NCBI RefSeq assembly: GCF_003334305.1
Contig: NZ_QOWS01000005.1
From: Escherichia coli
Lineage (GTDB): Bacteria > Pseudomonadota > Gammaproteobacteria > Enterobacterales > Enterobacteriaceae
Length of the DNA stretch: 64,000 nucleotides
Strand: one strand, 5' to 3'
Below the pieces are notes generated by a model. The model did not search any database. It was not told the DNA's origin and saw only the letters and a program-made list of their open reading frames with translations. Of the stretch, positions 1-64,000 are shown in pieces (within the stretch, counting starts at the first letter, position 1; the number at the start of each line of letters is the position of its first letter). The translations under genes and the position numbers were made by a program.

Positions 1-16341: not shown

Positions 16342-16433
16342 ACTACCCTCCGCTAAAGGCGGTGCTAAACGTTACCCGCTTAGCACCGTAATTTTCAGGC
16401 GCGAGGGGGCGCGCCAGCATTACTGTTGAAAAC

Positions 16434-16742
16434 TTACGCTGCGGGTTGTGCAGCAGGTTTTGCCGGTTGCTGATGGCTGTGTTTCCCGGCGTGTTTCTTC
16501 GCTGCCTGCGCTTTTTGTTCAGGGGCTTTCTGTTCAGCTTTCGTATTTTTATGATGCTTTTTAGCCGCCTGCGCTTTCTGGGCAGGTGCTGCTTTATGCT
16601 GTTTTTTATGATGTGTCGTTTTCGCCGGCGCTGCTTTGGTGGTCGTCGCAGTCGGAGCAGGTGTGGTCGCAGTCTCTGCAGCAAAGGCGGCAGAAGACAG
16701 ACCCATAGCAGCGGCAACAACCAGAGCTAATACTTTTTTCAT
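16434..16742 (-). CDS. asr: Acid shock protein Asr
   Basis: ORF 16434..16769 trimmed to [11 protein letters not shown] giving 102 aa; signal peptide then Lys/Ala/Gln/His-rich repeats. Confidence 0.85.
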
Positions 16743-17165
16743 TGTCATACCCTCAATTTGTTTTTTCATTTAACCCCACTGCGGGGCCGTTGAAATAACT
16801 ATATCCCTGGGAATGGCAGACTTCCGTGAGTGGTTGGTTTCAGCGTGTAACGATATGTACAAACGCTGAATAAATTACAGCGTTGATAATAACGTATTGT
16901 GACTTAAGGGAAATTTAGCTACCAATAATAGTAGTCTTGATCGGGTTAACTATTTTACTACTTACAAAGCGGTAGAATAACTGCGCATCAGTAATAAATG
17001 ACACACAGCAAAATGAATCCGTTTATTTGGGTACTTATAATCCTGATGACGCTAGACGCGCTGCGGGAATTGGCTGGCGCTTCGTCTATTTTAGGATGGC
17101 TATTAACGTTGGTTTGAGCAAGCAATAAGTCCGGACGTGTAGTTACCGCAGTCCGGGCTTATTTT

Positions 17166-18419
17166 TCAGGCGTGCAGACGACGATGCAAACGCGTCCCGA
17201 CCAGCAGAGCAATGACCAGCATCAGAGCAATAAATGCGCCGACGCCGTTCCAGCCATAGTTATGCCAGAAAACACCACCCAGCGTCCCGGCAATACTCGA
17301 CCCCAGATAGTAACTGAACAGATACAGCGAGGAGGCCTGGCCTTTAGCGCGTTTTGCGCGGGGGCCAATCCAGCTGCTGGCAACTGAGTGGGCTGCGAAG
17401 AATCCTGCTGAGAAGAGTAACATTCCGGCAAAGATCAGCCACAGCGAGCTGAATAAGGTCATCAGTAAACCAAACAGCATAACCCCCGTCGAAAACAACA
17501 TCACCGGACCGCGCCCGTAGCGGGTGGTCATGGTTCCGGCTTTGGGTGAGCTCCATGTACCGGTCAAATAAGCCAGCGATAATAAGCCAACCACGGCCTG
17601 ACTGACATGCCAGGGGGAAAGCATCAACCGATAGCCGATGTAATTAAACAGCGTGACGAACGACCCCATCAGCAAAAAGCCTTCTGCGAACAATAACGGT
17701 AATCCCCGGTCACGCCAGTGCAGACGAAAGTTGATAAATAACGTCTTAGGGCGCAGCGAAGTCGGGCGAAAATGGCGTGATTCCGGAAGGATTTTCCAGA
17801 ACATCAACGCCGAGGCCAGCGCGAAACAACCGATTGCCGCCAGAGCAATTCGCCAGTTGAAAAAGTCCGTGAAGACACCACTAATTAAGCGTCCGCTCAT
17901 GCCGCCAATTGAGTTGCCGCTGATATACAACCCCATCGAAAAGGCCACGAAACTGGGGTGGATTTCCTCGCTAAGATAAGTCATGCCAACAGCTGCCACG
18001 CCACTTAACGAAAGCCCAATCAAGGCGCGCATAATCAAAATGCCGTGCCAGCTGGTCATCATTGTCGAAAGTAACGTACAAATGGAGGCCAACAGTAGCG
18101 CCGTGACCATCACTGGTTTGCGACCAATGGCATCGGATAGGGGGCCAGTAAACAGCAAACCAATAGCCAACATCGCCGTGGAAATGGACAGTGAAATACT
18201 ACTGTTCGCGGGCGTTAAGCCAAACTCCTGCGAAAGCACCGGAAGGATAGGCTGCACACAATAGAGAAGTGCAAATGTTGCCAGTCCGGCAGAGAACAGC
18301 GCCAGGGTGACGCGCATAAATTGCGGCGTACCGCGTTTAATAAATTGATTTGGCTGAGAAATGCTTTGCTTGTCAGTGTCGCTTGCCGGAGCGCCATCAA
18401 CAGTTGTAGTACGGCTCAC
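17166..18419 (-). CDS. ynfM: MFS transporter YnfM
   Basis: 417 aa 12-TM ORF. Confidence 0.85.
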   Translation of the reverse strand: MSRTTTVDGAPASDTDKQSISQPNQFIKRGTPQFMRVTLALFSAGLATFALLYCVQPILPVLSQEFGLTPANSSISLSISTAMLAIGLLFTGPLSDAIGRKPVMVTALLLASICTLLSTMMTSWHGILIMRALIGLSLSGVAAVGMTYLSEEIHPSFVAFSMGLYISGNSIGGMSGRLISGVFTDFFNWRIALAAIGCFALASALMFWKILPESRHFRPTSLRPKTLFINFRLHWRDRGLPLLFAEGFLLMGSFVTLFNYIGYRLMLSPWHVSQAVVGLLSLAYLTGTWSSPKAGTMTTRYGRGPVMLFSTGVMLFGLLMTLFSSLWLIFAGMLLFSAGFFAAHSVASSWIGPRAKRAKGQASSLYLFSYYLGSSIAGTLGGVFWHNYGWNGVGAFIALMLVIALLVGTRLHRRLHA

Positions 18420-18525
18420 TTGAAATCCTTGCTAAATATGCCTGTGGATCAGGCTTATACATAGGTTAGGAAAATCGAATTGTTCTGTCTAATATATTAA
18501 TAATCTCAAATAAGATGTTTTAAAT

Positions 18526-19419
18526 ATGAATATTGAACTTCGTCATCTGCGTTACTTTGTTGCTGTTGCGGAAGAGCTGCATTTCGGGCGCGCCGCTGCC
18601 CGCCTGAATATTTCGCAACCGCCGCTAAGTCAGCAGATTCAGGCGCTGGAGCAACAAATTGGTGCCCGACTGCTGGCACGAACCAATCGCAGTGTATTGC
18701 TGACGGCAGCAGGAAAACAGTTTCTTGCAGATAGTCGGCAAATCCTGTCTATGGTGGATGACGCTGCCGCTCGCGCTGAAAGGCTGCATCAGGGTGAAGC
18801 GGGGGAGTTGCGTATTGGTTTTACTTCGTCCGCTCCTTTTATTCGGGCGGTGTCCGATACGTTATCGCTGTTTCGCCGTGATTATCCTGATGTCCATTTA
18901 CAAACCCGCGAAATGAACACTCGTGAGCAAATCGCTCCGCTCATTGAAGGAACGCTGGATATGGGATTGCTGCGTAACACAGCGTTACCGGAGACGCTTG
19001 AACACGCAGTCATCGTCCATGAACCGCTTATGGCGATGATCCCGCACGATCATCCCCTGGCAAATAACCCGAATGTAACGCTGGCTGAACTGGCGAAAGA
19101 ACCCTTTGTCTTTTTTGATCCGCACGTCGGGACAGGGCTGTATGACGATATTCTCGGACTGATGCGACGTTACCATTTGACGCCCGTCATCACTCAGGAG
19201 GTGGGCGAGGCAATGACCATCATCGGTCTGGTTTCCGCCGGTCTGGGTGTTTCAATTTTGCCTGCTTCATTTAAACGTGTTCAGCTCAACGAAATGCGCT
19301 GGGTGCCGATTGCTGAAGAGGATGCGGTTTCTGAAATGTGGTTGGTCTGGCCGAAACATCATGAACAAAGTCCAGCTGCGCGTAACTTTCGTATTCATCT
19401 GCTGAATGCTCTCAGGTGA
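18526..19419 (+). CDS. ynfL: LysR-family transcriptional regulator YnfL
   Basis: 297 aa ORF, N-terminal HTH LRHLRYFVAVAEELHFGRAA; divergent from ynfM. Confidence 0.85.
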   Translation: MNIELRHLRYFVAVAEELHFGRAAARLNISQPPLSQQIQALEQQIGARLLARTNRSVLLTAAGKQFLADSRQILSMVDDAAARAERLHQGEAGELRIGFTSSAPFIRAVSDTLSLFRRDYPDVHLQTREMNTREQIAPLIEGTLDMGLLRNTALPETLEHAVIVHEPLMAMIPHDHPLANNPNVTLAELAKEPFVFFDPHVGTGLYDDILGLMRRYHLTPVITQEVGEAMTIIGLVSAGLGVSILPASFKRVQLNEMRWVPIAEEDAVSEMWLVWPKHHEQSPAARNFRIHLLNALR

Positions 19420-19553
19420 GGGAAATTTCAGCGAAAAAGCCCGAAAAATGTGCTGTTAATCACATGCCTAAGTAAAAATTTGACGACACGTATTGAAGTG
19501 CTTCACCATAGCCTACAGATTATTTCGGAGCGCGAAAATATAGGGAGTATGCG

Positions 19554-20774
19554 GTGGTTGCTGAAAACCAGCCTGGGCACATTGATCAAATAAAGCAGAC
19601 CAACGCGGGCGCGGTATATCGCCTGATTGATCAGCTTGGTCCAGTCTCGCGTATCGATCTTTCCCGTCTGGCGCAGCTGGCTCCTGCCAGTATCACTAAA
19701 ATTGTCCGTGAGATGCTCGAAGCACACCTGGTGCAAGAGCTGGAAATCAAAGAAGCGGGGAACCGTGGCCGTCCGGCGGTGGGGCTGGTGGTTGAAACTG
19801 AAGCCTGGCACTATCTTTCTCTGCGCATTAGTCGCGGGGAGATTTTCCTTGCTCTGCGCGATCTGAGCAGCAAACTGGTGGTGGAAGAGTCGCAGGAACT
19901 GGCGTTAAAAGATGACTCGCCATTGCTGGATCGTATCATTTCCCATATCGATCAGTTTTTTATCCGCCACCAGAAAAAACTTGAGCGTCTAACTTCGATT
20001 GCCATAACCCTGCCGGGAATTATTGATACGGAAAATGGCATTGTACATCGCATGCCGTTCTATGAGGATGTAAAAGAGATGCCGCTCGGCGAGGCGCTGG
20101 AGCAGCATACCGGCGTTCCGGTTTATATTCAGCATGATATCAGCGCATGGACGATGGCAGAGGCCTTGTTTGGTGCCTCACGCGGGGCGCGCGATGTGAT
20201 TCAGGTGGTTATCGATCACAACGTGGGGGCGGGCGTCATTACCGATGGTCATCTGCTACACGCAGGCAGCAGTAGTCTCGTGGAAATAGGCCACACACAG
20301 GTCGACCCGTATGGGAAACGCTGTTATTGCGGGAATCACGGCTGCCTCGAAACCATCGCCAGTGTGGACAGTATTCTTGAGCTGGCACAGCTGCGTCTTA
20401 ATCAATCCATGAGCTCGATGTTACATGGACAACCGTTAACCGTGGACTCATTGTGTCAGGCGGCATTGCGCGGCGATCTGCTGGCAAAAGACATCATTAC
20501 CGGGGTGGGCGCGCATGTAGGGCGCATTCTTGCCATCATGGTGAATTTATTTAACCCACAAAAAATACTGATTGGTTCACCGTTAAGTAAAGCGGCAGAT
20601 ATCCTCTTCCCGGTCATCTCAGACAGCATCCGTCAGCAGGCCCTTCCTGCGTATAGTCAGCACATTAGCGTTGAGAGTACTCAGTTTTCTAACCAGGGCA
20701 CGATGGCAGGCGCTGCACTGGTAAAAGACGCGATGTATAACGGTTCTTTGTTGATTCGTCTGTTGCAGGGTTAA
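19554..20774 (+). CDS. mlc: ROK-family global regulator Mlc (DgsA)
   Basis: 406 aa ORF with GTG start, N-terminus MVAENQPGHIDQIKQTNAGAVYRLIDQ. Confidence 0.9.
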   Translation: MVAENQPGHIDQIKQTNAGAVYRLIDQLGPVSRIDLSRLAQLAPASITKIVREMLEAHLVQELEIKEAGNRGRPAVGLVVETEAWHYLSLRISRGEIFLALRDLSSKLVVEESQELALKDDSPLLDRIISHIDQFFIRHQKKLERLTSIAITLPGIIDTENGIVHRMPFYEDVKEMPLGEALEQHTGVPVYIQHDISAWTMAEALFGASRGARDVIQVVIDHNVGAGVITDGHLLHAGSSSLVEIGHTQVDPYGKRCYCGNHGCLETIASVDSILELAQLRLNQSMSSMLHGQPLTVDSLCQAALRGDLLAKDIITGVGAHVGRILAIMVNLFNPQKILIGSPLSKAADILFPVISDSIRQQALPAYSQHISVESTQFSNQGTMAGAALVKDAMYNGSLLIRLLQG

Positions 20775-20898
20775 CATTTTTTAACTGTTCTACCAAAATT
20801 TGCGCTATCTCAATTTGGGCCAGGAAAGCATAACTTAGACTTTCAAGGTTAATTATTTTCCTGGTTTATATTTGTGAAGCATAACGGTGGAGTTAGTG

Positions 20899-21594
20899 AT
20901 GCTGAAGCGTTTCTTTATTACCGGTACAGACACTTCTGTAGGGAAAACGGTGGTTTCCCGCGCATTGCTACAAGCGTTAGCCTCCCAGGGAAAAACGGTT
21001 GCGGGATATAAACCCGTAGCGAAGGGGAGCAAAGAGACACCCGAAGGGCTGCGTAATAAAGATGCCCTGGTGTTGCAGAGTGTTTCAACCATCGAACTGC
21101 CTTATGAAGCAGTTAATCCTATCGCGTTAAGCGAAGAAGAAAGTAGCGTGGCGCACAGTTGCCCAATCAATTACACCCTCATTTCAAACGGCCTGGCAAA
21201 CCTGACCGAAAAAGTCGATCATGTCGTGGTAGAAGGGACTGGCGGCTGGCGCAGTCTGATGAATGATTTGCGTCCACTCTCTGAATGGGTGGTGCAGGAA
21301 CAACTGCCGGTGTTGATGGTTGTCGGTATTCAGGAAGGTTGCATTAACCATGCACTGCTAACAGCTCAGGCGATTGCCAACGACGGGCTGCCGCTCATTG
21401 GCTGGGTGGCTAACCGAATCAACCCAGGACTGGCGCATTATGCGGAAATCATTGATGTGCTCGGTAAAAAACTTCCGGCACCGCTCATTGGTGAACTGCC
21501 TTATCTGCCGCGCGCCGAACAGCGTGAACTGGGGCAATACATCCGCTTAGCTATGCTGCGCAGTGTGCTGGCGGTAGATAGAGTCACGGTGTAA
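20899..21594 (+). CDS. ynfK: Dethiobiotin synthetase paralog YnfK (BioD2)
   Basis: ORF trimmed to [17 protein letters not shown] (P-loop) giving 231 aa. Confidence 0.85.
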
Positions 21595-22803
21595 CGTCCG
21601 CGAGATTACCGACGCAATTACGCAGGCAATCAATAAACCGGGGAGTAGCTGATACTCCCCGGTCATTTCACATATCATCAATGTCGACATAATCGGCGCG
21701 TGCGTGGTTGCCGCCAACAGTGTCGCCATCCCGGTCAATCCGAGTAAAAGCGTAATTTCTTCGCCATCAGGGAACCATAATCCCAGGCTACGACCATACA
21801 ACATGCCAATGGCAAGACCGATAAATAGCGTCGGTGTAAAGACACCACCGGGTGCGCCGGAACCGCTACTCGCCAGCACGGCACACAGTTTACAAAGGAA
21901 GATCCCGGCAATGATCATTAACAGTGGCGGGGCAGTTAAAAAAGATTGTACGGTGCTATAGCCGTTGCCCCACACTGCAGGTGTGAACAGGGAAAGCAGA
22001 CCCACGATCAACCCGCCTAGTGCCAGTTGCCAGGGCGGCGCAAGTTTGAGACTCACAAATCCACGATGACAGGCGTTCATTAACGTTAACAACAGTGGTC
22101 CGCACAGACCTGCCAGCACACCTGTACTGATAATCAGCGCATAGTCACGAGCCTGAACCGACACTGAGAGTTGTACGCTGTAGAGTAACGCGTCGCTATG
22201 ATTAATCAGATTGCTAACCAGCAATGCCACGACGGCGGAAATAATCACCGGGCCGAGAGAGGCCAACATCATAGTGCCAAACAGCACTTCGGCTATAAAT
22301 AAACTGCCAGCAAGCGGGGCGCGATAGGCCGCAGCCATTCCCGCTGCGGCCCCACAGGCGATCCATAATTTCCACTCCTGGCGTGGTGTAAAACGTTGGG
22401 CAAAACAGGAGGCGGCAAGGGCAGCTAAAAGAATCATCGCACCTTCGCGACCAATTGCACTGCCGCTGGTTACTACCAGCAGAGAGGCAAGCGATTTAAC
22501 CAGGCTTGCTGCGTAATCAAACTGACCATCGGTTTGCAACGCTTCCATATAATCGGTCGGCGCATGAGGGCGTTGCTGGGTAAATTTCTGCCAGCCCATC
22601 AGCAACAAACCCGCCGCCAGTCCGCCGAGCGCCGGAGTTAGCAGCCGTCGCCAGGGGGAAAGGTTTGTCGCTGCATTGACCAGACTGCCGGAGTCATTAT
22701 TGAGGAACAACCACTCCAGTAGCAGCATCGCATGACGAAACCCGGCAACGGCAAAGGCCGCGAGAATACCGACGACTGTTGCGATAAGCAGACGGCGGAA
22801 CAT
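21547..22803 (-). CDS. clcB: ClC-family voltage-gated chloride channel ClcB
   Basis: ORF 21547..22863 trimmed to [12 protein letters not shown] giving 418 aa; 3' end overlaps ynfK convergently. Confidence 0.85.
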
Positions 22804-22997
22804 AGTGCGCAGATCCGGATAGATGTGTAGATGATGCATGAGCAGAAATGGGCAATGAAACACGGGCGACTATTTTGCGGCAAAAGAGGCCAGCCGCAAA
22901 AGCAGTGCGTGCTTTAAGAGATAAAAAAACGTGACACTGTAACCTATTATTGCCGGATTGCGCGTAATCGTCACCATCCGGCAATATTACGGTGATC

Positions 22998-23612
22998 CTA
23001 TCGAAACAGCGGTTTAACCGCGACAGGAATTAACAGTTGTGATTGCCATTGCGCCAGCGTTAAGCGAGCCAGTTCACCCAGTGCACGGTAGAAAGGGTGT
23101 TCTGCTTTTTCGATAAAAACATCAAGAAAACGTGTTGACCACGGAAAAAGGTGCCATGCCAGCAATTCTTCGCATTCTGTCTGGCGACCATTTTCCGCCA
23201 ACCACGCAGCCATCAACAGCAGTGAACCAAAATGATCTTCCGGTTCGTTTTGCTTCATTTCAAACTGAATGCCTTTCTCGCGCATCCACTGACGAAGTGC
23301 CAATGTTGAATCGCCAAACAGCACAGATTCGCGATCCAGCCAGACCGACCCCCACGGCGGAGACGGCAGTGCCCACGGGCCGACAAACAAACGCTGCCAG
23401 GCCTGGGCGTGAGTCTCTTCACACTGTGTCTGAAAAGCCGTCACCAGCGGCGCTAATGACGCTTCTGGTAGAGGCCACTGAGTTTCCCAGCCGTCACTGG
23501 TGAGTACCGCAACCAGAGGTGCGGCTTCCGCACTCTCTGGAGCGTAATAAAACAGCGCGCCCAACACGCGCGCCGCGACAGAAAAATTATCTTGCTGTGA
23601 AAAATGGGTCAT
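22998..23612 (-). CDS. dmsD: Tat proofreading chaperone DmsD
   Basis: ORF trimmed to MTHFSQQDNFSVAARVLG giving 204 aa; last gene of ynfEFGH-dmsD. Confidence 0.85.
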   Translation of the reverse strand: MTHFSQQDNFSVAARVLGALFYYAPESAEAAPLVAVLTSDGWETQWPLPEASLAPLVTAFQTQCEETHAQAWQRLFVGPWALPSPPWGSVWLDRESVLFGDSTLALRQWMREKGIQFEMKQNEPEDHFGSLLLMAAWLAENGRQTECEELLAWHLFPWSTRFLDVFIEKAEHPFYRALGELARLTLAQWQSQLLIPVAVKPLFR

Positions 23613-23654
23613 TCCTAACATCCTGAAATGTGCGGGTTGCCCCGCACCAATTTG

Positions 23655-24509
23655 TTAACCTGCAATAGCCATTCCTACTGTCATGTGCAGGCCATAAAAG
23701 AGCACACGCCCGATCATCTCACCGCCAAGTATGAGGATTAGCCCCAGAATAAGTCCGGCAACGTGAGGTTCACGGCGACGAATGAGCGGGCAAAGCCAGC
23801 ATCCAAGACCTGCGCATAACAATACCACACGCCAGACCTGTAAGGAGGCGTAATCTGGTACCAGTGCGCTGGCTTGTTGCACGGATGAGTGAATAGACGC
23901 CAGAGACAAACCTTGCAGCACAATCACCCCGGCACAAGCGATCAGCGCCAAAACGCTAATGATGGCAAATGGTGTGGTATTAAATGTAACGCGAGCTGCC
24001 CGCAGAATTGCGGCAGCAAGTATTGGACCGCTCAACAATACCGTCAGGAAGAAAGCCAGCGTAGTGTAACCGTTATGCCAGGTTGGCACGGTGTCGATTT
24101 GATACACGCAGGTCATCATCCAGACGAAAATGACGCCGAGCGCCATGCTGACAAGTAACCAGAGTTTCCCCAACGCTTGCGGCATTTTACCGATGACCGC
24201 CACCAGCCACCATAGTCCGCCAACGGCAAAAAATATGGAACCGGCAGCAATCTCGTTACTCAGACCAGAAGCTCCGATTCGATTCAGCGAGTTAAACGCT
24301 CGCAGTGGCGATCCCAGGTGCATGACAGAGGCAATAAACCCGATGCCCATCAACAGCCAGAGGAAAAACATGCCACGGACAATACGCTGACGGTCTGCGT
24401 CATTTTTGGCGGCGAACCAGCCAATTCCGCTAACAATCAGCGCGCCTACTACGCATTGACCCAATACGGTAAAGATAACCAGTGGCCACTCATGCCATCC
24501 ATTTCCCAT
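23655..24509 (-). CDS. ynfH: DmsC-type membrane anchor subunit YnfH
   Basis: ORF 23655..24749 trimmed to MGNGWHEWPLV giving 284 aa, polytopic. Confidence 0.85.
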   Translation of the reverse strand: MGNGWHEWPLVIFTVLGQCVVGALIVSGIGWFAAKNDADRQRIVRGMFFLWLLMGIGFIASVMHLGSPLRAFNSLNRIGASGLSNEIAAGSIFFAVGGLWWLVAVIGKMPQALGKLWLLVSMALGVIFVWMMTCVYQIDTVPTWHNGYTTLAFFLTVLLSGPILAAAILRAARVTFNTTPFAIISVLALIACAGVIVLQGLSLASIHSSVQQASALVPDYASLQVWRVVLLCAGLGCWLCPLIRRREPHVAGLILGLILILGGEMIGRVLFYGLHMTVGMAIAG

Positions 24510-24510
24510 T

Positions 24511-25128
24511 TTACACTTCCTCCGGATTAGCCAGATAACCAGTGGTATCGCCGGTCGGGCGGCTGTTGGCGTTAGGTTTGATAACGATATTGGGTTTTGT
24601 GAAATGCGCGCGCGGCAGTGGCGCGACGGCAGCCAGAGTGCCGTGCTTCTGGCGCAGCTCTTCAATTGGACCGAACTCAAGTGCACGCAGCGGGCAGGAT
24701 TCGACACATATGGGTTGTTTCCCCTCGGCGACGCGCGAATAACAACCATCGCACTTCGTCATGTGCCCTTTTTCAGCATTGTACTGTGGTGCGCCGTACG
24801 GACAAGCCATGTGGCAGTAGCGGCAGCCGATACAAACATCTTCATCAACCACCACAAAGCCATCTTCACGCTTATGCATTGCGCCGCTGGGGCAGACTTT
24901 TGTACATGCGGGGTCATCGCAATGGTTACAGGAGATGGAGAGATAATAAGCGAACACGTTCTGGTGCCAGACGCCATTATCTTCCTGCCAGTCGCCGCCA
25001 GCGTATTCATAAATACGGCGGAAACTGACTTCCGGGCCAAGATCTTTAAAATCTTTGCACGCCAGTTCGCAGGTTTTACAGCCAGTACAGCGGCTGGAAT
25101 CGATAAAAAATCCATATTGTGTGGTCAT
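24511..25128 (-). CDS. ynfG: DmsB-type 4Fe-4S subunit YnfG
   Basis: 205 aa ORF with four Cys clusters (CxxCxxCxxxC type). Confidence 0.9.
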   Translation of the reverse strand: MTTQYGFFIDSSRCTGCKTCELACKDFKDLGPEVSFRRIYEYAGGDWQEDNGVWHQNVFAYYLSISCNHCDDPACTKVCPSGAMHKREDGFVVVDEDVCIGCRYCHMACPYGAPQYNAEKGHMTKCDGCYSRVAEGKQPICVESCPLRALEFGPIEELRQKHGTLAAVAPLPRAHFTKPNIVIKPNANSRPTGDTTGYLANPEEV

Positions 25129-25138
25129 GGGCTACTCC

Positions 25139-27565
25139 TTAAACCTTTTCGATCTGGACAAGATTGCTGTGCGACGGGTTTCCCTTTGCCAGCGGTGAAG
25201 GGCGGTGAGAGGTCAGAATATTGATACTGCCGCCGTGATCGACCCGGTCACCAAACATATCCGCTTTAAGCCACGCACCTTGCCCGATGGCGGTAACGCC
25301 AGGCAGAATACGCGGAGTCACTTTTGCGGCAATCAGCATTTCTCCATTATTGTTAAATACCCGCACGGTATCGCCATGACGGATACCGCGTGCCTGAGCA
25401 TCAATGGGGTTGATCCACACCTCTTGTGGGCAGGCCTGCTGTAACACATCAATATTGCCGTAGCTGGAGTGGGTACGCGCTTTGTAATGGAAGCCCGTTA
25501 ACTGCAGTGGATAGGTTTTCCGCAGGGGATCGTCCCAGCCATCAAAACCTGGGGTATACGCAGGAAGGGGATGAATAATTTCATCTTTTTTCAATTCCCA
25601 GGTATCTGCAATCTTCGCCAGTCGTTCAGAATAAATTTCGATTTTCCCCGAAGGTGTTTTCAACGGGTTTGCCTGGGGATCTTCACGGAATGCGCGGAAA
25701 GCGACGTAGTGTTCTTCCGGGCATTTTTTCTTAAAGATCCCGGTCGTTTTCATCTCCTCGTAGTCGGGCATCTCAGGGTTACGTTCCTTCGTTTTCGCAT
25801 GGAGATATTTGATCCATTCATGCTGACTGCGACCTTCAGTAAAGGTTTGATAAACGTCTGGTCCTAAGCGTTTGGCGACTTCACTCAGCATCCAGTAGAT
25901 GGGTTTGCGTTCAAATTTTGCAGAGGTTGCGGGTTGGGCGAGGATCACATAGCCCATATTCCCTGCAGATTCATGAGAGATAAGGTCTTCTTGCTCTGTT
26001 GGCATCAGGTCGGGCAACAGGATATCGCAATACTTAGCCGAGGCCGTCATGAAGTGGTCAATGCCAACAATCATCTCGCACTTGCTGTCATCCTGAAGCA
26101 CCTCATGGGTGTGATTGATGTCGCCATGTTGATTGATCAATGTGTTACTGGCGTAGCACCATAAAAACTTGATGGGGACATCCAGTTTTTCTTTTCCACG
26201 AACACCATCACGGGTCGCGGTCATTTCCTTACCATGGTCGATGGCATCTGTCCATGTAAAGACGGAAATCTGCGTTTTAACAGGGTTCTCAAGCATCGGG
26301 AACCATTCTACCCCCAGATCCCAGCTACCTTCGCGTACACCTGAGTTGCCGCCGTTTATGCCGACGTTACCGGTGAGAACGGAAAGCATGGCAATAGCGC
26401 GGGACGTTTGCTCGCCGTTGGAATGTCGTTGTGGCCCCCAACCCTGACAAATATAAGCAGGTTTTGCTGAACCGATCTCTCGTGCCAACTGGATAATTTT
26501 TTCTGCCGGGATGCTGGTGATTTTTGCTGCCCATTCCGGCGTTTTAGCTATGCCGTCAGGCCCTTCGCCCAGAATATAGGCTTTATAATGCGCGTTACGT
26601 GGTGCGTTGGCGGGCAGAGTTTTTTCATCGTAACCAACACAATATTTGTCGAGAAATGGCTGATCGACCATGTTTTCAGTAATCAGTACCCAGGCAATCG
26701 CACAGGCCAGTGCGCCATCGGTGCCTGGGCGAATGGGCAGCCATTCATCTTCACGCCCGGCAGTTGTGTCGTTATAACGTGGATCGATGACGATCATGCG
26801 TGCGTTTGAACGTTCGCGGGCTTGCTCGACGTAGTAAGTGACACCACCGCCGCTCATCCGCGTTTCTGCCGGGTTATTTCCGAACATAACGACCAGTTTC
26901 GTATTGGCGATATCATCCGGGCTGTTGCCATCATTGGCACCGAACATATAACTCATTGCGGCACTGATCTGTGCGGTACTGTAGCTGCCATAGCGACTGA
27001 GAAAACCACCGCAAGAGTTCATCAGACGGTACGGGACGTTTGAGTTGGTGATGTTTCCGCCATCTACGCCTGTTCCGTACAGGACATGTACAGCCTCATT
27101 GCCGTAATCTTTCAGGATCCGCCGAAGATTATCACTGATGGTATCCAGGGCTTCGTCCCAACTTATCCGTTCAAATTTACCTTCACCGCGCTTGCCGACG
27201 CGCTTCATGGGATATTTCAACCTATCAGGATGATTCATCCGTCGGCGGATAGAGCGCCCGCGTAAACACGCTCGAACCTGATGATTACCGTAGACGTCGT
27301 CACCTGTCGTATCAGACTCCACCCAGTACACGGTGTCATCTTTCACATGCAAACGTAACAGACAGCGGCTCCCGCAGTTAACGGTGCAGGAACTCCAGAC
27401 CGCTTTCTCTTCTACCGGAGCCTCTGCCGCCCGGACCATTTGGGAAAATGGCAGAGTGAAAGCACTGCTTGCCAGCGCGAGACTGCCAAGTGCGGAGGTT
27501 TTCATCAGACTTCTACGGCTGATTTCAGCCTTCATGAGCGCCTCTGTGGTATGGATTTTCATCAT
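25139..27565 (-). CDS. ynfF: DmsA-type molybdopterin oxidoreductase catalytic subunit YnfF
   Basis: 808-codon ORF, twin-arginine signal SRRSLMK; paralog of ynfE. Confidence 0.9.
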   Translation of the reverse strand: MMKIHTTEALMKAEISRRSLMKTSALGSLALASSAFTLPFSQMVRAAEAPVEEKAVWSSCTVNCGSRCLLRLHVKDDTVYWVESDTTGDDVYGNHQVRACLRGRSIRRRMNHPDRLKYPMKRVGKRGEGKFERISWDEALDTISDNLRRILKDYGNEAVHVLYGTGVDGGNITNSNVPYRLMNSCGGFLSRYGSYSTAQISAAMSYMFGANDGNSPDDIANTKLVVMFGNNPAETRMSGGGVTYYVEQARERSNARMIVIDPRYNDTTAGREDEWLPIRPGTDGALACAIAWVLITENMVDQPFLDKYCVGYDEKTLPANAPRNAHYKAYILGEGPDGIAKTPEWAAKITSIPAEKIIQLAREIGSAKPAYICQGWGPQRHSNGEQTSRAIAMLSVLTGNVGINGGNSGVREGSWDLGVEWFPMLENPVKTQISVFTWTDAIDHGKEMTATRDGVRGKEKLDVPIKFLWCYASNTLINQHGDINHTHEVLQDDSKCEMIVGIDHFMTASAKYCDILLPDLMPTEQEDLISHESAGNMGYVILAQPATSAKFERKPIYWMLSEVAKRLGPDVYQTFTEGRSQHEWIKYLHAKTKERNPEMPDYEEMKTTGIFKKKCPEEHYVAFRAFREDPQANPLKTPSGKIEIYSERLAKIADTWELKKDEIIHPLPAYTPGFDGWDDPLRKTYPLQLTGFHYKARTHSSYGNIDVLQQACPQEVWINPIDAQARGIRHGDTVRVFNNNGEMLIAAKVTPRILPGVTAIGQGAWLKADMFGDRVDHGGSINILTSHRPSPLAKGNPSHSNLVQIEKV

Positions 27566-27622
27566 TACTCACTTATTGCTTTTCAAACAAAATGTCATGC
27601 CAGAATTTATGGTTGTAGTGGG

Positions 27623-48790: not shown

Positions 48791-50104
48791 ATGGCCTCAT
48801 TCGAACGTGGAATGGAACGTTTTCTTGTTCCAGTTGCTATCAAGTTAAACTCACAAAAACATGTTGCAGCGGTGAGAGATGGATTCGTTTTTACGTTTCC
48901 AATTATCATGGCAAGTTCATTAATTATATTAATTAACTTTGCCATATTATCGCCAGACGGTTTTATTGCCGGATTACTGCATCTGAATAGCATTTTCCCC
49001 AACCTTGAAAAAGCACAAGCTATTTTTACTCCGGTAATGAATGGTTCTGTAAATATCATGTCAATTATGATTGCTTTCCTGGTCGCCAGGAATATGGCGA
49101 TTAGCTATGAGCAAGATGATCTTTTATGCGGATTAACGGCAATAGGAGCATTTTTTATTGTTTATACGCCATATCAGATGATAGATGGGCAAGCATTCCT
49201 GACGACCAAATATCTCGGCGCGCAGGGGTTGTTTGTTGCTGTTATCGTTGCATTGATCACCAGTGAAATATTTTGTCGCTTAGCTCGAAACCCAAAAATC
49301 ACCATAACGATGCCGGCAGCTGTACCGCCTGCGGTAGCGCGTTCATTTAAAGTTTTATTGCCAATATTTTTTGTCATGGTGTTCTTTTCCGCACTTAATT
49401 ATTGCCTGACACTGATATCCCCGGCAGGACTAAACGATCTTATTTACACATTAATCCAGACGCCGCTCAAACATATGGGAACGAATATCTTTGCGGTAAT
49501 TATCCTGGGGGCTGTGGGTAATTTCCTGTGGGTGCTGGGGATCCACGGACCTAATACCACATCGGCAATTCGAGAAACCGTTTTTTCTGAGGCTAATCTG
49601 GAGAATCTCTCCTGGGCCGCTCAACATGGCACTACCTGGGGCGCGCCATATCCGATTACCTGGACTTCTATTAATGATGCATTCGCCAACTGCGGCGGTT
49701 CAGGTATGACGTTGGGGTTATTGTTGGCTATTTTTATCGCTTCTAAGCGTGCGGAATACCGTGATCTGGCAAAAATGTCATTTATCCCCGGTATTTTCAA
49801 TATCAATGAACCGATAATGTTTGGCCTTCCTATTGTACTTAACCCCATCATGATGGTGCCGTTTATTATGGTTCCCATTGTTAACTGTGCCATTGGTTAC
49901 TTCTTTGTTTCGATGGAAATTATTCCACCGGTTGCTTATGCCGTGCCCTGGACTACGCCCGGACCTTTAATTGCTTTCCTCGGAACCGGGGGGAACTGGC
50001 TGGCTTTACTGGTTGGTTTTTTATGTTTAGGTGTGGCGACAATGATCTATTTACCTTTTGTTATTGCCGCCAACAAAGTCAATAACATGACAACTAACGG
50101 ATAA
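48791..50104 (+). CDS. PTS lactose/cellobiose-family IIC permease
   Basis: Polytopic ORF; the track start at 48743 is TTG, so start placed at the ATG giving MASFERGMERFLVPVAIK; alternative ATG at 48782. Confidence 0.8.
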   Translation: MASFERGMERFLVPVAIKLNSQKHVAAVRDGFVFTFPIIMASSLIILINFAILSPDGFIAGLLHLNSIFPNLEKAQAIFTPVMNGSVNIMSIMIAFLVARNMAISYEQDDLLCGLTAIGAFFIVYTPYQMIDGQAFLTTKYLGAQGLFVAVIVALITSEIFCRLARNPKITITMPAAVPPAVARSFKVLLPIFFVMVFFSALNYCLTLISPAGLNDLIYTLIQTPLKHMGTNIFAVIILGAVGNFLWVLGIHGPNTTSAIRETVFSEANLENLSWAAQHGTTWGAPYPITWTSINDAFANCGGSGMTLGLLLAIFIASKRAEYRDLAKMSFIPGIFNINEPIMFGLPIVLNPIMMVPFIMVPIVNCAIGYFFVSMEIIPPVAYAVPWTTPGPLIAFLGTGGNWLALLVGFLCLGVATMIYLPFVIAANKVNNMTTNG

Positions 50105-50131
50105 TTCCATTTACCCAGGAAGGAGATTGTG

Positions 50132-50443
50132 ATGTTTGCAGATGAAGAACTTGTTATGGAGTTACTGGTCAACGCGGGGCAGGCACGTTCTGACGCGATG
50201 GAAGCCATACGTTGTGCCGGGCAAAAAGACTGGCAGGGCGCAACTCAGCTAATGGCCAGTTCTGAATCTGCCTGTCTTCAGGCACATAAGATTCAGACCG
50301 CATTAATTAGTCAGGATGAAGGCTGTGGCAAAATAAAAGTTAATTTAATTCTGATTCATGCACAGGATCATTTGATGAATGCAATATTATGCCAGGATTT
50401 AGCCAGGGAAATTATTTCATTAAGAAAAGAACTCCATGCCTGA
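50132..50443 (+). CDS. PTS lactose/cellobiose-family IIA component
   Basis: About 103 aa helical ORF; SD aggag 6 nt upstream of the ATG; track start is GTG one codon earlier. Confidence 0.75.
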   Translation: MFADEELVMELLVNAGQARSDAMEAIRCAGQKDWQGATQLMASSESACLQAHKIQTALISQDEGCGKIKVNLILIHAQDHLMNAILCQDLAREIISLRKELHA

Positions 50444-50495
50444 TTTTTTCCTCCAGTGCGATAGCTGGAGGAAATTATTATACTCTTAAGGATAA

Positions 50496-53636
<3,141 letters not shown>

Positions 53637-53661
53637 GACTTGAGGAAGATATTACGGAGAT

Positions 53662-53687
53662 GTCAGGCTCTGTGATCAGAGCCTGAC
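53662..53687. terminator. Hairpin between the GH1 gene and marB
   Basis: Inverted repeat gtcaggctctg/cagagcctgac with tgat loop. Confidence 0.55.
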
Positions 53688-53692
53688 AATAA

Positions 53693-53911
53693 CTACATAG
53701 CGTGTTGATTATAATAGGGCACGCCGAGCGCATCCGACTTATCACTGCCAGTACCCATGTGATTTAAATCAAACGGTGGTTGTTCCTGCGATGGGGGAAC
53801 AACCACGACATTGGCACAAGAAGTAACAACTGGCTGCGTGGTTTGTTCCGCAACGCCCTGCGCGGAAAAGAGAATAAGCGCAGCTGCTATTGCGGATGAA
53901 AGTGGTTTCAT
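53693..53911 (-). CDS. marB: Multiple antibiotic resistance protein MarB
   Basis: 72 aa ORF MKPLSSAIAAALILFSAQGVA. Confidence 0.9.
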   Translation of the reverse strand: MKPLSSAIAAALILFSAQGVAEQTTQPVVTSCANVVVVPPSQEQPPFDLNHMGTGSDKSDALGVPYYNQHAM

Positions 53912-53942
53912 GATTGCCTCAGTGACGTTGTCACGTTATCAA

Positions 53943-54326
53943 CTAGCTGTTGTAATGATTTAATGGATGTAAAAAGCGCGATTCGCCCTGCATATTGGTC
54001 ATCCGGTATTTATGCGGCGGAACATCAAAGTAATTTTTGAAGGTTCGGGTCAGAGTTTGTTGCGACTCGAAGCCATATCGTTCTGCCAGATAGAGTATCG
54101 GCTCGTTACTTTCCTTCAGCTTTTGCGCGATTTCCGTCATCTTACGGCTGCGGATGTATTGGCCTAATGAATGACCGGTTTCTTTTTTAAACATCCGTTG
54201 CAGGTGCCATTTAGAGTAACCTGAACGCTCTGACACTTTCTCCAGTGACAGTGGCGATTCCAGGTTGTCCTCGATCCAGTCCAAAATGCTATGAATGGTA
54301 ATAGCGTCAGTATTGCGTCTGGACAT
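53943..54326 (-). CDS. marA: AraC-family transcriptional activator MarA
   Basis: ORF 53943..54377 trimmed to [21 protein letters not shown] giving 127 aa. Confidence 0.95.
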
Positions 54327-54345
54327 CGTCATACCTCTTTTTTGT

Positions 54346-54780
54346 TTACGGCAGGACTTTCTTAAGCAAATGCTCAAGTGTTGCCACTTCGTCCGCCGTC
54401 AGGTTTTTTGTTAATTCTTGGTGCAGGTCCTGGCCAACTAATTGATGGCATTGTTCACATATTGCCGCGCCGCTGGTGGTAAGTTTTACCAGTACGCCGC
54501 GCTTATCATTCGGGTTCGGCAACCTTTCAACCCAGCCTTTACAGACCAGGCGATCCAGCATACGGGTGAGTGCTCCCAGGTCGACCGACAACACTTTTTT
54601 CAGTTCAACCGGAGTAATACACGCCGCGCAGCGGATAGAGCAGAGCACCTTAAACTGTGCCGCGGTAATATCCAGCGGAGACAGATACTCGTTAAGCAGA
54701 CGATCTTTCTTCTGATTAACCATATGGATTAAGCGACCCAATGGAATAATTTCATTGAACAGATCGCTGGTACTTTTCAC
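54346..54780 (-). CDS. marR: Transcriptional repressor MarR
   Basis: 144 aa ORF with GTG start, [17 protein letters not shown]. Confidence 0.95.
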
Positions 54781-54785
54781 ATTAG

Positions 54786-54797
54786 TTGCCCTGGCAA
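54786..54797 (-). promoter_or_regulatory. MarR operator site II (palindrome TTGCC-N2-GGCAA)
   Basis: ttgccctggcaa immediately upstream of marR start. Confidence 0.7.
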
Positions 54798-54814
54798 GTA
54801 ATTAGTTGCAGGGG

Positions 54815-54843
54815 ATAATATTGCCCAGGCAAGTATAAGTCAA
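54815..54843 (-). promoter_or_regulatory. marRAB promoter (-35 TTGACT, 17-bp spacer, -10 TATTAT) containing MarR operator site I
   Basis: Minus strand reads ttgact-N17-tattat; the spacer contains the palindrome ttgcccaggcaa (54821..54832). Confidence 0.7.
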
Positions 54844-54859
54844 ATAAATGAATTGACCG

Positions 54860-54879
54860 ATGCCACGTTTTGCTAAATC
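54860..54879 (-). promoter_or_regulatory. marbox (MarA/SoxS/Rob site) of the mar promoter
   Basis: Minus strand reads gatttagcaaaacgtggcat, the mar marbox as recalled. Confidence 0.75.
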
Positions 54880-54991
54880 GGTTCAAGTTTTGGTCAATGC
54901 GATGCAAGGTTAGCTAAAGAGTGACACTTTATCCTTGTTTACCCCTTATACTTTTCGCTGATAACCCAGATACACAGGATAACAACCACCA

Positions 54992-55657
54992 ATGTTAGAT
55001 TTGTTTAAAGCAATTGGCCTGGGGCTGGTGGTGTTACTGCCGTTAGCTAACCCATTAACAACTGTCGCGTTATTTCTTGGCCTGGCAGGCAACATGAACA
55101 GTGCCGAACGTAATCGTCAGTCGTTGATGGCCTCGGTGTACGTATTTGCCATCATGATGGTGGCGTATTACGCCGGGCAACTGGTGATGGATACATTTGG
55201 CATTTCGATTCCCGGTCTGCGAATTGCAGGCGGCTTAATCGTCGCGTTTATCGGTTTTCGGATGCTCTTTCCGCAACAGAAAGCGATTGATTCACCGGAG
55301 GCGAAAAGCAAGTCGGAAGAGCTGGAAGATGAACCCAGTGCCAATATTGCCTTTGTGCCGCTAGCAATGCCAAGTACCGCTGGTCCGGGAACCATAGCGA
55401 TGATTATTAGCTCGGCGTCCACAGTGCGTCAGAGTTCAACCTTCGCTGATTGGGTACTGATGGTTGCGCCGCCGCTGATCTTTTTCCTGGTGGCGGTTAT
55501 TTTGTGGGGAAGCCTACGCAGCTCCGGCGCAATTATGCGGCTGGTGGGCAAGGGTGGCATTGAAGCGATCTCCCGTCTGATGGGATTCCTGCTGGTATGT
55601 ATGGGTGTGCAGTTTATTATTAACGGCATCCTGGAAATCATTAAAACGTACCATTAA
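54992..55657 (+). CDS. marC: Inner membrane protein MarC
   Basis: 221 aa polytopic ORF divergent from marRAB. Confidence 0.9.
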
Positions 55658-55681
55658 AAAAGGCCCGAATGGGCCTTTCAA

Positions 55682-56872
55682 CTATTGCGTCTGTTCTTCG
55701 AGTGTCACTGGCCAGCGGCGAAATATAATGATTGACCAAATTAACGCGGCAAAAGCAGGCACCGCGCCCACATAACCAATCATCGACATTGACCAGTGCA
55801 AACTCACCTGATTACCTACCAACGCACCCGCCCCGATTCCAATATTAAATATGCCGGAGAATAGCGCCATCGCGACGTCGGTAGCATCTGGTGCCAGCGC
55901 CAGCACTTTAACCTGCATACCAAGCCCGATGATCATCATCGCGATCCCCCAGAAAATACTCAGCACCCCGAGGTGTATTTCACTGTTCGCCGCAGGTAAC
56001 AGCAATGCCAGGCACACCAGCAACAGCGCAATCGCCGTACTCACCAACGCAGACGCATACTGATTACCCAGTTTACCGAAAATCACGCTGCCAATAATGC
56101 CCGCACCACCGAGTAATAACAGTAATGCCGTGGCAAAGTTGGCGCTGAATCCCGCAATGTTTTGTACAAAAGGCTCGATATAGCTGTATGCCGTGTAATG
56201 GGCGGTGACAACCACCACAGTTAACAAATAAATGCTCATCAATGCCGGGCGGCGGAACAATAGCGGGAGGCTTTTCAATGAACCGGAATGCTCACTGGGC
56301 AGTAAGGGAAGTAACTTAATCAGGCACAAAAGGGTGATAAGCGCCCCAATACCAATCGCGAAGAAGGTCATTCGCCAACCGAAATACTGGCCCACAATGC
56401 GCCCGAGAGGTAAACCTAAGACCATCGCCAGTGCTGTACCGGTGGCAATTAAACTCAATGCCTGTGCTCGCTTCCCGGCCGGAGCCATACGGATCGCCAG
56501 AGACGCCGTAATCGACCAGAAAATCGCATGTGCAAAAGCCACACCAATGCGACTGATCACCAGAACGGTAAAGCTCCACGACAAAAACGACAGTACGTGG
56601 CTGGCAATAAACACCACAAACAGGCAGATCAGTAATTTGCGCCGTTCAACCTGACTGGTCATTAACATAAAAGGCAATGACATTAGCGCTACTACCCATG
56701 CGTAAATGGTCAACATGATGCCGACCTGAGCGGTTTGCATGTGAAAACTTTGCGCAATGTCAGAGAGCAGGCCAACAGGGACAAATTCGGTGGTGTTGAA
56801 GATGAAGGCGGCGACTGCCAGCGTAACGACCCGTAGCCACGCCACTTTGCGGGAAACAGTGTTTGTTGTCAT
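55682..56872 (-). CDS. sotB: MFS sugar efflux transporter SotB (YdeA)
   Basis: 396 aa 12-TM ORF. Confidence 0.85.
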
Positions 56873-57021
56873 AACAGATTATCGGGTGAGTTGCGAAAAA
56901 GTGATGAAATGATCTTAAAACGGTTAATGATGTGAATACAATGCATTTGTGATCTGGATCGCGTTTTCCGTTTCTCTGACGCTGATTCTTTCACGCGTCA
57001 GAGAGTCGGTAACATCACGGT

Positions 57022-58137
57022 TTAATGACGTTCAGGGAGGTCTGGCGTTTTGGAGGTTGCGGGTATAGGTGGTCTGACAGGGGAGCGAGGCCTGTTTTTC
57101 ACCAGGTCTTCGTGAGTAACTTTTGGCGGCGTTTCATTTTTTACAAAAAGTTTGAGGGTCCTGCGCGCCATATGTTTGATAATTTTATCATCACTTAATG
57201 ATGCTGGCATCAACACGTCATTCAAATCACTTTCATTGGGATTCATAAATTGGTGATAGTGCAATAACATATTGGCGAAAAATAAAAACAAGTCCTGAAA
57301 ATGAGGAGATTCTTGTTCTGCTAAAAGGGATAAAAAGCAGATGCAGACTTCGGGTAGTACATGTTTGTTAGAACCTAATGAATCCATCAGGCTTTGCAAT
57401 AAATCCTCTTTTAATTCGCTGTCCGTTATGTCGAGAATGGCGGTGTTCAAGTTAGGATCTTTATTGACGAACCATCTGTGAACCTCAGAGTTATTCCATA
57501 ATCGGGGGAGTATGACAAAATTACCGCGAGAGATAAAATTCAGGACAAGCAAATCAAACTGGCGTAAGTAATCTGCAGCGGTATGGTGATCCGGAGGCAG
57601 GGGTTCAATATGTGGTGTATGCGCTCTTTTGATGGGAGCGCCAGGGTTGATCATCGGAAATTGTTCAATAAAATCATTCAGAAACAGAAAGGGCACACGC
57701 TCGACGCCGGTCTGAAATACGCGCCCCATAGTGACAGGCTTTGGGTTGGGAGCGCAAAAAATATTAATTTCTCCATCATGGCGAAAATTATCTAAATAAA
57801 TAGGGCTTAAATTTATTACTACCTGAAATTCAATATTTTCTTTGTGTCTTCCATTCTTGACGGGATAAGTGAGTTTAAACTGAACCTTTTCATTGTATAG
57901 CGTGTCGTTACCCCGGAAAGAAGTCCTCTGAATATATGATAAGTTATCAAGGTTATTAAATATCTTTTTTGTGGCTGAGTTGATGTTTAAAGACGTGCGC
58001 CACTCTTCATCACATATTATGGTACTGAGTGCATCAATAAAATCCTTTAAAACTTCTTTTACCTGAGGTGCAATATTACGAGCGGGAAAATCATCAGGAA
58101 GAGATATATAATTGCTGATGCTTACTGGCGTAACCAT
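57022..58137 (-). CDS. yneK: Uncharacterised protein YneK
   Basis: 371 aa ORF at the conserved position. Confidence 0.8.
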   Translation of the reverse strand: MVTPVSISNYISLPDDFPARNIAPQVKEVLKDFIDALSTIICDEEWRTSLNINSATKKIFNNLDNLSYIQRTSFRGNDTLYNEKVQFKLTYPVKNGRHKENIEFQVVINLSPIYLDNFRHDGEINIFCAPNPKPVTMGRVFQTGVERVPFLFLNDFIEQFPMINPGAPIKRAHTPHIEPLPPDHHTAADYLRQFDLLVLNFISRGNFVILPRLWNNSEVHRWFVNKDPNLNTAILDITDSELKEDLLQSLMDSLGSNKHVLPEVCICFLSLLAEQESPHFQDLFLFFANMLLHYHQFMNPNESDLNDVLMPASLSDDKIIKHMARRTLKLFVKNETPPKVTHEDLVKNRPRSPVRPPIPATSKTPDLPERH

Positions 58138-58214
58138 ATTTGCCCCATATAGTCATAAGTCATCGGAACATCACTATATAGGGCATTTGAGCTGCAAGAA
58201 CTATCAAAAATAGC

Positions 58215-59096
58215 TCATTGGTAACCCTGTTTTGCCGAGTCAGGCACATCCAGTAGTTGAATAAATGCCTCAAGCGGACGCGTTTTCGCACCACGACGCC
58301 AGACCAGCCAGGTTGTTAACCAACGCCATTGCTCAGCTAACGGCCACGCTTCAACCTGGTGATGCCCCGGCATACTTTCCAGCATAGAGCGTGGAATAAG
58401 CGCAATGCCTGCTCCTGCGACCACACAGGCCAACATCCCGTGATACGACTCCATCTCGTGAATAGTTCCCGGAGCGGCACCGTCAGCATGAAACCAGCTC
58501 TCGAAGTGGCGACGATACGAACAATTGGCGCGGAAGGCATAAATGTTACTGCCGTTAACCTGACTGGCGCGGATTACTGGCGCATGACCTTGTGGCGTGA
58601 CGATCATCAGCTCCTCGCGGTATACCGGTATCCCGTCAATGGCAGTATGGTTAATGGGCCCATCAATAAATGCCGCATTCAGTTTTCCCTCCAGCACTCC
58701 TTCCAGCATAGTGCCGGAAGGGCCGGTGGAAAGTGAAAACTGAATTTTGGGATAACGATGGTTGAATTCCGCCAGCGTGGCCGGAATGCGCACTGCTGCG
58801 GTGCTTTCCAGCGAACCAAGAGAAAATAAACCTTGCGGCTCATCGCCAGCGACAACGCTCCGCGCTTCATCCACTAACGCGAGAATTTGTTGGCTATAGC
58901 GTAAAAAGTTATGCCCGGCAGGAGAGAGACGTAAACGCTGATTCTCGCGAATAAACAGATCTACCCCCAGTTCTGTTTCCAGCTGGCGTAGACGGGTAGT
59001 GAGATTCGACGGCACGCGATGCACTATTGCTGCTGCCTGGGTTATGCTGCCAGCTTCGGCAACCGCGTTGAACATCTCCAGTTGTGTCAGATCCAT
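58215..59096 (-). CDS. yneJ: LysR-family transcriptional regulator YneJ
   Basis: 293 aa ORF with N-terminal HTH; divergent from sad. Confidence 0.85.
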
Positions 59097-59196
59097 AATA
59101 TTCTCGATTCGTGAATAAGTGGCTTAATATTATTCATTTTAAAGCAAGAGTAAATCTGCGTATCTTCATACCATGACTCATAAAGGAGATACCCCG

Positions 59197-60585
59197 ATGA
59201 CCATTACTCCGGCAACTCATGCAATTTCAATAAATCCTGCCACGGGTGAACAACTTTCTGTGCTGCCGTGGGCTGGCGCTAACGATATCGAAAACGCACT
59301 TCAGCTGGCGGCAGCAGGCTTTCGCGACTGGCGCGAGACAAATATAGATTATCGTGCTGAAAAACTGCGTGGTATCGGTAAGGCTCTGCGCGCCCGTAGC
59401 GAAGAAATGGCGCAAATGATCACCCGTGAAATGGGCAAACCAATCAATCAGGCGCGCGCTGAAGTGGCGAAATCGGCGAATTTGTGTGACTGGTATGCAG
59501 AACATGGTCCGGCAATGCTGAAGGCGGAACCTACGCTGGTGGAAAATCAGCAGGCAGTTATTGAGTATCGACCGTTGGGGACGATTCTGGCGATTATGCC
59601 GTGGAACTTTCCGTTATGGCAGGTGATGCGTGGCGCGGTTCCCATCATTCTTGCAGGTAACGGCTACTTACTTAAACATGCGCCGAATGTGATGGGCTGT
59701 GCTCAGCTCATTGCCCAGGTGTTTAAAGATGCGGGAATCCCGCAAGGCGTATATGGCTGGCTGAATGCCGACAACGACGGTGTCAGTCAAATGATTAAAG
59801 ATTCGCGCATTGCTGCTGTCACGGTGACCGGAAGTGTTCGTGCGGGAGCGGCTATTGGCGCACAGGCTGGAGCGGCACTGAAAAAATGCGTACTGGAACT
59901 GGGCGGTTCGGATCCATTTATTGTGCTTAACGATGCCGATCTGGAACTGGCGGTTAAAGCGGCGGTAGCCGGACGTTATCAGAATACCGGACAGGTTTGT
60001 GCAGCGGCAAAACGCTTTATTATCGAAGAGGGAATTGCTTCTGCATTTACCGAACGTTTTGTGGCAGCTGCGGCAGCCTTGAAAATGGGCGATCCCCGTG
60101 ATGAAGAGAACGCTCTCGGACCAATGGCTCGTTTTGATTTACGTGATGAGCTGCATCATCAGGTGGAGAAAACCCTGGCGCAGGGTGCGCGTTTGTTACT
60201 GGGCGGGGAAAAGATGGCTGGGGCAGGTAACTACTATCCGCCAACGGTTCTGGCGAATGTTACCCCAGAAATGACCGCGTTTCGGGAAGAAATGTTTGGC
60301 CCTGTTGCGGCAATCACCGTTGCGAAAGATGCAGAACATGCGCTGGAACTGGCTAATGATAGTGAGTTCGGCCTTTCAGCGACCATTTTTACCACCGACG
60401 AAACACAGGCCAGACAGATGGCGGCACGTCTGGAATGCGGTGGGGTGTTTATCAATGGTTATTGTGCCAGCGACGCGCGAGTGGCCTTTGGTGGCGTGAA
60501 AAAGAGTGGCTTTGGTCGTGAGCTTTCCCATTTCGGCTTACACGAATTCTGTAATATCCAGACGGTGTGGAAAGACCGGATCTGA
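59197..60585 (+). CDS. sad: Succinate-semialdehyde dehydrogenase Sad (YneI)
   Basis: ORF 59173..60585 trimmed to [14 protein letters not shown] giving 462 aa; aldehyde dehydrogenase family. Confidence 0.9.
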
Positions 60586-60648
60586 CGCGACATATTCAGC
60601 TCTGATATACTCGCAGGTCTTTTCAGACCTGCGGTCCAGGAGTAGAAA

Positions 60649-61575
60649 GTGGCAGTCGCCATGGATAATGCAATTTTAGAAAACATCTTGCGGCAAGTGC
60701 GGCCGCTCATTGGTCAGGGTAAAGTCGCGGATTATATTCCGGCGCTGGCTACAGTAGACGGTTCCCGATTGGGCATTGCTATCTGTACCGTTGACGGACA
60801 GCTTTTTCAGGCCGGAGACGCGCAAGAACGTTTTTCCATTCAGTCTATTTCCAAAGTGCTGAGTCTCGTTGTCGCCATGCGTCATTACTCCGAAGAGGAA
60901 ATCTGGCAACGCGTCGGCAAAGATCCGTCTGGATCACCGTTCAATTCTTTAGTGCAACTGGAAATGGAGCAGGGTATTCCGCGTAATCCGTTTATTAATG
61001 CTGGTGCGCTGGTGGTTTGCGATATGTTGCAAGGGCGATTAAGCGCACCACGGCAACGTATGCTGGAAGTCGTGCGCGGCTTAAGCGGTGTGTCTGATAT
61101 TTCATACAATACGGTGGTAGCGCGTTCCGAATTTGAACATTCCGCGCGAAATGCGGCTATCGCCTGGCTGATGAAGTCGTTTGGCAATTTCCATCATGAT
61201 GTGACAACCGTTCTGCAAAACTACTTTCATTACTGCGCTCTGAAAATGAGCTGTGTAGAGCTGGCCCGGACGTTTGTCTTTCTGGCTAATCAGGGGAAAG
61301 CTATTCATATTGATGAACCTGTGGTGACGCCAATGCAGGCGCGGCAAATTAACGCGCTGATGGCGACCAGTGGTATGTACCAGAACGCGGGGGAGTTTGC
61401 CTGGCGGGTGGGGCTACCGGCGAAATCTGGCGTTGGTGGCGGTATTGTGGCGATTGTTCCGCATGAAATGGCCATCGCTGTCTGGAGTCCGGAACTGGAT
61501 GATGCAGGTAACTCGCTTGCGGGTATTGCCGTCCTTGAACAATTGACGAAACAGTTAGGGCGTTCGGTTTATTAA
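60649..61575 (+). CDS. glsB: Glutaminase 2 GlsB (YneH)
   Basis: 308 aa [19 protein letters not shown]. Confidence 0.9.
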
Positions 61576-61934
61576 TGCAGTCTCTCGATCCACTCTTCGC
61601 GCGTTTATCCCGTTCAAAATTTCGCTCTCGCTTTCGTCTGGGCATGAAAGAGCGTCAGTATTGCCTGGAGAAAGGCGCGCCAGTCATCGAACAACATGCG
61701 GCGGATTTTGTCGCTAAACGTCTTGCTCCGGCATTACCGGCTAATGACGGTAAGCAAACCCCCATGCGCGGGCATCCGGTGTTTATCGCTCAGCACGCCA
61801 CCGCGACCTGCTGTCGCGGTTGTCTGGCTAAGTGGCATAACATTCCGCAGGGTGTTTCGTTAAGCGAAGAACAACAACGTTATATCGTGGCGGTAATCTA
61901 TCACTGGCTGGTTGTACAGATGAATCAGCCATGA
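61575..61934 (+). CDS. yneG: Uncharacterised protein YneG
   Basis: 119 aa ORF; its ATG overlaps the glsB stop (TAATG). Confidence 0.8.
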   Translation: MQSLDPLFARLSRSKFRSRFRLGMKERQYCLEKGAPVIEQHAADFVAKRLAPALPANDGKQTPMRGHPVFIAQHATATCCRGCLAKWHNIPQGVSLSEEQQRYIVAVIYHWLVVQMNQP

Positions 61935-62072
61935 GAATTGCGGAAAACGATAAAATAGCATTCCCAGGGTACCTTTATTTGCCGCCGCTGTTAGCGAACA
62001 TGCTATCCTTTATGAGAATTTACTTATTACGTTGAGATAATTGCCACCCGCAATTGTATGGACAGATAATTA

Positions 62073-63491
62073 ATGCATGTACACCCCATTTCAACTTTCC
62101 GTTTGTTCCAGGAAGGTCATCTGCTACGTAATAGCATCGCTATTTTTGCGCTAACCACGCTGTTCTATTTTATTGGTGCAGAGTTACGGCTGGTTCACGA
62201 ACTTTCTCTTTTCTGGCCGCTGAATGGCGTAATGGCGGGGGTGTTTGCCCGCTATGTCTGGCTTAATCGACTGCATTACTATGCGATCAGTTATGTGGCG
62301 ATGCTGGTTTATGATGCCATAACCACCGAATGGGGACTGGTTTCACTGGTTATCAATTTCTCCAATATGATGTTTATTGTTACCGTCGCCTTACTGGTCG
62401 TGCGGGATAAGCGTCTGGGGAAAAATAAGTATGAGCCAGTAAGTGCCTTACGGCTATTTAATTACTGTCTCATTGCCGCATTATTATGCGCTATTGTCGG
62501 GGCGATTGGTTCGGTCAGTATTGATAGTCTGGATTTCTGGCCTTTGCTTGCGGACTGGTTCAGTGAGCAATTCTCAACGGGCGTTTTGATCGTGCCTTGT
62601 ATGCTGACGTTGGCTATTCCTGGAGTGCTGCCGCGCTTTAAAGCAGAACAGATGATGCCCGCCATCGCGCTTATTGTGTCGGTTATTGCCTCGGTAGTCA
62701 TTGGCGGAGCGGGGAGTCTGGCGTTCCCGCTGCCTGCATTAATCTGGTGTGCAGTGCGCTATACGCCGCAGGTAACATGTCTGTTGACCTTTGTCACCGG
62801 TGCGGTGGAAATCGTACTGGTGGCAAATTCGGTGATTGATATCTCGGTCGGTTCGCCGTTCTCCATTCCGGAAATGTTCTCCGCACGTCTCGGTATTGCC
62901 ACGATGGCGATATGCCCAATTATGGTTTCTTTTAGCGTGGCAGCGATCAATTCGCTAATGAAGCAAGTTGCGCTGCGAGCCGACTTTGATTTTCTGACTC
63001 AGGTTTACTCACGGTCCGGTCTTTATGAGGCGCTGAAAAGTCCATCGCTGAAACAGACACAACATCTGACGGTCATGCTGCTTGATATTGACTATTTCAA
63101 AAGCATTAACGATAACTATGGACATGAATGTGGCGATAAAGTGTTAAGCGTGTTTGCCCGGCATATTCAGAAGATTGTCGGTGATAAGGGGCTGGTGGCG
63201 CGCATGGGCGGCGAAGAATTTGCTGTTGCAGTGCCGTCGGTGAATCCTGTCGATGGTCTGCTAATGGCGGAAAAAATCCGTAAAGGCGTTGAACTGCAAC
63301 CATTCACCTGGCAACAAAAAACGCTTTATCTCACGGTAAGTATTGGCGTCGGTAGTGGTCGCGCATCGTACCGAACGCTGACCGATGATTTTAATAAATT
63401 GATGGTCGAAGCCGATACGTGTCTGTATCGCTCGAAGAAAGATGGGCGCAACCGTACCAGCACTATGCGTTACGGTGAGGAAGTTGTCTGA
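62073..63491 (+). CDS. dgcF: Membrane-anchored diguanylate cyclase DgcF (YneF)
   Basis: 472 aa ORF; hydrophobic N-terminal region and C-terminal GGDEF domain with RMGGEEF; the true start may be internal. Confidence 0.75.
   Translation: MHVHPISTFRLFQEGHLLRNSIAIFALTTLFYFIGAELRLVHELSLFWPLNGVMAGVFARYVWLNRLHYYAISYVAMLVYDAITTEWGLVSLVINFSNMMFIVTVALLVVRDKRLGKNKYEPVSALRLFNYCLIAALLCAIVGAIGSVSIDSLDFWPLLADWFSEQFSTGVLIVPCMLTLAIPGVLPRFKAEQMMPAIALIVSVIASVVIGGAGSLAFPLPALIWCAVRYTPQVTCLLTFVTGAVEIVLVANSVIDISVGSPFSIPEMFSARLGIATMAICPIMVSFSVAAINSLMKQVALRADFDFLTQVYSRSGLYEALKSPSLKQTQHLTVMLLDIDYFKSINDNYGHECGDKVLSVFARHIQKIVGDKGLVARMGGEEFAVAVPSVNPVDGLLMAEKIRKGVELQPFTWQQKTLYLTVSIGVGSGRASYRTLTDDFNKLMVEADTCLYRSKKDGRNRTSTMRYGEEVV

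Positions 63492-64000: not shown

Follow-up and report, generated by a model that had tools for sequence, protein, structure and literature searches.

A conserved dual-coding overlap between convergent ynfK and clcB in Enterobacteriaceae, and a candidate ynfK 3′ end structure within clcB

Described convergent overlaps and the ynfK–clcB locus

Conserved overlaps between convergent genes are a described class (Rogozin et al. 2002, as cited in Palleja et al. 2008, PMC2478687), and the convergent orientation is the only one that was found to tolerate long real overlaps (PMC2478687). The pair considered here lies in a 64,000-nucleotide stretch of Escherichia coli DNA, which we call the window and whose positions are used throughout. 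On its plus strand, ynfK (b1593, now bidA; 20899–21594) encodes a BioD paralog of 231 amino acids, as given by both the open reading frame (ORF) list and RefSeq, and on the minus strand clcB (b1592; 21547–22803) encodes a paralog of the CLC-family Cl−/H+ antiporters, 418 amino acids long when counted from the K-12 start. The two coding sequences are on opposite strands, both have homologs, their overlap is conserved, and both of the overlapping ends are under selection, which places the pair within the described class. As in that class, both partners are real genes whose 3′ coding ends are common to the two strands in several genera. At 48 nt, the ynfK/clcB overlap falls below the class of overlaps longer than 60 nt treated in PMC2478687 and, unlike in that study, we document directly how the two genes constrain each other codon by codon and how this constraint eases once one partner is lost.

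A second close relative is the mscL/arfA pair (Morra et al. 2023, PMC10070815), in which the genes stand tail-to-tail and one mRNA carries a 3′ UTR complementary to the 3′ coding part of its partner. ynfK matches this pattern, with its predicted 3′ UTR lying over clcB codons 381–403, and differs from it in that the coding sequences themselves overlap too. Antisense regulation and the involvement of RNase III have been demonstrated experimentally for mscL/arfA (PMC10070815), whereas the ynfK/clcB arrangement is known from sequence.

Two further comparisons concern how transcription ends between converging genes. In the bidirectional terminators and polymerase collisions reported by Wang, Watters, Ju, and Liu (2022, 10.1101/2022.10.23.513370), a stem-loop at the gene boundary is met by both polymerases, as is the stem-loop that we describe below downstream of ynfK. 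Unlike those elements, the ynfK stem-loop is located within the clcB ORF, 88–116 nt upstream of the clcB stop, so that it cannot be the clcB terminator and does not qualify as a bidirectional one, and its A/U tracts are weak and unconserved. Rho-dependent E. coli transcripts, in turn, were found to end just past stable stem-loops with no U run behind them (Dar and Sorek 2018, PMC6061677). ynfK resembles these cases in having a stable stem, likewise with no U run, at a gene end that is sensitive to bicyclomycin (BCM), but its stem-loop is embedded in the coding sequence of another gene rather than in intergenic DNA, and the steady-state 3′ end that follows the stem in the cases of Dar and Sorek has a predicted counterpart in ynfK. 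In the searchable literature, we found no discussion of the ynfK–clcB overlap, the two genes being named together in a single paper, in a table only, and nothing on "BidA."

Overlap conservation and dual coding

The original prediction, that the last 16 codons of ynfK and the last 16 codons of clcB overlap on opposite strands, is borne out by the six-frame ORF list, the sequence, and RefSeq. The 3′ ends of the two genes share 48 nt (21547–21594), made up for each gene of 15 sense codons and a stop, namely YnfK residues 217–231 plus stop on the plus strand and ClcB residues 404–418 plus stop on the minus strand. Codons in the overlap are exactly antiparallel, with position 1 facing position 3 and position 2 facing position 2; the ynfK stop TAA (21592–21594, plus strand) is ClcB Leu404 TTA when read on the opposite strand, and the clcB stop TAA (21547–21549, minus strand; tta on the plus strand) is YnfK Leu217 TTA. 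Both stops are read directly from the sequence, which excludes the mis-assigned stop position that would undo the overlap.

The overlap is already part of the reference annotation. The RefSeq record of strain A7, which is 100% identical, annotates the same 48 nt, and in K-12 MG1655, where clcB spans 1665315–1666571 (plus strand) and bidA/ynfK spans 1666524–1667219 (minus strand), the RefSeq overlap is also 48 nt. At its other end, on the minus strand, clcB is given an ATG start at 22803 in K-12 (418 amino acids) and a start at 22839 in the A7 record (430 amino acids), and the longest ORF begins with a GTG at 22863 (438 amino acids). Elsewhere in the window, the A7 record marks a GntR-family regulator as a pseudogene with an internal stop (about 47459–48157), adjoining a PTS/6-phospho-beta-glucosidase cluster.

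Searched against 5,426 complete E. coli genomes, a 151-nt sequence spanning the overlap matched 5,411 at 80% coverage or more, nearly all with at least 95% identity, and a 2.1-kb sequence surrounding it, which is 100% identical to strain A7, matched 5,416. A species scan with one genome per species yielded 80 Enterobacteriaceae loci. In all 80, ynfK is 696 nt long, and in 64 it is accompanied by a convergent, overlapping clcB, so the overlap is indeed present in other enterobacteria, a point that had been raised with the original prediction. Its length in these 64 loci ranges from 27 to 66 nt: 48 nt in 32 of them, 45 nt in 15, and 66 nt in 13, with 27 nt (three loci) and 39 nt (one locus) being rarer. 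The 45-nt overlaps belong to Citrobacter and Salmonella, and the 66-nt overlaps to Enterobacter and Leclercia. Beyond these genera, a search of 50%-identity clusters (an ordinary homology search having returned close Enterobacteriaceae relatives only) reached a 65%-identical YnfK ortholog, in which the ynfM-ynfL-mlc-ynfK order is kept, no clcB lies downstream, and the last 12 residues form a different tail; the juxtaposition of ynfK with clcB is therefore specific to Enterobacteriaceae proper. Two database titles encountered in the scan deserve comment. A contig titled "Chryseobacterium sp. 18061" (L037) has the mlc-ynfK-clcB locus in the form usual for Enterobacteriaceae, its YnfK being 88% identical, which suggests that this assembly is mislabelled or contaminated, and a locus titled "uncultured Raoultella" (L013) resembles Citrobacter.

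That the antisense frame stays open over such a length is by itself unremarkable. Stops in the antiparallel register arise only from the codons TTA, CTA, and TCA, which together account for 3.1% of codons in the genes of the window, and in 41 of 58 window genes, 15 or more codons counted from the 3′ end are free of stops in this register. What goes beyond chance, on the comparative sequence evidence, is the conservation across genera together with the codon-level signs of dual constraint. The window holds 13 convergent gene pairs, three of them overlapping. In the other two, tus (on the minus strand in the window) converges with fumC and folM with ydgC, each pair having stop codons that overlap in a 4-nt TTAA (2930–2933 and 6420–6423, respectively). 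Like ynfK/clcB, these pairs are convergent with common 3′ ends, but only the 4 nt of the stops are common, and amino acids are not dual-coded as they are in ynfK/clcB.

Dual constraint is evident first in the YnfK tail. Structural comparison relates YnfK to BioD with E = 3e-65, and the alignment to E. coli BioD covers residues 1–220, so the overlap comprises the last four BioD-like residues and an 11-residue YnfK-specific tail. Mean identity is 0.60 in the tail vs 0.91 in the core, and synonymous-site entropy near the 3′ end of ynfK is low only in codons 221–231, that is, in the overlap. Where clcB is present, the ynfK stop is TAA in 47 genomes and TAG in 13 and is never TGA; the codon for Val226 is GTA, antisense to Tyr TAC, in 55 of 60 genomes; and Arg228 is encoded by the rare AGA (37 genomes) or by CGA (16), antisense to Ser TCT/TCG. 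Ten genomes have cleanly lost clcB. In these, YnfK stays 231 amino acids long and keeps D227, R228, and A231, with Arg228 now encoded by CGC, CGT, or CGG, residue 226 often being Ala, and the stop being TGA in six of the ten. The tail length and residues kept after clcB loss indicate that selection acts on the YnfK tail itself, and across these sequences its codons are released when clcB is absent. As separate observations from the same 60 species, ynfK codons 78–88 (21130–21162, plus strand) have a synonymous-site entropy of 0.85 bits vs ~1.2–1.4 elsewhere, with no overlapping gene there, and codons 1–11 are likewise low (0.76 bits).

On the other strand, ClcB and ClcA are related by structure (E = 6e-27), and a HMMER comparison with 1kpl aligns residues 5–410 with 36–445. 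A BLASTP alignment of ClcB with ClcA ends at RDSIY410/GKPLY445, making ClcB Tyr410 (codon TAC, 21574–21576, minus strand, antisense to the YnfK Val226 codon GTA) the equivalent of ClcA Tyr445, which is the chloride-coordinating central tyrosine. ClcB residues 404–410 (LHRDSIY), although in the overlap, still belong to the CLC homology region. Another tyrosine, Y384, was considered as the central CLC tyrosine and rejected, as it aligns with ClcA Y419. Of 61 genomes, 55 encode Y410 by TAC, and L404 is TTA in 48 and CTA in 13, thus accounting for all 61; only these two codons occur because the ynfK stop requires them. The position of the ClcB stop, in turn, differs between genera, depending on which YnfK codon forms a stop on the opposite strand, L217 (TTA/CTA) or S218 (TCA), and the overlap accordingly measures 45, 48, or 66 nt. 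The ClcB end thus floats with these YnfK Leu and Ser codons, and the YnfK end is fixed. ClcB is variable beyond residue 413, and in the Escherichia strain E69 lineage (L004, 4670–4696) and in Superficieibacter (L065, L072) its stop comes directly after Y410 and R/H411; these 27-nt overlaps imply that the ClcB residues past the conserved tyrosine are dispensable.

These data leave practically no credence for a reading in which a mis-assigned stop makes the overlap an artefact of annotation or sequencing. Such a reading could draw on the many long database overlaps that are misannotations (PMC2478687) and on the 11 residues by which YnfK exceeds its paralog BioD. It is refuted, however, by comparative data already in hand: the stops are identical in ~5,400 genomes and the overlap recurs in 64 species, a conserved CLC residue (ClcB Y410) is inside the overlap, and YnfK without clcB is still 231 residues long with the D-R..A tail written in other codons. 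As judged from these comparisons, the ynfK–clcB overlap is genuine, old, and Enterobacteriaceae-wide, with both strands encoding selected residues.

A stem-loop within clcB and the end of ynfK transcription

No intergenic DNA separates the two genes, and the proposed ynfK 3′ end signal is therefore accommodated inside clcB. An 11-bp stem-loop, ACCGGGGAGTA-gctga-TACTCCCCGGT, is found on the plus strand at 21637–21663, 42 nt past the ynfK stop, where it occupies clcB codons 381–389 (TGEYQLLPG). The stem is perfect, with a predicted dG of −20.8 kcal/mol; for the 96 nt that follow the ynfK stop, folding gives z = −4.19. The hairpin is at +42 from the ynfK stop in every clcB-bearing locus. In an alignment of 56 sequences, paired cells amount to 92.6%, as against 19–44% in controls with slid partner columns, and the covariation score of pair 19–33 (CG in 33 sequences, GC in 15, UG in three) was reached by none of 500 shuffles. 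On the coding side, this compensatory change takes the form of ClcB E383 GAG with L387 CTC or Q383 CAG with CTG. Among 171 conserved four-/six-fold degenerate ClcB columns in 61 genomes, only two are codon-invariant, T381 (ACC) and P388 (CCC), and these form the base of the stem. Part of the hairpin conservation is owed to conserved ClcB residues (T-G...P-G). A stem-loop embedded in this way, with covariation at the level of codons, appears to be undescribed for ynfK but is a predictable outcome of gene packing.

Several observations bear on the strand to which the structure belongs. Read on the plus strand, the nine core pairs 13–21 include 43 G.U pairs and 14 mismatches; read on the minus strand, they include one G.U pair and 56 mismatches. 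The loop-proximal pair 22–30 has the opposite wobble bias, with 27 C.A combinations on the plus strand that are G.U on the minus strand, and for this reason the plus-strand assignment is favoured, not proven. In Trabulsiella, Lelliottia, and two genomes of the Citrobacter amalonaticus group, the arms are present directly after ynfK despite the loss of clcB, and in clcB-less C. amalonaticus a stretch of 7–8 T comes next; other clcB-less genomes carry canonical terminators 1–20 nt past the ynfK stop. Taken together, the sequence comparisons favour a stem-loop that belongs to the ynfK transcript, for which we propose the role of a 3′ end structure.

The hairpin might instead act on the clcB strand, as an intragenic attenuator or pause, or as a palindromic DNA site for a protein, a reading that we regard as very unlikely. 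It gains some support from a consensus scan, which calls the minus-strand hairpin of E. coli (21636–21664, followed by TTTATTGATTG) terminator-like, ~90 nt before the clcB stop, and from the 27 changes tolerated at pair 22–30, which are G.U on the minus strand only. The T-rich tail on that strand is, however, unconserved in other genera, Citrobacter having CTGCTGATCGCC in its place, the core pairs favour the plus strand 43 to 1, and arms that outlast a clcB deletion beside ynfK would make no sense for a clcB element. For a DNA-binding site, one may point to a weak genomic SELEX peak of HusR (YnfL) in the ynfK region, which was reported inside ynfK, between clcB and mlc, with an intensity of 72 (PMC12844172). 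By approximate conversion, the peak lies at about window position 21475 (K-12 ~1666643), and the publication names no HusR box there (PMC12844172); the hairpin sequence differs from the published HusR box and was rejected as one. The palindrome was likewise rejected as a REP element for sequence mismatch, and an Rfam scan of the locus returned no known RNA family. The sole Rfam match in the window is the Hfq-binding RNA STnc560 (44704–44917, plus strand, 282 bits), which begins ~12 nt past the dgcZ stop on the same strand and is antisense to all of the small-protein gene mgtT and the final bases of mgtS, another convergent RNA overlap.

Published transcript data place a Rho-dependent event at the end of ynfK. 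A Rho termination region catalogued by Adams et al. (2021, PMC7815308, Supplementary file 2) falls at K-12 1666514 on the minus strand and is classed there as primary for ynfK and antisense for clcB; converted via the stop position, the best-scoring position is ~21604 on the plus strand of the window, 10 nt past the ynfK stop. In their DirectRNA-seq data without BCM, 85 reads are counted upstream and 11 downstream, an ~8-fold fall at the ynfK 3′ end, and with BCM, the counts are 292 and 159, with read-through antisense into clcB (PMC7815308). The downstream/upstream ratio from these published counts thus goes from 0.13 to 0.54; upstream counts and pervasive antisense transcription go up with BCM as well. 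The Rho score is 4.2 (p = 1.5e-6), obtained with 800-nt counting windows in one culture (PMC7815308), so it cannot position termination relative to the hairpin. Among the Term-seq 3′ ends of the same study (Supplementary files 1 and 3; aerobic growth, in which ynfK expression is low), none is reported for ynfK/clcB (PMC7815308). Downstream of the stem, at 21715–21834, the C/G ratio is 1.4–1.6, only a modest enrichment in the place where a C-rich, G-poor rut site would be expected. For clcB, we found no conserved terminator or structure inside ynfK, the 147 nt past the clcB stop folding with z = +1.34 vs shuffles, and a C-rich minus-strand stretch at 21187–21346 is a weak hint of a rut site for that gene.

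Whether the stem-loop itself terminates transcription is the main point on which readings diverge. It could be a true Rho-independent terminator of ynfK, its U-tract degraded by the coding needs of clcB and Rho acting only as backup, and we give this reading some weight while considering it somewhat unlikely. A GC-rich stem of this stability at +42 from the stop is what such a terminator would offer, the same arms followed by T7–T8 make a canonical terminator in clcB-less C. amalonaticus, the canonical terminators of other clcB-less genomes point the same way, and without BCM only ~13% of the signal passes downstream. In E. coli, however, the immediate U-rich tract is absent: the plus-strand tail after the stem is TCATTTCAC, and the consensus scan calls no terminator on that strand. 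The response of the downstream/upstream ratio to Rho inhibition also speaks against it, and stable stems without a U run are a signature of Rho-dependent 3′ ends.

We lean toward an account in which the overlap is a frozen dual-coding arrangement, the ynfK 3′ end signal is written into clcB, Rho terminates transcription, and the stem-loop stabilises the resulting 3′ end. Once translation has ended at the ynfK stop and the ribosome has left, RNA polymerase would continue antisense into clcB, the stem-loop would form, and Rho would end transcription there or farther downstream; with a U-tract as weak as UCAUUUCAC, intrinsic termination at the stem-loop would be at most partial. 3′–5′ exonucleases would then trim the transcript back to the stem-loop, which we infer to protect the ynfK mRNA and to define its exact 3′ end.

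Antisense reach and implications of the overlap

The original prediction also held that transcription of each gene reads into the other, and this is right, as each mRNA contains its own stop codon and must therefore run antisense to its partner over 48 nt or more. The ynfK transcript probably reaches ~117 nt or more into clcB, given the hairpin end at 21663. According to published ChIP and expression data, ynfK is directly activated by FNR, as is ynfEFGH-dmsD upstream of clcB, and clcB itself is absent from the list of FNR-dependent genes. A search of the mlc-ynfK spacer for an FNR box with no more than one mismatch gave no match, so the FNR link draws on those published data only.

The original prediction further suggested that the overlap could couple the expression of ynfK and clcB, which we treat as a hypothesis. 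In its strongest form, the overlap would have been selected as a cis-antisense device under which only one of the two genes is expressed at a time or both mRNAs are degraded together, with colliding RNA polymerases or cleavage by RNase III as the mechanism, by analogy with mscL/arfA or excludons. We think this unlikely, both for the device and for its suggested mechanism. The complementarity that it would use is there, at least 48 nt by necessity and probably ~117 nt, and the arrangement is conserved across genera; as the units on both sides, ynfEFGH-dmsD and ynfK, are FNR-activated, convergent transcription should peak jointly in anaerobiosis; and E. coli mscL/arfA and the programmed collisions at convergent pairs provide precedents. 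On the other hand, clcB has been lost in at least 15 of the 80 species loci with ynfK intact, which argues that ynfK is independent of its partner, dual coding and the need for a ynfK 3′ end fully explain the conservation, and Rho normally halts ynfK transcription near the gene end, which would limit interference. A more specific version, to which we assign only a low probability, is a Rho-gated anaerobic antisense switch, in which FNR-driven ynfK transcription would oppose read-through from ynfEFGH-dmsD by collision or through a duplex of at least 117 bp. If such a switch existed, the alternative dethiobiotin synthetase and the ClcB Cl−/H+ antiporter would be mutually exclusive or co-degraded by RNase III, and the level of Rho activity would determine the extent to which ynfK transcription silences clcB.

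Under the account that we prefer, a frozen dual-coding overlap with a Rho-dependent ynfK end, the complementarity to clcB mRNA (48 nt obligatory, ~117 nt to the hairpin end) would instead be a by-product of packing with no dedicated regulation, and Rho would restrict the invasion of clcB by FNR-induced, anaerobic ynfK transcription.

In conclusion, the ynfK–clcB pair is an ordinary, well-behaved conserved convergent overlap, and nothing fundamental is changed by it. Its value is that of a clean natural case in which two genes and an RNA structure use the same bases. The codons around ClcB Tyr410 are fixed by YnfK, and vice versa, and the rare codons AGA, TTA/CTA, CCC, and GGG are held in place by the needs of the opposite strand, with the relaxation visible in lineages that lack clcB. 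For work on these genes in E. coli, this means that a "silent" recoding or a deletion of the clcB 3′ end would change YnfK or the 3′ end of the ynfK mRNA, and that a clcB knockout that takes codons 381–418 would truncate or destabilise ynfK.

Follow-up and report, generated by a model that had tools for sequence, protein, structure and literature searches.

Ser103/His137 MarR beside unaltered operator sites in Escherichia coli: a natural polymorphism relative to K-12

The mar locus

In the window (the whole 64,000-nucleotide stretch of Escherichia coli DNA that was analyzed), marC lies on the forward strand and is followed by marR, marA and marB on the reverse strand, so ordered that marR is the first gene of the marRAB operon and is divergent from marC; profile matches place the neighbours of marR as MarA, MarB and MarC (Table 1). 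The marR open reading frame matches the NCBIfam equivalog NF008565 over residues 1-144 of 144, with 320.1 bits against a cut-off of 240, and it matches MarR 3VOE in the PDB (E = 3.6e-92). The encoded protein, with serine at position 103 and histidine at position 137, is identical to RefSeq WP_000843419.1, annotated as marR in strains SE11 and H15. An initial annotation of this DNA had read Ser103 and His137 in the product of marR, and both its coordinates and its translation agree exactly with the open reading frame; Ser103 falls within the segment of residues 99-110 of the translated protein and His137 within the segment of residues 133-144. The frame is intact over all 144 codons, with neither truncation nor frameshift.

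Upstream of marR, the sequence GATTTAGCAAAACGTGGCAT at 54879-54860 is, we assume, the marbox, the activator site of MarA, SoxS and Rob; across six Escherichia sequences, 18 of its 20 positions are invariant. The two operator palindromes, TTGCCCAGGCAA (54821-54832) and TTGCCCTGGCAA (54786-54797), are both the same as in K-12. With site I in the promoter spacer and site II at the GTG start, the arrangement in the window matches the published layout of the mar operator, in which site I lies between the -35 and -10 elements and site II beside the start of marR (PMC3920692).

Table 1 Features of the mar locus in the window, with their state relative to K-12.
Feature	Position	Strand	Description and comparison with K-12	Basis
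marC	54992..55657	+	Divergently transcribed; protein identical to K-12, four synonymous changes	
Intergenic SNP 54910	54910	-	K-12 G > window A (marR sense); further upstream than 54893	
Intergenic SNP 54893	54893	-	K-12 A > window C (marR sense); 14 nt upstream of marbox	
marbox	54860..54879	-	GATTTAGCAAAACGTGGCAT; identical to K-12	Alignment
Intergenic SNP 54846	54846	-	C>T (marR sense); 3 nt upstream of -35, between marbox and -35	
marRAB core promoter	54815..54843	-	-35 TTGACT (54843-54838), 17-nt spacer, -10 TATTAT (54820-54815); identical to K-12	Promoter scan, 10/12 matches
MarR operator site I core	54821..54835	-	TTGCCCAGGCAAGTA; TTGCC-N2-GGCAA palindrome inside the -35/-10 spacer; identical to K-12	Repeat search
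MarR operator site II core	54786..54800	-	TTGCCCTGGCAAGTA; TTGCC-N2-GGCAA palindrome abutting the GTG start; identical to K-12	Direct-repeat family
marR CDS	54346..54780	-	GTG start, 144 aa, stop included	ORF list and translation
marR codon 103	54472..54474	-	AGC (Ser), K-12 GGC (Gly); first turn of helix alpha5, just past the wing hairpin	
marR codon 137	54370..54372	-	CAT (His), K-12 TAT (Tyr); C-terminal helix alpha6	
marA	53943..54326	-	Protein identical to K-12, two synonymous changes	
marB	53693..53911	-	H44Q versus K-12 (window 53780)	

Comparison with K-12

The block from marC to marB was compared with the corresponding part of MG1655 (NC_000913.3, 1616500-1621500). It is 1,965 bp long in both and colinear, with 0 indels and 19 substitutions (99.0% identity). 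Eight of the nucleotide differences are in marR, of which 6 are synonymous and 2 change an amino acid; G103S (GGC>AGC, window 54474) and Y137H (TAT>CAT, window 54372) are thus the only residues at which the MarR of the window differs from that of MG1655. Gly103 and Tyr137 are also present in the MarR chains of PDB entries 3VOE, 3VOD, 5H3R and 1JGS, and MarR of the PDB likewise differs from that of the window at no other residue. The statement in the initial annotation that K-12 has Gly103 and Tyr137 is therefore correct, and the contrary possibility, that K-12 MarR already has Ser103 and His137, does not hold. A horizontally acquired or mosaic marR was considered as well and was ruled out, because colinearity with K-12 extends over the whole marC-marB block (99.0% identity), in which the SNPs are evenly scattered and mostly synonymous.

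Compared with K-12 MarR (b1530, NP_416047; PDB 1JGS, 3VOE, 5H3R), the protein of the window is identical at 142 of 144 residues, and it retains all six cysteines, Cys80 included; the length, the GTG start and the place of the gene between marC and marA are likewise the same. No base differs between the two strains in the marbox, the core promoter or either operator site, in accord with the earlier description of these elements as present and unaltered. The broader statement that the mar operator is intact thus holds for the named elements; it does not extend to the whole 211-bp marC-marR intergenic region, which has three SNPs relative to K-12, all of them outside those elements. Apart from these SNPs, the differences between window and K-12 in this part of the locus come down to S103/H137 and the six synonymous changes in marR.

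In the flanking mar genes, the one change at the protein level is H44Q in MarB, which was found in 14 of 20 clinical strains (PMC8597741) and is another common polymorphism.

Allele frequencies in E. coli

To count alleles, 61-mers centred on each site were compared with 5,426 complete E. coli genomes, and matches in the band of at least 99% identity were taken as exact; with a 646-bp query spanning marO and marR, the identity bands are too coarse for exact allele counts, hence the use of 61-mers. At codon 137, H137 was found in 4,193 records and Y137 in 1,182. At codon 103, S103 was found in 3,008 records and G103 in 1,186, with about 1,200 further records that carry other flanking SNPs assigned to neither allele. 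Overall, the K-12 allele accounts for about 22% of the complete E. coli genomes, and S103/H137 for roughly three quarters.

An exact-sequence look-up in public data returned all four combinations of the two positions. S/H and G/Y were each present in at least 1,000 contigs, and the forms with a single substitution were present in 758 (S103/Y137) and 515 contigs (G103/H137). Since all four combinations exist, each single change is tolerated, and since both S/Y and G/H occur, positions 103 and 137 are not strictly linked.

Many unrelated strains, isolated from human, chicken, cow, pig and mouse, have the exact 646-bp marO-marR haplotype of the window (100% identity). Among the strains with DNA 100% identical over these 646 bp are the commensal SE11 and strain H15, which have the same allele and show no difference from the window; in the comparison with strains H15 and A7, the identity is 100% over 25 kb. 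The window is part of a typical wild E. coli chromosome.

Of approximately 5,420 marO/marR matches, 5 fall in records assigned to plasmids, and as many as three copies are present in some genomes; the plasmid-classed matches could be misassigned replicons or chromosomal segments borne on plasmids.

Ancestral state and variability of positions 103 and 137

Scanning one genome per species yielded 80 MarR loci. Within Escherichia, S103/H137 is present in the E. coli representative, E. whittamii, E. albertii, Escherichia sp. E1V33 and Escherichia sp. MOD1-EC7003, and G103 is present in none of the 79 other Enterobacteriaceae species representatives. The lone G103/Y137 locus (L006, SMXE01000224.1, labelled "MAG: Caldithrix sp. 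CR04bin15") is identical to the marRAB region of K-12 MG1655 at 3432 of 3432 positions; it is contamination by laboratory E. coli in a metagenome-assembled genome used as a species representative. With all Escherichia representatives carrying S103/H137 and G103 absent elsewhere, S103/H137 is the ancestral state in the genus. Judged by these distributions, S103/H137 is both the majority and the ancestral Escherichia state and the G103/Y137 of K-12 a derived minority allele, with G103 peculiar to the K-12-type lineage. The two "substitutions" are accordingly a mere consequence of taking K-12, with its derived allele, as the reference strain.

Both positions are among the most variable in the protein. 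Among the 80 loci, position 103 is occupied by D, H, E, S or G and position 137 by H, Y, L or S; in a ranking of the 144 MarR columns by entropy, position 103 is 3rd and position 137 is 6th. In an alignment of 45 sequences, 80 of the 144 columns are invariant, and the recognition helix and the wing are largely so.

The start codon of marR is GTG in most Enterobacteriaceae representatives. Five loci (L029, L032, L034, L068 and L071) depart from this, with TTG in both Salmonella loci, Enterobacteriaceae bacterium RIT691 and Pseudenterobacter timonensis, and ATG in Enterobacter sp. kpr-6; TTG or GTG is therefore found nearly everywhere, and a non-ATG start of marR is conserved almost throughout.

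Placement of the two residues in the predicted structure

The MarR of the window was modelled with AF2 on the 45-sequence alignment (pLDDT 82.8); a single-sequence AlphaFold model, with a pLDDT of 41 and no wing, was discarded. The secondary structure of the retained model consists of helices at residues 14-36, 40-48, 57-64 and 68-80, strands at 84-89 and 92-100, and helices at 102-123 and 129-142, that is, a predicted winged helix-turn-helix fold in which helices are followed by a beta-hairpin wing and then by two C-terminal helices. Under this assignment, the recognition helix spans residues 68-80, the wing 84-100, alpha5 102-123 and alpha6 129-142. Neither residue 103 (first turn of alpha5) nor residue 137 (alpha6) is thus predicted to lie in the recognition helix or the wing, i.e. 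in an element that contacts DNA. The helix that contains residue 137 presumably contributes to the MarR dimer interface, and a change there might have a small quantitative effect.

Polymorphisms between the marbox and the promoter and upstream of the marbox

Of the three intergenic SNPs, the two more distal ones reflect change in K-12. At 54910, the A of the window is common to every other Escherichia sequence aligned and G is found in K-12; at 54893, the C of the window is shared with 3 of the 5 other Escherichia sequences aligned, the remaining two have G, and A is found only in K-12. Because the bases of the window are common to all or to the majority of the aligned Escherichia sequences, K-12 is derived at both sites.

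At 54846, C is present in K-12 and most other aligned sequences, and T is present in the window and also in E. whittamii. By exact 61-mer match among the complete E. coli genomes, T occurs in 811 records and the K-12 base C in 3,942; the SNP is a common lineage polymorphism. This site bears on the possibility that the locus is functional but has a regulatory set-point quantitatively unlike that of K-12, through the C>T change at 54846 and conceivably with a contribution of S103/H137. The position itself lends this some plausibility: it lies between the marbox and the -35 element, at about -39 if transcription starts about 7 nt past the -10 element, and T there lengthens an A/T-rich stretch in which contacts of the RNA polymerase alpha subunit, or between MarA and polymerase, occur. 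Furthermore, T marks a sublineage (the 811 of about 5,400 records), and the two positions farther upstream at which K-12 is derived point in the same direction. However, none of the named elements is touched, and the spacing between the marbox and the -35 element is unchanged because the regions are colinear without indels; the T of E. whittamii, together with variation of the neighbouring bases among Escherichia species, points to weak constraint at 54846. Moreover, the literature search found no paper describing marO polymorphism. On balance, we consider a shifted set-point of this kind very unlikely.

To our knowledge, nearly all of the mechanistic work on MarR, including structures, operator footprints and induction by salicylate or copper, was done on the K-12 protein. 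There is a small chance that, with the natural S103/H137 protein and the C>T change at 54846, most wild E. coli may differ measurably from the textbook set-point of mar or in sensitivity to inducers.

MarR substitutions and resistance

The initial annotation had described G103S and Y137H as natural polymorphisms reported from susceptible as well as resistant isolates, and the literature (PMC4317672, PMC8597741, PMC7082582) bears this out; the genome counts and the comparison with other species go further, with S103/H137 as the majority and ancestral state. The combination of G103S with Y137H was the most common MarR substitution pattern in one study (PMC7082582). In another, the pair was found at levofloxacin MICs from 0.016 to 16 ug/mL and showed no significant association with any level of resistance (PMC4317672). 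A further study counts G103S and Y137H among mutations that clinical isolates often carry and for which no rise in AcrAB-TolC activity on their own has been demonstrated (PMC8597741), and repressor activity was reported to be unaffected by these MarR substitutions (PMC11753663).

Other authors have assigned a phenotype to the same residues, which would make G103S, Y137H or both partial loss-of-function changes that weaken repression, raise marA and AcrAB-TolC expression and so constitute a low-level multidrug-resistance allele. Both mutations have been stated to be known to elevate marRAB expression (PMC11504656), and acrAB expression 3- to 8-fold higher has been linked to the two changes (PMC8976530); the location of residue 137 in the C-terminal helix is compatible with such an effect. 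However, these claims of over-expression come from database calls or from comparisons of non-isogenic strains with many other differences. Recent selection for resistance cannot account for S103/H137, since most E. coli have it and it is fixed in every other Escherichia species retrieved; positions 103 and 137 rank with the most variable columns of the family; and isolates with the allele include some with the same levofloxacin MIC as MG1655 (0.016 ug/mL), again with no statistical association with resistance (PMC4317672). Partial loss of function is, in view of this evidence, extremely improbable.

The comparison with resistance-conferring marR mutants leads in the same direction. What the window shares with them is the presence of amino-acid differences from K-12, which are flagged by resistance-gene pipelines and by some genome papers. 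The lesions that confer resistance are frameshifts, stops, deletions and substitutions in the DNA-binding or dimerisation regions, and neither G103S nor Y137H is mentioned in the study that tested 36 isogenic marR alleles (PMC5890708). Unlike such mutants, the MarR of the window has no truncation, no frameshift and no change in the recognition helix or the wing, and the operator deletions and duplications of resistant mutants are absent, with the operator sites unchanged. No inactivating lesion was thus found: the open reading frame is intact, both changes are at highly variable columns and the operator is as in K-12. Nor does S103/H137 resemble a derived allele enriched in resistant isolates, being ancestral, present in about three quarters of genomes and free of association with the levofloxacin MIC (PMC4317672).

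We therefore favour, as highly probable, the reading that the marRAB locus of the window is an ordinary wild-type one and belongs to a natural lineage of E. coli, with S103/H137 MarR most likely a fully competent repressor. The G103S/Y137H pair is an already known natural polymorphism and would then be functionally silent. This reading builds on what was observed, namely the identity of the sequences, the frequencies and polarity of the alleles, the variability of the two sites and the intact operator; from ancestry, frequency and site variability, together with the published phenotypes, normal repression and induction are most likely.

If the locus works as an ordinary wild-type one, a dimeric winged-helix MarR with Ser103 and His137 would occupy both operator sites and block the marRAB promoter, so that marRAB and, via MarA, the AcrAB-TolC/micF regulon would be kept at a basal level. 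Inducers, which include salicylate and copper, would release MarR from the operator, and MarA would then autoactivate marRAB through the marbox.

The biological weight of the two residues is accordingly small, the mar locus being, as far as can be judged, normal and intact, and the value added here is limited to a clear demonstration that the reference strain, and not the window, holds the unusual allele. There is nevertheless a practical caution. Genome-survey papers still list G103S/Y137H among resistance mutations, and doing so inflates predicted resistomes; the allele counts offer a simple, citable ground for treating the pair as lineage markers rather than as resistance determinants.

Flanking regions

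Between eamA and marB, the window contains a block of about 6.2 kb (47459-53636) that is absent from K-12, in which marB directly adjoins eamA. The block encodes a GntR regulator, PTS IIB, IIC and IIA components, a carbohydrate porin and a 6-phospho-beta-glucosidase, and a 25-kb query that contains it is covered to 80% or more by about 2,510 of 5,426 genomes. In the GntR-family gene (47459-48157, reverse strand), codon 86 is a premature stop (AAA>TAA compared with SE11), and the annotation of the identical strain H15 lists the gene as a pseudogene ("internal stop"). Its product is the presumed regulator of the adjacent PTS and beta-glucoside genes, which could be deregulated in the lineage of the window.

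A scan with Rfam found no RNA families in the mar region. The only match within the window is STnc560, an Hfq-binding sRNA (282 bits, 44704-44917, forward strand), which adjoins and lies partly opposite the small-protein genes mgtS and mgtT.

Follow-up and report, generated by a model that had tools for sequence, protein, structure and literature searches.

A conserved stem-loop downstream of the orphan gene yneK in Escherichia coli, a candidate RNA 3'-end element

The spacer between the orphan gene yneK and the exporter gene sotB (ydeA) in Escherichia coli contains a perfect inverted repeat that folds into a stable stem-loop. Among the loci compared, the repeat is confined to lineages that carry yneK, its arms are conserved while the sequence between and around them changes, and the RNA on either side of it has more C than G. 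We propose, with about an even chance of being right, that this repeat is a stem-loop of the yneK 3' untranslated region, which serves as a pause site and as an exonuclease block in combination with Rho-dependent termination ahead of the sotB promoter. Hypothetically, transcription out of yneK would be ended by Rho, loaded on RNA that is very rich in C and poor in G near the end of the gene, and the hairpin would be the site at which RNA polymerase pauses. After termination, the same hairpin would be the block that stops the 3'-to-5' exonucleases PNPase and RNase II, leaving the yneK mRNA with a 3' end that is defined and protected and lies shortly before the sotB promoter. The sequences themselves show the fold, the linkage to yneK, the conserved arms and the flanking composition; it is the dependence on Rho, the exact 3' end and the stabilizing effect that we infer.

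Position and fold of the repeat

The window, by which we mean the whole 64-kb stretch of DNA analyzed, is a segment of the E. coli chromosome at the mar locus, in reversed orientation relative to K-12. Next to marC (54992-55657, + strand), three genes lie on the - strand: sotB/ydeA (55682..56872), the gene downstream of the repeat, which encodes an MFS arabinose exporter; yneK (57022..58137), an orphan ORF of 371 amino acids with 40% GC, of which the hairpin is the 3'-flanking structure; and ptrR/yneJ (58215-59096). The arms of the repeat (56973-56982 and 56995-57004) are perfect reverse complements separated by a 12-nt spacer (56983..56994) that differs among alleles. The sotB-side arm reads TCTCTGACGC on the + strand and becomes the 3' arm, GCGUCAGAGA, in yneK-sense RNA, and the yneK-side arm reads GCGTCAGAGA on the + strand and becomes the 5' arm, UCUCUGACGC. 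This core lies inside an extended, imperfect hairpin (56965..57012, - strand) with 18-nt arms that are 83% complementary and that add outer CCG/CGG pairs. The corresponding positions in K-12 MG1655 are about 1616888-1616935 for the extended hairpin and 1616896-1616927 for the core, and 211 bases around the repeat are identical to that genome except for one base inside yneK.

A 10-bp perfect repeat with a 12-nt loop had been reported at these positions in the first-pass annotation, and the sequence confirms the stem, the loop and the coordinates. The same annotation had the repeat straddling the yneK stop codon, which is wrong: the TAA occupies 57022..57024 (57024-57022 in the direction of the gene) and is outside the repeat, which lies wholly within the 149-bp yneK-sotB spacer, 17-18 nt downstream of the stop. 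The structure that truly straddles the yneK stop is a weak 8-bp hairpin with two G.U pairs (57011-57032, - strand), which forms in yneK-sense RNA only and holds the UAA in its loop.

As RNA, the 32-nt hairpin folds at -18.4 kcal/mol from the - strand (yneK sense) and at -19.3 kcal/mol from the + strand, with a z-score of about -6 relative to shuffled sequences. Including the outer pairs, the yneK-sense hairpin reaches about -24 kcal/mol, and it is kept in both the MFE and the centroid fold of a 248-nt context. Six of the ten arm pairs are G-C, so that the stem is only moderately rich in G+C. The loop is strictly 12 nt long, and in predicted folds it shrinks to 5-9 nt through inner pairs that depend on the allele; folding of the K-12-type allele, for example, adds three pairs and a bulge and leaves a loop of 5 nt.

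Chance alone is an unlikely source for such a structure. Perfect stems of at least 10 bp with a loop of 3-20 nt number 10 in the window versus 1.08 +/- 1.09 in dinucleotide-shuffled sequence (the analytic expectation is 1.1 per 64 kb), and the expectation for a single 149-bp spacer is roughly 0.003. Two other perfect hairpins in the window, with stems of 12 bp (53661-53688) and 11 bp (53776-53806), have no T-run after them on the + strand. The first of them starts 25 nt past the end of a 481-aa ORF (53636) and has no T-run on the - strand either; both may belong to the same class of hairpins lacking a U-tract.

Neither strand has a T-run after the stem of the yneK hairpin: the sequence that follows is GTCGGTAACATCACG on the + strand and AACGGAAAACGCGAT on the - strand, and a U run (at least about 5 of 8) is absent from the tail in the yneK sense (AACGGAAAACG) as well as from the antisense tail (GTCGGTAACAT). 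A scan of positions 56500-57500 for the terminator consensus gave 0 matches. The earlier judgment that this is not a classical intrinsic terminator can therefore be upheld, and because the U-tract is missing, the hairpin cannot release RNA polymerase alone. An Rfam scan at a permissive E-value returned only chance-level matches to eukaryotic snoRNAs and miRNAs.

Paired sequences are also found at the other end of yneK. Directly upstream of its ATG is a second inverted repeat (58141-58185, - strand), with 16-nt arms that are 88% complementary and a 13-nt loop, which in sense RNA pairs a GGGG Shine-Dalgarno-like run. This repeat is kept in divergent E. coli haplotypes, in which a C-to-U change preserves a G.U pair, and it may serve yneK as an operator or in the control of translation. 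A small hairpin, GAGCTAT-N5-ATAGTTC (58198-58217, - strand), overlaps the stop codon of ptrR (TGA, 58217-58215) and is conserved in E. coli and E. albertii.

Conservation of the arms

Of 5,426 complete E. coli genomes, 5,418 have a match to a 301-bp query that spans the repeat, with a median of one place per genome. Our census of the 48-nt hairpin region places all 5,418 of these genomes in identity classes (4,300 + 1,118) and is based on reading representatives of each class, so that rare arm variants are possible. The allele of the window recurs unchanged in 1,992 genomes. Three changes distinguish another 1,525, all of them in the loop (GTGAAAG to GGAACAG) in the 3 genomes read, and one or two changes distinguish 767, located in the 5' flank or the loop in every subclass sampled (O157, Combat11I9, EM10-18-28, MLI106K1). 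In a divergent haplotype of 16 genomes (RMDEC465, N96) the innermost pair, pair 10, is broken, and an A-to-G change in the flank makes a new outer C-G pair, so that ten contiguous pairs are kept. The class of 1,118 genomes combines the RMDEC465-type haplotype with one C-to-T change in the sense-strand arm, which produces a G.U wobble in yneK-sense RNA and an A.C mismatch in antisense RNA. We take this class to be the B2-type allele; yneK is largely deleted in both of its genomes whose annotation was read. In the yneK sense, the folding energies of all alleles lie between -18 and -24 kcal/mol.

These alleles bear on the question of which strand matters. It is conceivable that the functional strand is the + strand, and that the hairpin forms in an antisense or divergent short RNA made from a promoter-like site (-35 at 56915, -10 ending at 56942). 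That site is a sigma-70-like match 30 nt upstream of the repeat, and the hairpin is equally stable in this direction. However, promoter matches of this quality are at chance level (3 found versus 1.6 expected), and the B2 substitution, as an A.C mismatch, drops the stability on this strand to -14.7 kcal/mol. No U-tract follows the hairpin here, and no antisense 3' end is listed at this position by Adams 2021. We consider an antisense role highly improbable.

The same repeat is found in E. albertii, where all of the alleles read (L045, L094-L098) have the form TCTCTGACG-N14-CGTCAGAGA. Both 9-nt arms are exact and the total length is the same, 5 of the 14 central positions differ, and there is a 9-nt insertion directly 5' of the stem. 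The yneK segment as a whole is 74.8% identical between the two species. Across all alleles, 3 of 20 arm sites are variable versus 35 of 58 sites in the loop and flanks (Fisher p = 6e-4). As far as these sequences go, the nine outer pairs are essentially invariant in the 5,418 E. coli genomes and in E. albertii, the loop and flanks vary freely, and the arms are under selective constraint.

A skeptical reading is that the hairpin is a relic without current function, which arrived with a horizontally acquired yneK segment, for instance as a decayed terminator minus its U-tract, and which has persisted because there have been too little time and too few changes for 20 nt to diverge between E. coli and E. 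albertii. The gene itself lends some weight to this idea, as yneK is a low-GC orphan and is frequently pseudogenized. YneK has no Pfam domain, its relatives among 5.8 billion proteins come only from E. coli, Shigella and E. albertii, and its identity between E. coli and E. albertii is 68%, versus 95% for SotB. The reading frame is interrupted by a stop codon in O157, shifted in B1-type strains and disrupted by an IS66-family element in strain M8, and a deletion of about 1 kb affects about 1,100 B2-type genomes. Because yneK is so often a pseudogene, selection for stabilizing its mRNA is not obviously strong. A relic would also fit the lack of a mapped yneK 3' end in two public datasets, and the statistics leave it some room. 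Within E. coli alone, the contrast between arm and non-arm sites is marginal (2/20 versus 19/58, p = 0.08), and in the comparison with E. albertii paired, perfectly conserved 9-mers at the arm spacing occur at 21 of 1,322 positions, an empirical frequency of 1.6% that is not overwhelming. Neutral persistence nevertheless sits poorly with arms that are invariant over about 25% divergence, when the 12-14 nt between them and both flanks have changed heavily. It also sits poorly with the manner of the changes: the loss of pair 10 in one haplotype is matched by a new outer pair, the sole arm substitution is a transition that preserves a wobble pair, and stability is alike in all alleles. We regard a relic as unlikely, although it deserves to be taken seriously.

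Linkage to yneK and the sotB control region

We compared 80 sotB loci from different species, and the repeat is present only in E. coli, counting one E. coli-type contig, and in E. albertii, which are the only lineages with yneK. The contig (locus L007, SMXE01000224.1) is part of a metagenome-assembled genome named 'Caldithrix sp.'; it has the same repeat and a SotB 100% identical to that of the window, and is almost certainly E. coli contamination or the product of mis-binning. Both yneK and the repeat are missing from the Escherichia lineages L008-L011 (including E. whittamii), which we take to be the Escherichia cryptic clades, and from Salmonella enterica subsp. arizonae (L024), all of which have ptrR directly upstream of sotB. 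A Citrobacter locus (L012) similarly has neither the repeat nor yneK-like sequence upstream of sotB. When these loci are aligned to the E. coli sotB upstream region, the alignment stops at window positions 56953-56974, the edge of the repeat, and where ptrR adjoins sotB it restarts inside ptrR, at 58238-58261. The repeat is the last feature of a yneK-specific segment of about 1.26 kb with 40% G+C, versus 51-54% in its neighbors. In terms of these alignments, the repeat belongs with yneK and not with sotB. Conservation in close relatives had been named in the first-pass annotation as one check on the repeat, and the answer is split: the repeat is kept in every lineage that bears yneK, but is absent from the relatives that lack it.

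Other structures occupy the corresponding position in some of these relatives. In Citrobacter L012, the hairpin CCGGTCAGT-N7-ACTGACCGG and the T-run behind it make up a canonical terminator at the matching site, a point in favor of a 3'-end role for the yneK hairpin. In Escherichia sp. MOD1-EC7003 (L011, 2345-2395), which is without yneK, an unrelated imperfect hairpin, GTTGCAC...GTACAAC, fills this place, bordered by the ptrR stop on one side and by the conserved block upstream of sotB on the other. Hairpins of one kind or another may recur ahead of the sotB promoter. Derivation of the yneK hairpin from the ancestral ptrR 3' end of the clades lacking yneK was considered and rejected, as the alignment is not consistently better than shuffles (p = 0.03-0.56).

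The coincidence of the indel boundary with the edge of the repeat would be explained if the boundary were functional at the level of DNA. The hairpin would then mark the end of the yneK segment as a signal for recombination or insertion, used by a hairpin-recognizing recombinase with attC-like or IS200/IS605-like logic, and yneK would be an orphan-gene cassette, bounded by the hairpin, that entered E. coli and E. albertii between ptrR and the sotB promoter. The repeat does lie exactly at one edge of the yneK-specific indel, and at 40% GC the composition of the segment is foreign. However, there is a single copy per genome, the neighbors are ptrR, yneK and sotB only, with no adjacent integrase or transposase, and the other end of the segment has no matching direct or inverted terminal repeat. 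Furthermore, homologues of yneK that would point to a mobile cassette are absent outside Escherichia, and no match to an R'/R'' core site was found by eye. To a recombination signal we therefore assign very little credence.

Conservation cannot separate an RNA hairpin from a DNA palindrome, because there is no true double-sided compensatory substitution among the alleles. The first-pass annotation had offered both, suggesting either an RNA processing or stability element or a protein-binding palindrome. The latter would act as duplex DNA: a dimeric regulator would occupy it about 85 bp upstream of the predicted sotB promoter, or the bound protein would be one that acts on yneK. The geometry of the repeat is suitable, in that the half-sites are 9-10 bp long with centers 22 bp, or two helical turns, apart. 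It is also the arm sequence itself, not merely its complementarity, that is conserved; the length of 32 bp is constant although the spacer sequence is variable; and the repeat is upstream of the predicted sotB -35/-10, beside a CRP-like site. On the other hand, Salmonella, Citrobacter and the cryptic clades retain the sotB upstream region as far as about -95 but lack the palindrome, and the one-pair shift of the stem in the RMDEC465/B2 haplotype alters the register of the half-sites. The 64-kb window and E. coli genomes at large yielded no further copy of the palindrome, half-sites are not enriched in the window, and we found no literature report of a factor that binds the yneK-ydeA spacer or of an RNA end within it. 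To our knowledge, none of the matS, GntR, PurR, CRP or LysR-type motifs fits the arms. SELEX peaks for NtrC, RpoS and RpoH fall in the yneJ-yneK spacer or inside yneK, a sigma-54 site is inside ydeA, and in a PurR/FNR paper ydeA appears merely as a ydeA::kan strain. Overall, we think it rather improbable that the repeat is an operator. The 3'-end or stability element is the better supported of the two earlier suggestions, as the repeat travels with yneK, has conserved arms and lies between flanks with more C than G.

The CRP-like site, TGTGATCTGGATCGCG (56949-56964), is about 85 bp upstream of the sotB start. Better CRP palindromes are found at the equivalent position in Citrobacter (CGTGATCTTAATCACG) and Salmonella (TGTGAGCTGCATCTCA), and ydeA is among the predicted CRP targets in a genomic-SELEX study (PMC3105977).

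Flanking composition and comparison with known elements

The proposal that the hairpin is a 3'-end element working with Rho draws on the composition of the RNA around it. A 78-nt tract (57019..57096, - strand) contains 34 C and 10 G, a C/G ratio of 3.4, with regularly spaced C. It covers the last 75 nt or so of yneK and ends 14 nt before the stem, and windows of 78 nt with a C/G ratio of at least 3 make up 0.06-0.2% of this 64 kb. By composition, this tract is rut-like; it is also coding sequence and encodes a proline-rich tail. Downstream of the hairpin, the next 100 nt (56873..56972, - strand) contain 25 C and 12 G, and these are also the promoter and regulatory region of sotB, which is conserved in other genera.

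Several features count against the 3'-end model. No RNA 3' end is listed at this position in two public E. coli 3'-end datasets (Adams 2021; TRS 2023), an absence that may be due to low expression of yneK. The loop is 12 nt long, the inner pairs differ by allele, and the C-rich tract lies upstream of the hairpin.

If confirmed, the model would show where the yneK transcript ends and how far upstream the sotB/ydeA control region of E. coli extends, and it would provide one more protective hairpin without a U-tract on a horizontally acquired orphan gene, the type of gene that is policed by Rho. Beyond annotation its importance is small. One minor use is in the study of orphan-gene gain and loss, since the hairpin comes and goes with yneK and makes a sharp boundary beside the conserved CRP-type sotB promoter region.

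Comparison with known systems helps to place the yneK hairpin. Integron attC sites and the ends of IS200-IS605 elements differ from it, as it has no adjacent recombinase, no multiple copies and no matching structure at the far end. Like REP/BIME sequences, it is an extragenic palindrome 3' of a gene and could block 3' exonucleases, but it is single-copy per genome, lacks the REP consensus and matches no Rfam or repeat family. It shares with intrinsic terminators a stable hairpin of moderate GC, placed where one gene ends and ahead of the promoter of the next. In contrast to them, it has no U-tract, and its A-rich run, read in the yneK sense, is on the wrong (3') side. The strict loop of 12 nt exceeds the typical 3-8 nt, and the loops of 5-9 nt in the predicted folds of individual alleles overlap that range.

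The likeness to elements that work with Rho is closer. The motif used by RhoTermPredict, a 78-nt RUT with more C than G and a downstream hairpin as pause site (PMC6407284), resembles the 78-nt tract with a C/G ratio of 3.4 and a hairpin within 14 nt at the end of yneK, although that motif is very unspecific, with 23,930 predictions in K-12 (PMC6407284). Rho-dependent transcripts of E. coli have 3' ends immediately after stable stem-loops that have no U-rich tails and no A-tracts, that are followed by a mild enrichment of C over G, and that protect against PNPase and RNase II (Dar & Sorek 2018, PMC6061677). The yneK stem-loop differs from this class in its strict 12-nt loop and in the location of C-rich sequence, as the rut sites of that class are downstream and the strongest C-rich tract of yneK is upstream, at the end of the ORF. 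In other respects the two agree: the yneK stem-loop is stable and comes soon after the stop codon, it has neither a U-rich tail nor an upstream A-tract, C exceeds G in the 100 nt that follow it, and yneK is a foreign-looking gene, low in GC and an orphan, for which we assume low expression. Most likely, the hairpin is an ordinary and previously unannotated example of this described kind of 3'-end hairpin.

Follow-up and report, generated by a model that had tools for sequence, protein, structure and literature searches.

The stretch of DNA analysed here, 64,000 nucleotides of Escherichia coli that we refer to as the window, almost certainly carries at positions 62073-63491 the intact and ancestral allele of dgcF (yneF), encoding an inner-membrane diguanylate cyclase, and the 315-aa K-12 product is with the same confidence the remnant of a deletion. 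The core of this finding was already published in 2014 (PMC4287979). Richter et al. described an extended yneF in EAEC O104:H4 and EHEC O157:H7, and reported that the K-12 gene has a 5' deletion and a misannotated start and is not expressed, while the full-size YneF has a hydrophobic N-terminal domain of about 300 aa, an intact A-site and no I-site (PMC4287979). What is added here, namely the frequency of the two alleles, the exact boundaries of the deletion and a MASE1-like assignment for the membrane domain, is incremental.

The gene is one open reading frame in the ORF listing, without interruption from its ATG to its stop, and a longer in-frame start is impossible because position 62073 is the first start codon past the upstream stop. 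The features on which the comparison with K-12 rests are as follows.

62073..63491, plus strand: dgcF (yneF), full-length coding sequence, 472 codons plus stop, ATG start (ORF listing)
61575..61934, plus strand: yneG (DUF4186), an ORF and the conserved neighbour 5' of dgcF, in the same place in K-12, M8 and MG1655
62008..62505, no strand assigned: 498-bp segment missing from K-12, comprising 65 bp upstream of the gene, the ATG and codons 1-144 plus one base

Over the 1701 bp compared, the window DNA is identical (100%) to that of E. coli M8, in which PGAP gives dgcF the same ends and names the product 'sensor domain-containing diguanylate cyclase' (WP_000558044.1). The order sad-glsB-yneG-dgcF-uxaB is common to M8, K-12 and MG1655, with dgcF lying between yneG and uxaB.

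Difference between the window and K-12 is one of sequence and not only of annotation. The gap in K-12 takes in 433 bp of dgcF coding sequence and the 65 bp that precede the ATG. Its boundaries were fixed by extending the match to a K-12 chromosome base by base from either flank; a MAFFT pairwise alignment of the window with K-12 misplaced the gap and gave a spurious stretch of low identity, and flank extension was used instead. The same extension found no shared bases, microhomology or repeats at the junction. The original prediction, which gave the K-12 protein a length of about 315 aa and read the window as a continuous frame of 472 codons, was right on both points: the MG1655 product (b1522, 1610907-1611854) is 315 aa long, and its coding sequence starts at an in-frame internal TTG that corresponds to Leu158 of the full protein. 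It had offered two explanations, that a long form with a membrane anchor really exists or that strains differ at the 5' end, and both turn out to be true, since K-12 lacks the 498 bp by a clean deletion with no frameshift and does not have the same 472-codon frame, and several genera conserve the long form, whose orthologs are functional in CFT073 and Shigella flexneri. In the part of dgcF that K-12 retains, E267 of the window is Q in K-12 (62871-62873) and R436 is L (63378-63380); the aligned 3' flank has eight nucleotide differences between the two.

The distribution of the two forms was followed in 5426 complete E. coli genomes by megablast, with window positions 61900-63600 (1701 bp) as the query. 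The dgcF locus is present in 5415 genomes, at 96-100% DNA identity to the window in thousands of them, and in 4189 the match extends over 80% of the query or more; the remaining locus matches, K-12 included, are mostly in two pieces that span 1203 bp of the record for the 1701 bp of the query. The 498-bp segment is kept in 4197 of the 5426 genomes (77%), drawn from all identity bands, and is unmatched in 1229, of which 1218 still have the flanks. A 40-mer across the K-12 junction was found in 1216 genomes (about 22%), in 1212 of them at an identity of at least 99%; the halves of this 40-bp query are too short to seed, so full-length alleles cannot match it, whereas an 80-bp junction query was unusable for counting, its halves being joined across the 498 bp in full-length genomes. 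Genomes with the segment and genomes with the junction together make 5413 of the 5415 that have the locus (4197 + 1216), and the polymorphism is therefore essentially one of two alleles. The carriers of the deletion include many laboratory derivatives of K-12, but also isolates from human, swine, chicken, crow and donkey and from river water, seawater and marine sediment. What was deleted in K-12 is thus missing from a naturally occurring allele, which has one junction and is not specific to K-12, contrary to the wording in Sarenko et al. 2017 (PMC5635695). Loss of dgcF as an adaptation in a commensal lineage is a matter of speculation.

Among the matches to the segment, five places lie on records of plasmid class, and one genome has three copies; these may be genuine plasmid copies, captures of the F-prime type or artefacts of assembly. 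A second and independent lesion of dgcF was seen in the mouse isolate LI60C3 (L007, NZ_CP136900.1, 2672-4062; corresponding to the window from about 62073-62865 onward), where the 5' 795 nt of the gene are kept and the 3' part, uxaB and further genes are lost, up to a truncated tam that lies next to hipBA. Two chimeric proteins (P0008 and P0009) join the DgcF N-domain to a HipA Pfam domain, and the LI60C3 lesion probably explains them.

Taken alone, the 315-aa product of MG1655 could suggest that nothing more than the choice of start codon separates the two proteins, K-12 having the same 472-codon frame as the window. That this should be an annotation difference only is so improbable as to be negligible, as it is refuted by the K-12 sequence: the 498 bp are absent from the DNA itself, the frame upstream of the remnant soon reaches a stop and has no ATG, the copy is a pseudogene to PGAP, which flags it 'incomplete; missing N-terminus', and the same segment goes unmatched between retained flanks in the more than one thousand genomes counted above. 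It might also be asked if the short K-12 form is the ancestral one, with the 5' 498 bp gained by insertion or recombination in the lineage of the window. A comparison of two alleles gives no direction by itself, and no support for such a gain was found, while the wider family speaks against it so strongly that we give it virtually no credence. A search with residues 1-300 returned orthologs of 472 aa in E. fergusonii, of 478 aa in Citrobacter amalonaticus and of 479-484 aa in Enterobacter and Lelliottia, with identities to the N-domain query of 88%, 84% and about 73%, respectively; they begin at the same Met, and each has a C-terminal GGDEF domain. Met1 is aligned in eight of eight orthologs, and few parts of the protein are as well conserved as residues 18-110. 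Beyond these, about 400 representatives span the 300-residue domain, and in 71 family representatives (21-67% identity) G35, R39, W48, P49, N51, G56, R60, D81 and N98 are near-invariant, every one of them within the part that K-12 lost. Within the species, the segment is kept by the great majority of genomes in all identity bands, and comparison with an E. coli allele of 96.5% identity gives a pN/pS of 0.13 for the whole gene; the value of 0.40 for codons 1-144 taken by themselves comes from only nine differences, by which within-species constraint in that part is poorly measured. Orthologs across genera, residues conserved in the family and pN/pS therefore together indicate that the long form is ancestral and constrained and that the K-12 form is a derived deletion.

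Granted that the long frame is ancestral, the position of its translation start has to be considered. The region before the ATG contains two promoter-like sites of relevance.

62012..62041, plus strand: promoter-like site, ATGAGA, 18-nt spacer, GATAAT with TG extension (consensus scan)
62041..62070, plus strand: promoter-like site, TTGCCA, 18-nt spacer, GATAAT (consensus scan, 10/12 matches)

Both lie inside the segment deleted from K-12. The upstream site is placed for a leader of roughly 25-30 nt. The downstream site ends 2 nt before the ATG (GATAAT at 62065-62070) and, if used, would start transcription inside the ORF, and it therefore cannot serve a start at 62073 with a normal leader. The scan gave five promoter-like sites against 3.2 expected, which is near chance, and such sites are pattern matches, not evidence of function. 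No Shine-Dalgarno sequence stands out before the ATG, where there is only a GGA about 10-12 nt upstream. The weakness of this sequence, and the -10-like element whose transcript would begin within the coding region, are what could be expected if translation began internally, for example at Met54 or later, and yielded a product shorter than 472 aa. We nevertheless regard an internal start as very improbable. Conservation between genera is high in residues 18-53, and the first Met is shared by the eight orthologs; the family-conserved G35, R39, W48, P49 and N51 all come before Met54; and the first helix (residues 17-37) is modelled as part of the helical bundle with pLDDT above 90. The ATG at 62073 is thus the preferred start, and the protein that follows from it can be divided as below.

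62073..62972, plus strand: integral-membrane sensor domain, residues 1-300, about ten helices, a divergent MASE1-like domain
62979..63455, plus strand: GGDEF domain, residues 303-461 (Pfam PF00990, E 3.3e-40; TIGR00254, E 4.7e-38)
63207..63221, plus strand: GGEEF active site (A-site), residues 379-383 (motif scan), in the context KIVGDKGLVARMGGEEF

By profile, A-site and fold DgcF is a GGDEF-domain diguanylate cyclase, whose activity is here a predicted one. The match to PF00990 covers model positions 1-161 of 161, and the TIGR00254 score is 130.5 bits (cutoff 37.4). In the AlphaFold2 model pLDDT exceeds 90 across the GGDEF domain, and Foldseek searches of the PDB match the model to PleD, DgcZ, WspR, SadC and DosC with E around 1e-10. 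The GGEEF motif is kept in all orthologs aligned and varies hardly at all in the family. Upstream of it, where an RxxD inhibitory site would normally lie, the site is absent and the residues read G-D-K-G.

Identification of the N-terminal domain was less direct. A Kyte-Doolittle scan finds hydrophobic segments all through residues 1-300, so that the original prediction of some 150 hydrophobic codons before the GGDEF domain was correct as to their character and too short as to their extent: the domain is about 300 residues long, and roughly 157 is the number of residues by which the protein exceeds the K-12 annotation. Pfam recognises only the GGDEF domain in DgcF, with no match to MASE1 (PF05231) even at E<=10, and likewise finds no MASE1 in the closest non-enterobacterial relative (P0133, 40% identical); NCBIfam has no match to residues 1-300. 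An exhaustive search with these residues nevertheless collected the family of about 400 representatives (clustered at 50%), aligned across the whole domain and mostly 440-500 aa in length, with a few fused to other outputs. PF05231 is matched individually by 39 of the 71 family representatives at E<=0.001 and by 55 of the 71 at E<=0.1, the best value being 4.2e-11; in one member the match, though weak, pairs residues 20-289 with model positions 5-297 of 299 and so takes in the full domain. When the DgcF family profile was aligned by hhalign with the first 340 residues of K-12 DgcE, the probability was 91.6% (E 8.3e-7, 216 collinear columns), against less than 1% for five unrelated membrane proteins used as controls; UhpB, taken as a single sequence, gave no match to the profile.

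With an alignment of the 71 sequences AlphaFold2 returned a model with pLDDT 92.6 and pTM 0.87, whereas with only eight close orthologs the pLDDT of the membrane domain was below 50. The model has about ten helices within residues 17-304, the last of which runs unbroken into the GGDEF domain as a connecting helix (about 265-304). Foldseek against the PDB surfaced matches to the GGDEF domain only and no solved counterpart of the membrane domain; against AFDB50 it listed generically named membrane cyclases and one 'putative YegE', which adds little on the MASE1 question. From the family profiles, and by transitive steps, we class the membrane domain of DgcF as a divergent MASE1-like sensor that is detectable only via its family. 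This modifies the statement in PMC4287979 that the domain resembles no other E. coli protein. A search of the literature available to us for a link between DgcF and MASE1 found none, and the PGAP name of the M8 protein hints that a sensor domain of some kind may already be known to domain databases. Two relatives of the membrane domain, P0184 (810 aa) and P0263 (676 aa), carry it on other outputs; in two of the 71 representatives HisKA, HATPase_c and receiver domains take the place of GGDEF, and one of these also has Hpt. With other outputs attached in this way, the N-domain is therefore a portable sensor module that is not tied to GGDEF.

The arrangement of these parts, a MASE1-like sensor of about 300 residues and ten helices, a connecting helix and a GGDEF domain with GGEEF, suggests how the enzyme might work. 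By what is seen in other GGDEF enzymes, DgcF would act as a membrane dimer, in which a signal at the level of the membrane, or a partner protein, acts on the MASE1-like domain and is passed via the connecting helices to position the two GGDEF domains. So paired, these would condense two GTP to c-di-GMP and, lacking the RxxD feedback site, would be free of allosteric inhibition by the product. UhpB and UhpC form a membrane partner signalling pair. It may be speculated, by analogy with DgcE and UhpB-UhpC, that DgcF too receives its signal through a membrane partner protein; DgcE is presented as a GTPase partner system in the title of PMC6510439. The single clean deletion seen in K-12 silenced the gene, as it took away the sequence next to the promoter and the ribosome-binding region together with the ATG and codons 1-144, which on the predicted model make up approximately the first four helices and the greater part of the fifth; the 315-aa 'protein' of K-12 is an annotation placed over the remnant. 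A broader reading, in which the natural deletion allele had a single origin and the loss of this cyclase was favoured in one commensal lineage, and in which the MASE1-like domain of DgcF receives its signal via a membrane partner, seems to us unlikely as a whole.

In published work, a lacZ fusion to the upstream region of full-length yneF gave weak and mainly RpoS-dependent expression (PMC4287979). In another study the protein was undetectable in K-12, and DgcF from strain 55989 was used in interaction assays (PMC5635695). A CFT073 strain deleted for yneF formed less biofilm on glycerol and adhered less to bladder cells, and the exogenous cyclase WspR restored both (PMC3484386). The dgcF of S. 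flexneri raises c-di-GMP, which its GG-to-AA active-site mutant does not, and its expression lowers acid survival, invasion and plaque size (PMC11327459). When four membrane cyclases were expressed ectopically, motility was inhibited by all but DgcF (PMC10127611), a result that would fit an inactive remnant if it was the K-12 allele that had been cloned. The dgcF of the K-12 reference is a dead remnant, and cloning from K-12 yields a truncated and unexpressed product; in work on c-di-GMP signalling in wild or pathogenic E. coli, DgcF has to be included as a further active cyclase. The allele count, with 22% deleted and 77% intact, rounds off this picture, as does the MASE1-like assignment, and neither opens a new question.

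Among known systems, DgcE (YegE), which carries MASE1 (PF05231), resembles DgcF in having a multi-helix membrane sensor of about 300 residues before a cytoplasmic output, and its residues 12-232 are collinear with the DgcF family profile. It differs in having LWFPT where the DgcF family has FWPxN, and in possessing PAS domains and a degenerate EAL domain, whereas the GGDEF domain of DgcF follows the sensor directly; from MASE1 proteins in general, E. coli DgcF differs in that it falls below Pfam detection. The K-12 dgcF (b1522) shares with the window a 3' part of 987 nt that is about 99% identical, as well as the same flanking genes, but its upstream region and start codon are gone together with codons 1-144, and PGAP calls it a pseudogene. 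The DgcF/YneF proteins of 55989, EHEC O157:H7, CFT073 and S. flexneri 2457T, on the other hand, are products of the same gene in the same arrangement, yneG-dgcF-uxaB, with 472 aa, the same hydrophobic N-domain of about 300 aa, GGEEF and no I-site, and between them and the gene described here there is nothing materially different.
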